From contig OY762428.1 in the NCBI GenBank assembly GCA_963665665.1, positions 4,256,001 to 4,320,000 of the forward strand: a DNA stretch of 64,000 bases, given 5' to 3'. Shown piece after piece: positions 1 through 64,000 of the stretch (positions are counted from its first letter, which is position 1; each line of letters begins with the position of its first letter). A program made the position numbers and the translations under genes. Under the pieces are notes generated by a model that was not told the DNA's origin, did no database searches, and worked only from the letters and a program-made list of their open reading frames with translations. Source of the stretch: Candidatus Kapaibacterium sp. Lineage in GTDB: Bacteria > Bacteroidota > Ignavibacteria > Kapaibacteriales > UBA2268.

Positions 1-453
1 TATCTTGCATATACGCTAATCGTGCTTGTTGCTTTTGCAATTTTCTGGCATTTTACTACCGGAGAATGGAGACAATACCTGCCAACAAGAAAGTATATGA
101 AAGAAATGGTCAGGTTCTATGTATCAGGTATTTTCAAAGGAGAGAACCATCCGGGAAGGAAGACTGAGATATCGAAGTTGAATCCACTTCAAAGAGTAAC
201 ATACCTTATGCTAAAAATATTTCTTTTTCCGGTTCAGATAACTACAGGTTTAATATACCTTTACTATAATGATCTGGATATAAGCCTTGCCACGGTTGCA
301 ATCCTGCATACAATAGGTGCTTTTGTATTTATTGCATTTGTTATAGTGCATATTTATCTTACAACTACAGGGCATACTCCTTCTTCAAATATCAAAGCTA
401 TGATCAGTGGCTGGGAAGACCTTGATGAAGGCCATCTGCTGGAAAAGAAATAA
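1..453 (+). CDS. Cytochrome b/b6-domain membrane protein (thiosulfate reductase PhsC/YdhU-like), 5'-truncated by window edge
   Basis: Frame is open from base 1 (YLAYTLIVLVAF...). TM helices carry conserved His (FWHFTTGEW, LHTIGA, IVHIYL), plus KLNPLQR and AMISGW motifs. Confidence 0.8.
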   Translation, partial: YLAYTLIVLVAFAIFWHFTTGEWRQYLPTRKYMKEMVRFYVSGIFKGENHPGRKTEISKLNPLQRVTYLMLKIFLFPVQITTGLIYLYYNDLDISLATVAILHTIGAFVFIAFVIVHIYLTTTGHTPSSNIKAMISGWEDLDEGHLLEKK

Positions 454-475
454 TTCAATTGAAATCTTCTAATTT

Positions 476-508
476 GCCCCGTCAATTTGGCGGGGTTTTT
501 TATTTTTT
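476..508 (+). terminator. Intrinsic terminator
   Basis: Stem gccccgtcaa/ttggcggggt followed by T-rich tail, just after stop at 453. Confidence 0.75.
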
Positions 509-621
509 CGGGGACAAAATATTATCATTTCACAATTTTTCTATAATCGAACTTGAGTTTGATATTAATTATTTGTATCTTATCCTTAGTATAATTTATC
601 TAATAAGATACATGGCTTAAT

Positions 622-1818
622 ATGAAAGATTTTCCGGTAATAGTAATACAAGATGAAGGGAACGAAGATAGCTCCCTCAGAAATGTTGTCAGGAAAATGT
701 TTTCGGGCCATGATATTAAATTTTTCAGCGACCTTATCAAAGGGTTTCAGCATATAAAGAATAAACCCCAGAGCTGCTTGTTTGTGAGCGATGCAATAGT
801 TAACGGGCTGGATGCTGTTCGCTTCCTGATAAAGATACGTTCTATGCCGGTATTCCGGGGTTTGTATTTTATTATTATGAATAACACCGGTAAGCCGGAT
901 GCCAACCTTAAGGCACTGAAAGCGGATGTTGACGATATTATTATGAAACCGGCCTCGATAGACAGGTATATTCTTCGGTTTAGGACTGCATCAAAAATAT
1001 TGAATCTTAAATCAGACAGTATGGATAAGACTATCAGTGTGCAACTGCTGATGAAAAAGCTTGATGAGGATGCTGAACGTGAATTAAAATTGCTCAAGAT
1101 GTTTCAAAAATCTAAATTGCCTGAATTTTATAAATATATGCCTCAGATTCTTGAAGCTGTTCAATTCATCGCAAGATTTTATAATGAAGATTCAAAACCT
1201 GATAAAGATTTACTAATTAAAGCTGCGGAATTTAGTTTTTCCGGAAGGATGAAACTGCCCGGAGCAATAAAATATCAGACTGTTTACGAACACGGCATGA
1301 TACGGGGAGATGAGTTTCGACAGATACCGCACCAGGCTAAAAGGTTTTTTGATGAAATCCATGGCGCTGAAGATATTGGAAATATCCTATTCCAGGTTTA
1401 TGAAAACTGGGACGGAACCGGGATACCCAAGAAATTGAGAGCCAACCAGATTGCACTTGAAGCAAGAATAATCAGAGTTGTTACCGATTATTGTGAATTT
1501 TATCGCAGATTTAACAAGAAAGAACAACTTGCAAGGGAAGAACTTTTTAATAATTCAAAGAAATTGTACGACTTTAAAATAGTTGCTTTACTGGATCAAT
1601 ATCTTGCTTATTTATCAAGCAGGAAAAAGCCCGCTCCGGAGAAACGTATTGAGCTTTTTGCACTGGATCCCGGTATGGTTTTGACAAGATCAATAATCAG
1701 CGAATGTGGCAATACTTTGATAGGAGCAGGCGCAAAGCTTGATGAGAAAAGTATTGACAGGCTTATCGCAATGAGTAATAAAGAAAAAATCATCGGGCAC
1801 ATTTACATTAAAAAGTAA
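622..1818 (+). CDS. Response regulator: REC + degenerate HD-GYP domain + small C-terminal domain
   Basis: REC (VSD, MKP). YENWDGTGIP, ARIIRVVTDY and LYDFKIV align with HD-GYP, but the metal ligands are lost. C-terminal LDPGMVL...G..LI..G..L motif. Confidence 0.75.
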   Translation: MKDFPVIVIQDEGNEDSSLRNVVRKMFSGHDIKFFSDLIKGFQHIKNKPQSCLFVSDAIVNGLDAVRFLIKIRSMPVFRGLYFIIMNNTGKPDANLKALKADVDDIIMKPASIDRYILRFRTASKILNLKSDSMDKTISVQLLMKKLDEDAERELKLLKMFQKSKLPEFYKYMPQILEAVQFIARFYNEDSKPDKDLLIKAAEFSFSGRMKLPGAIKYQTVYEHGMIRGDEFRQIPHQAKRFFDEIHGAEDIGNILFQVYENWDGTGIPKKLRANQIALEARIIRVVTDYCEFYRRFNKKEQLAREELFNNSKKLYDFKIVALLDQYLAYLSSRKKPAPEKRIELFALDPGMVLTRSIISECGNTLIGAGAKLDEKSIDRLIAMSNKEKIIGHIYIKK

Positions 1819-1888
1819 GTACTTTTTTGATTCAATTTATATCCTTATTTTTACAATTACTAAAAATTAAAAAATCGGGGAATTGTAT

Positions 1889-2593
1889 ATGAATTACGAA
1901 GCACTTTTCAAACTTTCTTACGGTTTATATATAGTTTCTGCAAAGCACGGCGATATTAAAAACGGATATATCGCAAATACCGTATTCCAGGTTACAGCTG
2001 AACCGCCTCAGCTGGCTATATCATGCAGCAAGGATAATTTTTCTGAAAAACTGATTCGGGATAGTGGAAAATTCTCAGTCTCGATTTTGAGAGAGAATGC
2101 TGACTCTTCCCTAATTGGTAATTTCGGGTATAAAAGCGGGAGAGAAATTAATAAGTTTATCGGCATTGACTACTTTGTATCATCGGAGGATATTCCGGTT
2201 GTAATGGATAATTGTGTGGCCTGGTTTACCTGTGAAATAACTCAGATTGTTGATGTTGATACTCATACACTTTTTATCGGGCGTATTATCAATAATGATC
2301 TTCTTTCAGCCAAAAAACCTTTGACTTATGATTATTACCGGAATGTGAAGAAAGCAAAATCCCCGAAAAATGCCCCGACTTATATTGATGAATCAAAGTT
2401 AAGCAAAAATATTGATGTTAAGACATCTGATTCTCTGAGATATGAATGCCCGGCTTGTGGGTATGTATATAATTCCGTTTTGGGAAATCCGGATGGAGGT
2501 ATAGCTCCCGGAACAAAATTTGAAGACATTCCTGACGATTGGGAATGCCCGATATGCGGTATAGGAAAAGAAGATTTTGAACAAGTTTTATAA
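1889..2593 (+). CDS. Flavin reductase-rubredoxin fusion (high-molecular-weight rubredoxin)
   Basis: LSYGLYIVS...ANTVFQVT...THTLFIG flavin reductase domain; C-terminal CPACGYVY...[20 protein letters not shown] rubredoxin. Confidence 0.92.
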
Positions 2594-2620
2594 ATTATTT
2601 TAGTAACATGAGGTGAAGAT

Positions 2621-3196
2621 ATGGCTTCTTTGAAAGGAACAAAAACAGAACAGAATCTGCTTAAAGCTTTTGCCGGTGAATCACAGGCAAGAATGCGTTA
2701 CGACTATTTTGCAAAAAAGGCTAAAAAGGAAGGCCTTGAACAGATAGCGGCAATATTTGAAGAAACTGCACTAAATGAAATGCAGCATGCTAAAACATTC
2801 TTCCGTTTCCTTGAAGGTGGGATGGTTGAAATTACAGCTGCTTATCCTGCAGGAGTTATCGGAACAACAATGGAAAACCTGAAAGCTTCGGCTGACGGCG
2901 AAAATGAAGAATGGACTGAACTTTATCCTGAGTTTGCAAAAATTGCTGAAGAAGAAGGTTTCAAAGAAGTGGCTACTGCTTTCAAACTTATTGCAAAAGT
3001 TGAAAAAGCTCACGAAGAACGCTATCGTACTCTTTACGATAATCTTGAATCTGGCAAAATTTTCAAACGTGAAGATAAATATATCTGGAAATGCCGTAAG
3101 TGCGGATATATTCACGAAGGTAAGAGCGCTCCTAAGATGTGCCCGTGCTGTCAGCATCCCCAGGGATATTTCGAGATCAAAGAGTCAAATTATTAA
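2621..3196 (+). CDS. rbr: Rubrerythrin
   Basis: [20 protein letters not shown], diiron ExxH motifs, C-terminal CRKCGY...CPCC; SD gaggtg upstream. Confidence 0.96.
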
Positions 3197-3212
3197 TCGT
3201 TATTAAGCTTGG

Positions 3213-3250
3213 TACTGCTTCCTGTTTCAGGAACGGGAAGCAGTATTTTT
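3213..3250 (+). terminator. Intrinsic terminator after rbr
   Basis: 15-bp stem tactgcttcctgttt/gaacgggaagcagta followed by ttttt. Confidence 0.8.
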
Positions 3251-3302
3251 GTTTCATGAAAAGGACAATCAATTCTGAAATAATTATTTGCATTCGATAG
3301 TT

Positions 3303-4358
3303 ATGAAAAATATCATCAATATGTATTTCGCTACCCACAAAACCTGCAACCTGAGGTGCAGATATTGTTATGTGCCGGAATATAATAAAAATACTGAAAA
3401 AATTATCGATGATGATATTATTAGCGCCCTGAAAGATTTTATTTATAAAGCTGAATCGGAAAATTATAGAATTGGCAGTTTTTGCCTACACGGTGCCGAA
3501 CCAAGCCTGATGAAGGCCGAAACAATGGCTGAATGTCAGCAGTTGATAGCTGCTCACAGGACGGGGCAGGGGATAGGCAACTATCAGATTGCAGTTCAAA
3601 GTAATGGTGTGAACTTTACTCCGGAATACTTAAAAAAATTGGAGGACATTACCGGAAAGATAGATGCTGTAAAACTTGGATTTTCTATTGATCCGCCTAA
3701 AGAAAATCATGATTATTATAGAAATAATAGCTACGACAAAGTATTTTCGAATTACCTTTATGCTCATGAAAAAGGTTTTCCGGTTTCGGTACTTAGTGTG
3801 GTCAGCAGAAAAACAATGAAATATCTCAATGAATTTAAAATATGGATGAAAGAGCAACTCCGCAGAAAAGAAAAGTATGGAAATCCCTACAAGGTAAAGC
3901 TAAAACTTGCAACTGGTGCGGAAGCCCTTAATGAAAGTGAAATTGAAAGATTTGCAGATTTCCTGATAGAGAATGATCTGACCAAGCTAATGCAGATACT
4001 AAGCCCGGGATATTGCCTGCAGAGCGGAAACGAATGCGAGTGGTTCGAATTTGGAATTGACGGTGCTGCGTACTCCTGCAATAAAAGCTATTTCGATGAA
4101 GGAATTTTTGCAAACTGGAAGGAGCAATGCTTTGATGAAATTTTCCAGAAAAGGAGAATCCTTTTCGAAGATTACCCAGTGCATGAAGATTGTTCGAAAT
4201 GTATGTATGAATTCCTGTGCAATAGCGGCTGCCCCATTGACCGTTACAAGAAGGGAATAATGAAAGGAAAGGCTCACGAATGTACGATAATCCGGAAGGT
4301 TTACAATGAAATTGATAAAAGGGGAATCCATATTGTAGATTATTTTGAAGATGAATAG
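3303..4358 (+). CDS. Radical SAM protein with SPASM domain (anSME/peptide maturase-like)
   Basis: CNLRCRYC motif, HGAEP, QSNG, SID; C-terminal Cys cluster YSCNK...CSKCMYEFLCNSGCP...HEC. Confidence 0.88.
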   Translation: MKNIINMYFATHKTCNLRCRYCYVPEYNKNTEKIIDDDIISALKDFIYKAESENYRIGSFCLHGAEPSLMKAETMAECQQLIAAHRTGQGIGNYQIAVQSNGVNFTPEYLKKLEDITGKIDAVKLGFSIDPPKENHDYYRNNSYDKVFSNYLYAHEKGFPVSVLSVVSRKTMKYLNEFKIWMKEQLRRKEKYGNPYKVKLKLATGAEALNESEIERFADFLIENDLTKLMQILSPGYCLQSGNECEWFEFGIDGAAYSCNKSYFDEGIFANWKEQCFDEIFQKRRILFEDYPVHEDCSKCMYEFLCNSGCPIDRYKKGIMKGKAHECTIIRKVYNEIDKRGIHIVDYFEDE

Positions 4359-4434
4359 GTGGTTTTTCTTTTTAAAATGCAGGAATTTATTTATTTTATA
4401 AAAAAATTGTTGAACAATACAAATTTTATCTGAT

Positions 4435-5169
4435 ATGAAAAAATTATTGATGATACCCCTGCTTTTGATTATTTCCTTGTCTGATTCCTACTCCATTGAT
4501 CTGAAAAAACTGCAACTTGGAATTTCAATGGGCTATACACCCGGCATTAACGATGTTTTTATACATGACAATTCCTCGTGCCATGACTATTGTCCTGCCA
4601 GGGACTATGTGGATGAAACATTTCATGGAATTTATTTTGGAGCTACCATCAGGTATAATCTTTACGAAGGTGAAAAAACGAGTCATAATTTGATTATAAG
4701 GCCGGTTTACGAATCTTACAGTTCCGACAAGCAAAAAGTCAATCCTCAAATGGTTATTTTAAACGGCGAAACATTCCAGGCGAATTTCTATCGAGATTTA
4801 GAGCTTAATTTAAGTTACATTAATTTGGATCTACTTTATAGTTTTGATTTCGCTAATAAGCATATTGGAATTTTCACAGGCGTTTCCTTTGCTTATATTT
4901 TAGACCATGATTATTTTCTTACAGAAGAAAGAGCAAATGCATACGGAAATGTTTTTGTTGGTGCAGGTGCCCAGGCAGGGGATTTAGATGATACTGAAAA
5001 ATTTTCGCCTACTTTTGTATTCGGTTTTGAATTCCCGTTCGATTATTGGAAAATCCATATTATACCAAACGCTTTGCTGCGCTATCCTCACCGAATTATT
5101 AACAGGGAACTTGAATGGGATTTCATGTCCTACAGGCTGGGCGTTGACCTTATGTTTTATTTGAAATAA
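4435..5169 (+). CDS. Outer-membrane beta-barrel protein (PorT/OMP_b-brl-like)
   Basis: Signal peptide, alternating amphipathic strands, C-terminal YRLGVDLMFYLK. Confidence 0.65.
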   Translation: MKKLLMIPLLLIISLSDSYSIDLKKLQLGISMGYTPGINDVFIHDNSSCHDYCPARDYVDETFHGIYFGATIRYNLYEGEKTSHNLIIRPVYESYSSDKQKVNPQMVILNGETFQANFYRDLELNLSYINLDLLYSFDFANKHIGIFTGVSFAYILDHDYFLTEERANAYGNVFVGAGAQAGDLDDTEKFSPTFVFGFEFPFDYWKIHIIPNALLRYPHRIINRELEWDFMSYRLGVDLMFYLK

Positions 5170-5424
5170 TTTTACAATTAGTAAAATATTTGAAATTATG
5201 TTACAACTCAGCTAAGATGATATTTTTTTGTATTAAATTGAATAATTGCAAAATTGTCGCTTTGATGTGTGAAGCGACTGAAAAATCCACTTGTTTTTTA
5301 TTATTTTTTAAAACATCTAACATATTTTTATCTTTATGCAGAGTAGTTACGAAAATTTCATATATTTGTTCAGAAATTTAAATCTATTTTTTATTAGAAT
5401 TAATCATATTTTAAGAGTTTATTT

Positions 5425-6330
5425 ATGGTACGCTTAAATCAAAAAACATTGATCTCAATACTGTCTTTTATGCTAATTGTTCTTACATCGTGCGATGACT
5501 CAGGAACTTCTAATGAAACACCAGACCCGGTAGTTCCCGATCCTGTTTCTAACTTGCAGGCTACCTCTGACCATAGGAGTATCCTCGTAAAATGGGATGC
5601 ATCACCTTCTGAAACTAATGATCTGTTTAAGGAGTATCTTGTTACAATTATGCCTGGAGATATAACGTATTCATTCAACGAATCAAATGTTAGTCATAAA
5701 TTAGGCGGATTAGTTGGAGGTAAGGTTTATACTATTAAAGTAAAAACTATATATACAAATAATGAAGAAAGTACAGAAACTCTTGTTCAATGGTCACCGG
5801 CAACACGTGAATTCTTTGACGATAATTTGTCTGATATAAAACTTCATGAATATCAATCCCAATTGGGTAGTGGCCTTGATTTTCACTATACTGATGATGG
5901 ATACACCAGCCCGAAAATATGCAATACTACTGAATGGGAATTGTGGGATCTCGGTTTAAATACTGCTGACGGAAAATTTGTTATTGCCTCTCCGACGTTG
6001 ATAGGCTGGCAGTCCCTTGAAGGTAAAGACATGAAAAGTGTTGAAATAGCAGAACAGGTTATACTGGCGGAATCACTTGACGAAGTATTTCATTCAAAAG
6101 CTTTGGACCAAACTTATTCATTCGACACGAGGGAGATTGATTTGAATGCTTACAATAGCAGCATTGTAATAATTTGCAGAGTTATGGAACCTGGTGAGAC
6201 CGAATTTACCTATGTAAAATTATTGATCAAATACGTAGATGGAAGTTTTTTTCAGGGTGAAGCCCCGGACAGATATGTTGAAGTAGAAGAAATTTCATAT
6301 CAAGATAAACCTGGAGTACCTTACGCGTGA
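5425..6330 (+). CDS. Lipoprotein with fibronectin type III domain
   Basis: Lipobox LTSC; PDPVSNLQATS..SILVKWDAS...L..GKVYTIKVKT FN3 pattern. Confidence 0.75.
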   Translation: MVRLNQKTLISILSFMLIVLTSCDDSGTSNETPDPVVPDPVSNLQATSDHRSILVKWDASPSETNDLFKEYLVTIMPGDITYSFNESNVSHKLGGLVGGKVYTIKVKTIYTNNEESTETLVQWSPATREFFDDNLSDIKLHEYQSQLGSGLDFHYTDDGYTSPKICNTTEWELWDLGLNTADGKFVIASPTLIGWQSLEGKDMKSVEIAEQVILAESLDEVFHSKALDQTYSFDTREIDLNAYNSSIVIICRVMEPGETEFTYVKLLIKYVDGSFFQGEAPDRYVEVEEISYQDKPGVPYA

Positions 6331-6773
6331 ATTGATAATCAGCCATATACAAAAAGCGATGTAAGTGAAATATTTGCTGTAGCATTCTAACCTTACTCGG
6401 AGTTAAAACTTACTGTTATATTGAATTTTACTATATTCCGTGTATTGATACCCAAGGAAACCCGGATATTGATTTCGATTCATGAATTTAATCTTTTCTT
6501 GTAATTATTGTTGTTATGTTTTATTCCAAAAAATTAAACTATCCGGGTTTAACTATTTCATTAATATTTATTGTACTTTTATAAAATATACCAATGGCCT
6601 CCAGCCTATTTGAATTTTTTCTACCCAATATATGAATCTGTTATCAAAGTTTGTTTTGTGGCATTATCTTGTGCTTTATAATAGGATTGTCAGAGTATTA
6701 ATTTAAAAGTTTGATGCCCTGCTACAGAATATTTAGGGTGATTTTACAATTTCAAAAATATTTTCTATAAATT

Positions 6774-6801
6774 TGTAATCTTTTCAGGCTACAGAGTGTC
6801 T
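6774..6801 (+). promoter_or_regulatory. Possible ECF-sigma promoter (TGTAATC-N17-GTCT)
   Basis: Motif and spacing resemble ECF -35/-10 elements, 35 bp before ATG 6836; similar TGTAATC-N16-GTTT at 50527-50553. Confidence 0.25.
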
Positions 6802-6835
6802 ATATCCTGAAGGAAACATAATAAAAGGGAATACC

Positions 6836-7735
6836 ATGAAAAAAATATTATACTTACTGCTATGCATATTTCTCTTTCAGCAGTCGAATTTATTTACTCA
6901 GGATTACAATCTGACAACGGATAAACTCTTGTTGAAATTAAATTTTTCAAGATCTCAGGCATCTACAATTTATGATAATGATGCTAATCAGCAAACATAT
7001 TTCCTTGGATATGTTGAAACTCTGGAAGACGATTATGACTACACCTGTACTCTAACCAACTATGAATTTGTACTTAACGCAGAGTATAAATTTGATTCTT
7101 CATTCGGCGTAGCAGCGGAGTTTCCTTTCAGAACAGCTGACCTTAGAGAAAAGTACTGGATGTACGATGAGGGTGTTGAAACCAGTATCGGTAGTTTAAA
7201 CTTTGATAACCAGTGGTTCAATGTTAATTTAAAAGCATATTATACTTTTTTCAGAAAAAAAACATTCGGAGCGTTTTCTCTTGAAGCCAGAATCCCGACA
7301 AGCTACAATAGTGTTGAGGAAAATATCGCAGATAGTGTATTTCTTGGCGACGGATGTGTTGAATTTGTTCCGGGATTTGATTTCGGAATAGATTTTGAAA
7401 AAACCAGACTTCTGACGAATATCAAATACAGATATAGAACAGAGGATTATTCTGATATGCTTTCCATTAGGATGAACCTTGGACTAACAACTATAAAACC
7501 GGTTGTTATGAACATTTTTGCAGAATATGGTTATAGTTTTGAATCTTTTAAAAATGTTCCTGAATTTGTACCCCGTCACGAAGTATTATATGAGAATTAC
7601 CTTAGCGTCGGTGGGGAAGTGATTATTAATGTATCTGATAAATACAGGGCTGAATTTGGTTACCTCGTTGATTTCTGGGGTAAACATCATTGGAAGACAG
7701 GTAAATTCTATCTTGGAGCTGGTATTTTGTTGTAA
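6836..7735 (+). CDS. Outer-membrane beta-barrel transporter-like protein (MetA-pathway/SphA-like)
   Basis: Signal peptide; EARIPT..Y...LGDG motif; beta-strand periodicity; ends FYLGAGILL. Confidence 0.6.
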   Translation: MKKILYLLLCIFLFQQSNLFTQDYNLTTDKLLLKLNFSRSQASTIYDNDANQQTYFLGYVETLEDDYDYTCTLTNYEFVLNAEYKFDSSFGVAAEFPFRTADLREKYWMYDEGVETSIGSLNFDNQWFNVNLKAYYTFFRKKTFGAFSLEARIPTSYNSVEENIADSVFLGDGCVEFVPGFDFGIDFEKTRLLTNIKYRYRTEDYSDMLSIRMNLGLTTIKPVVMNIFAEYGYSFESFKNVPEFVPRHEVLYENYLSVGGEVIINVSDKYRAEFGYLVDFWGKHHWKTGKFYLGAGILL

Positions 7736-7823
7736 GATATTTTGATTATAATTGTCTGAATTGTATTAATTTAACCAGATTATTCAGTCGAAATATATTG
7801 AAATATATTTTCCTTAAATTCAA

Positions 7824-8432
7824 TTAATAAGTTAAATAATAACTAATACCGATTTGAGGAGAAATGATATAATCCTGTTTTTCTGCTATGCTATAAAACT
7901 TAATCAGGCCCAAAGCATATAGATTGCTGATAAGCCGGTATTTGTAGGAGCAAGCCATTGAAAATCCCATATCCCATTCCCAACTGGACTGAGAAAGGCC
8001 GTATTTATCAGACTCAATATCTGCAACAACATAATAAGCGCCGATACCGGCAGATATTTCAAAATTCCATCTTGTCATGCCAAGAACAAGCAATACGGGA
8101 ATTGCTCTTAATGTAGCTTTTGTATTAACCAGGCCATATTCTGTTTCCAGTTTGGCCCTGTTGTATGATGAAACTTTTATCAGTCCAGTTTCAATACCAA
8201 TATTCAGCAAGTGTTCCGGCTGCCACACAGTCCTGAAACTAATAGGAAAGCCATTGGGTGAATAACTTGCACTATCTGAAAGATCAGAATATATTTTTCT
8301 TGACCAACCGCCAGTAATTTCGAACACAAAGCCACGGTCCGGAGAATCAACATTATCTTCAGCATTAAGTGATATTGCTGCTGAAATAATAACTATCAAT
8401 ATCGCTATTGCTTTATTTAGTATAATATTCAT
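7824..8432 (-). CDS. Small outer-membrane beta-barrel protein
   Basis: Signal peptide; AIPVLL, SAGIGAY and QIGISYYLTY strands; overlaps 3' end of the upstream GDPD gene. Confidence 0.65.
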   Translation of the reverse strand: MNIILNKAIAILIVIISAAISLNAEDNVDSPDRGFVFEITGGWSRKIYSDLSDSASYSPNGFPISFRTVWQPEHLLNIGIETGLIKVSSYNRAKLETEYGLVNTKATLRAIPVLLVLGMTRWNFEISAGIGAYYVVADIESDKYGLSQSSWEWDMGFSMACSYKYRLISNLYALGLIKFYSIAEKQDYIISPQIGISYYLTY

Positions 8433-9639
8433 AAGCTGCCATTGCGGGAAAATTAGTTACCATACCGTCGAAATTGCTTTCACGAATGAATTCTCTCATA
8501 ATATTAACATCGTCAACTGTCCATACAACAGCCTTTTTGTCCTGAGAATGTATATGGTTAATTTTTTCAACCTGTAATCCCAGGGTCCATCTCGGAGCCC
8601 ATACTGCCGCGTTTACATCAGCGGCATCATCCGTACTCAATTCACATATACTTGGGTAAGCTCTGAAATTTTCATTTTCCCTGAAAGCTGCAAGAATATC
8701 ATCGGTTGGAATACCGGGATAAAAAAGTACGGAGCGGCCAAGAAATTCAGACTTTTCTTTATATTTGTCAATAAGTGGAAAAATATGATCCAATGCTGAT
8801 ACTGATTTAATATCAAGCCACACAAGTGAAATGTTTGTTTCGCTGACAATAGTTTCCAAAGCCTCTTCGAGTGTTGGCATTTGCTCACCATTTTTTAAAG
8901 TACAGAAGTTTCTTAGTTGATAAAGGTAGTAGTTTTTTACAGGCCCAACCATATATTCTCCGTTTATCAGCCTTGTATTCAGGTTTTTATCATGGTAAAG
9001 CACCGGTACATTGTCTTTAGTCATTTGTACATCAATTTCAACAGCATTTGCGCCCAGGCTTTCTGCCATTCTAATCAGTTCAAGGCTGTTTTCCGAATGT
9101 GGCAAAAGGTCGGCGTTTCTGCCGCCTCCTCTGTGAGCAATTATCCAATAATCATTATTTTCTTTTAGTTTAACAGAATACTCCAGGGAAATTTCTTTTT
9201 TTGTTGATATCGCTTCGTCTGCATAATAACCTTCAATCTTGATGTTCGAATTTACATTTCCGGATAGAATGTCTCCGGCTTCTCCTGATGAATCAATTTC
9301 CAGATGAATAAGCCCGGTTTCATCACTTTCAGCAAAACGCCAATAGCCTTCCAAAATTATCCTGCCCTCTGAATGGCCACCTTCAAGAATCATGTAGGCG
9401 GAATTTTTTCCGCAAAATACTGAGAGCCTGTCAGCATTCCATTTTAACACCAGGCTGTCACCGAATTTCCTGTTATTAATATTAACTGTGTAAATGCCGT
9501 TGATAACTCCTTTTTGCAGATTTGTAAGTTCGCTGGTATATTCTTTTACTTTAGTATCAAATACCGGTATATTCAGGCTTGTATCCTGTTCGCAGGCTAT
9601 TAGGATCATCAGGATAATAATATATTGAATAGTTTTCAT
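8413..9639 (-). CDS. Glycerophosphodiester phosphodiesterase lipoprotein with extra N-terminal domain
   Basis: Lipobox LIAC; IIAHRGG, ENS, EIDVQMTKD..PVLYHD, VWTVD and DGMVTNFP GDPD motifs. Confidence 0.9.
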   Translation of the reverse strand: MKTIQYIIILMILIACEQDTSLNIPVFDTKVKEYTSELTNLQKGVINGIYTVNINNRKFGDSLVLKWNADRLSVFCGKNSAYMILEGGHSEGRIILEGYWRFAESDETGLIHLEIDSSGEAGDILSGNVNSNIKIEGYYADEAISTKKEISLEYSVKLKENNDYWIIAHRGGGRNADLLPHSENSLELIRMAESLGANAVEIDVQMTKDNVPVLYHDKNLNTRLINGEYMVGPVKNYYLYQLRNFCTLKNGEQMPTLEEALETIVSETNISLVWLDIKSVSALDHIFPLIDKYKEKSEFLGRSVLFYPGIPTDDILAAFRENENFRAYPSICELSTDDAADVNAAVWAPRWTLGLQVEKINHIHSQDKKAVVWTVDDVNIMREFIRESNFDGMVTNFPAMAAYEYYTK

Positions 9640-10358
9640 AACAGAAATCCAACTGAAAATTCAGGATAAAGCATCAGTTTATCGAAAGTTGTAAAAGTAA
9701 GCCAGGACTGATACAGAGAGCGGGCAAAGTTTAGCTTACCCGATATCAGGAAATCGTTATTACCCCAGAATGGCTGTTCGATAGCCAGCGCAATCGCAAA
9801 GCCGCTGAACTCGTTCTTTTGGTTATTGATAGTTGTTCCGCCGAAAATTGTTTCTCGTGATGTAATGATTATCAATTCAGAGCTCAGTGTAAGAAACAGA
9901 TCATCAAATTTAATACCGGCGGCAAATTTTGGATAAAGTATCCATCCGAAAGCTTCGGTATCAAATCCGTCAAGCCGGGCAAACCCATACCAATATGCGA
10001 TATCAGTGCCAAGGCTGAAAGATGTATTTCTGTATGAATAATTGAATGCTATTCCAGCTCTGGCCTGATTGGCAATATATACAGAACTTATCTCTATATT
10101 GGCAGAAAAGTTACAGGGAAGCCATAAACGCGACCTGATATCAATAACCGGAACCTGGCGTATTTCGTCATCAACAATAGCACGGGGTAATATCGTCATT
10201 GATACGCCAACAAATAAATCGTTATCAGGGAATTGAGATATTCCCGGAAAGATAATATTATCAATATCCTTGTCCGATGCGAAAGCCGGTGAAGATATCA
10301 ACCGGATTGCAATAAGGAAAAAAATTACTTTAGAAATATTACCAACTATTTTCTTCAT
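9636..10358 (-). CDS. Hypothetical outer-membrane beta-barrel protein
   Basis: Signal peptide (PAFA), amphipathic strands, ends YPEFSVGFLL; ATGA overlap with GDPD start. Confidence 0.6.
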   Translation of the reverse strand: MKKIVGNISKVIFFLIAIRLISSPAFASDKDIDNIIFPGISQFPDNDLFVGVSMTILPRAIVDDEIRQVPVIDIRSRLWLPCNFSANIEISSVYIANQARAGIAFNYSYRNTSFSLGTDIAYWYGFARLDGFDTEAFGWILYPKFAAGIKFDDLFLTLSSELIIITSRETIFGGTTINNQKNEFSGFAIALAIEQPFWGNNDFLISGKLNFARSLYQSWLTFTTFDKLMLYPEFSVGFLL

Positions 10359-10426
10359 TAAGATTTCTATTAATGAATATAACTCCCGGTTAATATAGTT
10401 ATTATACTTTAAATAAGCAAACTGAT

Positions 10427-10452
10427 AAAAAAAGCCCGCCGAATAGGCGGGC
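10427..10452 (-). terminator. Intrinsic terminator
   Basis: Minus strand gcccgcc-tattc-ggcgggc followed by T7. Confidence 0.8.
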
Positions 10453-10480
10453 CATTATAATTTTATATTTTTATGATGAT

Positions 10481-13400
10481 TTAATCAACTTTAACAACTT
10501 TGAAGTTCCAGTTTTCAATTCCATTGCTGATATTTATAAAATATGTTCCTGATGCATTAGCGTTTAGATTAATTGTTTCGTTAAAATCAGAACTTGATAT
10601 CTGTTTTGAGAGAATGCTGATTCCTCTTAAATCACTAATGTTTATTGTAAGAACTGAATTTTCCCAACCTCGCCCTGTAAGGATAAATTCCGCATCGCTA
10701 ACAAATTTGTTAATTCTTATATTAGCGTTTTCGAAGTTGATTTCCTCCACACTGCTGATAACGTTGAAAGGATCTGACATTGTGGAACATCCGGCTTCGT
10801 TGAAAATATCAACAGAGTAATTACCCGTTTCGTCAATTTCAAGGCGTTTTTCATCTTCGCCACTCATTTTTTCTCCGTCTTTATACCACTGATAGTCAGG
10901 TGCTAACTGGTCGCAAGTTAATTCAGTACCGCTAAGCCTTGTTATTGTAGGTTTATCCGGGTTCTGTTCAACTTTTACTGTCAGTGTGTCGGATTTGAAT
11001 TCACATCCCTCGGCAGACCATGCTCTGAACCAGTAATCACCAAGTTCTGTAACTGTGATTCTTCTATCGGCATCACCAGTGGACCATTCGTATGTTTCGA
11101 AACCAATGGGTGCTGAAAGATCGAATTCAATATCTGTATATCCTTCGCAAACAGGATAATCGCCAAGTGTTTTGATCTGAGTGTCCCTGTCGGGTAAAAT
11201 TGTTACTCTGATCCCTTCAGAACTTGCTTTACATCCCTGGCCGTCATCAATTGTCAGGGAGTATAAACCGCCTTCTTTAACAATGATTCTCTTTGTTGTT
11301 TCGCCGTTGGACCATTCATAGGACGGGAAATCTGCTGCAGATTCAAGAAAAACACTGTCGCCCGGACAAACTGTCGGATTACCAATTATATTTACTACCG
11401 GAGTAGGCAGGTTGCATGTATTCAGGTCAGTTACCCAGGTTCCGCGGCCATAAGTGCCGGCGTAGAGTTTGCTGTCTTTTTCCATAATTGCAAGATCAGG
11501 AATCATAAGGTTCGGCAGTCCGTTGCCAAATAATTCCCAACTTCCGGAATTATAATCAGACATGAAAACGCCAATATCTGTTCCAATATATATCCTGTCA
11601 GGAGAATTTTTCTGATAGATAATGCTGTAAACAGCAATGTTCGGAAGATTACCTGTCAGGTTTGTCCAGTCATTTCCATCGTAATAATAAACTTTTGAAG
11701 ATTGGTTATATCCGCCGTTAGTAACCCAAAGTCTGTTAGGGTTGTTCGGGTCAACAGTAATTCCGGTAATATAATTCGTAAGGCTGCCCATATCCTCCCA
11801 GCTGTTTCCTCCGTCGGTTGTTCTGATCAATGCGCCGCCAGACGATCCATAGACATAATCAGGATTGGAAGGAGCTATTGCAACTTCAAGGAACTGCCTG
11901 TTTGTATACTCAGTCATTTTAGTCCAGTTGTTACCATAATTTGTGGATTTCCACATATTCTGAAATCCGGCCCATAAAATATTCGGAGAGGAGGGTGCTA
12001 TCATGTAGGGTGTAACCCATGCTCCGCTTTCTCCGGTTTTATCATCATTAATCATCGGACTGAAGGATTTTCCTCCGTTTGATGATTTACTAATCCCGCC
12101 ATAGTAAATTGAGGCATACATGTTATTATCGTTTAAGGGATCGATCAGGCATTTCATACCGTCACTGGCCATTACCTTGTTCCAATCTCCGTTTTTGAGC
12201 AGGCTTGTTCCATTGTCCTGGGCTCCGCCGATCACCATCTGTGAAGTTTGCTGAGAAACAGAAATATGATAGAGCTGTGTAATATCCATATTATCGGAAC
12301 CTTCAATCCAGGTACGGCCGGAATTAACACTATAATCAATACCACCGTCGTGAGCAGCATAAATTGTTCCGGTTTCAGGGTCCATCACTATGTCGTGCTG
12401 GTCTGCATGAACGTATTCTTTGTCGTAACCGCCATACCAGTGTGTTTTAAGTTCCCAGTTATTACCACCATTTTGTGTGTACCATATATTGATTCCGCCT
12501 ACCCAGATTTCTCTGTCACTCCATGGGGCTACAGCAAATGCAAGATCGTATTCTCCCTGTCCGCGGAATCACCACCATTATTGTAACCAAGAATATTGGG
12601 TGTATCCTGGTAAGTACCGATTGCATCCCAATTTTCACCTGTGTCTTCAGACTTCCAGATAGAATGGAAGTTCCTGCTCCTTGATGCTGCCAGTGCAAAA
12701 ATAGCATCAGGGTTCGAAAGAGTAGTTGAAAGAGCTATTCGGGCAGTAGAACCAATTGTATGAACTGTTTCCCAGTTTTCACCGCCGTCATAAGTTGCGT
12801 AAATCGCATTTGTTCCCCAGGTGCGTGTTGATGCATAAAGGATATCGGGGTTTTCAGGATGCATTTCCATATCGGAAAGGCTGCTTTTGTTTAAAACCTG
12901 TTCCCATGTGTCTCCGCCGTCAATAGTTTTATAAACACCATTCCAGCCGGAAACAAAGATTGTATTATCATCATCGGGGTGGATAATTACTTTCGATAAA
13001 ACCTTATTCTCATTTAGATAATAGCTAAGGCCGGTTATTTTCCAAGTGTTTCCGCCGTCTGTTGATTTAATAAGCCCTATGCTGTTAGGGGCCATACCGG
13101 ATTGAGACCCGTCCGCGTCACCGGTTGCAACAAAAACAAGGTTTTCATTGTTTGCCGAGATTGCTATATCGGAAACCCCAAGAGACAGAAATGAAGTAAA
13201 AGGTAGGTTTCTCCATGTATCGCACTGATCGTCTGAAACCCATACTCCGCCGCCGGCTGTTCCGGCCCATATTTGTTGCGGATTAGCAGGGTTTATCCTA
13301 ACGATATTCACTCTGCCAAGGCCTGAGGATTTGTATCCGCCCATTGGCGGGTCGGAAAATGGGCCGATATTGGTCCAGTCATAGGCAAGCATACTTTCAT

Positions 13401-13731
13401 TGAAATTCTGCTTGTCCATGTAATTTTTTATTCCGCGATAGATATTGATCATATCAGGATAATCTCCGTTTGGCTCTACTCTCTGCTGCCAAAGCCACTC
13501 CCACCTTTTGAATTGTTTCCAGCCACTTTTTTTATCGGCAGGCAGCTGGTCAAAAAATTTATTATATGAATCTACAGTTTCGTAGAAATTAGCATTCTTC
13601 GGTATCTGAGGTATAACAACATCGTTTTGTGCCGATGCCGGGTAAGTTAAACTGATGGTAATTATCAGAACCGCTAAAGTCAAATTGATCAAATGGATTG
13701 ATCCCGCGCGCAAATAGTTCAATTTTTCCAT
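10481..13731 (-). pseudogene. Secreted BNR/VPS10-like beta-propeller protein with Ig-like domains and T9SS C-terminal domain, split by a 1-nt frameshift near 12563
   Basis: Many SxDGGxTW repeats, WKQFKRWE motif, C-terminal SGTYFINI...KVVK. Shifting frame after GGDS restores GQGEYDLAFAVAP..IWVGGINIW, continuous with ORF 10481-12388. Confidence 0.85.
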
Positions 13732-14011
13732 GATTCCATAAAATATGTTAAAAATACATCCTTCTCAAAAAAACGGCGATATAAGAATTTTCGCTATTAA
13801 GTCCTTAGACGAAATACACTTTCTTTTCTTATTTGTTAAAGACAATTTAAAGTATTAAAAAGTTACTGATTTTTTCAAAATATTCCCCTTATTCAGTGTT
13901 TTTAATTTTCGGATTATTTCATTTCAATAAGGCATGCAATTTTTCGTCAAAATGTATTATTTTTGGAGAATCATAAACAAATTATTTGGATAATGCTAAG
14001 GAGAGATTATA

Positions 14012-15862
14012 ATGAGTGAACAAAACGTTAAGACTTTTGAGTACAAGGCAGAGATGAAACAATTGCTGCACCTGATAGTGCACTCGCTTTACAAAAACCC
14101 GGAAGTTTTTCTCAGGGAACTTGTTTCAAATGCCTCGGATGCACTTAACAAAGTACGTTTTCTCAGGTTAACTAATTCTGACATTGTCGATTCGGACGCA
14201 GAACTGAAAATCAAAATTGAAATCGATAAAGAAAAGGGCACATTTTCAATTGAAGATACCGGTATTGGCATGACCGAAGATGAGCTTGTCAATCAGATAG
14301 GTACAATAGCCAGTTCAGGAACACTTGAATTTATTCAGAAGATGAATGAAGCAAAGCAATCAATAGACGGCTCTATGATCGGCCAGTTTGGTGTCGGGTT
14401 TTATTCAGTGTTCATGGTAACTGATGAAGTTACTGTGGAAACAAGGCATGCCGAAGCCGGATCCACAGCGTTAAAGTGGACTTCAAAAGGGGAAAATTCA
14501 TTTTCAATTGAAGAATCCGACCGTACAGCACGTGGTACAAAAATTTCTTTCACTCTTAATGACGAACACAAACAGTTTGCTGAAGATTACAATGTTAAAT
14601 CAATTTTAACAAAGTATTCTAATTTCGTTGATTTTCCGCTGTTCATTGGCGATGATAAAGTAAATACTGTTCAGGCGCTCTGGCACAAAAAGAAAGACGA
14701 CCTGAAAAAAGAAGAAGTAGATGAATTCTATAAATTTATTTCAAATGATTTCCAGGAACCGCTGGACTACCTGCACCTGGCTATTGAAGGTAATATTAAC
14801 TTCAAAGCCCTTCTTTTTATTCCTCAGGTTGCCCCGCCCAACCTGTTCATGGATACACGTGAGAAAACTCTCCAGTTGTATTCCAGCAAAGTTTTTATCC
14901 AGGATGATGCGCCCGAGCTTCTGCCTGATTACCTGCGTTTTGTGAAAGGTGTTGTTGATACCGAGGACCTTCCGCTGAATGTTTCCAGGGAAGTTACCCA
15001 GTCCAGCCCGGTTATGACAAAGATCAAGAATGTAATTACAGGGAAACTCCTTACTATGTTCGAAGATTGGGCAAAGGATGATAAAGATAAATTCATGAAG
15101 TTCTACAACAATTTTGGCGCGATGTTCAAAACAGGCCTGAATTCTGACTTTACCAATAAAGAAAGGCTTACCGAGCTGCTTCGCTTTGAAACAACTAAAA
15201 CAGAAAAGGGTGATATGATTTCGCTCAGCGCTTATGTTTCCAACATGAAGTCCGGACAGGAAGAAATTTATTATCTTTCAGGCGACAGCCGTGAATCTAT
15301 TGAACGCAATCCTAACCTGGAATATTTCCGCAAAAATGATATTGAAGTTCTTCTATTATCAGATCCGGTGGATGTTTTTACAATTCCATACTTGTTTGAG
15401 TACGATAAAAAACAGTTCAAATCCATAGATAAAGCTGATATCAAACTTGATGATGACAAGGATGAAACAGATAAACTTGGCGAAGATACAAAGAAATCTC
15501 TGATTGAAGTATTCAAGGAAACTCTCGGGGATAAAGTAGAAGATGTTGTTGAATCTAAACGCCTTGTTGAATCGCCCGTTACTCTTGTTGTCGGCAAGGA
15601 AGGAATGGATCCTCAGCTTGAAAAAATGATGAGAATGATGGATCAGAAACATGCCGGATCGAAACGTATCTTAGAGATAAATACCGGCCATAAACTGATC
15701 AGAAACCTGTCCAGAATTCATATTGCTGACAGTAGCGACCCGGTTCTGAGGAAAACAATTCTTCAGCTTTTCGAGGGTGCTATGCTTATGGAAGGTCACC
15801 TTCATTCACCTAACGAATTTGTGGCAAGAATGAATGAATTGCTTGAGAAAGCAACTGATTAA
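14012..15862 (+). CDS. htpG: Molecular chaperone HtpG (Hsp90)
   Basis: VFLRELVSNASDA, DTGIGMT, GTIASSGT, IGQFGVGFYS, DLPLNVSRE. Confidence 0.97.
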   Translation: MSEQNVKTFEYKAEMKQLLHLIVHSLYKNPEVFLRELVSNASDALNKVRFLRLTNSDIVDSDAELKIKIEIDKEKGTFSIEDTGIGMTEDELVNQIGTIASSGTLEFIQKMNEAKQSIDGSMIGQFGVGFYSVFMVTDEVTVETRHAEAGSTALKWTSKGENSFSIEESDRTARGTKISFTLNDEHKQFAEDYNVKSILTKYSNFVDFPLFIGDDKVNTVQALWHKKKDDLKKEEVDEFYKFISNDFQEPLDYLHLAIEGNINFKALLFIPQVAPPNLFMDTREKTLQLYSSKVFIQDDAPELLPDYLRFVKGVVDTEDLPLNVSREVTQSSPVMTKIKNVITGKLLTMFEDWAKDDKDKFMKFYNNFGAMFKTGLNSDFTNKERLTELLRFETTKTEKGDMISLSAYVSNMKSGQEEIYYLSGDSRESIERNPNLEYFRKNDIEVLLLSDPVDVFTIPYLFEYDKKQFKSIDKADIKLDDDKDETDKLGEDTKKSLIEVFKETLGDKVEDVVESKRLVESPVTLVVGKEGMDPQLEKMMRMMDQKHAGSKRILEINTGHKLIRNLSRIHIADSSDPVLRKTILQLFEGAMLMEGHLHSPNEFVARMNELLEKATD

Positions 15863-15888
15863 TCAATGTACTTATATCTTTATTTTAT

Positions 15889-15917
15889 ACATCCGATGAC
15901 TTAAAGTCATCGGATGT
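15889..15917. repeat. REP-like palindrome, copy 1
   Basis: Perfect inverted repeat acatccgatgactt-a-aagtcatcggatgt; near-identical arms at 19223-19249. Confidence 0.7.
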
Positions 15918-16388
15918 TTAGTTTTTGGGAAAGATAAGCTGTTAATCTTTTTGTTTCTGTTTAGCTTATTTCAGAACTCCTGAATCCATGAATTTTAAAG
16001 TCCCGGTTTATGAATGTCCAGTTCATTACCCGATACCTTGCCACCATCCGCAGCGTGAAATAAATGCAGTTATTAACCCGCCCAAGGGGCAGCAACTCGA
16101 AAATTCAGAAATGGGAGTGTTTTGTATTTTGCCAATTCTTGAATAAGTGCAGGATTGCCAATCATGAAAATATTTCCTTGATCAGATATGTTCATCTGAA
16201 ATGAGTAGTTTATAGAATCGACATATAAATTTTAGTCTTTGTTTTTCAGATTCGTTTATCTTTTCTGATTAAGCGTGCATTACTGTGGTAAGTACATATA
16301 AAAAAAAGCTATTGCAACATTTAGTACCATAATGTTTGCCGGTTTCTGTTTCTTATCACAGAAACAGCTTTGATTTATCTGAAATATC

Positions 16389-17552
16389 CTATCCCTTATT
16401 AAAGAAATCGCAGACCTTTTTAAAAACTGATTCCATTTCCTCCCTAACCTGGCCTTCCCGGTCGGTATCCTCAGGGAAAGGATTTTCGTGTTTGTACTCC
16501 CTGTCGAAATCAATTTCATCAACCCTGATATTAATATCTCTGTAGGCGCCTTTCTGCGTGTTGATCACTTCGTATGAAGGAATAACACTATCCTTGCCAA
16601 GCGTAATGGCGTAGATATGATCCTCGTTTTCCTTCAGCAGTTTTTCCCTGAAAGCACGTTCCTTCTGGTAATCAAGCATTGAATAGAACACCCTGCCCTC
16701 CTGGTGCCCTTCGTTAATATAGTGGTTCAGCATCCTGTCCTTTTCAAGCATCTTATCGAAATGCTCCACAAGGAAAGAATACAGGGCGACGTTTGCTTCG
16801 CTGTCGAGTATGAACTTCGACACGGGCGAAAGGCGGTTGAAAGCGGCGCCACTGCAAAACAGGCAGACCCTGGTGTCGGTAAAATAGTGTTCCGGATTGG
16901 TCAGTTTCAGAATTTGCGCCAGGAATCCGCCAATAGAATATGCAAATATGTTAAATGTGAAATCTGCTTCGATATGTGGGTGATTGCCGTGCTTGCAATC
17001 ACTTATAAATGCAGTTACATCGTAAAAGGTTTGCAAACCCGACCATATAAAACGCTGGGGCATGGAATGCAGCCTCATGCTTATAGCGACGTTCGATAGA
17101 GTGGAATTAACAATATTTGGGAAGCGTTCCTTTCGCCTGGTGCTCAGTTTGAACATTTCGCGTTTGCTGCTCCAGTATTTGGGTGCTCGCTGCATATGAA
17201 AAGCAATTGGGAATAAAACAACCGAGGCCCCGGTTCCAAGGCACATCAACTCGGCCCAGGGCATATATTTTTTCCAGTCTTTCTCGTTAAATCCGTGAAA
17301 AAGGAAGATTACCCTCCTGTTCTTTTCAATACCCCCGGGGCTTAATACCCTGTATTTAAAGAACCTGTTTTCTTCCACGGCAATATCTTTTACCTGGACA
17401 TTGTCCTTTATCGTTCCAACGTCGGTATAGAAATGCGAGCCGTCAGAAAATTCACGATCATGAGTTTCGCAATAATATTCAGCCGCTCCGGGGAGAATTT
17501 TATATGCCTTCGACTCAAAATCGTAATCATTTATTTCAATTTTGCTATTCAT
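16389..17552 (-). CDS. DUF6051-like alpha/beta-hydrolase-fold protein
   Basis: FLFHGFNEKDWKKYMPWA...VLFPIAFHMQRAP, AYSIGG nucleophile elbow, HENPFP. Confidence 0.8.
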   Translation of the reverse strand: MNSKIEINDYDFESKAYKILPGAAEYYCETHDREFSDGSHFYTDVGTIKDNVQVKDIAVEENRFFKYRVLSPGGIEKNRRVIFLFHGFNEKDWKKYMPWAELMCLGTGASVVLFPIAFHMQRAPKYWSSKREMFKLSTRRKERFPNIVNSTLSNVAISMRLHSMPQRFIWSGLQTFYDVTAFISDCKHGNHPHIEADFTFNIFAYSIGGFLAQILKLTNPEHYFTDTRVCLFCSGAAFNRLSPVSKFILDSEANVALYSFLVEHFDKMLEKDRMLNHYINEGHQEGRVFYSMLDYQKERAFREKLLKENEDHIYAITLGKDSVIPSYEVINTQKGAYRDINIRVDEIDFDREYKHENPFPEDTDREGQVREEMESVFKKVCDFFNKG

Positions 17553-18037
17553 TTCTCTTTGAAAATAAATTTAACATCATAAACCAATGGCTAAATTTGC
17601 AAAAAATTAATTCAATTTTCAAATTATATATTTTTGAAATAATCTAAGAATTTGAAGACAAATGGACATTCGCAAATTGTTATAATTATTTGAAAAAACA
17701 ATACTATTTCCCTAATGTGTCGAATCTTATAAAGAAGTTCTCATGTAAAAAAATTACTTCGGTATTTCAAAGCACAGCTTTAATGGGTGATGAAAAAGCA
17801 TGTATAACTTCGCTATGATGGGATGGATCCCTTAATGTTTATTTTTGCCATAATTACTTTTCATACTTATTGCCAATATATAAAAAATATTTTCAACCGG
17901 GCTTATACAAAGACTGTGGCTCACTTTATTGAAGAAATTTTATATAAAAGTCAGGTCAATTTTGTTCATAATCATTGGCTTTTGAAAAATTTAGCTTAAT
18001 TTTGAAAAAAATAATTCATCACTTTACTGGAATTAAA

Positions 18038-19210
18038 TTGTCTGAAAAATTTAACATGACCGCCAAAACATTTTTCGGCCTTGAAGAAATACTGGCTGAA
18101 GAACTGAAACAACTTGGCGCGGACGATATAGAAATACTTACAAGAGCTGTGTCATTCCGCGGGAATAAAGAATTAATGTATAAGGCAAATTTGTACTGCC
18201 GCACAGCACTGCGAATACTTAAACCGGTTCACAAATTCAGGGTCAGGAATGAAAAGGACCTGTATAAAAGAACAAAAGACAAGGACTGGTCTGAGTTTTT
18301 GACGAATGATATGACTTTCGCCGTCGACAGTGCAGTTTATTCAGAACACTTCAACCATGAAAATTACGTGGCACTGAAAGTAAAAGACGCTATCGTTGAT
18401 CAGTTCCGCGCCCGTACCGGAAAAAGGCCGTCGGTAAACACTATCGAACCGGACCTGAGAATAAATGTACATATCTCGCGTGAAGATTGCATGATATCCC
18501 TGGACAGTTCCGGGTATTCTCTTCATAAACGCGGCTGGCGCGACGCTCAGGACAAAGCCCCCATTAATGAAGTTCTGGCGGCCGGAATGATAATTCTTTC
18601 CGGTTGGGACGGCAAAGCCCCATTTGTTGATCCGATGTGCGGATCGGGTACGATACTGATGGAAGCAGCGGCAATAGCTAATAGCATAGCTCCGGGAAAA
18701 ATGCGGGACTTCGGGTTCGCAAGCTGGGTCGATTTTGACGAAAAGCTTTGGAGAGATCTACAGAATGAAGCCTCCGATGCTGAAATCATTACAGACAGGA
18801 AAATTGTTGGAAGGGATAGATCCAAAAAGGCAATAAGTATTGCTAAAAACAATATTAATAACTGCGGATTTGATAAATACATCGACCTTGGCAACTGCGA
18901 GATGGAAAAGCTTGACCCACCGAGGCCGGCTGACGATGAAACCGGCATTGTTATTATGAATCCCCCTTACGGCGAAAGACTTGAAGAAAAAGATATAATT
19001 GAACTATACAAAAATATCGGCGACAACCTGAAAAAATCATTCGCAGGATATAACGCCTGGATTATCAGCTCGAACATTCCGGCGCTGAAACGCGTGGGGC
19101 TGAAAGCATCCCGAAGGATTCCGCTGTTCAACGGCCCGCTGGAATGCAGGTTTTATAAATTCGAGCTGTACAAGGGTACAAGAAAAATTAAAAAAGAAGA
19201 CAGAAAATGA
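18038..19210 (+). CDS. THUMP-domain class I SAM-dependent rRNA methyltransferase (RlmL/YpsC-like)
   Basis: AKTFFGLEE, SLDSSG.SLHKRGWR, APINEVLAA, DPMCGSGT, NPPYGERL, LFNGPLECR; start codon uncertain. Confidence 0.92.
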   Translation: MSEKFNMTAKTFFGLEEILAEELKQLGADDIEILTRAVSFRGNKELMYKANLYCRTALRILKPVHKFRVRNEKDLYKRTKDKDWSEFLTNDMTFAVDSAVYSEHFNHENYVALKVKDAIVDQFRARTGKRPSVNTIEPDLRINVHISREDCMISLDSSGYSLHKRGWRDAQDKAPINEVLAAGMIILSGWDGKAPFVDPMCGSGTILMEAAAIANSIAPGKMRDFGFASWVDFDEKLWRDLQNEASDAEIITDRKIVGRDRSKKAISIAKNNINNCGFDKYIDLGNCEMEKLDPPRPADDETGIVIMNPPYGERLEEKDIIELYKNIGDNLKKSFAGYNAWIISSNIPALKRVGLKASRRIPLFNGPLECRFYKFELYKGTRKIKKEDRK

Positions 19211-19222
19211 TATAAAACTAAT

Positions 19223-19249
19223 CATCCGATGGCTGCAGGTCATCGGATG
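19223..19249. repeat. REP-like palindrome, copy 2, between convergent genes
   Basis: catccgatggc-tgcag-gtcatcggatg, same arms as 15889-15917. Confidence 0.7.
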
Positions 19250-19265
19250 TATTATTCAAAATCTG

Positions 19266-20249
19266 TTAAAACATACCTTTAATAAACTCATCTTTCGGTA
19301 TATTACTGAAATAATCGTCAAATTCAAATTCGGATAGTTTTTCTTCAATTGCTTTGCTGTCATGCTTTGTACCGGTTAAGGCGTTTTCAATTTCGGTTAT
19401 ATCTTTTTTATTAAAGAAATCTCCGAAAATTTTGATCTTTTCAATTACTCCGGAATGAACATCCATATTGAATTCAACGTGGCCGCCGGGTGTTTTAATC
19501 TCGTGGTTGAAATTGTATTTCGGAGAGTATCCGAAATTCCAGTCCCACGTTGTATATTTTTCATCGCGAAGTTTGTTGATCTCATTTATATCAGCAGCAT
19601 TCAGTTCGTACTGTTCAGAATCATCGTACATTGCCATTATATGATCCATTATCATTTCTGTAAATTTCTCAATGCTGATCTGCTCTTTAAGGTGGCTGCT
19701 GATATTTGTTACGCGGCTTCGGACTGACTTTACAGCCTTATCCTTGAACTTAGACTCTTTTACTTTAAGGGATTGTGTCAGGTCCTTCATTTCGGATGCA
19801 AAAAGCAAAGTACCGTGATGCAGTACCCTGTTCCGGACAACGTGCTCTGCATTCCCTGAAAACTTCCTGCCGTCAATTGTCAGGTCGTTCCTGCCTTCAA
19901 ATTTCGATTCAATTTCCAATTTGGTCAGAACATCCTGAATAGGCAGAGTATATTTTTTAAAATCAACAAGCTTTCCTTCTTTTCCATTCATAATAAATGT
20001 AAAGTTCAGGTTGCCGAGATCATGGAAAACAGCTCCGCCTCCCGAAAGCCTTCTTACTACGGGAATTTCATTTTCCTGAACATAGTCCAGATTGATTTCC
20101 GAAAGAGTATTTTGGTGCTTGCCAACAATTACGGCAGATTTATTACGCCAAAGCATGAAAATATTTCTATCTGCAAAATTTTTAAAGAAGTATTCCTCAG
20201 TTGCCATATTGAAATATGGTTCAGTACTTTTGTTATAAATACAAAGCAT
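19266..20249 (-). CDS. lplA: Lipoate-protein ligase A
   Basis: PYFNMATEEY, VGKHQN, VVRRLSGGGAVFHDLGN, GRNDL..DGRKFSGNA, HHGTLL, SVRSRVTNI, WDWNFG. Confidence 0.95.
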   Translation of the reverse strand: MLCIYNKSTEPYFNMATEEYFFKNFADRNIFMLWRNKSAVIVGKHQNTLSEINLDYVQENEIPVVRRLSGGGAVFHDLGNLNFTFIMNGKEGKLVDFKKYTLPIQDVLTKLEIESKFEGRNDLTIDGRKFSGNAEHVVRNRVLHHGTLLFASEMKDLTQSLKVKESKFKDKAVKSVRSRVTNISSHLKEQISIEKFTEMIMDHIMAMYDDSEQYELNAADINEINKLRDEKYTTWDWNFGYSPKYNFNHEIKTPGGHVEFNMDVHSGVIEKIKIFGDFFNKKDITEIENALTGTKHDSKAIEEKLSEFEFDDYFSNIPKDEFIKGMF

Positions 20250-20312
20250 AATATTCCTGATTAATTAATTTCAAATTTACTATTTCCTTTGACGTTTTAT
20301 GTCCTTACTTTA

Positions 20313-22136
20313 TTATCTGTACATCTTGTCAATGAAATCAGCGTAATTTTTCTCTACTACGTGCCTGCGAATACTCATTTTAGGGCTAAGTTCACCATTT
20401 TCTATTGAAAAAGATTTCGAAAGCATGGCAAATTTCCTAACCCTTTCAAATTTTGCCAGGTCTTTTTGCAGATAATCAATTTCTTTTTTCATGTGGCGAA
20501 TTACTTTATCATTTGATATCAACTCGGACTCGTTGCTGAACTCGATTCCGAGTTCTTCGGCCAGCGATACAAGCTGCGTAAAATCAGGGGTGATTAATGC
20601 CGTGCAATACTCACGTCTGTCCCCAATAAGCATAACCTGCTCAATAAACCTGCATTGGGCCAAAAGGTTCTCTATTGGCTGCGGGGCAATATTCTTACCG
20701 CCCGAATTTACAAAAATATTCTTCTTACGATCGGTGATCTTAATGTTTTTCTTTTTTGTAATTTGTCCTATATCACCTGTGTAAAGCCAGCCTTCAGAAT
20801 CAATTGTGCCTTCGGTAGCAAGTTTGTCATCCCAGTACCCCTTCATAATGTTTGGCCCGCGAGCGAGTATCTCACCATCCTCAGCAATTTTTACCTCAAT
20901 ATTTGGCAGGGGCATACCAACTGTACCAATTTCAATATTGTCAGGTTGGTTTACAGCAATTACCGGAGATGACTCTGTTAGTCCGTAACCTTCTAAAACA
21001 ATTATATCCATTGCGAGGAAAAACTCGGCAACTTCGGGAGCAAGGGCTGCCCCGCCGGAAATGAAATATCTTAATTTACCGCCTGTCTTTTCTTTTATCT
21101 TCGAAAAAACAAGTTTATCGGCAAGGCTGAACTGAGTTCTTAAGAATAAAGGATTTTTTCCTTTATTTTTTGCTTCAAGATATTTTTTTCCCGTATCAAG
21201 AGCCCAGTTGAAAACTTTCTTTTTGGCAGCGCTTTCTTTTTCAATACTTATAAGGATTTTTTTCCTGATTGTTTCAAGGAGTTTTGGAACTGTAGTTAAT
21301 ATTGTAGGCTTTATCTCGATGATATTGGATGCAACGGTTTCCACAGCCTCGGCTATTGCAATTGTAGAACCCTGAGACATCCCGCCATAGTAAGCGCTGG
21401 TTCTTTCATAAGAATGGCAAAGCGGAAGGAATGACAGAAAAGTATCTGAGGTATTAAAATGAATTACCTGAATAAAACCGTCAATATTCGAGACAACATT
21501 CTTATGGGTGAGAACCACACCTTTGGGATCGCCTGTTGTGCCCGATGTATAAATTATTGTTAAAACATCATTTTCAGTTATCTTGCTGTATTGTTTTTTA
21601 AGTATCTTACGCCGCTCTTCAATATTCTTCAACGATTTTCCACGGTCAATTATCTCTTTCATAGACTTAACAGAAACATCCTGATGATCGTACTCATCAT
21701 TCATGACGATTACATGCCTTAGTGCAGGAAGGTTTTCTTTAAATTCCATTACTTTTGACAACTGAAAGTTATTTGAAACAATAATTGCAGTAACAGCCGA
21801 ATTAGAAAATATATATTCCTCCTGCTTTGAGGTATGAGTAGGGAAAATCGGAACATCAATAGCTCCGAGCGTAATACATCCAAGGTCGGCTATCATCCAT
21901 TCAAGCCTGTTTTCAGAAACAATGCCGATGCGGTCATTCCTGCGAATTCCGAGTTCCATAAGCCCTAAAGCAAAGCACTCCACCAAATTCCTTAATTCAT
22001 CGTGAGTAAGGCTGATGAAAGCTTCAGAACCGGCAGGTTTGTGTTTCAAAGCAACTTGGGATGTCCCTTTGTGCTTATCAGCAACGGTATAGAACATTTC
22101 AGCAATGGTAGAAAAATCAACTTTTACATTCTTCAT
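20313..22136 (-). CDS. Long-chain fatty acid-CoA ligase (AMP-dependent synthetase)
   Basis: IYTSGTTGDPKGV, LPLCHSYER, EGYGLTESSP, GWLYTGDIG, DRKK...GGKNIAPQ. Confidence 0.93.
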   Translation of the reverse strand: MKNVKVDFSTIAEMFYTVADKHKGTSQVALKHKPAGSEAFISLTHDELRNLVECFALGLMELGIRRNDRIGIVSENRLEWMIADLGCITLGAIDVPIFPTHTSKQEEYIFSNSAVTAIIVSNNFQLSKVMEFKENLPALRHVIVMNDEYDHQDVSVKSMKEIIDRGKSLKNIEERRKILKKQYSKITENDVLTIIYTSGTTGDPKGVVLTHKNVVSNIDGFIQVIHFNTSDTFLSFLPLCHSYERTSAYYGGMSQGSTIAIAEAVETVASNIIEIKPTILTTVPKLLETIRKKILISIEKESAAKKKVFNWALDTGKKYLEAKNKGKNPLFLRTQFSLADKLVFSKIKEKTGGKLRYFISGGAALAPEVAEFFLAMDIIVLEGYGLTESSPVIAVNQPDNIEIGTVGMPLPNIEVKIAEDGEILARGPNIMKGYWDDKLATEGTIDSEGWLYTGDIGQITKKKNIKITDRKKNIFVNSGGKNIAPQPIENLLAQCRFIEQVMLIGDRREYCTALITPDFTQLVSLAEELGIEFSNESELISNDKVIRHMKKEIDYLQKDLAKFERVRKFAMLSKSFSIENGELSPKMSIRRHVVEKNYADFIDKMYR

Positions 22137-22678
22137 TACAGGCTCATATTTTGATTAAAAAAATGTGAATTATTAAATCAATACAACAATTATCATGGAT
22201 TAACAATGAATAACTGATACAATTTAATTAATTTTTTCATAAAAGAAAAATCTGCTATTCGGTGAATATGAAGAATAGCAGTAGTTCTATAACAGGCGTT
22301 ATTTTCTGGAGTATATTCCGATCAATTTCCCGTGCTTTATCGAATACTGTTTAATCCTGAGCAGATGCTTCTCTTTTGGGGCCGAACATTATTGAAAAAC
22401 AGGAGGGCAAGTATCATGAATCAACCTGCCCTGAATCTTCCTATTGTTTTAGGAGCTATCCGATAAAATAATATTTTATACGATTTTGTATATGTCAATA
22501 ACGAAAAAAATAAACTCCATCCCGGGAATCTGCCCGGAATGGAATATTTTAGCAAATATCCATACTTTGCAAAATCTTTCTATGTTGCCCGAAAGATATT
22601 AACCTTTTTAAAATACATGCAAATTAGCCCGGATATTATTAAGAATACTAAACACCCATGGGAATCTGTCTAATGAAG

Positions 22679-23683
22679 TTATTCAGGAAAATTATTTACA
22701 ATTACTTTTCCTGCCTGCCCTCCTCGAAGAATAATATCAATTTCCTCGCTGAGATTATCAAGTGTAACTTCTTTCACGTACTTTTCAAAATTGTCAATTT
22801 TCCAGTCGCCTGCAATATTATTCCATAGTTTTAATCTCAAGTCCATCGGCCTGGATGCTGAATCAATACCGGTAATTGTAACACCCCTGAGCAAAAACGG
22901 GTAAACAGATGTTTCCAGCTTATCCGATTCAACATTTCCCAAACAGCAGACGCATCCGTGCTGTTCCAATGACCTTACAACTGTTGATAAAGTATTACCG
23001 CCCACTGTGTCAATTGCTCCGGCCCATCTCCCTGACAGAAGGGGCCTTCCGCTTGTATCATATACACTTTCCCGGCCAAGTATTTCTGCAGCTCCGATTT
23101 CTTTTAGCATTTCTGATTTTTCAGGCTTACCTGTTGTTGCCGTTACTTCATATCCAATTTTGGAAAGCATCCCGACTGCAAGACTGCCAACACCTCCTGT
23201 TGCGCCTGTAACCAGAATTTTACCCTTATCAGTAGTAATATTATGCCTGATTAACTCATGAATACATGTAGCAGCCGTGAATCCCGCAGTACCGTAAATC
23301 ATGCTTTCTCTCAGGCCAAGCCCGTCCGGAAGTGGTACTATCCAGTCTGCCGGTACACGAATATACTGTCCGAAACCGCCACTTGTGTTCATCCCAAGGT
23401 CATATCCTGTTACAAGAACCTTCTGCCCCGAAGTAAACTTACTACTTTCGGAAGCTTCAACAATTCCGGCTGCGTCTATTCCAGGTGTATGGGGATAGTA
23501 TCTGCTTATACCTTTATGACCCCTTGCAGACAGGGCATCCTTATAATTAAGGGCAGACCAAAGAACTTTAATCAGAACATTATTTTCAGGAAGTTCTGAA
23601 ATTTTCTTCGTTCCGATAAATCTTTTGAATTTTCCTTTTTCAAATTCCTCAACTATCATTGATTTATATTCGAAGTCCGTCAT
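22679..23683 (-). CDS. YhdH/YhfP (AcuI-like) MDR oxidoreductase
   Basis: SALNYKDAL, PGIDAAG, GTAGFTAA, VTGATGGVGS, PFLLRGV..GIDS. Confidence 0.93.
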   Translation of the reverse strand: MTDFEYKSMIVEEFEKGKFKRFIGTKKISELPENNVLIKVLWSALNYKDALSARGHKGISRYYPHTPGIDAAGIVEASESSKFTSGQKVLVTGYDLGMNTSGGFGQYIRVPADWIVPLPDGLGLRESMIYGTAGFTAATCIHELIRHNITTDKGKILVTGATGGVGSLAVGMLSKIGYEVTATTGKPEKSEMLKEIGAAEILGRESVYDTSGRPLLSGRWAGAIDTVGGNTLSTVVRSLEQHGCVCCLGNVESDKLETSVYPFLLRGVTITGIDSASRPMDLRLKLWNNIAGDWKIDNFEKYVKEVTLDNLSEEIDIILRGGQAGKVIVNNFPE

Positions 23684-23862
23684 AATTTCTCCCTTTAATT
23701 GCGTATTAATTTGTTTTTCGAATATGATTAAAATTTTTGAGAATTCCGAATGAGAAAATGGTGAGGAGAAATTTCCAAATTTCTATGTATTATTATCTAT
23801 ATATTCATATTTGTTGGTTTACATGAAATTAGTTATTTTATTTTTTCATTTTGTAAAAATTT

Positions 23863-24254
23863 ATGAATAAACTGCAACATATTGAATTTTGGGAAGGTCT
23901 TCAGAAGAAGATTGGATTTCTGCTAAAAGTCTTTTGAATACCGGGAGATATGTTCATTCTCTTTTTTTTGCTCATTTAACGCTTGAAAAACTTTGTAAAG
24001 CCATTTGGATTCAAGATAATGTTGTTAATATTCCTCCAAAAATCCACAACCATATAAAATTATTATCTGAAACAAATGCCAGTTTAAGTACAGATCAGCT
24101 TGAATATTTATTAGAAATCAACAAGTTTCAAATTGAAGGCCGATATCCGGATTTTGTTAATAATTTTCAAAGAATTTGTACGTTTGATTATACAGTTGAA
24201 AACTTAAATAATATTGAGGTTATAAAAGAATGCTTAATAAATCAACTGCCATAG
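23863..24254 (+). pseudogene. HEPN-domain protein (HEPN/MNT pair), 1-nt frameshift after codon 10
   Basis: ATG 23863 gives MNKLQHIEFW, then the frame shifts to RSSEEDWISAKSLL...LFFAHLTLEKLCKA...PPKIHN...EGRYP. An alternative TTG start at 23889 is possible. Confidence 0.75.
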
Positions 24255-24541
24255 AACATGTAAAGAAATTTATTAAAGAAATTGAAAAAAATGGAATTGA
24301 ACTTTCCAGGGTTATACTTTTCGGATCTTCAGTTAGAGATGAAATGCATGAATATTCTGATATTGATCTTTTGCTGGTTTCTGATAAATTTTCTGATAAT
24401 GTTTTTGAAAATATCCGACTATACAGCAAGATTAACATAAAATATCCCGATATTGATACTCACCCCTTTTCGACTAATTATTTTGATAAAAGTGATCCAT
24501 TTATAGATGAAGTCAAAGCAACAGGCCTTATTATTCAATAA
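24230..24541 (+). CDS. Minimal nucleotidyltransferase (MNT) antitoxin-like
   Basis: LFGSSVR...YSDIDLLLVS motif, 103 aa, overlaps HEPN gene. Confidence 0.9.
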   Translation: MLNKSTAIEHVKKFIKEIEKNGIELSRVILFGSSVRDEMHEYSDIDLLLVSDKFSDNVFENIRLYSKINIKYPDIDTHPFSTNYFDKSDPFIDEVKATGLIIQ

Positions 24542-24841
24542 ATAATACTTTGTATTTTTTGTAAAAAATCAGCCCTTTTTAAAATTTTATATATTCGAGA
24601 AAGAATATTATTTAACATTGCAACATCTATATAATAAACACCGATATAATTTGATATTGAACCTTATTTGAAAAATCAGGATTAATTCAAACTAAATCCA
24701 ATGAAAACTTGTTTTGATGGAAGTTTTTTACGATATTTGAAAATATGTGATTAAAAGGAATTTAATATTCCTGTATTGTGCTTTTTATTTTTATTTTGAA
24801 ATCTATTAACTGTTTAACTTTTATATATTTAAGGAGGCATT

Positions 24842-25168
24842 ATGCAATTTAAGAGCTTAATATCCAAAATTGGTATTGGCTCGGCTATTGTTGCTGTATC
24901 CGTATTATTCATGGATTGTTCCAATAAAATTACGGAAGAGCAACTGGCACAGCTTAAGGAGCTTCGCAAGCAGGAAAGATCGCTAACTGCAAAGATTTCC
25001 GATATCAAGTCCGACAAAGCTGCAGTGGAAAAAGAATTAAATGCCCGTAAGGCTGAAATGAAGAAATGCCAGGAAGATACTGAATTTGTTAAGAAAAAAT
25101 TGTCGCAGTGGCCGAATGTCTGGCCGGATTGGAAACCGGAACAGGAAGCCGCGCCGGAAACAGAATAA
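24842..25168 (+). CDS. Small coiled-coil lipoprotein
   Basis: SD aaggagg; hydrophobic leader then C-SNK; long heptad helix; W/P-rich tail. Confidence 0.7.
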   Translation: MQFKSLISKIGIGSAIVAVSVLFMDCSNKITEEQLAQLKELRKQERSLTAKISDIKSDKAAVEKELNARKAEMKKCQEDTEFVKKKLSQWPNVWPDWKPEQEAAPETE

Positions 25169-25229
25169 TATTTTGTTCCTCTCAATAATTACTATTTAGA
25201 TGTGAAACAAATTTTTTACACGGTGAAAA

Positions 25230-26018
25230 ATGAAAAAATTTCTTATTTACTTTATATTATTGACGTTTTCCGGTTCAGTAGCTTTCTCGCAAATGCCACC
25301 GGAAAGCAAGCCAGACATGGAACTAACGAAAGACGAAGCCGTTCTTCGTATTCAGGACTGGACTCAGAGAGTTAAAGAACTTGAAAACAAACTCGCTACA
25401 GCCGAACAGGATCTGGCAAAACTCCAGAATGACCTGCAGGAAGCAAAGAACAACCTGAAAGACTGCCAGGAAGCTCTTCTGGCTTTGCTTGAAGCCACTA
25501 ATATGGATATCGAAAAATTCCGCCAGGCTCTTGGTGTTATCGAGGGTAAAGTCAGGCAGATGAAAGGGTATTCGAACGATAAACTCGCAGACATGCGCGA
25601 CGATGTTGTGAAACTTGAAAATGACCTGAACGAACTCAGGAAAAACAAACTTGCTCTTCTTCCTGAATTCTACAACAAGATCCTTGAACTGGCAAGAGAT
25701 ATCAAGGGCCTTTACCGCGAAAAGAAAATCAAATCCTACACAGTTGGTACATGGTCTGAAGACAGAGACTGTCTGTGGAATATTGCCGGTAAGCTTGAAA
25801 TTTACGGCGATCCTTCCCTATGGCCAAAAATCTGGCAGAATAACAAGGATATCATCAGGAATCCTGATATTATCCACCCGGGACAGGTTCTGACATTACC
25901 TCAGAAGGGTCCTAAAGATGCTGCCGAACTGAAAGCCGAAAGGAAATACTGGAGAAAGAAACGCGATGCCATGGAAGCTGAAGCAACAACAACTCCGGAA
26001 CCAAGCAAAGGCGAATAA
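25230..26018 (+). CDS. Secreted coiled-coil protein with C-terminal LysM domain
   Basis: Signal peptide; about 130-aa coiled coil; YTV...DCLWNIA...YGDPSLWPKIW..NKDIIRNPDIIHPGQVL. Confidence 0.88.
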   Translation: MKKFLIYFILLTFSGSVAFSQMPPESKPDMELTKDEAVLRIQDWTQRVKELENKLATAEQDLAKLQNDLQEAKNNLKDCQEALLALLEATNMDIEKFRQALGVIEGKVRQMKGYSNDKLADMRDDVVKLENDLNELRKNKLALLPEFYNKILELARDIKGLYREKKIKSYTVGTWSEDRDCLWNIAGKLEIYGDPSLWPKIWQNNKDIIRNPDIIHPGQVLTLPQKGPKDAAELKAERKYWRKKRDAMEAEATTTPEPSKGE

Positions 26019-26042
26019 TATAATGCAAAATATTTGCTCAAA

Positions 26043-26071
26043 GCCCCGGTTATTTTACCGGGGTTTTTTTT
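26043..26071 (+). terminator. Intrinsic terminator
   Basis: gccccggt/accggggt stem plus T-run. Confidence 0.82.
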
Positions 26072-26152
26072 GATAATTAAGTAATTTCCCTTATATCATT
26101 TCTAATATTTTTGAATTATTTTATATTGAAATTGATTAATTAGGATTTTTAA

Positions 26153-28072
26153 GTGTTAAAGCGTCTATTTTTCAATATTATTATATTTTTAATCCTTTCC
26201 GCAACATTAAATGCCGGCGAAACAGACAGCCTTGATATTCTGATAAAGAAAACTTCTGGGCAGGCAAAATTTGATTTGTTGTTGAAAGCTGCTCAAATTT
26301 CTCTTTCCACTTCTCCAACAAAAACCATTAATTATTCTGAAACTGCTTTGAAAATTGCTGAGCAAAGAAAAGATACACTGGAAATAGTTCAGGTATATAA
26401 TTTAATGGCTGTTGCTAATTATTACCTCGGTGATTTTTCTAAAAGTATAACTTTTTATAAATCTATATCACGATTTTTAAAACATGACCCGCTTGGCCGC
26501 GCAGAAGCTAATGAGATGATAGCTTCAATTTATATGAAATCGGGAAATGATAATAGCGCGGTAAAATACTATGATATAGCTATAAGGGACTTCACCAAAG
26601 TGAAAAATAATATCAAACAGGCTAATTGTTTTATTGGAATTGGTGATGCAAAATTTAATCTCAGATTATTCAACGAATCTCTAAAATATTATAAAAAAGC
26701 GCTGGCTGTATATAACAAAAATAATGATACCAAAGGTAAAGCGCTTGCTCTGTCCAAAATATCCGAAGTTCATTACAAAAACGAAATGAAAACAGGTGAT
26801 TTTTCCGAACAGAAGGAAGAAGACCTGAAGATCAGGGAGGAACTAAGCGTAAAGGAAGGCGTGGCATTTTCACTTAATTTCAAACCAAGCCTGATGGAGG
26901 AAATTCCCGAAGAAGAAGAAAAGTTGAAGTTTGACAAAACACTTGAATATCTTTCCAAAAGCCTTAAACAGGCAAAAAAGAATAATTACAGAGAAATTAT
27001 TCTTAATAATTATAAGAAGTTCTCGGATGTTTATATTGCCGCCGGAGACCATGAAAAAGCTCTTAGATTTTACAGGCTTTATACCGAGATCAGAGACAGT
27101 ATGCATGATGAAAGAATGAACCAGAAAATTGCTGAAATGAGGGTTCGCTTTGAAACTGAAAAAAAAGAAAGAGAAATCGAGTTACTGAAAAAAAATGAAA
27201 TAATTAAAGAAATTGAACTGGAAAAACAAAAAACACAAAACAATCTGCTGATTGTAGTAATTGTTCTTTTAGCAATTATTCTGACCATTCTTACATTATT
27301 GATCATATCAAGAAGAAAAAGTCAGAAGATTCTCGAACAAAAAAATGTTGCCCTAAATGAAACAAATAAAAAGCTGTATGACTCGGAACAAAGCCTTAAA
27401 GACCTGAATAATATAAAGGACAGGCTTTTCAGCGTTATTGCAAACGACCTGAAAAGTCCGATCAATGCTTTCCTTGGAATTTCAAACTTCCTGCGCGGCA
27501 GAATAGACCAAATGGATGCTGATATGCTGAAAGATTCGGTCAGGGACATTGACCTATCTGCAAAAGAGATAGATTCTCAGCTTGAAAACCTTGTGAACTG
27601 GGCAAAAATTCAGATTGGTATGCTGGATATTTATCCTGAAGAAGTAAACATTTCTGAACTTGTGTCTCACATCATCATGACTGGTAAAACTGAACTTGAG
27701 GAAAGAAAAATTGAAACCTCTATTGATATTGATAATTCGATATACGCTTTTGCGGATATGGAAATTACACTCACAGTTATGAAGAATCTTTTTAATATCA
27801 TTGTTAGTAATTCTTCAGAAAATTCGAATATATATCTTGACACCTGGAAGGAAAACGGAACAACGATTGTTTCAATCAGCTCTGACGGAATAATTGATAT
27901 GAACGAAATGGATAAAAACTATTCTGCTAAGGAAAATAAAACAGAAATTTCAGATATAGGCCTGATAGTTTGTATGGAATTCATGGAAAAGAATAACGGC
28001 AATATCAGATCAGAAATTCGGAACAACAATTTTGCATATATTTTCTCGCTTAAAGCTGCCAAAAATTTATAA
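26153..28072 (+). CDS. TPR-sensor histidine kinase-like protein with degenerate kinase core
   Basis: Signal peptide, TPRs, FETEKKE linker, one TM; H-box reads IANDLKSP (His to Asn) and HATPase boxes are eroded. Confidence 0.8.
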   Translation: MLKRLFFNIIIFLILSATLNAGETDSLDILIKKTSGQAKFDLLLKAAQISLSTSPTKTINYSETALKIAEQRKDTLEIVQVYNLMAVANYYLGDFSKSITFYKSISRFLKHDPLGRAEANEMIASIYMKSGNDNSAVKYYDIAIRDFTKVKNNIKQANCFIGIGDAKFNLRLFNESLKYYKKALAVYNKNNDTKGKALALSKISEVHYKNEMKTGDFSEQKEEDLKIREELSVKEGVAFSLNFKPSLMEEIPEEEEKLKFDKTLEYLSKSLKQAKKNNYREIILNNYKKFSDVYIAAGDHEKALRFYRLYTEIRDSMHDERMNQKIAEMRVRFETEKKEREIELLKKNEIIKEIELEKQKTQNNLLIVVIVLLAIILTILTLLIISRRKSQKILEQKNVALNETNKKLYDSEQSLKDLNNIKDRLFSVIANDLKSPINAFLGISNFLRGRIDQMDADMLKDSVRDIDLSAKEIDSQLENLVNWAKIQIGMLDIYPEEVNISELVSHIIMTGKTELEERKIETSIDIDNSIYAFADMEITLTVMKNLFNIIVSNSSENSNIYLDTWKENGTTIVSISSDGIIDMNEMDKNYSAKENKTEISDIGLIVCMEFMEKNNGNIRSEIRNNNFAYIFSLKAAKNL

Positions 28073-28073
28073 T

Positions 28074-31000
28074 CTATTTCCTGTCATCAATCCTGCATAA
28101 TGACGAAAATTGGCAATATTTGCAGGTATTACTCTTTGCAGGTTTTGCAGGAAAAACTCCTGAATAAATATTCTGCAGATGTTCAAGCCCAAGCTGAACT
28201 GAATTATCAAGGATTTCATTAAGATGACTTCTGTTCTCGGGCATACCTCGTTTTGTTTTAATTACCCGGTGCAGGAAATTATTATAGAACGAACTGTCGA
28301 GAGGTGTCAGAACGTATTTTTCAGATTTAATGTTATCCTGATTTTCCTGGACAGGGTTCAAAGCAATATATACAGCTCCTACAGGCTCTGACTGTATTGA
28401 ATAATACTCTTTCAGGAAAGCAGATGCAGCAAGAATATAATATGGCATCTGGAACGACCTTCCTTCAAGAATATCTGTGTTGCTGGAAATAGTTTCAATA
28501 TTGGTTTTATAATCACAGACAAGAAATTCACTATTTTCTGAACCAAATGAAATATCCAGTCTGTCAATCTTTCCTCTGACTGAAAGCCCTTCAGTAATTT
28601 CAACGGCTTTTATTTGGCTTCCTGCCGCACCATAAGCCTGCTCGAACATAACGGGCAGGGGCCTGTCGGGTACAGAAAATGCCAGTATTTCGGCATCAAG
28701 CCATTTTTCCAATACTCCCTTATTCTTATCATCGCCAATAAAAGACTCAAGTTCGATTTGATTAATATTTTTATTAAGCGGAAATGCCTGATATTCCTTC
28801 AGCGTGATAGCCCTGAGCTTTCCAAGATATTCATCTTTCTTTTCACTTAATAACCTAACCGGTACAAGCGGGGGAAGAGTATCATCGTTTGGAATAATCA
28901 TCACATCTGAATAATCTTTATCAAGAATATCATTTCTGGCCGAAGTATAAAATTCATATACAACCTTATGCAATAATTGGCCTTTTTCCAAGGGTGTAAG
29001 CAAAGAATCCTCTTTTTCATCTTCGGGGATATTCAATATTCTTGAAGCAAAATATTTATACGGGCATGAGGCATATAACTCAAGCTCTGAAATAGAAACA
29101 GCTTTGCCTGATTTGTTTTCCGGGTTATTAGTAATTTCGTCAGGGAAAGAAGATTTATCTAATTTCACGAATTCAGGATTTTTACCATAGCAGCTGTCAA
29201 TTATATATTGTGTTCCCCTGGGATCTATCAGATAATCATCGTTGCTTAGTTCAATATTATTCTTTGCTTTGTGGCCTGCTAATTTATGAAAATCAGCTAA
29301 AGTAACAGTTATATCCTTCCAATCCGGATTAAAATCGATATCATCAATTTCGTTTACTTTTCCGTCTTCATCCAAAGAACTAATTTGCAGAATATTGTTC
29401 ACGAAAGGCGAAAGTAAAAGTTCCCTGTCAGATTCATCAAACTTTGAATAGAAGATATATACTAATTTTTCATTTTTTTTATAATACTCAGCACCGTTTG
29501 TAAGAAACTGATAAAAATCCATTCGTTCAGCACGAATGTGCCTTTCTTCGCTTTTTACAAGTTTTTTACCAAGAAAATTCTCAGGGCGGTAAACAGATGG
29601 AAATATTGAATCGTTTGCACCGCACAGAATAGATACTTTGTAAGGGATACCCCGGGTTTGCTCAATAGCTGTAACTGCCACGCCTCTGCCTGATTTTTCC
29701 TTAACCTGAAATTTTGCACCGGCAACAAGGGTTTCAAGCCGGCTCAGTAATTCATTCAAAGAGTATGTTTTGCCAGGAAAACGTTCATTCAAAACATCGG
29801 ACATTTCATCAATCAGCCTGAAAAATTCGTTCAGGGCGGCAGAATCTTTGTCCGGATAGAATTCCCTTCCTGAATCCCTGTTTAACTGTTCCAATGCCTT
29901 GTTCGTAAGATTATCGTAAACATTCAGGTTATCGACAATATCATTTTTAATAATATCAATAAATTGATTAACCGTAAGTTTTGCAGGCAAATCCGGTAAT
30001 GATTCATTAAGAATTTCAAGTGTGCTGACTGACTCTTTTAAATTTTGATAAAAGCGTTTCTTTGCATATTCTTCCTGACTATCTTCAAATTCTTCATTTT
30101 GAATATAAGAATCAAGTCTTTGTAAAGCGTTTCTCATAGACTTTATCAGTGATTTCAGGCTGCCGCTACTAAATGAATCGAGTCGCAGACGGCTTATCAT
30201 TCTGTTAACAAGGGATGGATTAGCAGGAAAACGGGTAAAATTTTCTGATAATGTGAAATATGAATTATTTAAAAGTTTATTCAAAACCGGTTTACTTATA
30301 TCCCTGTATATTTTAAAAATACTAATAATACTTACAATCAGGGGAGAGGCTGACAGGGCAAAGCGGTCGCTGATATTTACAGGTATGCCCGAGGACCGGA
30401 AAATTTCCCTGAACAGGCCTGTATAAATTTCAGGCGAGCTGGTATTGATACATATTTCAGATGGCTTTATGTTTTTAGCAGCTATCAGATATTTAACAAG
30501 CCTGGAAATATTCCGGACTTCTTCCACTCTGTTCGGAGCCGATATTATATTAATAAATCTGCTCAATTTTGGATAATTCAGATTTCTTTCTGTATTAAAA
30601 AGCCAGCGTCTGATAAAAGTTACGGGCGGAAGGCTGCTGAATTCAGATTTTTCAGGTATCTTCAGGCTGTCATGTTTGTCGAGTGTTTTTAAACTGAAAC
30701 CGGCTGCTTCAAGTTTTATCCACATATCTTCCAGATTTCCAAATAAAGGGCCGTTTATCTTTGAAAAATCAACATGAACAGAGAAAGGAAATATTGATGA
30801 TGAAAATTTTGAAATGAACTCAATTTCCGGCATTTTGAACTCATTGAAGCCATATAATATGATAACAGGTTTATTCGGGAAAATTTCATTCAGAATATTT
30901 TCATTTACATTGCCAGGAATATCAAAATCATCAAACAGCCTCAATTCATCTGATATTCTTTGGCCGGCATTATTATCATCAATAAAAATATTTAAATTAT

Positions 31001-31568
31001 TTAGCATGGCAGGAAAATCCAAAAGTCTGTCGCTCAGATACTCATTATAATTCAAATAGATATTATAAATATCAGTCATTTTTTCAATATCAAAATTATG
31101 GTCCGGGCTGTTTTCAGATTTCCTGATATCATCAAATATCTTTTCAGGGCTAATACCATCTTCCTTTAAGCCATAAATAATTTGAGAAAGCCGGCTTATC
31201 AACGACAATCCTGGCTTTTGCTTAGGAGCAAAATATCTCAGATCAGAATTCTCGATAGCTTCTTCGAACAAAGCAAGCCTGTATGAATCGGAAATAATTC
31301 GATATTTTTTTTCATTAAAGAAATTCTGATAACAATTAGCTATGAATTGCTCCAGGGTAAAGATATTTAATTTCGGGCAGGGACGCGAAGTTATTCTGAA
31401 GAAATCCCTTATCAGATCATTATTGATCTTTCTGACCATTTTCCCCGTGGGGACAATAATTACAAACTGGCCGGGATTATTCTGTTTAAAAAAATATTCC
31501 GCTAAACGGTATGGTTCAGCTGGATATTTGTTGAAATCAAACTGATTATTATGTAATATCTGAGCCAT
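28074..31568 (-). CDS. AddB/RexB-like helicase-nuclease subunit (C-terminal PD-(D/E)XK, Fe-S cysteines)
   Basis: SISELELYASCPYKYF, G.LLH, RGKIDRLD, DYKT, QMPYY, CKYCQFSSLCR. Confidence 0.85.
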   Translation of the reverse strand: MAQILHNNQFDFNKYPAEPYRLAEYFFKQNNPGQFVIIVPTGKMVRKINNDLIRDFFRITSRPCPKLNIFTLEQFIANCYQNFFNEKKYRIISDSYRLALFEEAIENSDLRYFAPKQKPGLSLISRLSQIIYGLKEDGISPEKIFDDIRKSENSPDHNFDIEKMTDIYNIYLNYNEYLSDRLLDFPAMLNNLNIFIDDNNAGQRISDELRLFDDFDIPGNVNENILNEIFPNKPVIILYGFNEFKMPEIEFISKFSSSIFPFSVHVDFSKINGPLFGNLEDMWIKLEAAGFSLKTLDKHDSLKIPEKSEFSSLPPVTFIRRWLFNTERNLNYPKLSRFINIISAPNRVEEVRNISRLVKYLIAAKNIKPSEICINTSSPEIYTGLFREIFRSSGIPVNISDRFALSASPLIVSIISIFKIYRDISKPVLNKLLNNSYFTLSENFTRFPANPSLVNRMISRLRLDSFSSGSLKSLIKSMRNALQRLDSYIQNEEFEDSQEEYAKKRFYQNLKESVSTLEILNESLPDLPAKLTVNQFIDIIKNDIVDNLNVYDNLTNKALEQLNRDSGREFYPDKDSAALNEFFRLIDEMSDVLNERFPGKTYSLNELLSRLETLVAGAKFQVKEKSGRGVAVTAIEQTRGIPYKVSILCGANDSIFPSVYRPENFLGKKLVKSEERHIRAERMDFYQFLTNGAEYYKKNEKLVYIFYSKFDESDRELLLSPFVNNILQISSLDEDGKVNEIDDIDFNPDWKDITVTLADFHKLAGHKAKNNIELSNDDYLIDPRGTQYIIDSCYGKNPEFVKLDKSSFPDEITNNPENKSGKAVSISELELYASCPYKYFASRILNIPEDEKEDSLLTPLEKGQLLHKVVYEFYTSARNDILDKDYSDVMIIPNDDTLPPLVPVRLLSEKKDEYLGKLRAITLKEYQAFPLNKNINQIELESFIGDDKNKGVLEKWLDAEILAFSVPDRPLPVMFEQAYGAAGSQIKAVEITEGLSVRGKIDRLDISFGSENSEFLVCDYKTNIETISSNTDILEGRSFQMPYYILAASAFLKEYYSIQSEPVGAVYIALNPVQENQDNIKSEKYVLTPLDSSFYNNFLHRVIKTKRGMPENRSHLNEILDNSVQLGLEHLQNIYSGVFPAKPAKSNTCKYCQFSSLCRIDDRK

Positions 31569-31587
31569 TATTTTATATCTTAAAAAT

Positions 31588-33627
31588 TTACTTGTTCAGA
31601 ATAAGAAATTCCACTCTGCGGTTAAGGCTTCTGTTTTCGTCATTTGAATTAGGAACAATCGGCCTGGACTGCCCCAAACCTTTGGTCTTTATCCTGGATT
31701 TTCCGATTCCTCCTTTTACAAGATAATCTTTTACCGCAGCTGCACGCTTTTGGGATAAGTTCAGGTTAAATCCTTTTGATCCGACATCATCGGTATGGCC
31801 CTGAATTTCAATTTTTATATCATTATTTGATTTCATGAACACAATAACTCTGTTCAGCTCGGCAAAAGAATCCTCAAGCAAATCGTATTTACCAAAATCA
31901 AAAAATATATTATTCAGCCTTATCTTCTGCCCAACCTTAACGGGAACCATCATCAGGTCACGATTTATTTCGGAATACTCGTCAATTTTAGTCAGGTCAA
32001 GATTTTCATTTACTGCCAGGAATGAATCCGCCTCGGCCAGAAAACCATATTTAGCTCCTCCGGGAAGAACTATCTGGTATTCACCGGTTTTTGGGTTGGA
32101 TCTTGCTATTCCAGCTTCTTTTCCTCCGGGTAAAATCTCGTAGAAAATTTTAGCAGGAAGCGGTTTTTTGGTTTCACTATTCAGAACTTTACCTGTAATA
32201 AGGACTACCGGCTTGGGTTTCAGGGCCTTTGGTAATCTCACTCTGTAAATATCTTCCTTAAAATCATCAGAAACAGCAGAAACAAAATAGGCATAATTTC
32301 CACTGGCAGGAATTGTAAAATAGGCATCCCAGCCTTTTGTATTAACCACATTGCCAATGTTAACAGGTTCTTCCCAGTTTTGCCAGGTTGAATCCAACCT
32401 TCTCGACATAAAGATGTCATTTCGGCCAAAGCCGCATATACCTGCACTTGAATAATATATTGTTTTCCCGTCAGATGCAAGAAAAGCAGCAACATCGTCA
32501 TCAGCAGTGTTTATCTGCGGCCCAAGATTCAATGGTTTTGCCCAGCTTCCGTCATCCTTTCTGAAAGATACATATATATCATTCTGTCCATATCCGTCGC
32601 CTCTGTCCAGGGCCATTAGGAGAGTTTTCCCGTCAGATGCCAGTGATGACGTGGTTTTGGACTGTTTGGTATAATAATCATCAATAACAATTTTTTTGGG
32701 AAAACTCCACTGTTCTCCTTCAAAATAACTGATCGATAATCCCTGTTCATATTCAACCCGGGGCTTATAAACAGTGCCAAGAAGCATGGAATTCTGATCA
32801 GGTGAAATGGATACGGCAAAATTACTGGAACTGTTGTTTATAGGGTATCCAATGTTTGCCGCTTCCTTGAAATTGCCATTTTCATTCATGTCTGAATACC
32901 ACACGTCCTGCAGGTTTTTTTTGCCAACATTATCAGGATGCCTGTCCCGGGTGAAATAAACTCTTTTGCCATCCTGGGATATTAGTGGTGCCAATTCAGA
33001 GTATATTGAATTGATATTGGAACCCAGATTTTCCGGAGCAGAAACAAAAAGTTTATCGTTTATTTGATTAATTTCGGGTTCAACAGGAATTTTCGAAGTT
33101 GAAATTGCAATGGCATCGATTTGGTTATAATTTTTTACTTTGTAGGTATCCATCACCAGTTTCAGCGATTTCACCCTGTATGAAGTTTCGGGAATGATAA
33201 TATGAAGCATTCTGCCGGGCTTGCCTTTTGCTTTGAAGGCCGGCTTTGAATAAACAAGATACTCCTTGTTTGAAAAATCGTATAAATAAATTCCTGTGAT
33301 GGAACCGGGGTTTACATTCTCATGTATAGCAATTTGTCTTACTTTAACCGGGCTTTCAAATCCTACGTGAATCCATTCACCCTTTACATAATCAGGTGAA
33401 CGAGGCGACCATGCGCAGGGCGACGGGCCGAAATCCGGCATTATGCTTGGCGGCCCAAGTACCTGGTAGGCTGAATACTGCTTTGATGATATGTGTGATG
33501 AAACCCCGATTAATTCCGAAGCCCACTGAACTTCATCATTGGCAGATAAGTAGCCGGTAATCATCCATAAAACAAGGATTACAATCGGGGAAAAAAGTTT
33601 ATATTTTTTTTCAGTTACCACCACCAT
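31588..33627 (-). CDS. OmpA-family protein with N-terminal discoidin-like domain and PD40 propeller
   Basis: P.NLG..IN repeats; NIFFDFGK, IEIQGHTD, NLNLSQKRA, NRRVEF OmpA-C motifs; start codon uncertain. Confidence 0.88.
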   Translation of the reverse strand: MVVVTEKKYKLFSPIVILVLWMITGYLSANDEVQWASELIGVSSHISSKQYSAYQVLGPPSIMPDFGPSPCAWSPRSPDYVKGEWIHVGFESPVKVRQIAIHENVNPGSITGIYLYDFSNKEYLVYSKPAFKAKGKPGRMLHIIIPETSYRVKSLKLVMDTYKVKNYNQIDAIAISTSKIPVEPEINQINDKLFVSAPENLGSNINSIYSELAPLISQDGKRVYFTRDRHPDNVGKKNLQDVWYSDMNENGNFKEAANIGYPINNSSSNFAVSISPDQNSMLLGTVYKPRVEYEQGLSISYFEGEQWSFPKKIVIDDYYTKQSKTTSSLASDGKTLLMALDRGDGYGQNDIYVSFRKDDGSWAKPLNLGPQINTADDDVAAFLASDGKTIYYSSAGICGFGRNDIFMSRRLDSTWQNWEEPVNIGNVVNTKGWDAYFTIPASGNYAYFVSAVSDDFKEDIYRVRLPKALKPKPVVLITGKVLNSETKKPLPAKIFYEILPGGKEAGIARSNPKTGEYQIVLPGGAKYGFLAEADSFLAVNENLDLTKIDEYSEINRDLMMVPVKVGQKIRLNNIFFDFGKYDLLEDSFAELNRVIVFMKSNNDIKIEIQGHTDDVGSKGFNLNLSQKRAAAVKDYLVKGGIGKSRIKTKGLGQSRPIVPNSNDENRSLNRRVEFLILNK

Positions 33628-34625
33628 TCCCTTTTTGTCTGCCTGTTCATCAGATCCCGTATGGCATCGAGTGGATCCATTTCTTCGAACAAAATTTTAT
33701 AAACATGCTCGGCAATTGGCATTTCCACACCATGCTTTTCGCCAAGCTTAAAAGCTGATTTGGTTGTAAAAACACCCTCGGCAACCATTTTCATGTTTGA
33801 TTGAATTTCAGCTAAAGACTGTCCGCGGCCAATCTTTTCTCCAACACTACGATTTCTGCTGTGGCGGCTGCTGCATGTTACATACATATCGCCAAGCCCG
33901 GATAGACCCGAAAAAGTCATATTATTTGCGCCGAGTGCAACTCCAAGGCGGGACATTTCGGCAAGTCCGCGTGTAACCAGTGCTGCCTTTGTATTATCTC
34001 CAAGTTCTAACCCGTCAATAATACCGGCGGCAAGAGCTATTACATTTTTCAGAGCGCCGCCAAGTTCGCAGCCAACTACATCATCAGTTGTATAAACACG
34101 GAAAGTCTCGTTCGATATCAATTCCTGCAATTCAGCGGCAAGTTTCCTGCTTTCCGAAGCAGCAACTACGGTGGTTGGTGTCATTCGTGAAACTTCTTCA
34201 GCATGGCTGGGCCCTGACAAAACTGCAAAGTTTTCTGATTTTGTTCCTGCTGCTTCGGCAAGAATCTCCGAAACTCTGAATAAAGATCCGATCTCTATTC
34301 CCTTAGCCACACTGATAACAGGCTTTTCCCTAAAATTAAAATCTTCATCCGATATCATTTTCCGGATATATTGTGTCGGGGTTGCAATAATATAGTAATC
34401 ACATCCCCTGAGACGCCTTGATTTATTGGTGGCTTTAACATTTCTTGGCAATTCAACTCCGGGCAGAAACATCGTATTCAGGTGCTCTTCATTTATTTCC
34501 GCGCACACTTCTTCTTCTCTGGCCCACATAAGAACTTTATGGCCGTTTCTGGCAAGTACCGATCCTACGGCAGTTCCCCAGCCCCCGGCACCTATTATTC
34601 CAAATTCTTTAGCCCAAAATTTCAT
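33615..34625 (-). CDS. gpsA: NAD(P)H-dependent glycerol-3-phosphate dehydrogenase
   Basis: GAGGWGTA, SGPSHAEEV, GALKNVIA, GDNTKAALVTRGL, GLGD..VTC.SRHSRN, AEGV. Confidence 0.96.
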   Translation of the reverse strand: MKFWAKEFGIIGAGGWGTAVGSVLARNGHKVLMWAREEEVCAEINEEHLNTMFLPGVELPRNVKATNKSRRLRGCDYYIIATPTQYIRKMISDEDFNFREKPVISVAKGIEIGSLFRVSEILAEAAGTKSENFAVLSGPSHAEEVSRMTPTTVVAASESRKLAAELQELISNETFRVYTTDDVVGCELGGALKNVIALAAGIIDGLELGDNTKAALVTRGLAEMSRLGVALGANNMTFSGLSGLGDMYVTCSSRHSRNRSVGEKIGRGQSLAEIQSNMKMVAEGVFTTKSAFKLGEKHGVEMPIAEHVYKILFEEMDPLDAIRDLMNRQTKREWWW

Positions 34626-35048
34626 TCTAACATACTAGTCGTTTTAAAAATATCAATTGATAAAATTAACATTAATTACGAGAACAAACAAGGCAATAAC
34701 TAATTAAGGAGAAAAAAATAATAATACCGGGATTTTCTGGCTTTATCTTTTTAATTAGGCATTTATCATTTATAAGCCTTGCGTTTCGATTAAACAATTA
34801 ATTCTGATTCTAAAATGGCAGAATTAAAAAATTTAAAAAAAAATATTACATATAATTATGATTATTCAAAATATATATTTTGTATTCTATTGGTATAAAA
34901 GTTGTTTACATACATGCAACATTTTCGGTTACATGAATTCAATTTGCTTTCATTTTTTGTGAAATATTGTATATATTTTTTATATTGACTCTTGCTATAC
35001 CTGATTTCTTTGAAAATTTTGTGAACTACATAACAATAAGGAGACGCC

Positions 35049-35624
35049 ATGACAGATAAAAAAGTAAAAGAAATAATGATTTCTGTTAATGATTATCCCA
35101 TAGTAGATCATGAAGCAAGTATTTTTGATGCAATAAAAATATTGGAAAAATCATACGATCATTCCAGGGGAAACAAACATCCCTACAGAGCTGTTTTGGT
35201 TTCTCAGAATAACAAAATAATTGGCAAGATCGGGCATCTAACCTTCCTGAAAGCTCTTGAACCGAATTACGAAAGGTTACAAATGGATGAAACATTGATA
35301 AGAGCCAACCTTAGTTCGGATTTTATCGATGCTGTAAAAACCAATTTTAACCTATGGGAAAATAACTTTATTGATATATGCAGCAGGGCGGCAGCTATCA
35401 TCGTTAAAGATATTATGAAGCCTATTAAAGAAAGTATCAACGGAGATTCAGACCTGATAGAAGCTATGCACAAAATGATAATGTGGCAAACTCTTTCCAT
35501 TCCCGTTGTGGAGGGCGGAAAGATCATCGGTATAATTCGATTATCAGACTTATATGAGGAATTCGCAACTTTTATTAGCGGAAACTGCTGCAATAATTCA
35601 AATAAGAATCAGGAGGGCATTTAA
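35049..35624 (+). CDS. CBS-pair domain protein
   Basis: KVKEIM...YPIV....SIFDA and VKDIM...IPVVEGGKIIGIIRLSD; TAATG overlap with next gene. Confidence 0.88.
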   Translation: MTDKKVKEIMISVNDYPIVDHEASIFDAIKILEKSYDHSRGNKHPYRAVLVSQNNKIIGKIGHLTFLKALEPNYERLQMDETLIRANLSSDFIDAVKTNFNLWENNFIDICSRAAAIIVKDIMKPIKESINGDSDLIEAMHKMIMWQTLSIPVVEGGKIIGIIRLSDLYEEFATFISGNCCNNSNKNQEGI

Positions 35625-37657
35625 TGAACAGAATTCTTATAATTGATGATGAAGATAATTTTCGTGAATCTCTTTCCCAGAGATTAAAGGTACGAGGATA
35701 TGAGAACATTACGCTGAATAGCGGCCTTAATGCTATGAAAGTTGTTCGTACTAATGATGACATTGATGTTGTTATCCTGGATAGAATGATGCCCGATATG
35801 AATGGCGAACAAGTCCTCCGCGAAATCAAAAAATATCGTCCGGAAATCCAGGTGATAATGCTTACCGGCCACGGTACTCACGAATCAGCCATGGAAGTTG
35901 GCAAGCTTGACGCGTTTAAGTATCTTCAGAAACCATGCGAATTAGAAGTCCTGATTGAAGTAATCGGGAATGCCAGGAAGGCCAAAATCAGAGCCATGGC
36001 AAGCCATGAAATACCGAACGTGAAAAAAGGTAACATCTGGACATGGATGAAAGGAGTTCATAATTCTAAACCGGGCATAATAATTCTGGGATTTGCAATT
36101 TTCGCTTCCATTATGTTGCTGCCAGCCCCACAAAGGCTGCATGAACTATTAGGTTTTGAAAAAACTGCCCAAAGCACTGATATTAATATCGGATATTCCG
36201 ATTATAAAAATATGGAAGTTGGGCAGAATGTCGCAGAGTATTACGGGAAAAAAAGTAAAACTGAAAAAACTATTATCAATAGCGACGGAACAAAGTCCAC
36301 AATTCCGCTTTCAGTTGATGAATCTGTTGACAGAGCCAGGATCATGATAGGAGTTCTAATAGTAGCCGCGCTTTTTTGGGCCACCGGAGCAATGCCTATA
36401 GGAATAACCGCTCTTCTTGTTGGTGTTATAATGTATCTCGGCGGTATATTAAAGCCCAACGACGCTGCATCGGCATTTGTCAAAGATTCAGTGATATTTG
36501 TTTTCGGTGTTCTTGCGTTTTCCAAGGCAATAACCAAAACCGGCCTTGACAGGAGAATCGGATTGATACTGCTTGGTTCGTCGAAAAAAATCAGGCTTTA
36601 CCTATTCCTTTTTCTTCCATTATTCAGTATTTCATGTTCTTTTCTTTCCGAACATGCTCTGGTTGCCTTTATTATGCCGGTATTGCTGATTGTTTATTTA
36701 AAATCAATTGAGAGAGTTGGAATACAGGAAGATTACAAGTATGCAGTAATGTTGTTTTTAGCCTTAAATTTTGCAGCTAATGCCGGCGGGCCGGGGTCAC
36801 CTGCAGCCGGCGGAAGAAATGCCATTATGATGGGAATTTTATCAGATTACGGCATGGCCCCGACTTTCGGGCAATGGGTTCAGTACGGGCTTCCGTTTGT
36901 TCCTGTAATGGCTTTGGTTATTGGCACTTATTTCTACTTTGCCTGTTACAGGAAAAGCAAGGTAAAAGGTATAAACCTGTCATCAATTGTTAAAGATGCC
37001 TCAAAGAAAATCGGGCCTATGACGAAAAGCGAGTACAAAACCACCGCCATATTAGTACTATTAATAATACTCTGGGTGGGTTTCAGCGATGTTCTCGGTA
37101 TGGGCGGGCCTGTTCTGATAGCATTGGTTCTTGCAAATATTTTCAGAATTATTTCCTTCAGGGATATTTCAAAAATACAATGGGAAGTTGTAGCTTTATA
37201 TGCAGCTGCCACAGCTCTTGGCAAGGGGCTGGCAATTACAGGTGCTGCATTATTCATTGCCGACTGGTTTATAAGCGTATTGCCGGAAGCTTTAATGTCA
37301 GGTGCCGGGCTTGCCATGTCTGTTGGTGTTTTCACAGGTATTGTTACCAATTTCATGAGTGATGGTGCGGCAGTCTCTGCTATCGGGCCAATTACTGTTC
37401 CTATGGCTAAGATTGCAGGCGCTCATCCTTGGATGGTTGGGCTGATAACAGCATTCACATCATCGTTTGCTTACATATTTGTAATTGGCACGCCAAACAA
37501 TGCTATTGTTTATACCATGGCTAAAAATCCTAATACCGGGGAACAGTTAGTAAAACTCGGTGATTTCCTGAAGCATGGAATCGCAGTATGGATTCTGTCG
37601 ATGCTTGTAATATTTTTCTGGGTAATACTTGGTTACTGGCAGATAATTGGTTTTTAA
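35624..37657 (+). CDS. Receiver (REC) domain fused to SLC13/DASS-family permease
   Basis: N-terminal ILIIDDE...ILDRMMP...MLTGHG...LQKP, then multi-TM DASS motifs (FWAT.AMP, TGLDRRI, GGPGSPAAGGRN, TNFMSD, IGTPNNAIVY). Confidence 0.88.
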   Translation: MNRILIIDDEDNFRESLSQRLKVRGYENITLNSGLNAMKVVRTNDDIDVVILDRMMPDMNGEQVLREIKKYRPEIQVIMLTGHGTHESAMEVGKLDAFKYLQKPCELEVLIEVIGNARKAKIRAMASHEIPNVKKGNIWTWMKGVHNSKPGIIILGFAIFASIMLLPAPQRLHELLGFEKTAQSTDINIGYSDYKNMEVGQNVAEYYGKKSKTEKTIINSDGTKSTIPLSVDESVDRARIMIGVLIVAALFWATGAMPIGITALLVGVIMYLGGILKPNDAASAFVKDSVIFVFGVLAFSKAITKTGLDRRIGLILLGSSKKIRLYLFLFLPLFSISCSFLSEHALVAFIMPVLLIVYLKSIERVGIQEDYKYAVMLFLALNFAANAGGPGSPAAGGRNAIMMGILSDYGMAPTFGQWVQYGLPFVPVMALVIGTYFYFACYRKSKVKGINLSSIVKDASKKIGPMTKSEYKTTAILVLLIILWVGFSDVLGMGGPVLIALVLANIFRIISFRDISKIQWEVVALYAAATALGKGLAITGAALFIADWFISVLPEALMSGAGLAMSVGVFTGIVTNFMSDGAAVSAIGPITVPMAKIAGAHPWMVGLITAFTSSFAYIFVIGTPNNAIVYTMAKNPNTGEQLVKLGDFLKHGIAVWILSMLVIFFWVILGYWQIIGF

Positions 37658-37709
37658 TCGTCTTATATAATTAATTGAAATAATAATTTACATATATTGT
37701 GGAGTTATC

Positions 37710-38195
37710 ATGGAAAAAATACAATTATTGATAGTTGACGATGAGGAAAAATTCCTCGATTCTATTGCACAGAGGCTTGAACTTAGAGATTTTGACGTAA
37801 CAAAGGCAACAAACGGTGCCGATGCAATTGCAAGAGTTCAGGAAAAAAAATACGATCTGGCTTTGCTCGATCTTAAAATGCCGGGAATTGACGGGAAGCA
37901 GCTTCTTTCAATTTTGAAAAAAGATCATAAGTATATAGAAGTTATTATGCTTACCGGCCACGGTTCACTTGAATCAGCTGTTGAGTGCACTAAGCTCGGT
38001 GCTTTTGGTTATCTGCCTAAGCCTTATGAATTGGACAAGTTGCTGGAAGTTCTTAAAGAAGCATATCAGGCCAGGCTAAAGAAAAAATTCGATTCTGATA
38101 GTGACAAAATGGACAAACTGATGAATATAGCCATTGGCAGCAGCCCGCTCAGCATATTGAAACAAATGAGGGAACTTGACGACGATGAGAAATAG
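37710..38195 (+). CDS. Single-domain response regulator with short helical tail
   Basis: LIVDDE, LLDLKMPG, MLTGHG, LPKP; no HTH or AAA+ output. Confidence 0.92.
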   Translation: MEKIQLLIVDDEEKFLDSIAQRLELRDFDVTKATNGADAIARVQEKKYDLALLDLKMPGIDGKQLLSILKKDHKYIEVIMLTGHGSLESAVECTKLGAFGYLPKPYELDKLLEVLKEAYQARLKKKFDSDSDKMDKLMNIAIGSSPLSILKQMRELDDDEK

Positions 38196-38217
38196 TTAAA
38201 CATATCACGGCTTCGAA

Positions 38218-39906
38218 ATGAAAACTAACAAAAAAAATCTGAAGAGCGATTTTCCGGGTATATCGCTTAGGGAAACTCATTACAAAGATTTGTTCAGGAG
38301 GAATTTTATAAGATTATCCTTTACTTATCTAACTCCATTGATTTTGTTGATAGTTTTTGCACAGTATCAATACACGAAATTGCTACAGGAAAGCCGGGAT
38401 ATTCATCTTCGTTCGGTTGCCGAGCAAAAAACAAACCTGCTGGATCTTTTTCTCAGGGAAAGAGTTCTCAATATTATTAATCTTCTGGAAGATCCGAGAT
38501 TTGAGATACCTCCGTCTGATATTCAGATGGAAAAATACCTGACAAAACTGAAAAATGACAGTGAAGCATTTACAGATATTGACTTTTTTGATACTCTTGG
38601 TGTACGGGTTTGTTATGCCGGGCCAGGAACAATAGGCGATATACGGGATTATAGTAATGAGATATGGTATTCCAACCTGAAAGATTCAGGAAAAAAATCG
38701 GTAATAACAGACATATATCTTGGCTTCAGGAAGAAAGCACATTTTACTATAGGAGTATGCCGGAAAATCAAAGATAAATTATACGTTCTCCGGGCTACAC
38801 TTGATCCCGGAAAGATTTACGATTATATTAATTCCTTCTCCGGATCATCGGATTTGAATATTGCCGTTATTAATGACGAGGGAAAATACCAGGTTGTAAC
38901 TCAGGGAAATGGAAAAGTACTGGAAAAATCTCCAATAAAACCATCCCGGGATAAAAAATTCGGAACTTTGATAACACAATCGGATGGCCAGGAAATATCT
39001 TATGCCTTTTCATGGTTGTCGCAGGTGGACTGGGTGGTGATTGTTAGCGAAAAACCGAGTAGAAATTCAATATCTTTCTGGGGATTTCATCCCGATGTTA
39101 TGATATTTTCCGGTATAGTCTTTTTCATTATTGCTGTTCTTGTTGTTTTCAGATCAAGAAAGATTGCTTTGATTGAAGTTGAAAAAGATATTACAAGATC
39201 ACAATTGGAGCAGGCATCCAAACTGGCAAGTGTTGGTGAACTTGCTTCAGGTATTGCCCACGAAATAAACAATCCCCTGGCAATTATTGCCAGCGAAACC
39301 GGACTTTTGAAAGATATGATGAACCCTGAATTTGATATGAAGCCGACTTTTGAACAGTTACTGCCACATATTGAGAACATCAGGGATGCGGTTTTCAGAT
39401 GCAGGGATATTACCAGGAAGCTACTCAGTTTTGTCAGGAAAAACGATATTGTACTGAAGCAGTATGATATTCATGCAATTATTGATGATATTGTGGTTGG
39501 CTTTTATGATAAGAAAATGTCTATTTCTAATATCGAGGTTATAAGGCACTATGGCGATGATATCCCGATGTTAACCACTGATGCAAACCAGATAAAGCAG
39601 GTTCTTTTGAACATTATTAATAATGCAGCTGACTCTATCAAACCTCCCGGAAAGATAACTATAACCAGCAAACTGAATAATGGTTTTGTTTCTATTGCCA
39701 TTTCTGATACGGGTAAAGGTATCCATGAAGATGATATATCCAAAATATTCCTGCCATTTTTCACAACAAAGGAAGTCGGGAAAGGAACCGGCCTTGGATT
39801 ATCAGTTAGCTATGGTATCGTTAAAGGATTCGGGGGTACAATTGAAGTTGAAAGCATTTTGAATAAAGGAACAACATTTATAATTAACCTTCCACTGAAT
39901 CTTTGA
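38218..39906 (+). CDS. Cache-domain sensor histidine kinase (NtrB-like core)
   Basis: Two TMs around a Cache domain; LASGIAHEINNPL, QVLLNIINNA, DTGKGI, PFFTTK..GKGTGLGL. Confidence 0.93.
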   Translation: MKTNKKNLKSDFPGISLRETHYKDLFRRNFIRLSFTYLTPLILLIVFAQYQYTKLLQESRDIHLRSVAEQKTNLLDLFLRERVLNIINLLEDPRFEIPPSDIQMEKYLTKLKNDSEAFTDIDFFDTLGVRVCYAGPGTIGDIRDYSNEIWYSNLKDSGKKSVITDIYLGFRKKAHFTIGVCRKIKDKLYVLRATLDPGKIYDYINSFSGSSDLNIAVINDEGKYQVVTQGNGKVLEKSPIKPSRDKKFGTLITQSDGQEISYAFSWLSQVDWVVIVSEKPSRNSISFWGFHPDVMIFSGIVFFIIAVLVVFRSRKIALIEVEKDITRSQLEQASKLASVGELASGIAHEINNPLAIIASETGLLKDMMNPEFDMKPTFEQLLPHIENIRDAVFRCRDITRKLLSFVRKNDIVLKQYDIHAIIDDIVVGFYDKKMSISNIEVIRHYGDDIPMLTTDANQIKQVLLNIINNAADSIKPPGKITITSKLNNGFVSIAISDTGKGIHEDDISKIFLPFFTTKEVGKGTGLGLSVSYGIVKGFGGTIEVESILNKGTTFIINLPLNL

Positions 39907-39959
39907 TATAAGAAAAAAATATGTGACTTGCAAAAGATCTATTTGAGAACATTTTTCAA

Positions 39960-40685
39960 TTATTCTTCAATTTTCTTTACTTCGCCAACCCCGGTTACAT
40001 TACTAACCACTTCCGGATCTCCCCGGTAAAACACCCTGCCGGCTCCGGTAATAGTGGCACTCAGATTGTCTGTTGCATAAACTTTTACATCTCCGGTACC
40101 GGTAATTACCACAACAACATCTTTCGAGATCAGGCTGTCGCAATTAATATAACCTGCGCCCTCAATATTTGCGGATAATTTTTCAGTTTCACCTTTCATT
40201 CCAATTGTTCCGCCGCCTGTTATCCGCAACTCAATATCATTTGATTTAACTGAATCAATATCAATATTGCCTGCTCCCTCGATATTAAGGCTGAATTCAT
40301 CTTGTTCAAGTATCGGGCATTCCAAATTACCAGCACCAATAATGCTTACAGAAGCAAGGTCCTTCACCTCGATAATATAATCTAATACTGTTGGTGATAT
40401 GGATTTTCCGGAAGTTGTTAGTAAAAGATCTTTTCCACTTACTGTAGTTCTTATTTCTTCCTGAATGTTATCGTCTGTTCTTACAATCAATTTTTCACTT
40501 CCCGTCTGGCTTATATATAAATTTCCGGAGCCTTCCATAGTTATGGACTTAAAATCAGGAATATCGCGGGTTATTTGAATGATATTCCCTGATCCGTGAA
40601 TAGTCCCGTCGGAACTTCCGTCCTCATCGCAGGCCGACAGAAAAACAAAAAGCACAACACAAAAAATATTTATTATATGTTTCAT
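39960..40685 (-). CDS. DUF2807/GIN-domain lipoprotein
   Basis: Lipobox LSAC; GSGN..., repeated I.GAG.I beta-roll motifs, YRGDP. Confidence 0.88.
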   Translation of the reverse strand: MKHIINIFCVVLFVFLSACDEDGSSDGTIHGSGNIIQITRDIPDFKSITMEGSGNLYISQTGSEKLIVRTDDNIQEEIRTTVSGKDLLLTTSGKSISPTVLDYIIEVKDLASVSIIGAGNLECPILEQDEFSLNIEGAGNIDIDSVKSNDIELRITGGGTIGMKGETEKLSANIEGAGYINCDSLISKDVVVVITGTGDVKVYATDNLSATITGAGRVFYRGDPEVVSNVTGVGEVKKIEE

Positions 40686-40693
40686 TATTATTC

Positions 40694-41887
40694 TCACTTT
40701 TCTGAGTTTTCAAAATACCTGTATCCCTTTAAATAAGCGCTTATCATTATCCAGAACATAGCAATTATGGATGACAGGACTGCCGTAAGTATAAGCATTA
40801 ATGATCTTTTAGGGGAAGATTTCTTTTCAGGTGGTACGGCCTCGTCCAGAACTTCAACAGAAGGTATATCCTTTTGCTCCTGAATGGCTTCCTGATGCCT
40901 CTGTGTTTCGAGATACATTATCACTTTTTCAAGGATTTTCCTGTTTCTTTCCATATCAGTGTAAATTCTGACAATTTCAGGTATTTTATCAAATGGAATT
41001 GAAAAAGAATCATCATCAGTCAGTCCGCCGGACTGAACATTCATGTATTGTTCACGGATTTTTTCAACTGCCGACTTATAGGCTTTAACGGTTGGAAAAC
41101 TTGAGTTCCACTGTCTTTCGGCAAGGGCAAGGTCGATTTCGGCCTGAGCTAATTGTACCCCAATATCTATTGTTTGTTTTAATATTGCGGATGTCTGCTC
41201 TTCAGGATCCAGAATTTTATTTTTTTCCTGGTAATCTTCAATCTCAAGTTCAAGCGAATCAAGTGTTCTTCTGTAATGGCCCAAAGTATTTTCAATATAG
41301 ATCCTGGAATTTTTTGCAGAAGAAATATTCTTTTTTCTTATAACATTATCAAGAGCTTCAACAGCTGAATTAGCAATTTTGGAAGACATAATGGCTGCAT
41401 ATTTTTCATCCTCACTATCAGGCAACCAACCTGTGCTATAATTGGCAGTCAGGGAAAGAAGCCCGCTTCTTGATAGTTCTGCTTCAATCATGTTAGATAT
41501 CATTTTAACCAGATCCAGACGACTGAATTCTTTAAATTCTTCCATCTCATGGATTTTATTTTTTTCGATAATAAATTCTGCAACCGAACGGCTTTGGAGT
41601 ATCTCGGCAAAAATCTTTATCTGGTTTCCACCGCCCATGTTGCCAAGCACAAGGTTCCCTCCGGAAAAACTTTGCAGAAAACTGCTTAATCCGCCGCCGC
41701 GATCGTTGCCTTCGGGCGGAAGGATTGAAGACGATGCTTCAAATTCTCTCGGCATTATGTAGGAATATATCCCCACAACTGCTATTGAAATAATAATAAA
41801 CAGTGAAAGAAATTTTCTTCTGAGTTTTACCAACTCGAAAATCAATTTAAAATTAAGTTCCAGAGATACTTTTTGATTGTCTTTCAT
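40694..41887 (-). CDS. Polysaccharide co-polymerase (Wzz/GumC-like, no kinase domain)
   Basis: Two TMs flanking a coiled coil; ILQSRSV; VLDEAVPPEKKSSPKRSL. Confidence 0.88.
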   Translation of the reverse strand: MKDNQKVSLELNFKLIFELVKLRRKFLSLFIIISIAVVGIYSYIMPREFEASSSILPPEGNDRGGGLSSFLQSFSGGNLVLGNMGGGNQIKIFAEILQSRSVAEFIIEKNKIHEMEEFKEFSRLDLVKMISNMIEAELSRSGLLSLTANYSTGWLPDSEDEKYAAIMSSKIANSAVEALDNVIRKKNISSAKNSRIYIENTLGHYRRTLDSLELEIEDYQEKNKILDPEEQTSAILKQTIDIGVQLAQAEIDLALAERQWNSSFPTVKAYKSAVEKIREQYMNVQSGGLTDDDSFSIPFDKIPEIVRIYTDMERNRKILEKVIMYLETQRHQEAIQEQKDIPSVEVLDEAVPPEKKSSPKRSLMLILTAVLSSIIAMFWIMISAYLKGYRYFENSEK

Positions 41888-41906
41888 TAACAAATAATCC
41901 GAATTT

Positions 41907-43547
41907 TTATTTAACAAGAGCTATCACAACACCGAGAATACCGGTCAATTGCATCATAACGGTCATAACATCGGTAAATACAGTCCAGGCAGAAAAATCC
42001 GATTCCGGAGGAACCAATATATAATCTCCCGGTTCAATTACATAATCACCGGTTTCGGCATCAAACTGCCGGCCTTTGGATTTTACTATCATTGTTTCCC
42101 CCTCATCAGCCCTGTATCCGTAACCACCAGCCATTGAAATATAATCTATATAAGAGAATTTAGGGTTGAAGGGTATCAAACCGGGGTTATTCACTCTTCC
42201 CTGAACATTAACAAATATCTTTTTCTGCGGAACATATATTGAATCCATATCTTCCAAAACAATATCATCCTGGCAGCCGGGTTCTCTAATCACATTCCTG
42301 AAATCAATGGCCATAACACCTTTTTTCTCTAAAATTTTGGCCCGGTAGAATTTTAATTCGTCCTCCGACATTTCCGAGGATGGTATTCTGTGCAGCCTTT
42401 CCATCTCGGGGTCTTCCACTTTCGATTCCTTTTGCCTGATAAGGATTGCTGCTTCCGGGGATGCGTCATTGGTGAATCCGCCCGAACGCCTTAATACATC
42501 CGATATTTTTTCCTGATTTTTTTTCACTGCATAATAGCCGGGAAATATTACTTCTCCCATAATACATATTGTCTGCTTTTCTTCTGATTCTGATTTTTTC
42601 CTTATAAAAACCCTGTCCCCGGCCAATAATGGAATATCACCCGGCAGGTTTTTATTCTCGTATATATTTTCCCATTGCGAAATATCAACGTAGAAAGAAT
42701 GAATAGTTCCGGAACGGTCGAACCTTGCAATTTCCACAGAATCAAGTACAGCCTCGTTAGTCAGGCCCATTCCGAATTTGATCAACAAGGAAAGGGAATC
42801 TCCGTCAACATATTCAAATTCCTCGGGCATAGATACTTCGCCAAAAATCTCAATCGACCTGTCCTCGTCTTCCTGGGGCACAATAATAATATCCCCGCCA
42901 AGAACTGTGGGATTGTCATCTTCAATTCCTGCACGGAAATAACTTACAAGATCCACCTTGATTCTTTGATTGGATGAACTTCGGAGAAGAATGATATTTC
43001 TGAGCGATGCTTCCAGTTTCATACCACCGGCTTTTTCAATAACTTCCGATACTCTGTCGGCAGCAGTAGCTGCAACGATAGCCTGCTTTCTCACAGCGCC
43101 GTTCACGGTTACTTTAAATCTTCTTAAATCGGCAAGAGTCAGGTCAATTTCCGATGTATTTATCACTTTGCCGACTTTTTCCCGAACAAGTTCTTTTGCT
43201 TCACTAAGTGTTTTGCCCTTCAGGTTAACAGCACCAACGGAAGGTATCATCAGAATACCCTCGGGTGATATCGGTATATCCTCTGTTTCTGGTTCGACCC
43301 CTACATAAGTAAGGTTTAGAATATCACCGGGCCCTAATACATATTTGTCGGGATCAATCTCTTTTTCAAGAAGCCCCTTTGTCTCCTTGATAATCCTGTT
43401 CGATGCCTCGAGAGCCAAAGTATCAACTTCTCCTTTTCTGGCACCCTTGAAATAATCAAATTCATCTTCCGCTTTCAGGGTGAATCCGGCAGCTGATAAA
43501 AATCCCAAAATTAAAATCGAAATAAAGACAGATTTTCTCAGGTTCAT
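41907..43547 (-). CDS. SLBB-repeat polysaccharide export protein (Wza/KpsD-like)
   Basis: YVLGPGD, PEG...IPSVG, several V.G.V..PG and AGG SLBB repeats. Confidence 0.88.
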   Translation of the reverse strand: MNLRKSVFISILILGFLSAAGFTLKAEDEFDYFKGARKGEVDTLALEASNRIIKETKGLLEKEIDPDKYVLGPGDILNLTYVGVEPETEDIPISPEGILMIPSVGAVNLKGKTLSEAKELVREKVGKVINTSEIDLTLADLRRFKVTVNGAVRKQAIVAATAADRVSEVIEKAGGMKLEASLRNIILLRSSSNQRIKVDLVSYFRAGIEDDNPTVLGGDIIIVPQEDEDRSIEIFGEVSMPEEFEYVDGDSLSLLIKFGMGLTNEAVLDSVEIARFDRSGTIHSFYVDISQWENIYENKNLPGDIPLLAGDRVFIRKKSESEEKQTICIMGEVIFPGYYAVKKNQEKISDVLRRSGGFTNDASPEAAILIRQKESKVEDPEMERLHRIPSSEMSEDELKFYRAKILEKKGVMAIDFRNVIREPGCQDDIVLEDMDSIYVPQKKIFVNVQGRVNNPGLIPFNPKFSYIDYISMAGGYGYRADEGETMIVKSKGRQFDAETGDYVIEPGDYILVPPESDFSAWTVFTDVMTVMMQLTGILGVVIALVK

Positions 43548-43772
43548 AAACAATTTTCTTTTCTTTGTACATATACCAGTCATAATTTACAAAGATATGA
43601 AATTCATTTGATATTTACTGATTGAAAACAGGTTAACACGCAGGTAAAATCCTTTGCTGAGTAGATACATTAAATATTTCATGTATACAGAGAGTATTGA
43701 TAACAAATATTTTTGCTTTTGTCAGGATAATCAATATTTTGCAATAGTAATAATTATTCAATGTTTGTTGTT

Positions 43773-44252
43773 ATGATAAAAAAAGCAGTTTATCCCGGAA
43801 CATTCGACCCCATCACACTGGGTCACATAGACGTTATTCAAAGGGCATCAGAAATGTTCGATGAGGTGATTGTATTGATTGCTGTTAATTCAAAGAAAAA
43901 AACGCTTTTCAGTGAGGAAGAAAGGCTTCAGTTAGCAAAGGATTCATTGAGAGAAATACCTAATGCCAGTGCCATTATTACTCACGGTCTGACTGTGGAT
44001 AGTGCGCACGAACACGGCGCTGTTGCTATTGTAAGGGGGGTTAGGGCATTATCTGATTTTGATTATGAATTCCAGATTGCACTAATGAACCGCAAATTAT
44101 CTCCTGAAATCCATACAGTATTCCTGATGCCGCATGAAAAATATACATACCTGAATTCGAGCATAATAAGGGAATTATCAAGTTATAAGCAGGATGTTTC
44201 AGAATTCGTTCCGGACAATGTAGCAAAAGCTTTAGCGAAAAAATTTTTATAA
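43773..44252 (+). CDS. coaD: Pantetheine-phosphate adenylyltransferase
   Basis: YPGTFDPITLGH, RGVRALSDFDYE, NRKL, SSIIRE. Confidence 0.97.
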   Translation: MIKKAVYPGTFDPITLGHIDVIQRASEMFDEVIVLIAVNSKKKTLFSEEERLQLAKDSLREIPNASAIITHGLTVDSAHEHGAVAIVRGVRALSDFDYEFQIALMNRKLSPEIHTVFLMPHEKYTYLNSSIIRELSSYKQDVSEFVPDNVAKALAKKFL

Positions 44253-44338
44253 AAAGCTAAAATATTTATCATGCGGATTTCGTAATTTATAAAGGTTGAA
44301 TTATTTAATATTTTGTAATTAAATTAATATACCGAATA

Positions 44339-45385
44339 TTGGCAGACAGAACGGAAATAGAACTTAGCGAAAGAGAAAAGAACATACTGCAATCATTGAT
44401 TCACATGTATGTGTTGAAGGCATCTCCAATTGGCTCAAGATTGCTTTCCAAACATCTTGAAACGGGAAGGCAGCTTAGCGCCGCAACTATTAGAAATGTA
44501 ATGTCAGACCTTGAAGAAATGAATTTTATAACACATCCGCATACTTCTGCCGGCAGAATACCAACTGACAAGGGATACAGATTCTATGTGAACAGCCTGA
44601 TGAAACTTGAAGGACTTTCAGAGCAAGACATGAACATCTTACGTCAGAATCTTCTACAGGCTCATCCTTCGGGTGTACTAAAGGATGCTTCAAAGATTCT
44701 TGGTATGCTCTCAAGGCATTTAAGCATTGTTGAAATTCCCAACCTTAAAGATCTTGTTGTTGAGAAAATAGACATTGTTTCACTGAGTTCAAAAAGAATA
44801 CTCGTTGTAATAGCGTTGGATTCAGACAATGTAAGAACGGTAACACTGGAAGCAGATTTTGATATCGACATTGGATACCTTAGTGAAATTACATCATATA
44901 TAAATGAAAAGATCAGCGGAAGGCCCCTGCGATTCCTGCGTGAAAATTTTCATGAGATGATAAGCGATTTCGATTTACAGGATATGCCTCTGGTAAGGCT
45001 TTTTGTTGATTCGGTTGAAAAGATTTTTCGAAATGAAATAAAAACGGACAGAATACTGATAAACGGAACAGCCAACCTTCTTAACTATCCTGAATTTGAA
45101 AACCCGGACAGGGTCAGGTCTGTTATTGAAATAATTGAGAATGAGGATATTATCATCCACATGCTGGATAAACTTGAAAACTCATCATCGGAAACACAGG
45201 TTTTAATCGGCAGCGAGCTGGATAATTCTGAACTTGATGATTACAGTCTGATCGTTTCTTCATACAAGCTTGGGCCTGCTAATGCTGCAATCGGTTTAAT
45301 AGGCCCTAAAAGGATGAACTATTCAAGAATGATATCTATTGTTGAAGCTGTTTCGGAAGCCCTTACAAGCGCATATCACAAATAA
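44339..45385 (+). CDS. hrcA: Heat-inducible transcription repressor HrcA
   Basis: PIGSR, LSAATIRNVMSDLEE, PHTSAGRIPTDKGYRFYV, IGPKRMNY. Confidence 0.96.
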   Translation: MADRTEIELSEREKNILQSLIHMYVLKASPIGSRLLSKHLETGRQLSAATIRNVMSDLEEMNFITHPHTSAGRIPTDKGYRFYVNSLMKLEGLSEQDMNILRQNLLQAHPSGVLKDASKILGMLSRHLSIVEIPNLKDLVVEKIDIVSLSSKRILVVIALDSDNVRTVTLEADFDIDIGYLSEITSYINEKISGRPLRFLRENFHEMISDFDLQDMPLVRLFVDSVEKIFRNEIKTDRILINGTANLLNYPEFENPDRVRSVIEIIENEDIIIHMLDKLENSSSETQVLIGSELDNSELDDYSLIVSSYKLGPANAAIGLIGPKRMNYSRMISIVEAVSEALTSAYHK

Positions 45386-45472
45386 ATCATTAAATCAATT
45401 TTGTATTGCATAATAATAAGCATTTGATTATATTAATGCCTATTGGTTTATATTATTTTACGGAGTTATAAA

Positions 45473-46123
45473 ATGAAAAAGTTCGCTTTACTTAGTATTT
45501 TCTTAATACTCCCCATTTTCTTAGCGTCTTGCGATAATGATTGCCCTGTGGATAATCATCAGGACACATACTCCATGGTAAGTGTTGAAGAGCTATCAAT
45601 TCTGGAAGCTGATCTTTCATCTGACATAACAGAGTCAGAAGAATTTAACTTTGAACAGGAATATGATTTCGAGGCAGAAAACTTTGCAAATACCAGGTTT
45701 ATCCCCCTGAATGAAATCCTGAGGAAACTTGAACTGACAGACCGCCAGCTTCCGGCAGTAAAAAGATACCTTCAGGCAAATCAGGATTGTGTAAGATCAA
45801 TTCTCATGCGACTTTCTCTGGCACAAAGAACCCTTTTTGCTGATTATCGATCCCGATACCAGAGAATTTTGCAGGCAGTGAATAATGGCACAATGACACG
45901 CGCCCAGGCTGCACGCCATATAAATCAATTGCGCCAGGAACTGCGCAGGAAAATGATGGAATTGCGGTACAAGGCCTGTGTTGCTATTTCAGATTGCAGA
46001 AATGAATTACTCAGAAATATATATTCGATCCTTAATGAAGAACAGAAAGCAATGTTTGAACGCTGGCTGAATTCTCTTTCGAAATTTGATTGTGGCAGAC
46101 CAGCTGATAATGGCAGAAGTTAA
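45473..46123 (+). CDS. Helical lipoprotein (Spy/CpxP-like LT..Q motifs)
   Basis: Lipobox LASC; L.LTDRQ and ILNEEQK motifs; SD ggag. Confidence 0.6.
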   Translation: MKKFALLSIFLILPIFLASCDNDCPVDNHQDTYSMVSVEELSILEADLSSDITESEEFNFEQEYDFEAENFANTRFIPLNEILRKLELTDRQLPAVKRYLQANQDCVRSILMRLSLAQRTLFADYRSRYQRILQAVNNGTMTRAQAARHINQLRQELRRKMMELRYKACVAISDCRNELLRNIYSILNEEQKAMFERWLNSLSKFDCGRPADNGRS

Positions 46124-46262
46124 TAGTTGAATATACGTATTTCATTACTGGCAGTACCCCTGAATTATTTTTGAGAAATATTCTGCAAGCAATATGCGGG
46201 ATATTTATCATCAGAATATCCCGGGGCTAATCGGATATAAAATTTAACTTAAACATGTTTTC

Positions 46263-46300
46263 AAAAGTTCCTTTCGATAACCGGAGGGGGCTTTTTTTTT
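46263..46300 (+). terminator. Intrinsic terminator
   Basis: GU-rich stem aagttcctttcg/cggagggggctt running into T9. Confidence 0.6.
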
Positions 46301-46391
46301 GACAATAATTTGACAGAATTTTTAGAAAATAATGACAAATCCCGATAGAGCCATGATTAAATTCAACCTAAAATTAATCATGGAGTCTGAA

Positions 46392-46994
46392 ATGAAAAAC
46401 AGGAAATATCTTTTAATATTCACGATCATATTAATTCTGTCAACAGAAAATATTATAGCTGATAAAGATGAGTATAATGAATTGATTATTGATACCGGAT
46501 ACACTTTTCTGGTTGACGGTAATGAGAGAGAGGGGTATCGTCCGATTAGTGGTGGTAGTAATATCAATATCGGCTTCAGTTATTCGATTTGGCCCGTGAA
46601 ATTCTTTTTTTCGACGGGTGTTCAATGGAATAGATATAATATGGAATTCGATTTTAATGAAGACGGAACAAATAGAATATCACATTCTACAAAATATCCA
46701 TTTCTGATAGGTATCAGTTTCATTTTTCCGAAACCTGAAAGCATGAAACCATATATTTCAATCGGAGCAGGAACACTGATGAAAAGTAGTACAGGTAACT
46801 ATATTCACCTACCCAAAATTCAATTTCTAATAAATACAAGAACAGGACTGCTGATAAATATCGGAAAAAACTGGGCACTTGATTTATCATATTCAAAATA
46901 TCTGGGGTATGACACAAAACTATTTTCAAGCCCGGGAAAACAGCTGGAAATTGATATAAATACTGCAAGTTTCGGAATCAGGTATCAATTTTAA
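46392..46994 (+). CDS. Small outer-membrane beta-barrel protein
   Basis: Signal peptide, KPYISIGAG, ends FGIRYQF. Confidence 0.75.
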   Translation: MKNRKYLLIFTIILILSTENIIADKDEYNELIIDTGYTFLVDGNEREGYRPISGGSNINIGFSYSIWPVKFFFSTGVQWNRYNMEFDFNEDGTNRISHSTKYPFLIGISFIFPKPESMKPYISIGAGTLMKSSTGNYIHLPKIQFLINTRTGLLINIGKNWALDLSYSKYLGYDTKLFSSPGKQLEIDINTASFGIRYQF

Positions 46995-47656
46995 TCTGAT
47001 AGACCGAACTCATTATAGATTTTTTCTTTAAGAATCAGTTTAACTTCTTCAAAATTGTGTTTTTCACCGATTTCATTTTCAAGTGATGTTACTCCTTTGT
47101 CCGTGAACCCGCATGGGTTGATATAATCAAAATATTTAATATCAGTATTTACATTGATAGCAAAACCGTGCATTGTGCATTTTCTTGATGCTTTTACACC
47201 TATAGCGCAAATTTTTCTCTCGCCTTTTTCATCGTTTAGCCAAACTCCGGTTGCACCATCCAGCCTGCCTGCTACAATACCATAGTGATTTAGGGTATTG
47301 ATAACAGATTGCTCAACTTTATATATATATTCTTTGATTGACAATCCCTGAATATCGAGGTCAAAAATCGGGTATCCTACAATTTGGCCAGGGCCGTGGT
47401 AAGTAATATCTCCTCCCCTGTCAATCCTGTAAAATGTGGCATCAATAGATTTCAAAAATACCTCTGTCATAAGCATATTGCTGTCATCGCCGTTCTTTCC
47501 AAGTGTATAAACATGCGGGTGCTCACAAAAAAGAAGGAATTGGCTTCCATTCTGCTTTTGTTTCTTTGCTTCAACAAGTTTTCCGAATATATCTGCCTGA
47601 TAATCCCAAGCTTTTTTATAGTCAATTAATCCGAGGTCTTCAAATTTAATTTTCAT
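46991..47656 (-). CDS. lipB: Octanoyltransferase LipB
   Basis: CEHPHVYTLG, RGGDITYHGPGQIVGYP, KICAIG, MHGFAINV, INPCG. Confidence 0.97.
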   Translation of the reverse strand: MKIKFEDLGLIDYKKAWDYQADIFGKLVEAKKQKQNGSQFLLFCEHPHVYTLGKNGDDSNMLMTEVFLKSIDATFYRIDRGGDITYHGPGQIVGYPIFDLDIQGLSIKEYIYKVEQSVINTLNHYGIVAGRLDGATGVWLNDEKGERKICAIGVKASRKCTMHGFAINVNTDIKYFDYINPCGFTDKGVTSLENEIGEKHNFEEVKLILKEKIYNEFGLSD

Positions 47657-47670
47657 CTTTTTTCCTGATT

Positions 47671-48519
47671 TTATTTCTCAACATGTTTCTCCGCGTGAAA
47701 ACTTGACCTTACAAGCGGTGAACTTTCCACGTGCCTGAAGCCTTTATTTAGTCCGATTTTTCTATATTCTTCAAATTTTTCCGGGCTGACAAATTCCTGA
47801 ACCCGGATATCATTCTTTGTCGGCTGAAGATATTGCCCCAAAGTAAAAATCTTGCATCCAACATATATCAGATCATCCATTGTTGAAATAATTTCTTCTT
47901 CAGTCTCACCCAATCCGAGCATTATTCCTGATTTTGAAGTAATACCCGATTTGGAAATATATTCAATCACTTCAAGGCTTCTGCCATATTTAGCTTTTGA
48001 TCGAACAACAGGAGTAAGTCTCTCCACAGTTTCAAGGTTGTGGGAAATTACTTCGGGATTCGCATTGATTACTTTTTGAATCAGTTCTGTTTTTCCATTG
48101 AAATCTGGTATAAGAGCTTCTATGGTTGTATCGGGATTTAGTTCCTTAATTCTGATAATTGTTTCAGCCCATTGTTCAGCACCATAATCCGGCAGATCAT
48201 CTCTGTCCACAGATGTAAGTACGCAATGTTTCAGTTCAAGAATCTGAACGGACTTTGCAATATTCATTGGTTCATCATAGTCTGGCGGCAGAGGCCTTCC
48301 TGATTTTGTAGCACAAAACGCACAGGTTCTTGTACAAATATCACCAAGTATCATAAAAGTTGCTGTACCACGACCCCAGCAGTCAGCAACATTCGGGCAT
48401 TTTCCACTCGTGCAAATTGTGTTCAGCTTATATTTATCTATAAGGTTTTTCACCTGCCTGTAGTTTTTTCCCTGTGGAAGTTTAATTTTCAGCCAATCCG
48501 GTTTTCTTCTTATTTCCAT
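47671..48519 (-). CDS. lipA: Lipoyl synthase LipA
   Basis: KPDWLK, CTSGKCPNVADCW, CTRTCAFC, TSVDRDDL, HNLETV, PLVRSSFHA. Confidence 0.97.
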   Translation of the reverse strand: MEIRRKPDWLKIKLPQGKNYRQVKNLIDKYKLNTICTSGKCPNVADCWGRGTATFMILGDICTRTCAFCATKSGRPLPPDYDEPMNIAKSVQILELKHCVLTSVDRDDLPDYGAEQWAETIIRIKELNPDTTIEALIPDFNGKTELIQKVINANPEVISHNLETVERLTPVVRSKAKYGRSLEVIEYISKSGITSKSGIMLGLGETEEEIISTMDDLIYVGCKIFTLGQYLQPTKNDIRVQEFVSPEKFEEYRKIGLNKGFRHVESSPLVRSSFHAEKHVEK

Positions 48520-48736
48520 CCTTTTTCCAAATATCTTTTTTCATGAAAACGAAATTATCGAAATTATTTTTCACGGCAAAACATTTAGTGAATTAGCCAT
48601 TTGTGATTTTTGATTTTTTAACCCTGCTGATTAGTAGATTAATTCTATGGCAGAACTTGTTACAATCTTTCCTTTTTTTTGTAATATCTAATATTTATAT
48701 TCGTTTTGTTTGTATAAAACAACCTTGGAGAAAGAA

Positions 48737-49708
48737 ATGGCAGATGGAGAAAGATATATAAACCCGTTTACTGATTTTGGATTTAAAAAAATATTCGGAA
48801 GCGAACCCAATAAGGATTTATTGAAGTCCTTCCTGAACGCCCTCCTTTACGAACAGGAAGGTGAAATTGTAGAGCTAAACTACTCACCCACGGAACAAAT
48901 CGGGATAAACAACGACGCTCGTTCCGCTGTTTTCGATATTCTTTGCACCAACGAGAAAGGCGAACAATTTATCGTTGAAATGCAAAAATCAAAACAGGCA
49001 TATTTTAAAGAGCGCTCTGTGTTTTATGCTACATTCCCCATTCATAACCAGGCTAAGCAGGGAGCAGAGTGGAAGTTTGATCTGAAAGCCGTTTACATGA
49101 TAGCAATTCTTGGTTTTGAGTTTGACGAAAATAAGGAAAACCCCGATAAAATGCGATATGACGTAAAACTCGTTGAACTGGAAACTAACAAGATTTGGTA
49201 TGATAAGCTTACCCTTATTTACCTGGAAATGCCGAAATTCAAAAAGGAGCTTCACGAGCTTAAAAATGAATATGAAAAATGGCTGTACGTTATTAAAAAC
49301 CTTCATCGGCTGGACAGGCTTCCTGACGAACTGAGAACAAAGGTTTTCGAGAAATTTTTCGAAATTGCCGAGATTTCCAAATTATCACATGAAGAGTGGT
49401 ATCGATACCAACGCAGTATGAATGCTTACCGCGATATTACAAATACCATTGATTACGCAAAAAAAGAAGGTTTTGATAATGGATATGGCAAAGGTTATCA
49501 GGAAGCAACAAGCGTAAAGCAGAAAGAAGTTGAAGCTAAGCAAAGGGAACTACTTAAGGAACAGAAAGAACGTAAAAGTGACCAGGAAAGAGCAATTGTC
49601 AATCTGCTAAATGCTGGGATGAGTAATGAACAAATCGCAAAAATACTATCAGTTAGTATGGAGCAAATACAGGAAATATTACACAAAAAGAATAAAACTG
49701 ATATATAG
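48737..49708 (+). CDS. Rpn-family / PD-(D/E)XK_2 nuclease (putative transposase)
   Basis: YINPFTDFGFKKIFG, FDI.C.....FIVEMQ, YLEMPKF, W.Y.IKN; C-terminal EG..G repeats and HTH-like tail. Confidence 0.9.
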   Translation: MADGERYINPFTDFGFKKIFGSEPNKDLLKSFLNALLYEQEGEIVELNYSPTEQIGINNDARSAVFDILCTNEKGEQFIVEMQKSKQAYFKERSVFYATFPIHNQAKQGAEWKFDLKAVYMIAILGFEFDENKENPDKMRYDVKLVELETNKIWYDKLTLIYLEMPKFKKELHELKNEYEKWLYVIKNLHRLDRLPDELRTKVFEKFFEIAEISKLSHEEWYRYQRSMNAYRDITNTIDYAKKEGFDNGYGKGYQEATSVKQKEVEAKQRELLKEQKERKSDQERAIVNLLNAGMSNEQIAKILSVSMEQIQEILHKKNKTDI

Positions 49709-49774
49709 TTGATAATTTTTCAAAATAAAACTTTTATATAAAATCAATTATTAAAAGATATAAAAATTATTTTA

Positions 49775-50503
49775 ATGTTGATAAACCCATTAACTGCAAC
49801 CGGATTTCTAAACAGGACATTTCTTGATTTCCTGGATCCACCGCAATGTATGATATGCGAAGGAATATTAGACACCCGAGAAGGAATTACTAAATACATC
49901 TGCAAAAAATGTTTGAATTCCATTCACCTTGCACCTGACAGCAGGGAAATTATGGCCTATCTTATGCATAGTATTCCTGCCGACCTGATGGCAATTTCCA
50001 ATATTTTTAGCTTGTTCAGCGTTCGAGAAGACAGCCGTTTTATGGAACTGATATACTCGGCTAAGTATTATAACATTCCTGATATTGGATTCGAACTCGG
50101 TAAACTTCTTGCCGGTAGAATTCAGGATAAAGGCAACCCAAAATATGATTTTATCGTACCGGTTCCCATCCATCACGCACGAAATCGCGAAAGGGGTTAT
50201 AATCAGTCGGATTATATTGCTGAAGGACTGTCAGACATATTGAAATTTCCTGTGAACAAAAAAATACTAAAGAGAAAAAAATATACGGTTTCCCAAACAA
50301 AACTATCTGCTGAACAAAGAAAAACAAATCTGAAAAAAGCCTTTTGCACTGGAAAAGAAATTCAGAAAGTTGTAAATAAATCGATCCTGATTTGCGATGA
50401 TGTAATTACTACTGCATCAACTTTAAATACTTGTGCAATGATGCTGTTGGAATCCGGAGCAAGAATAATTGATGCTGCCGCTCCTGCCTATGCAGGAAAA
50501 TAA
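49775..50503 (+). CDS. ComF-family amidophosphoribosyltransferase-like protein
   Basis: CxxC..CxxC zinc ribbon, VPVPIH..R.RERGYNQS, DDVITT. Confidence 0.9.
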   Translation: MLINPLTATGFLNRTFLDFLDPPQCMICEGILDTREGITKYICKKCLNSIHLAPDSREIMAYLMHSIPADLMAISNIFSLFSVREDSRFMELIYSAKYYNIPDIGFELGKLLAGRIQDKGNPKYDFIVPVPIHHARNRERGYNQSDYIAEGLSDILKFPVNKKILKRKKYTVSQTKLSAEQRKTNLKKAFCTGKEIQKVVNKSILICDDVITTASTLNTCAMMLLESGARIIDAAAPAYAGK

Positions 50504-50646
50504 ATATTAAATTTGTATTAATATTATGTAATCTTTTTCTCATTAATCTGTTTTAATATTCAAACAGGTACAGTTCATTAACCCGGGGATATGAACTTTT
50601 TCCAAACCGTTTCTCAACACAACCACTAATTTTACAGGAGGCGGGC

Positions 50647-53265
50647 ATGAAGAAGATTCTTATCATTGCCATTATAATATTATTAAAATCAACAGGCCAC
50701 GCTCAGGACGACTATCAGAAAGGTGAATCGCCGTATTTCATTATTCGGGGAGGTGAAAATTCGATGCCCCTGCTGGACACCAGGGCTGATGTCAATATTG
50801 CAGCTACTATTGCCGACGTGAAAATCACCCAGGTTTACACTAACAAGGGTAAAAAACCGATAGAGGCAATTTACGTTTTCCCGGCATCAACCGGTGCTGC
50901 CATCCACGGGTTGACCATGACAATAAACGAAAGAGTAGTAAAAGCAAAAATTTCGAAAAAGGAAGATGCAAGAAAAACTTACGAGAAAGCCAAAAGTGAA
51001 GGAAAAAGAGCTTCCCTGCTGGAACAGAAAAGGCCAAACGTTTTTAAAATGAATATTGCGAATATTATGCCGGCTGATACTATTATCGTTGAATTAGAAT
51101 ATACCGAAAAGCTGCTGCCGGACGACGGGTTGTTCGAGTTCATGCTTCCGACTGTTGTCGGGCCGAGATTCAAACCCAAATCACCTGAAGGTGAAGACGA
51201 TTTCCCGGATATTAAATATCATTACGGAGAATCAAGTTATGACTTTGATATTAATATAAACCTGATGTCGGGTGTTCCGGTTCATGAAATGGAATGCCCA
51301 ACCCACAAGCTGGATATGACACAGCATTCTGACAGGCATTTGGAGCTATCTCTGGCAGAAAATCAGGAAAAGACTGGCAACAGGGATTTCGTTTTACGTT
51401 ATAGGCTTACCGGAGGACATATAGAATCAGGTTTGCTCCTTTCAGAAGGAGAAGTTGAGAATTTTTTTATGCTTACCCTCCAGCCTCCTGCAAGAGTTGG
51501 CGATGCCGAAATTATACCAAGAGAATATATTTTCGTTATGGATGTTTCCTATTCTATGGCGGGAGATCCCATAGAAATATCAAAAGAATTAATGTTCGAC
51601 TTATTGGACAGGCTGGGACCCAATGATATGTTCAATATTCAGTATTTCGCCTCAACTTCTTATATGATGTCTGAAACTTCACTTCCCGTTACTCCGGAAA
51701 ATATTGAATTTGCCAAAAAAGATATTTCTGAAAATTACGGCGGCGGCGGAACAAACCTTTATCATGCTTTGACCAAATCACTTGCAATCGATAAAAAAAC
51801 CGGTTACGCCAGATCATATATCATTGTTACGGACGGATACATATTAGTTGACGAAAAGGTCGTTGACCTGATCAGAGAAAACCTTAACAATGCAAACTTT
51901 TTTGCATTTGGAATAGGAAGCAGCGTGAACCGCTATCTGATAGAAGCTATTGCAAAATGCGGTTATGGCGAACCATTCGTGGTTCTTGATATGAGCGAAG
52001 CTGAAGATATTGCCGTAAAATTCAGTAAATATATAGAAGATCCTGTTCTTTCAGATATTGAAATAGATTTCGACGGACTGGATGTTTATGACGTGGAACC
52101 GGAAAATATTCCTGATGTATTTGGTACTCGTCCAATCAATATTGTTGGAAAATGGCGGGGTATTCCTGAAGGGGAAATTGAAGTATCCGGCCAGAGTTCT
52201 AAGGGAAAACTCAAAGTATCAATTCCACTTAAAGTATTCGTAAAAAAAGATACAAGTCAGGCTTTGAAGTACCTTTGGGCACGAGACAGGATTGAAGAAC
52301 TTGAACTTTTAAAAAAGGGACAGATAGCTTATACCGAAAAAGAAATAACCGACCTGGGGCTTAAATACGGATTGATGACCGAATATACTTCATTCGTGGC
52401 CGTAGATAATCAGATAGCAAATAAGAAAGGCAATCCGACAGTTGTTGAGCAGGACTTGCCCTTGCCGGAAAATGTTAGTTTTGGCAGGACTTCCTATGCT
52501 TCGTCCTATAGCGGAGGATATTCCGGTTACGGCGGAGGTGATGACGCTGTTGATAATCCTCTTATGCCAATTGCATATCGTAAACCTATCTACGTCGGAC
52601 CTGTTTTCGGGGTACACAGAACATTTATGAGTATTGAATCAGATTATGATGAAAATATTCTTAATAGTTTCAAAGCTGAAAATCTAAGCGGGAATGGCTG
52701 GAACATTGGACTTAGCTTCGAATACCTGCTTGGAAATATTAAAAATTCCAATTCGAGTATTATCGGAATTGTAAAATATGAGAGTATGAATGGAAAGGAT
52801 TATCATAATATCAATCCGGAGGATCTTGTTTTAAATATGCCGCAAATATCAGAACTTCCCGAATACGAAAGAATTGTTGATTTGCAGTTATTAGATATTA
52901 CCCTGCTTTACAAATACAACATGTTCAACAGCAACTTTGGAATAGCTGCAGGGCCTTCATTCAGTTTGATACTAGGAACAAATGACTATAGGGCAATAAA
53001 TTTGTTTGATGAAAATATATCATTCCCCAATGTTGACGGTTATAAACTTGACAATAATGGCCAAACTCTGATTTTACGTGATGGTGATGTTCCAGATGTC
53101 AATGCGTTCAGGATAGCCCTGAACTTCAGACTTCAATATGAAATACTTCTGGGCCGGATGTATATTGTTCCTTACGCCGGTTATCAGCTCGGATTAACTT
53201 CCCTGAGTCCTGCTATAAAACTAAATATGATTCACATAGGCACTGAAATCAGATTTGCCATCTGA
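50647..53265 (+). CDS. Secreted VIT + vWA protein with C-terminal outer-membrane beta-barrel
   Basis: VIT (ADVKITQVY.N...IEAIYVFP, ASLLEQ.RPNVF), MIDAS DVSYS/TDG, TSFVAVD, Gly/Tyr/Ser linker, then about 230 aa of barrel strands ending EIRFAI. Confidence 0.85.
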   Translation: MKKILIIAIIILLKSTGHAQDDYQKGESPYFIIRGGENSMPLLDTRADVNIAATIADVKITQVYTNKGKKPIEAIYVFPASTGAAIHGLTMTINERVVKAKISKKEDARKTYEKAKSEGKRASLLEQKRPNVFKMNIANIMPADTIIVELEYTEKLLPDDGLFEFMLPTVVGPRFKPKSPEGEDDFPDIKYHYGESSYDFDININLMSGVPVHEMECPTHKLDMTQHSDRHLELSLAENQEKTGNRDFVLRYRLTGGHIESGLLLSEGEVENFFMLTLQPPARVGDAEIIPREYIFVMDVSYSMAGDPIEISKELMFDLLDRLGPNDMFNIQYFASTSYMMSETSLPVTPENIEFAKKDISENYGGGGTNLYHALTKSLAIDKKTGYARSYIIVTDGYILVDEKVVDLIRENLNNANFFAFGIGSSVNRYLIEAIAKCGYGEPFVVLDMSEAEDIAVKFSKYIEDPVLSDIEIDFDGLDVYDVEPENIPDVFGTRPINIVGKWRGIPEGEIEVSGQSSKGKLKVSIPLKVFVKKDTSQALKYLWARDRIEELELLKKGQIAYTEKEITDLGLKYGLMTEYTSFVAVDNQIANKKGNPTVVEQDLPLPENVSFGRTSYASSYSGGYSGYGGGDDAVDNPLMPIAYRKPIYVGPVFGVHRTFMSIESDYDENILNSFKAENLSGNGWNIGLSFEYLLGNIKNSNSSIIGIVKYESMNGKDYHNINPEDLVLNMPQISELPEYERIVDLQLLDITLLYKYNMFNSNFGIAAGPSFSLILGTNDYRAINLFDENISFPNVDGYKLDNNGQTLILRDGDVPDVNAFRIALNFRLQYEILLGRMYIVPYAGYQLGLTSLSPAIKLNMIHIGTEIRFAI

Positions 53266-53281
53266 TACCCGGTGGTTATAC

Positions 53282-53319
53282 ATAATAACGAGCAGCTCTC
53301 TACGGGCTGCTTGTATTAT
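53282..53319 (+). terminator. Hairpin terminator (possibly bidirectional)
   Basis: ataataacgagcagctc/gggctgcttgtattat inverted repeat after stop. Confidence 0.65.
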
Positions 53320-53470
53320 TAAAATACGAATTACGGGTATAGATCCACAAATAAACAATGGAAAGAATATCCCGTTAAGCCGAGTTTTTGTATCCTGCTT
53401 CAGCTGAAAAATTCATCTCACGCAATTTGTATCGCTGCGTTCTAAAGTTTGGGCCTCAGATACCTTATAA

Positions 53471-53725
53471 AAGCAAAACAGCGGAAAAACCTATCAGCAG
53501 GAAGAATTTTATTATACTTCTGGCGGTTTTCTGAAAAATTTTGTAGATTACGATTATAGCAGAGACTACGAAGACCTTGAATGTGATATTATGACCTTAG
53601 ACAGTGACAAATGGGATTGGAGATACCTTAATCATAAGAACAAAGAGTTAAGGAATGGAATGAACAGAAACAGCATAAATATAAATCCATGGGAAACTAC
53701 AGGAAACGAAAAACAATTTGCATGA
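53471..53725 (+). pseudogene. Open frame without a 5' start codon, resembling an RHS/YD-repeat fragment
   Basis: 84 sense codons: ...EEFYYTSGGFLKNFVDYDY...DKWDWRY...; lies immediately upstream of RHS cassettes. Confidence 0.35.
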
Positions 53726-53808
53726 TTATTTTTGAAATCAGTATATTACATAATCGCTGAAAAATTAGTATATATAGAAAATAGTTCTTAAAATGGTGGT
53801 GAAATAAA

Positions 53809-54309
53809 ATGACTAAACATTCTAAGAAAATTGATGTACAAGGAACCAATATCAATATATTCGAAGATAATGTTGGCGATTTCCTTTCACTGACAGATAT
53901 GCTAAAAGCCAAGGATGGAGATTTCTTTATATCCGATTGGCTTAGGAACAGGAATACTGTGGAATTTCTCGGAATATGGGAAAAGGTGCATAATCCGGAT
54001 TTTAATTATGGCGAATTCGCCATAATTAGAAGTCAGGCAGGCCTGAATAGTTATAAGATCAGCGTAAAAAAATGGGTAAGAAAAACCAGTGCTGTCGGAT
54101 TGAGGTCAAAAGCCGGCAGGTACTGCGGAACTTATGTACACAAGGATATTGCATTTGTATTTGGTTATGCTGGAAATGCAGTTTTAATATTATATGGAGA
54201 TGAAATTGAAAGCGGTATAGATGATGCCGTTGATAGCATTTGGGAAAATATGTATCCGATGTTACAGGATATGGCTAATCCAAATACATATATAAACTTA
54301 AGCAGGTAA
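53809..54309 (+). pseudogene. Truncated KilA-N domain fused in frame to an unrelated ~48-aa tail
   Basis: DFLSLTDM...WLRNRNTVEFLG.WE..NP.F...GRY.GTY.HKDIAF is KilA-N; the expected continuation (EF..WISP.F) is replaced by VFGYAGNAVLILYG... Confidence 0.75.
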
Positions 54310-54315
54310 TGAAGA

Positions 54316-54792
54316 ATGAAAGGAAACATAATTTATTATTTATTCTATCGGTTTATTAATTCTTTCAGTGAAAAGGGAAATAAAATCAAAACAGAGGATA
54401 TAAACCATACAGCATGGATGGCAATGGGGAAAATTTCGATGATTGAGGGTTCATTCATATTATTTATTAGTTTAATATTTGCCTTTAATTTTCCAAATGA
54501 AATTGATACTTTTTTTAAACATCCCATTTTTAAATCATCAATTTTTACTTTTGCACCCATTCGTTCAGTTCCGATCATAATAGTACTACCATGGCTCTTA
54601 TTAATTTTTCTACAATATTTATTTTTGACTTTTAGAGGAAAAGCAATAAAAATAGTTGCCTACTATGATGAAAGATTTAATGAAACCAATGAAGAAAGAC
54701 AAACATATTGTTGGCGCTATAATTTTTATTGGGTTGTATTGAGTGCTCTTTTTATTTTTTTATCACTTATTACAGGTTTAATATTTAGATAA
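54316..54792 (+). CDS. AT-rich integral membrane protein, candidate immunity protein
   Basis: About 3 hydrophobic helices; starts 6 bp after the upstream chimeric ORF; within RHS cassette zone. Confidence 0.55.
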   Translation: MKGNIIYYLFYRFINSFSEKGNKIKTEDINHTAWMAMGKISMIEGSFILFISLIFAFNFPNEIDTFFKHPIFKSSIFTFAPIRSVPIIIVLPWLLLIFLQYLFLTFRGKAIKIVAYYDERFNETNEERQTYCWRYNFYWVVLSALFIFLSLITGLIFR

Positions 54793-54888
54793 CTTGAATT
54801 GACTAATAGTTTGAGGATAATGATTTGATGGAATTTTTGTTTTAGAGTCATCATGCGTTATATGTCAGGGATAAAAGAATAAAGGCGA

Positions 54889-56007
54889 ATGAACGAAAAC
54901 AGCATAAATACAGCCCCGAAAGCCATCCGGAATGATTCCCTTGCGGAATTATTTACATTCCATTCTCCTTATTCCTATGCTTTTAATAACCCCGTTAATT
55001 GGTCTTACCCTTCGGGGCTGGCACCGGAGAAAGCCGGGCATAAAGATAGAATTCTTGAGGAGGAAGAAGCTACGATTGTGGACGGAAAGCGTACCTTTAG
55101 AAATATTGATGTTACTGCTACTCGAATATATGAAGGAGCCAATATAAGATGTTGGGCAGGAGATATAAGACAGGAAGGACTTGGAATATTATTAGAAATT
55201 CAAACTGATAAGGAAAATATTTCTTACAAACTTGGGCAAACTGCCGCACAAATACGTGCTAATCTGGCTCTTGATAAAGCAGGAAATACAGCCTTAATTC
55301 GACTGGAAGCAGGATATGATTCTCCAGGTCCAAATCCAAACTCTGAAATCAAAGGGAACAGTAATGGAGCAGGATGTGGTGGCAGTAGCAATATTAGTAT
55401 TGATAAACCAATGAATTATATTTCCGGGAATAGAACTTCAAATGTTGTTTCGGATAATACCCAGGTTAATGTTGATCAATTTTCTCCCGAATATTATGAA
55501 CGCTCTCAACTTCAACAGCCCTCACCAAAAGATTTATGGAATTCTCCTATTGGAAGGTATTTCATTCCAGATTTTTTGGGTATTGGGATAGGATTTAATT
55601 GTATATCAGGAGGTGGAATTGGCGGAACAGTGGAATTAAGATGGGTAACAAGGGGAGATGACGCATCAGCAATTCCAGTTGTTACTGTAACTCCTGCGAT
55701 CGGAGGAGGGGGTGCTCTTGATTTTACACTTAATATTGAAACAGCTCATTATTTTGGACCTGTTGAAGAAATTAAGGGAAGTATGGTGGAGACGAATTCT
55801 ATAACATCTAATGCCGAGCCAACGTTTTTTATATCTGCTGGGGTAGCCTTATACGGTGGGTCAGTTGGAGGAACTTTAAATATTACACCTGTAAATGGTA
55901 CTTATATTATTGGAAGGGAACTTAATATCGGGCCAGCTGTTCCAACTGTTATTGAAGTTGCTGCTGGTCATAATAATACTTTTATTATCTATGATTTTAA
56001 AGATTAG
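54889..56007 (+). CDS. Orphan RHS core tip plus C-terminal toxin-like domain
   Basis: DSLAE...SPYSYAFNNPVNWSYPSGL (degenerate DPxG core end), linker, Gly-rich beta-strand C-terminal domain; no upstream RHS body. Confidence 0.8.
   Translation: MNENSINTAPKAIRNDSLAELFTFHSPYSYAFNNPVNWSYPSGLAPEKAGHKDRILEEEEATIVDGKRTFRNIDVTATRIYEGANIRCWAGDIRQEGLGILLEIQTDKENISYKLGQTAAQIRANLALDKAGNTALIRLEAGYDSPGPNPNSEIKGNSNGAGCGGSSNISIDKPMNYISGNRTSNVVSDNTQVNVDQFSPEYYERSQLQQPSPKDLWNSPIGRYFIPDFLGIGIGFNCISGGGIGGTVELRWVTRGDDASAIPVVTVTPAIGGGGALDFTLNIETAHYFGPVEEIKGSMVETNSITSNAEPTFFISAGVALYGGSVGGTLNITPVNGTYIIGRELNIGPAVPTVIEVAAGHNNTFIIYDFKD
54934..55375 (+). repeat. ~440-bp direct repeat, copy 1
   Basis: Matches 57048-57489 (offset 2114); 55096-55367 identical by eye. 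Confidence 0.92.
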
Positions 56008-56014
56008 CGAATAT

Positions 56015-56398
56015 ATGAAAAAAAATATTATTGGGGAATTGTTGATTTATGTATTTTTATTCATTGTTTTTGTTCTTGCTGTATTAACTTCATTGTTACT
56101 TCAGCGTGAGAACGATACTAAATATAATGTTTACTATCATAAATTTGATACGACAAGAATCAACGGAATGTTATTAAAGGTTTTTGATACAAGACATGGA
56201 ACGAAGATATCAATTAAAAATTATAGGGATGATTTCTTGTTTCGGACAAAGAACTTTTTAAATGATGATATTCCTTTTTTTTATAAGATTGCTAAGAGAG
56301 GAGATTCAATATTCAAACCAGCTTACTCTAAATATATTAAACTTATCAAAATTGATGGGAGACAATATGATTTTAAAATCAAAGATTATAGTGAATGA
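56015..56398 (+). CDS. Single-TM exported protein, candidate immunity protein
   Basis: Starts 7 bp after the toxin stop; MKKNIIG + TM + small beta domain (A.RGDSIFKPAYS..I.L.K). Confidence 0.6.
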   Translation: MKKNIIGELLIYVFLFIVFVLAVLTSLLLQRENDTKYNVYYHKFDTTRINGMLLKVFDTRHGTKISIKNYRDDFLFRTKNFLNDDIPFFYKIAKRGDSIFKPAYSKYIKLIKIDGRQYDFKIKDYSE

Positions 56399-56837
56399 AT
56401 GTAAAATATTTTTTATCTTTTTCGTTTTATTTTTTTTACTCTCTTCTTGTACGAATCCTCAAAAAAGGCAAGAAGCAAGATTAAAAGCAGATAAATTAAT
56501 TGAAAAAATTGCTAGTGGAAATGCAATTTCAGAGTTTTCCGAAGAACTTTTTCCTAACAGGAATTATATTTCTAATTCTTTAAAAAACCTCAAAGAATTT
56601 TGTGATTTTAAGAATCGTAAAGGTCATTTTATTAATGATTTTTATCAAAAGGGTCCAAACTATGACAGGGTATCTTTTATTTATGAATATTATCTCAAAT
56701 GTGATAGTATCAGATTTATTATTTCATATGATATAACAAATGAGATAAATTTAGTTGCTTTCCAATTAGAAGGAATAGAAAAGGATAATCCAATGATTAT
56801 TTATCCTGAAAAAAGACTGCCTGTAAAAAAAGATTAA
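56367..56837 (+). CDS. Lipoprotein, candidate second or orphan immunity protein
   Basis: Lipobox LSSC; overlaps the previous stop; start may be ATG 56367 or GTG 56391. Confidence 0.6.
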   Translation: MILKSKIIVNECKIFFIFFVLFFLLSSCTNPQKRQEARLKADKLIEKIASGNAISEFSEELFPNRNYISNSLKNLKEFCDFKNRKGHFINDFYQKGPNYDRVSFIYEYYLKCDSIRFIISYDITNEINLVAFQLEGIEKDNPMIIYPEKRLPVKKD

Positions 56838-56860
56838 TTTACATACGATGATTATACTGC

Positions 56861-56888
56861 AAAATCCGGGAAGATTTTTCCGGATTTT
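56861..56888 (+). terminator. Hairpin after immunity genes
   Basis: aaaatccgg...ccggatttt inverted repeat. Confidence 0.5.
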
Positions 56889-56954
56889 CATTGCTTTTCG
56901 GGAAATTAATTCTTATATTTTTAATTATTATTATGATGCGGGTTGGACTGAATT

Positions 56955-57512
56955 GTGAAATTTGTTTTTCAACAAAATAATTTTTGGAAAAGAATCTCCT
57001 TTGCCGGGAATACCGACTTCTATGATTGGCATTATAAATCATCTGCCGATCCTCTTGCGGAATTATTTACATTCAATTCTCCATATTCCTATGCTTTTAA
57101 TAACCCCGTGAACTGGTCTGATCCGTCAGGACTGGCTCCGGAGAAAGCCGGGCATAAGGATAAAATTCTGGAGATGGAAGAAGCTATGATTGTGGATGGA
57201 AAACGTACATTTAGAAATATTGATGTTACTGCTACTCGAATATATGAAGGAGCCAATATAAGATGTTGGGCAGGAGATATAAGACAGGAAGGACTTGGAA
57301 TATTATTAGAAATTCAAACTGATAAGGAAAATATTTCTTACAAACTTGGGCAAACTGCCGCACAAATACGTGCTAATCTGGCTCTTGATAAAGCAGGAAA
57401 TACAGCCTTAATTCGACTGGAAGCAGGATATGATTCTCCAGGTCCAAATCCAAACTCTGAAATCAAAGGGAACAGTAATGGTGCTGGATATGTTACTGTT
57501 CCAAGTCTGTAG
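56955..57512 (+). pseudogene. Second RHS core tip, truncated before its toxin domain
   Basis: ADPLAE...SPYSYAFNNPVNWSDPSGL, then the duplicated linker; breaks at ~57490. Confidence 0.8.
57048..57489 (+). repeat. ~440-bp direct repeat, copy 2
   Basis: Matches 54934-55375. Confidence 0.92.
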
Positions 57513-57859
57513 CGGTCTGAGAGGAAATCATACACTTCCTGACCTCTCGCCAGGTCAAAAGCGCTGTTGTATAGGATCACATCTCCGATAGCCCCGTTGA
57601 AAGTACATGAGTAAGTTTCGCCTGTGTTGTAGTCGTGGAAGCATGTTCTTGCAGCCCCGCCGGTTTCGGTAAGGCCCTGCACGAAGTTCTGCACAATGTT
57701 TGCCGGAACCAGTTCCTGCTTTTTTCGTTCCATTCTGGAAATCTGACTTTTACTGCTCATGTTAAGAAGCCGTGCAGCATTTTCCTGGCTAAGCCCGAAA
57801 TATTCCCTCAGTCGTCGGAATTCTTCTCCTGTCAGTGGAGGTAGGTTGTCGTGAAACAT
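57338..57859 (-). CDS. XRE-type HTH protein with chimeric C-terminus
   Basis: LTGEEFRRLREYFGLSQENAARLL..SSKSQISRMER HTH, then a LamG-like fragment, then read-through into the antisense RHS repeat. Confidence 0.65.
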   Translation of the reverse strand: MFHDNLPPLTGEEFRRLREYFGLSQENAARLLNMSSKSQISRMERKKQELVPANIVQNFVQGLTETGGAARTCFHDYNTGETYSCTFNGAIGDVILYNSAFDLARGQEVYDFLSDRYRLGTVTYPAPLLFPLISEFGFGPGESYPASSRIKAVFPALSRARLARICAAVCPSL

Positions 57860-57895
57860 AATTTGTCTTTCTATTATTAATTATATGTTCGTGTT

Positions 57896-58126
57896 TCATG
57901 TTTGATTGAAGCTATTCATGAATATAACTATCTTATAGTTAAAAATAAGATAATTTATATTCGCTTTAAATAAATTGCGTTCATAATCGCTCTCAGTGCG
58001 GTTTTCAAAGGCTTGCACAACTAAAACCATTGCCGGAGTAACAAGTGCTGATAGCGGACGTATACGGCGCTAATTCCAAGTCAGGCAGTAATTTCCCGGA
58101 TTATATCCCAAAAAAACAGCTTTCAT
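57896..58126 (-). pseudogene. Translationally coupled 77-codon frame with internal TAG, possible RelE/HigB-like remnant
   Basis: SD ggagg plus ATGA overlap with upstream stop; MKAVFLGYNPGNYCLTWN*RRIRPLSALVTPAMVLVVQAFENRTESDYER... Confidence 0.3.
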
Positions 58127-58509
58127 AGTTCCTCCTGGGCATTCGGGAACAATTTCTGGGCTGATTCAAGGAAACGGAAAAGCTCGTCCGTGAGTTCTTT
58201 CAGGATTTCATCACTGAGTTTGATTTCATTCATGCAGGCAAATGCCAGCATAAGAAAATCCTGAAGATAGCTGCGGTAGAAATCAGGACTGGCAAGAACT
58301 TCGTGTTCCATGCTCAGGCGTTTTGTTTCATGCTGCTTTCTCATCATATCGGCAAGGTGGTCAATGGCCTCTTTTTCCGGAGCGAGAGGGAAAAGTATTG
58401 CTGACGGCAAATTATTTTTCGTCAGGCAGGCAAAACCCAGCTTTTCACTTACCCTTACGAGCTGTGAAATTCCCATTTTCGAGGCTTCGTTCATTGCGAA
58501 ATTTTGCAT
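58123..58509 (-). CDS. Hypothetical protein with Phd/YefM-like N-terminus
   Basis: M..FAMNEASKMGISQLV......ACLTKNNLPSAILFP matches the Phd/YefM pattern; helical C-terminus. Confidence 0.5.
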   Translation of the reverse strand: MQNFAMNEASKMGISQLVRVSEKLGFACLTKNNLPSAILFPLAPEKEAIDHLADMMRKQHETKRLSMEHEVLASPDFYRSYLQDFLMLAFACMNEIKLSDEILKELTDELFRFLESAQKLFPNAQEEL

Positions 58510-58777
58510 AATTGTTTAACCTTGTTTATTGATGTAAAATACTGTATTACCCATATAAACCAATGGCTTATAATTGTAATATACGAAAAATATTTCAATA
58601 TATTTCAATGTATATGAAAATTTATTTTAAGATTTGTATATTCCTCCCCTTGCCTTTCTCCTGAAAATTTGCAATATTAAGAATTGAATGCTCGCGGGGG
58701 AGTATTCCGGCAATGGCAGAGAGAAGGGCAGGAAAAAATTTAATCAAAGCGGTAGCCGAAAGTTGCTTTTGGTTTCT

Positions 58778-58805
58778 AAAAAAAGCTGCCCCGCTTTGGG
58801 ACAGC
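58778..58805 (-). terminator. Intrinsic terminator after IPTL-CTERM gene
   Basis: Minus strand gctgtccc-aaagc-ggggcagc followed by T7. Confidence 0.8.
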
Positions 58806-58830
58806 ATTTATTCTAAATTGAATTATGTCA

Positions 58831-59370
58831 TCAAACTAATTTCGTTGCCTTGTAAGTACCGAAAATTACAAGCAGGGAACCGAGAAGGATTGCAGCCCAC
58901 TCACCGAGTGTCGGGATGAGCGGCGGGGGAGGCGCTGAGAAGAAGCCCCATACTGAGAACTCATTAACATTTCTCACTCTAATTAATAATTTATCGCCTT
59001 CATCGGTTACATTTATATTTTCAGTATTGATCTTGTGAAGAATCCCTTCATGGATACGGTAAAGTGGCAGATTGCTAAGGTCTGCACCTGATTTCAACGA
59101 GCTTATCGGCAGTTGGAATGTTATCGTAGCATTTAGGTTCGAAGGTGCTTCGATCTGCCAGAGAATACCGGCAATATTTATATCCCGATCATCTTCTATT
59201 AGATTTATCCGGTATTCGGACTGCCTTTCGGATTCTACAATCAGACTATAAGTTCGGCCATTCAATTGCCTGCTGTATTCCTGAGCGGGACGTCCACCCT
59301 TTATCGCTTCAGCCAAGGACAGACTTTGGGATGCGACCAGTACAATTATTATTAATAATAGTTTTTTCAT
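58831..59370 (-). CDS. Small secreted protein with IPTL-CTERM sorting domain
   Basis: SD gaggt, signal peptide, one beta domain, PPPP linker, IPTLGEWAAILLGSLL TM and basic tail. Confidence 0.88.
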   Translation of the reverse strand: MKKLLLIIIVLVASQSLSLAEAIKGGRPAQEYSRQLNGRTYSLIVESERQSEYRINLIEDDRDINIAGILWQIEAPSNLNATITFQLPISSLKSGADLSNLPLYRIHEGILHKINTENINVTDEGDKLLIRVRNVNEFSVWGFFSAPPPPLIPTLGEWAAILLGSLLVIFGTYKATKLV

Positions 59371-59403
59371 TTATTACCTCAATTATAATTTCAAATTTAT
59401 AGA

Positions 59404-62400
59404 TTAAAAACTGTTTACGCCGGTAATGGTGATTATATAATACTCAGGAGATGTATCAGCATCAACACTGAACTTGTATTGATCCCATTCTACTTCAGGA
59501 TCGTCCCATCTCAACATAAAGTTTTCATTAGGAACCGACTGAACTTGCGTTTTCGGCAGGTAGAATTTTATAGTAGCGTTTAGTCCGTCGGGACCTGATA
59601 ATTCCCAAAGAGATTCGGTAATTGCCTTTTCCAAAGTAAGTGGTAAAGTGGCAAATACCCTGGCTGCCAAAGTTTGTTGTGTTCCTCCTGACCAGGATAT
59701 TTGAATGAAAAAAGGGTTCCCTTTCACTCCGACAGGAAAGAAACAGGGGCTAGCATGACCCTGGAATTTGAGCATGCCTTCACCGCGGGTACTAATTATT
59801 CCGCTGCCGTTAATTGTACCAATAAGTACCAGGTCTTCATCACCTATGGTGATATTATAATTATTAAGATTCAGATTTTCACTTGTTGTTACTCCGTTGG
59901 TATGAATCGTACCACCGTTGTTGATAACAGCCAAAGCATCTGTCAGGTTGTCGAAGCAATCAACAAGCCATGTATGGCCGTCGTTGCCGCATGATGAACA
60001 ATAATTTTCGCTGACCCATAACTCGCCTCTTTTCTCGGGGGTTATTATCAGTGAGGGAACTGTGCCGTCAGTTTTGTAATCGATGTTTGATCCTGAATTT
60101 GTGTATGGGAATATTTTGAAATAATATGTCTGTCCCACTGTCAGGTTGATCAACTGTTGCGATTGAATTCCCTGGGCAACGTTAAAATTCAGGCCGTTTG
60201 TTGTTATCGGCGTTCTGTCAGCCGGATCAGTAATATCAGCAAGGCTTACAGTACTTCCGCGAATCAGGTAGCCATGAGGCAGGGTTCCGCCCGTAGCATC
60301 AGTCCAGGTTAGATTAAAATTTTTATAATTAACAAATTCAGAGTTGAAATTTGATACATGGTATGAAGGTTCTGGGTATATTGTCACTCCCTGGGCAGTT
60401 TCAGCCCCGCTTGTTTGGTAATTGTAAGTTTCGCTGTCAGAATTATTCCATGTGTATGGAATAAGCATATAATTGTATGTTGTATTTCCTGACAGGCCGT
60501 TATCAGTATAAGTAGTAGCTCCCTCGGCTATTGTTGAGGAAACCAGAGTAGTATTAGCTCCTGCAGCAGGAGCAAGTCCGTCTGATGCGGCAAATACCGG
60601 TATATTGGGGCTTGTTGCTCTGATCAATACATATCCTTTTGCAGTTGCTCCGCTAAGAGGCCACGCCGGAGCTGTCCAGCTCATTGATACCGATGAAGCA
60701 GTTGCTGCGTACTGGTCAAGGCCTGTTGTTGCAGGCGGTTCTGATGAGTAGGTTCTGAAATCAATTGTACTGCCGTAGCTGTTTCCTGCCGAGTTGTGGC
60801 CGTAAGCCCTGGCATTGTACCTTGTTTCAGCAGTCAGCGCTGTCAGGTTTCTTGTGAAAGATCCTGTTCCAAAGTCTCCAGTTTCATCTACCTTAGTTAC
60901 ATTGGCTCCACCAATTATCTTGTCAGTATTAGTATATGGATAATAAATAATGCCTCTCTCTGAACAATTTTCTCCTCCTGTAGCTGTAATATTGCCATTT
61001 CCAGTAGCAGATGTTGTTCCTATGGAACTAACTGCCTGCGTTGTTACTGTGGGAATTGTCGGATCTGTTCCGCTTGTCCATTCATAAGCCCCCATGTCTA
61101 TTGTTTTATTCTGGATACGGTCTTCGCCTCGCATATCCTTTAATACAACAACGTTAGGAGCTGCGACATAAGCATTATTCCCTGTATTGACACAGGGAGA
61201 AGAGCCATATAAAGTGAAATCATTATTTGCCGGATCAACGAATTTTGGATTCTCTGTAATATTATTGTTAGTAGCTGTGAAAGTACCGTTATTAAAAATA
61301 TCATTATTTTCATTGGAATAACAGGAATAATCTAATGTTGTTGTTCCATCAAATATATACATCTGATTGCCGGAAATTGATGCACTGTTTCCCCATATAA
61401 TTGAGTTTTTTATCGTAGGAGTTGATGAACCATCATTGAAAATTCCACCGCCTCTAAATGATGCACTATTATAACTTATTGTGCAATTGGTGAGTTCCGG
61501 TGATGATGCTAAATTAAAAATACCACCGCCGTCAACAGCGCTATTATTACTGATTTTACAATTAATGAGCGATGGTGACGATGAATAGTTATACAATCCG
61601 CCACCATCAGATGATCCTCCACCCTCTAATGATGCACTATTGTTACTTATCGTGCAATTGGTGAGCGATGGTGATGATGAATAGTTATACATTCCACCAC
61701 CATTAGAATGTGGTGAAACACCATCAGCTTTCCCACCCGTAATAGTAAATCCATCGAGAACTGCGGAACCGGTAAGGTTTAACCCGGAAGGATGATAAAA
61801 GACGTGATAGCAGTTATCTGAATTATCACCAATATTTCCAATATCCCCACTCAATATAGTTTCGTTTGCTTCAAAATCCCTATCATCAAGATCGAAAGTT
61901 GCTGTATCTTCGTTACCTTCAAAGCCACCGTATATAGCCACTCCGTCTTTCATCTGGAAAGTTTTATACCTATCTCCAGTTCCACCGACTTCTGTTTCTG
62001 GCTTATATGTTCCGGCGGCGACCCAAATCTCGTCTCCGGAAGTCGAAGCTTCGAGCGCGTCCTGAAGATCTTCGTACGCGTTGGTCCAGGAAAACCCGGA
62101 ATTAGCTCCGGATGCGTCGGCGTCTACGTAAATTATTCCTCTGGCGACTCCGCCTTCGTATGAGCCCATATCAATCGTTCCGCCTTGAATCCTTGCGTTT
62201 CCCGCAATGTCGTAAGTTTCGGAATTGGCCGAATTATCGCCGGAATTGAGACAGGGTGAACCGTTGTATAATCTGAAATCGCCGCTTGTCGTAGGCGCGT
62301 CCGCCGGGTCGACAGGATCGACAAAAAAAGGATTTTGATCAATATTGTCGGTATATGTTATCGAATTTCCGCCGTCGTCGCCGAAGGCCGCCCTTCCTCC

Positions 62401-64000
62401 CTGGATATCGCAATAGCTAAATATAGGCGAGGAAGAAGTATTGTAAACCTGGTTTCCTGAAACGCTTGCGGAATTGTTCCATATAACGCTGTTCTTAATT
62501 GTAGGCGAGCAGTTATCTATTATTAATCCGCCGCCGTCGGCGGCTCTATTACCGGAGAAAGTGCAGTTTACTACATTAGAATTGTTCTCGCATATACGCA
62601 AGGCTCCGCCTTTCTCATCGGCAGCGTTCCCGGAGAAAACGCAATTAGTAAATGTCCCCGGATTGCCGTAAATACTTAAAGCTCCGCCGTTCTTAGCGCT
62701 ATTATCTGCGAAGTAACTGTTTGTTATTGCAGGCGTACAATAAATCACATACATGCCTCCGCCATAATCAGAAGCCGAGTTCCCTGAAATGTGACAGTTT
62801 TCAATTACAGGCGAATTTCCTCTAAAAATATATACTCCTCCGCCAAATTTTTCGTAGCCATTGCTACCGGTTGCGCTCCCGTCTTTGATCGAAAATCCGT
62901 CCAGGCGCGTATCAGAATTGGTCTGGTACATAAAAACGACATGATAAGCATTCTCGGAATTATCTCCTCCGGAATCGTCGTCTTGGTTCAAATCTCCGCT
63001 AAGAATAGTTTCGTTGGCTTCTCCGGCACCGTAATTCGCTCTTTGCGAGATTGCCGTTTCAGTTCCCACAAACCCGCCGTATACTTTAACGCCGGAGGGA
63101 ATTCTGAAGCTTTCATTTCTGGCGGTCGTCGAAGTCGTTCCGTTACTGATGGTCCAGCCTTGAGAGGGATGGTAAGTTCCCGAGGCTACCCAAATTTCGT
63201 CGCCGTCGGCGGCAATACCCAAGGCGGAATTTAAATTTGTTAACGCGTCGGCCCAGGAAGAGCCGTCGTTTGCGCCGCTTGCGTCCGCGTCGACGTAAAT
63301 TGTTCCTCTGGATACTCCCGATTCATAGGATCCCATATCCGGGTTCCCAATTCTGGAATCTCCTTCAATATCATCGGAAGGAGCGCCCGTCGAAGTTCCC
63401 GCGTTAACGCAGGGCGACCAGTTTAATATTCTGAAACATCCTGCGGTTGAAGGAGCCGAAGCGGGATCGAGAGGAAAGGCGAAAAACGGATCGGAATCGA
63501 TATTATTCGTATAAGTTATTGTATTTCCGCCGCCGTCGCCAAAGGCCGCTTGTCCTCCTTGAATATCGCAGTAATTGAAAGTAGGAGAAGAGTTGGAGTT
63601 ATATACGTTATTCCCGTCGCTGCCCGCAGAATTTCCCCAGATTATACAATTTTTGAAAACCGGCGAACAGTTCCATGAGTTTTGAACGCCGCCTCCGTTA
63701 AATTGGGCCCTGTTGCCTGATATTGTAGTATTAATTACGTTGGGAGACGACCATGTATCATTCATAATTCCCGATCCGTAGTAAGAATAATTTCCGCTTA
63801 TTGCGCAATTAGTTATATCGGGAGAGCAATAGGAGGAGTTATAAATCCCGGCATAATAATTCGCGTCGTTTCCTTTAATGACGCAATATGAAATAGTCGG
63901 CGAAGAGTTATCGTTGTTGTATATACCCGCCGCTCTGTAAGCATCGTTCTCTTTGATGAGACAATTTTTGATTACAGGAGAGCTATTATCCCTGTTGTAA
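59404..64000 (-). CDS. Giant surface protein: tandem parallel beta-helix (Pmp/choice-of-anchor Q-like) modules, FN3-like domains, C-terminal beta domain; 5' end beyond window
   Basis: Frame is open to the window end. Repeats IYVDADASGAN.G.SW..A...L..AL.....GDEIWVA.GTY, GGG.Y, SPC.N.G...D..G..RI...DMG.YE; PTVTT.AVSSI FN3-like; ends ITGVNSF. Confidence 0.9.
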   Translation of the reverse strand, partial: YNRDNSSPVIKNCLIKENDAYRAAGIYNNDNSSPTISYCVIKGNDANYYAGIYNSSYCSPDITNCAISGNYSYYGSGIMNDTWSSPNVINTTISGNRAQFNGGGVQNSWNCSPVFKNCIIWGNSAGSDGNNVYNSNSSPTFNYCDIQGGQAAFGDGGGNTITYTNNIDSDPFFAFPLDPASAPSTAGCFRILNWSPCVNAGTSTGAPSDDIEGDSRIGNPDMGSYESGVSRGTIYVDADASGANDGSSWADALTNLNSALGIAADGDEIWVASGTYHPSQGWTISNGTTSTTARNESFRIPSGVKVYGGFVGTETAISQRANYGAGEANETILSGDLNQDDDSGGDNSENAYHVVFMYQTNSDTRLDGFSIKDGSATGSNGYEKFGGGVYIFRGNSPVIENCHISGNSASDYGGGMYVIYCTPAITNSYFADNSAKNGGALSIYGNPGTFTNCVFSGNAADEKGGALRICENNSNVVNCTFSGNRAADGGGLIIDNCSPTIKNSVIWNNSASVSGNQVYNTSSSPIFSYCDIQGGRAAFGDDGGNSITYTDNIDQNPFFVDPVDPADAPTTSGDFRLYNGSPCLNSGDNSANSETYDIAGNARIQGGTIDMGSYEGGVARGIIYVDADASGANSGFSWTNAYEDLQDALEASTSGDEIWVAAGTYKPETEVGGTGDRYKTFQMKDGVAIYGGFEGNEDTATFDLDDRDFEANETILSGDIGNIGDNSDNCYHVFYHPSGLNLTGSAVLDGFTITGGKADGVSPHSNGGGMYNYSSSPSLTNCTISNNSASLEGGGSSDGGGLYNYSSSPSLINCKISNNSAVDGGGIFNLASSPELTNCTISYNSASFRGGGIFNDGSSTPTIKNSIIWGNSASISGNQMYIFDGTTTLDYSCYSNENNDIFNNGTFTATNNNITENPKFVDPANNDFTLYGSSPCVNTGNNAYVAAPNVVVLKDMRGEDRIQNKTIDMGAYEWTSGTDPTIPTVTTQAVSSIGTTSATGNGNITATGGENCSERGIIYYPYTNTDKIIGGANVTKVDETGDFGTGSFTRNLTALTAETRYNARAYGHNSAGNSYGSTIDFRTYSSEPPATTGLDQYAATASSVSMSWTAPAWPLSGATAKGYVLIRATSPNIPVFAASDGLAPAAGANTTLVSSTIAEGATTYTDNGLSGNTTYNYMLIPYTWNNSDSETYNYQTSGAETAQGVTIYPEPSYHVSNFNSEFVNYKNFNLTWTDATGGTLPHGYLIRGSTVSLADITDPADRTPITTNGLNFNVAQGIQSQQLINLTVGQTYYFKIFPYTNSGSNIDYKTDGTVPSLIITPEKRGELWVSENYCSSCGNDGHTWLVDCFDNLTDALAVINNGGTIHTNGVTTSENLNLNNYNITIGDEDLVLIGTINGSGIISTRGEGMLKFQGHASPCFFPVGVKGNPFFIQISWSGGTQQTLAARVFATLPLTLEKAITESLWELSGPDGLNATIKFYLPKTQVQSVPNENFMLRWDDPEVEWDQYKFSVDADTSPEYYIITITGVNSF

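Follow-up and report, generated by a model that had tools for sequence, protein, structure and literature searches.

A giant adhesin-like protein that ends one strand short and a small IPTL-CTERM protein encoded beside it: a candidate two-gene surface-anchoring cassette in a Kapabacteria-type family

The window, the whole stretch of DNA that was analysed, comprises 64,000 nucleotides of contig OY762428.1 from Candidatus Kapaibacterium sp. and carries on its minus strand the 3' part of a very large gene followed by a small gene (Table 1). In the whole genome the product of the large gene is 2098 residues long when started from the ATG at MKNLF, or 2101 if the ATG three codons upstream is used, and its C-terminal end reads ..YYIITITGVNSF-TAA. 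It is made up of repeated right-handed beta-helix and choice-of-anchor-Q units with FN3-type domains and has the appearance of a secreted, adhesin-like protein; profile scans with Pfam and NCBIfam gave 76.9 bits for Beta_helix and, in three stretches, 84.5 bits against a cut-off of 25 for choice-of-anchor Q (NF041518). Neither IPTL-CTERM nor Por_Secre_tail (T9SS) was matched on the big protein in the same scans, its end being a Phe followed directly by the stop codon. A search of 5.8 billion proteins for close homologues of this end and of the small protein returned only the proteins themselves and P0004, a 1725-residue form from another assembly that is 100% identical across the queried last 219 residues.

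The small protein was described in the initial annotation as bearing an IPTL-CTERM tail, and this was borne out by NCBIfam TIGR04174 (23.3 bits against a cut-off of 20.5), the score with Pfam PF18203 being 18.1, below its cut-off of 20.8. The tail follows the expected order of motif (L-I-P-T-L-G-E-W), hydrophobic helix (AAILLGSLLVIFGTY) and basic residues (K-A-T-K-L-V-stop). This three-part arrangement at the extreme C-terminus, the only feature by which the family is defined, also closes the partner proteins of the relatives considered below. The small gene has, as annotated, its own SD sequence (GAGG), a signal peptide, recognised by eye as a hydrophobic leader up to AEA, and a terminator-like hairpin. 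Promoter-like matches near the gene are consensus matches only.

Table 1. Features of the two-gene locus, with positions counted from the first nucleotide of the window.
Feature	Positions	Strand	Basis
Terminator-like hairpin, 8 pairs (6 G-C) and T run, 3' of small gene	58785..58805	minus	Terminator scan
Small gene, 179 aa: signal peptide (about residues 1-22), complete domain, last strand, PPPP linker, IPTL-CTERM anchor	58831..59370	minus	ORF listing, NCBIfam, AF2
IPTL-CTERM sorting signal, small-protein residues 151-179	58834..58920	minus	TIGR04174, AF2 helix 155-177
Candidate donor strand absent from big protein, small-protein residues 139-144 (S-V-W-G-F-F)	58939..58956	minus	AF2 strand 140-144, motif match
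Domain homologous to big protein's last domain, small-protein residues 31-138, to shared Phe F138	58957..59280	minus	hhalign
Intergenic gap, 33 nt: GAGG (59377-59380) 6 nt before small-gene ATG, four in-frame stops	59371..59403	minus	Sequence reading
Big gene, 3' part: 1531 codons and stop (59404-59406)	59404..64000	minus	ORF listing (ORF 59404..63999); 5'-open, start outside window
Acceptor copy of unnamed beta-sandwich domain, big protein's last 117 residues, to conserved Phe, without final strand	59407..59757	minus	hhalign, AF2, homologues in own genome and databases

The last domain of the big protein and the domain of the small one are homologous, as had been claimed. hhalign joined small-protein residues 31-138 to the C-terminal 117 residues of the big protein over 113 columns with a probability of 99.0% and E 4.2e-18, and the alignment stops at the same Phe on either side; pairwise BLASTP of the two proteins was weak, covering 25 residues at 48% identity with E 2e-5. 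The AF2 model of the small protein, built on an alignment of 2 sequences with a mean pLDDT of 73, shows a turn, N-E-F-S, and beyond it VWGFF (140-144) as a last strand of its own. As this strand lies beyond the shared Phe, it is missing from the big protein, and the AF2 model of the 140-residue end segment of the latter, in which pLDDT is <50 at residues 105-115, closes with the strand YYIITITGV (129-137) followed by N-S-F and the stop. An acceptor domain lacking its last strand is therefore what the two models depict, the big-protein model ending three residues past its final strand. The earlier description of the big protein as having neither final strand nor anchor nor T9SS tail thus agrees with hhalign, with AF2 of both proteins and with the profile scans.

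The end-domain is about 120 residues long and no Pfam or NCBIfam family, WxL included, was found on it in the big, small or related proteins. Eight copies occur in the organism's own genome, and seven of these are ordinary single-chain anchored forms in which the chain goes on after the Phe, as F-S-x-[WF], through a linker to an anchor. Across single-chain forms 125 instances of F-S were counted; Ser was a requirement of this count, which leaves aside about 4 true domain copies that carry Gly instead. The longer motif F-S-x-W-G-[ILF]-F was present in just three of the 125, namely the small protein and P0026 and P0031, the closest single-chain forms. P0031 is 34% identical to the small protein and of the same build, so this architecture is kept elsewhere. 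Motif scans of the own genome found W-G-F-F beside such a domain and an anchor in the small protein only.

Mobile-element genes surround the locus: a DDE transposase lies upstream, and downstream there are KilA-N and HTH genes. Contigs from a second sample cover positions 58750-60750 with 13 substitutions and 0 indels, show the same end of the big protein and leave the small ORF intact; the stop after the Phe and the small ORF are therefore not slips of assembly. The gap between the genes was said to hide no shifted anchor, and none was found, the gap having four in-frame stops and, in whichever frame it is read, no remnant of an anchor. A terminator scan likewise found no terminator-like site within it.

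It could be argued that the big gene has simply been truncated, a recent nonsense mutation or rearrangement having cut the adhesin from an anchor of its own, and the initial annotation had itself raised truncation against its proposal. The seven paralogues that continue past the Phe to an anchor and the transposase nearby would fit such an event. However, the empty gap and the identical end in the second sample speak against it, and it is contradicted by the relatives. Of the best 150 domain-family representatives, 18 have the domain as their C-terminus, and in 15 of these the last residues are exactly ..[VI][ND].F. A family search of 130 genomes gave 29 end-reaching matches that were examined, comprising the big protein, one self-anchored relative and 27 anchorless relatives, and the anchorless relatives stop at that F or Y in 21 cases and after 4-9 further residues in 6. 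The recurrence of one end residue in both sets identifies the stop at the Phe as a conserved natural end, and truncation is now a very improbable explanation.

The arrangement that the initial annotation had proposed to look for, a large gene ending at the Phe with a small IPTL-CTERM gene downstream, recurs. A partner gene of 152-162 codons (about 155 residues) follows on the same strand at a gap of 8-33 nt in 15/27 anchorless relatives, and in 2 more the 5' end of the partner lies at a contig break, giving 17/27 from 14 genomes and 6 genera besides that of the window. Viewed from the partner side, all 12 partner genes of 152-162 residues among 71 loci follow a strand-less gene at 8-29 nt, although these come from the same organisms and are hence not independent of the former count. 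An adjacent partner is absent from 10/27 anchorless relatives, and genome G024, which is 100% complete and has two strand-less genes, yielded no partner homologue at E <= 1e-5. Reading by eye places a terminator-like hairpin 3' of the partner gene in several relatives, and in one genus a third gene overlaps the stop of the partner.

The partners in the relatives consist of a signal peptide, an N-terminal x-W-G-L-F, one FN3-like domain and IPTL-CTERM. Their motif x-[WYMI]-G-[LV]-F, with G and F invariant, stands directly after the likely signal-peptide cleavage site (read by eye), and S-V-W-G-F-F of the window matches this mature N-terminus. The FN3-like domain is not homologous to the end-domain of the adhesins and the putative donor is an N-terminal extension, so that pairing of homologous domains, one of the mechanisms first suggested, is not a general rule. 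The supposed conservation of the pairing accordingly holds for adjacency in 17/27 relatives; it does not hold for the nature of the partner, nor for the 10 relatives in which no partner is adjacent. No single chain combining end-domain, FN3-like domain and IPTL was present among the ORFs of loci L062-L164, and motif scans found no FN3-like partner elsewhere in the window's own genome. Other small proteins of the window type were not found in 254 genomes of the order or in scans of genome and metagenome contigs, the context of P0031 included, and the form with a homologous partner is therefore without a replicated genomic context. A chimeric origin of the small protein from an FN3-like partner and an end-domain was considered and dropped, hhalign against the FN3-like partner aligning only 21 columns with a probability of 53%.

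One relative's pair was modelled with ESMFold2 using the last 140 residues of the adhesin and partner residues 21-128. The median ipSAE was 0.75 against 0.00 for the best of 3 controls, where the pass mark is reached by 116/157 solved complexes and 2/215 mismatched pairs, a calibration that holds only roughly with custom alignments. Three runs agreed in at least 93% of contacts with a partner pLDDT of at least 91; the structure models of this study rest on shallow alignments of 2, 17, 30 and 10 rows. The lowest-error contacts all run through partner W22-F25 onto the conserved 'LW.I' and 'L.R' strands and the final Phe, and the N-terminus of this partner is thus predicted by the model to dock on the strand-less domain. 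Alignment shows that the big protein of the window retains the residues lining the modelled groove (W, L-R-W, I..I, F). As to donation of a terminal strand, the other mechanism of the initial annotation, docking of the putative donor is supported by the model of this relative's pair, where W-G-L-F makes the main contact, but the strand in the window lies in cis and is folded in cis by AF2. Release of the adhesin by the small protein, likewise suggested there, found no support.

The conserved end at the Phe and the adjacency of the partner in the relatives point to the window as a version of a two-gene cassette for surface anchoring found repeatedly in this Kapabacteria-type family, a reading which, with the binding of the window's own pair that it entails, we regard as having about an even chance of being correct. 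According to this reading the first gene would encode a Sec-exported, adhesin-like protein whose last beta-sandwich stops at the Phe before the final strand and would serve as acceptor, while the second would encode a small protein with an IPTL-CTERM membrane or sorting anchor, carrying the missing W-G-(L/F)-F strand as donor. Strand complementation would tie the anchorless protein non-covalently to its anchored partner, and the big protein would then have the sorting and location of the partner; the cassette probably tethers it to the cell. In the variant of the window the candidate donor strand follows the copy of the domain that the small protein itself contains, and a strand swap would be needed to pass it to the big protein; the small protein would then act as acceptor and donor at once, in the manner of an anchored pilin.

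It is possible, though less probable, that the two proteins of the window do not bind at all, the big protein being released or otherwise held and the small one being an independent self-anchored paralogue in, or replacing, the slot of the partner. The small-protein strand stands in cis behind its own domain with the F-S-x-W spacing of ordinary single-chain forms (F-S-V-W) and AF2 folds it there, so the small protein may be a closed, self-sufficient domain. The same reading is favoured by the seven of eight own-genome copies that are ordinary anchored forms, by the relatives without an adjacent partner and G024 without any, by the position of the locus amid mobile-element genes and by the failure to find a second genomic example of the window's partner type. 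Set against this, the small gene occupies the slot of the partner, with the tight 33-nt gap of the conserved cassette, no terminator between the genes and one after them; the residues of the big protein that correspond to donor contacts in the modelled pair are kept; the genome's only W-G-F-F strand beside an anchor is encoded next door; and the small ORF is intact in the second sample.

The adjacency and the predicted docking on which the two-gene cassette rests would serve equally well for a transient helper, a partner that caps the open domain in the periplasm, carries its cargo along the IPTL-CTERM sorting route in the manner of piggy-back export or a chaperone, and then lets go. In WxL/Elr a membrane-anchored protein is reported to act as a donor-strand chaperone (bioRxiv 10.64898/2026.10.17.759780), and the S-layer protein of Methylomirabilis is an IPTL-CTERM protein, so that proteins of this kind can reach the outermost layer (PMC8671808). 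A helper of this type is nevertheless unlikely, since a second donor able to replace the partner was not found in the own genome; a DNA pattern search for an N-terminal G-L-F-D-G donor elsewhere in the own genome, G005 and G024 gave unrelated matches only, and motif scans of the own genome likewise turned up no such donor.

Among known systems the proposed cassette is, by analogy, most like the WxL/Elr donor-strand system of enterococci. The report on that system describes ElrA of Enterococcus faecalis as an adhesin whose terminal acceptor domain is an Ig-like fold without its last strand, and ElrB as a small protein with a C-terminal sorting signal whose N-terminus is the predicted donor strand at the pilus base (Sleutel et al., bioRxiv 10.64898/2026.10.17.759780). 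The payloads there include a beta-helix class, one described adhesin can both accept and donate, and the system is reported to be confined to Bacillota (bioRxiv 10.64898/2026.10.17.759780). Common to both are the strand-less adhesin end, the small partner with a sorting signal and, in the partners of the relatives, the N-terminal position of the putative donor. There is, however, no sequence relation, with no WxL or other Pfam match on the domain, and the host belongs to a Bacteroidota-related, T9SS-bearing lineage. The anchor here is of the IPTL-CTERM type and not LPXTG/sortase, no chaperone (DUF916) or pilin gene is seen in the cassette of two genes, and the candidate donor of the window is C-terminal to the partner's own acceptor domain.

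In chaperone-usher pili an incomplete beta-sandwich is completed by the strand of another polypeptide through donor-strand complementation and exchange, whereas no periplasmic chaperone, usher or polymer was seen here and the partner is membrane-anchored by its sorting signal. In cellulosomes anchoring scaffoldins are small cell-anchored proteins that hold large secreted proteins through a dedicated C-terminal module (cohesin-dockerin). That interaction is a calcium-dependent docking of two complete folded modules, unlike the completion of a fold by a strand that is proposed for the cassette. Until now, folds completed by a donated strand have been known in chaperone-usher pili and, since very recently, in WxL pili of Bacillota; if the reading is true, a Bacteroidota-related lineage would also use the principle, in a form reduced to two genes. 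It would also explain the giant surface proteins without an anchor in this lineage. In the literature that a search on IPTL-CTERM brought up, which reports the signal on an S-layer protein, no sorting enzyme and no role in holding cargo is described; should an IPTL-anchored mini-protein supply the strand that an adhesin lacks, the signal would gain a definite function. The short donor (W-G-L-F) and the acceptor of some 120 residues might be reused as a natural split-domain tag, and their small size makes the proposal directly testable with two recombinant proteins.

The break of the domain just after a Phe recalls FIIND, PIDD, Nup98 and GAIN, where a beta-sandwich has its chain broken just ahead of the final strand or strands and the two polypeptides stay non-covalently joined. 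The hint at Nup98 and PIDD in the initial annotation is echoed by weak ZU5/FIIND/GAIN fold matches, but with scores that lie within the range of chance. The single-chain forms here read F-S, with the split forms stopping at the F of this pair; the break in FIIND, PIDD, Nup98 and GAIN is autoproteolysis of one chain, whereas here it falls between two genes. In the FIIND (ZU5-UPA) of NLRP1 and CARD8 the break is at F|S and the mutants are F1212A/S1213A and S297A (PMC7483925). A conserved His before the F, the absence of which had already been remarked upon, was not found in the 125 single-chain instances; Ser precedes the F in 50 of them, Ala in 22, Gly in 18 and His in only 3.

A rather doubtful extension of these comparisons would make the end-domain a bacterial counterpart of ZU5/FIIND/GAIN. 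Its single-chain copies, which occur widely in T9SS and IPTL surface proteins, would undergo self-cleavage at the conserved F|S, the two pieces being kept together by the last strand, and the cassette would be the same module split over two genes. Possessing a groove as well as a strand, the small protein would form a short anchored chain terminated by the adhesin, which shear or proteolysis could release as in mucin SEA and adhesion-GPCR GAIN.

Sequence relatives among solved structures were found neither for the end-domain nor for either chain of the modelled pair, and Foldseek against the PDB gave nothing at E <= 1e-3. With VIA-align the small-protein model matched best the ZU5 of ankyrin-B (6m3q_E, Z 8.1, rmsd 3.6, 113 aligned) and then CARD8 (7jkq_B, Z 7.6), the GAIN domain of BAI3 (4dlo_B, Z 7.5) and NLRP1 (7crv_C, Z 7.1), all in the range that chance can give. 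The big-protein model reached the ZU5/FIIND/GAIN families at Z 5.4-3.6, under GH98 sandwiches at Z 6.5. In the ESM Atlas the nearest named cluster was ZU5 at 0.82, which is a lead only, and the nearest feature clusters were unnamed small anchored proteins.

The big gene (Table below) encodes an adhesin-like protein that in the whole genome (G000, a single contig of 5.46 Mb with 38.6% G+C) is 2098 aa long, counted from the ATG at MKNLF. Profile scans found right-handed beta-helix and choice-of-anchor-Q units and FN3-type domains in this protein, and its C-terminal end reads ..YYIITITGVNSF-TAA. The gap that follows has four in-frame stops, with a GAGG placed 6 nt ahead of the small gene's ATG, and no terminator-like site was found within it; together with the site 3' of the small gene this agrees with the initial annotation, according to which the gap hides no shifted anchor and the small gene has its own SD and terminator. 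The small protein consists, in order, of a hydrophobic leader ending in AEA, one domain, P-P-P-P and an IPTL-CTERM tail, which scored 23.3 bits against TIGR04174 (cut-off 20.5) and 18.1 against the Pfam IPTL-CTERM model, under its cut-off of 20.8. In another public assembly the big protein (P0004) has 1725 aa as against 2098 and is 100% identical throughout the last 219 residues, the part queried; the count of a ~385-aa beta-helix/choice-of-anchor-Q unit differs or has collapsed between the two assemblies.

Features of the gene pair and its surroundings (window coordinates unless stated)
Feature	Position	Strand	Remark
Big gene, 5'-open ORF	59404..63999	minus	ORF call within the window
Small gene, 179-codon ORF	58831..59370	minus	33 nt beyond the big ORF
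Terminator-like site	58805..58785	minus	3' of the small gene
DDE transposase (PF13701, 150 bits)	locus L001:9833-11038 = genome 4321833-4323038	minus	directly upstream of the big gene
KilA-N protein	53809-54309	plus	downstream of the gene pair
HTH_31 protein	57338-57859	minus	downstream of the gene pair
VIT + von Willebrand A protein	50647-53265	plus	872 aa

BLASTP of the small against the big protein aligned 25 residues only (48% identity, E 2e-5). The homology proposed earlier between the last domain of the big protein and that of the small one was borne out by a profile comparison of the small protein and its relative P0031 with 17 domains ending like the big protein's (probability 99.0%, E 4.2e-18, 113 columns). 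Residues 31-138 of the small protein match the last 117 of the big protein, with the same Phe as the end of each alignment. The AF2 model of the small protein (2-row alignment, mean pLDDT 73, 80-92 across the domain) is a beta-sandwich in which strand 127-135 is followed by a turn, N-E-F-S, and then a separate final strand, V-W-G-F-F, at 140-144. In the model of the 140 C-terminal residues of the big protein (17 rows, mean pLDDT 72) the chain ends three residues past strand 129-137, and the view that its final strand is missing is supported at the level of these models. The pLDDT below 50 at residues 105-115 of this segment may be due to the absent neighbour strand or merely to a shallow alignment.

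Neither Pfam nor NCBIfam has a model for this end-domain, and no solved structure is related to it in sequence. Eight ORFs of the genome contain it. In seven the chain runs past the Phe as F-S-x-[WF], then a short linker and then a hydrophobic anchor that is mostly of the IPTL type; the big protein alone ends there. When 1.84 billion representatives were searched with a profile, 189 proteins matched at E <= 1e-3, and the best 150 were sorted by the sequence beyond their most C-terminal domain copy. More than 140 residues followed it in 79, 71-140 residues, often with a T9SS tail, in 17, a short membrane-helix tail in 21 and another short tail in 15; the other 18 chains stopped with the domain itself, 15 precisely at ..[VI][ND].F. 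Past the Phe the single-chain forms read S-x-W-T-[LA]-[GA] (125 motif instances, a count that demanded Ser after the Phe, where about 4 true domain copies have Gly). A 3797-aa ORF (G000:C1:1092305-1103698, minus strand) carries ..VSGVDHLQTAWGIFSG.. in mid-protein, which may be a variant end of the domain with L-Q-T-A replacing F-S-x.

The end of the big protein is that of a strand-less subfamily with a partner gene. A search of 130 genomes of the family found 39 that matched the query alignment, and the 29 hits reaching the alignment's end comprised the big protein itself, one relative anchored in its own chain and 27 anchorless relatives. Truncation of the big protein is contradicted, 21 of these 27 ending at the same F (or Y); the other six carry 4-9 extra residues. 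Behind 15 of the 27 genes a partner gene of 152-162 codons lies on the same strand, 8-33 nt downstream, its product combining a signal peptide with a single FN3-like domain and an IPTL-CTERM tail. Two further genes, at contig ends, have profile positions 1-41 of the partner gene behind them, giving a partner behind 17/27 in 14 genomes and 6 genera. The pattern of an end at F with a downstream IPTL partner, raised in the initial annotation, therefore recurs, but with a partner domain that is FN3-like. Ten of the anchorless genes are without a partner neighbour (two have just 328 and 609 nt of downstream sequence), and in G024, a 100% complete genome with two strand-less genes, no partner homologue was found at E <= 1e-5. 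Scanning from the partner side, with one genome per species, gave 71 loci in which all 12 partner genes of 152-162 codons sit 8-29 nt behind a strand-less gene and the longer IPTL proteins that share the FN3-like domain are not so placed; counts from the two sides are not independent because the organisms are the same. In 254 genomes of the order and a sample of 401 from the phylum, the strand-less subfamily was not found beyond the family.

Small strand-less proteins (P0027, P0032, P0034, P0103 and P0108; alignment A2, columns 1-100) have, behind the signal peptide, a conserved N-terminal module of ~55 residues (Q-Y-x-L-x-x-S-x-F-x-G-G-G .. G-Q-P .. G-F), which is present too in 193-194-aa proteins of a second small IPTL class (loci L082, L084, L086, L090) and in many further family ORFs (A2 positions 1-75, family genome search). 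IPTL proteins of 190-210 aa that carry the partners' FN3-like domain (L065, L066, L082, L084, L086, L110) are encoded 15-32 nt behind other secreted-protein genes that have no end-domain, and the family may use small IPTL proteins as downstream partners more widely. In genus g9 (L032, L035, L036, L037, L038) a third gene directly follows the partner, overlapping its stop codon (ATGA); its product is secreted and at least 374 aa long in L012.

The partners share x-[WYMI]-G-[LV]-F-[DEN], with G and F invariant, directly past the A-x-A-type end of the leader (cleavage site assigned by eye) and 7-8 residues ahead of the FN3-like domain. Among the 125 single-chain instances F-S-x-W-G-[ILF]-F occurs in three only, the window's small protein, P0026 and P0031, all in the 'LW.IE.P' branch, as are the strand-less proteins. 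A complex was predicted for one relative's pair from its last 140 residues (30-row alignment) and partner residues 21-128 (10-row alignment), and it passed, with ipSAE 0.79, 0.70 and 0.75 in three runs and 0.00 for the best of three controls. The pass mark is met by 116/157 solved complexes and 2/215 mismatched pairs, counts that hold only roughly here because the analysts' own alignments were used. Contact agreement between runs was at least 93% and partner pLDDT at least 91; no PDB entry is related in sequence to either chain, which makes it unlikely that a complex already known to the predictor explains the pass. On the partner side the predicted interface comprises residues 21-31, 51, 53-54, 69 and 116-123, and the lowest-error contact pairs all involve W22-F25, which touch residues 62-66, 72-75 (F-W-D-V, the 'LW.I' motif), 105-108 (L-R-F-F), 132, 134 and the final Phe 140 of the strand-less domain. 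From this model the donor segment of the partner probably docks onto the strand-less domain in the relatives' cassette.

The big protein resembles the relatives' 1433-1441-aa proteins with an FN3-like partner at least over its last 210 residues and in domain make-up (P0017), and it keeps the donor-contacting residues of the modelled pair. No FN3-like partner was found in its genome, nor any other donor by motif scans; the partner slot is occupied by the small IPTL protein, whose W-G-F-F stands behind its own copy of the acceptor domain. On one reading the small protein is closed, self-sufficient and anchored and does not hold the big protein, and the canonical F-S-V-W spacing of its strand and its AF2 monomer favour this; the conserved slot, the groove conserved in the big protein and the want of another donor anywhere in the genome favour binding. 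That the two proteins bind in the window is about an even call. On the binding reading the small protein would hand its strand to the big protein, being acceptor and donor at once, as for some WxL subunits. P0031 (190 aa, 34% identical to the small protein, same build) shows the architecture kept elsewhere; its genomic context was not found in genome or metagenome contig scans.

Among known systems the Elr/WxL pilus of Enterococcus faecalis comes closest; a preprint on it describes an adhesin, ElrA, ending in a WxL domain without its last strand and a small LPXTG protein, ElrB, as predicted donor of its N-terminus at the base, in a system confined, by its authors' account, to Bacillota (bioRxiv 10.64898/2026.10.17.759780). 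The cassette would by analogy work like this system, yet it is not a member: the end-domain has no WxL match, the anchor is IPTL-CTERM, a signal described on a Methylomirabilis S-layer protein (PMC8671808), instead of LPXTG, and chaperone and pilin genes are not seen in the cassette. Structure comparison placed ZU5, FIIND and GAIN chains near the top of the list for both models, at scores rated by the tool as reachable by chance: Z 8.1 (6m3q_E), 7.6 (7jkq_B), 7.5 (4dlo_B), 7.4 (3ud1_A) and 7.1 (7crv_C) for the small protein and 5.4-3.6 for the same families with the big one, with Nup145N and Nup98 near 4.0-3.6. Glycoside hydrolase beta-sandwiches are mixed into both lists. FIIND is described as cutting itself after ZU5 between F and S, the halves staying non-covalently joined (PMC7483925), and with the fold matches this makes the earlier remark on Nup98/PIDD an interesting lead, though not an established one.

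Contigs from a second sample across 58750-60750 differ by 13 substitutions, without an indel. Every one of these falls within 58819-59317, in and just past the small gene, which takes ten (five synonymous, five not), and the big gene's final 1347 nt (59404-60750) have zero differences; the small (partner) gene is faster-evolving, or exchanged, relative to the big gene's end. The pair is flanked by transposase, KilA-N and HTH_31 genes and therefore sits in a mobile-element gene region, and a VIT and von Willebrand A protein is encoded nearby. Elsewhere in the genome a 157-codon ORF (G000:C1:3450703-3451176, plus strand) joins a leader resembling a signal peptide to a ubiquitin-like domain (starting MQIFVKTLTGKTITL..) that is followed by an IPTL-CTERM tail, and its product would be a secreted, anchored ubiquitin homologue.
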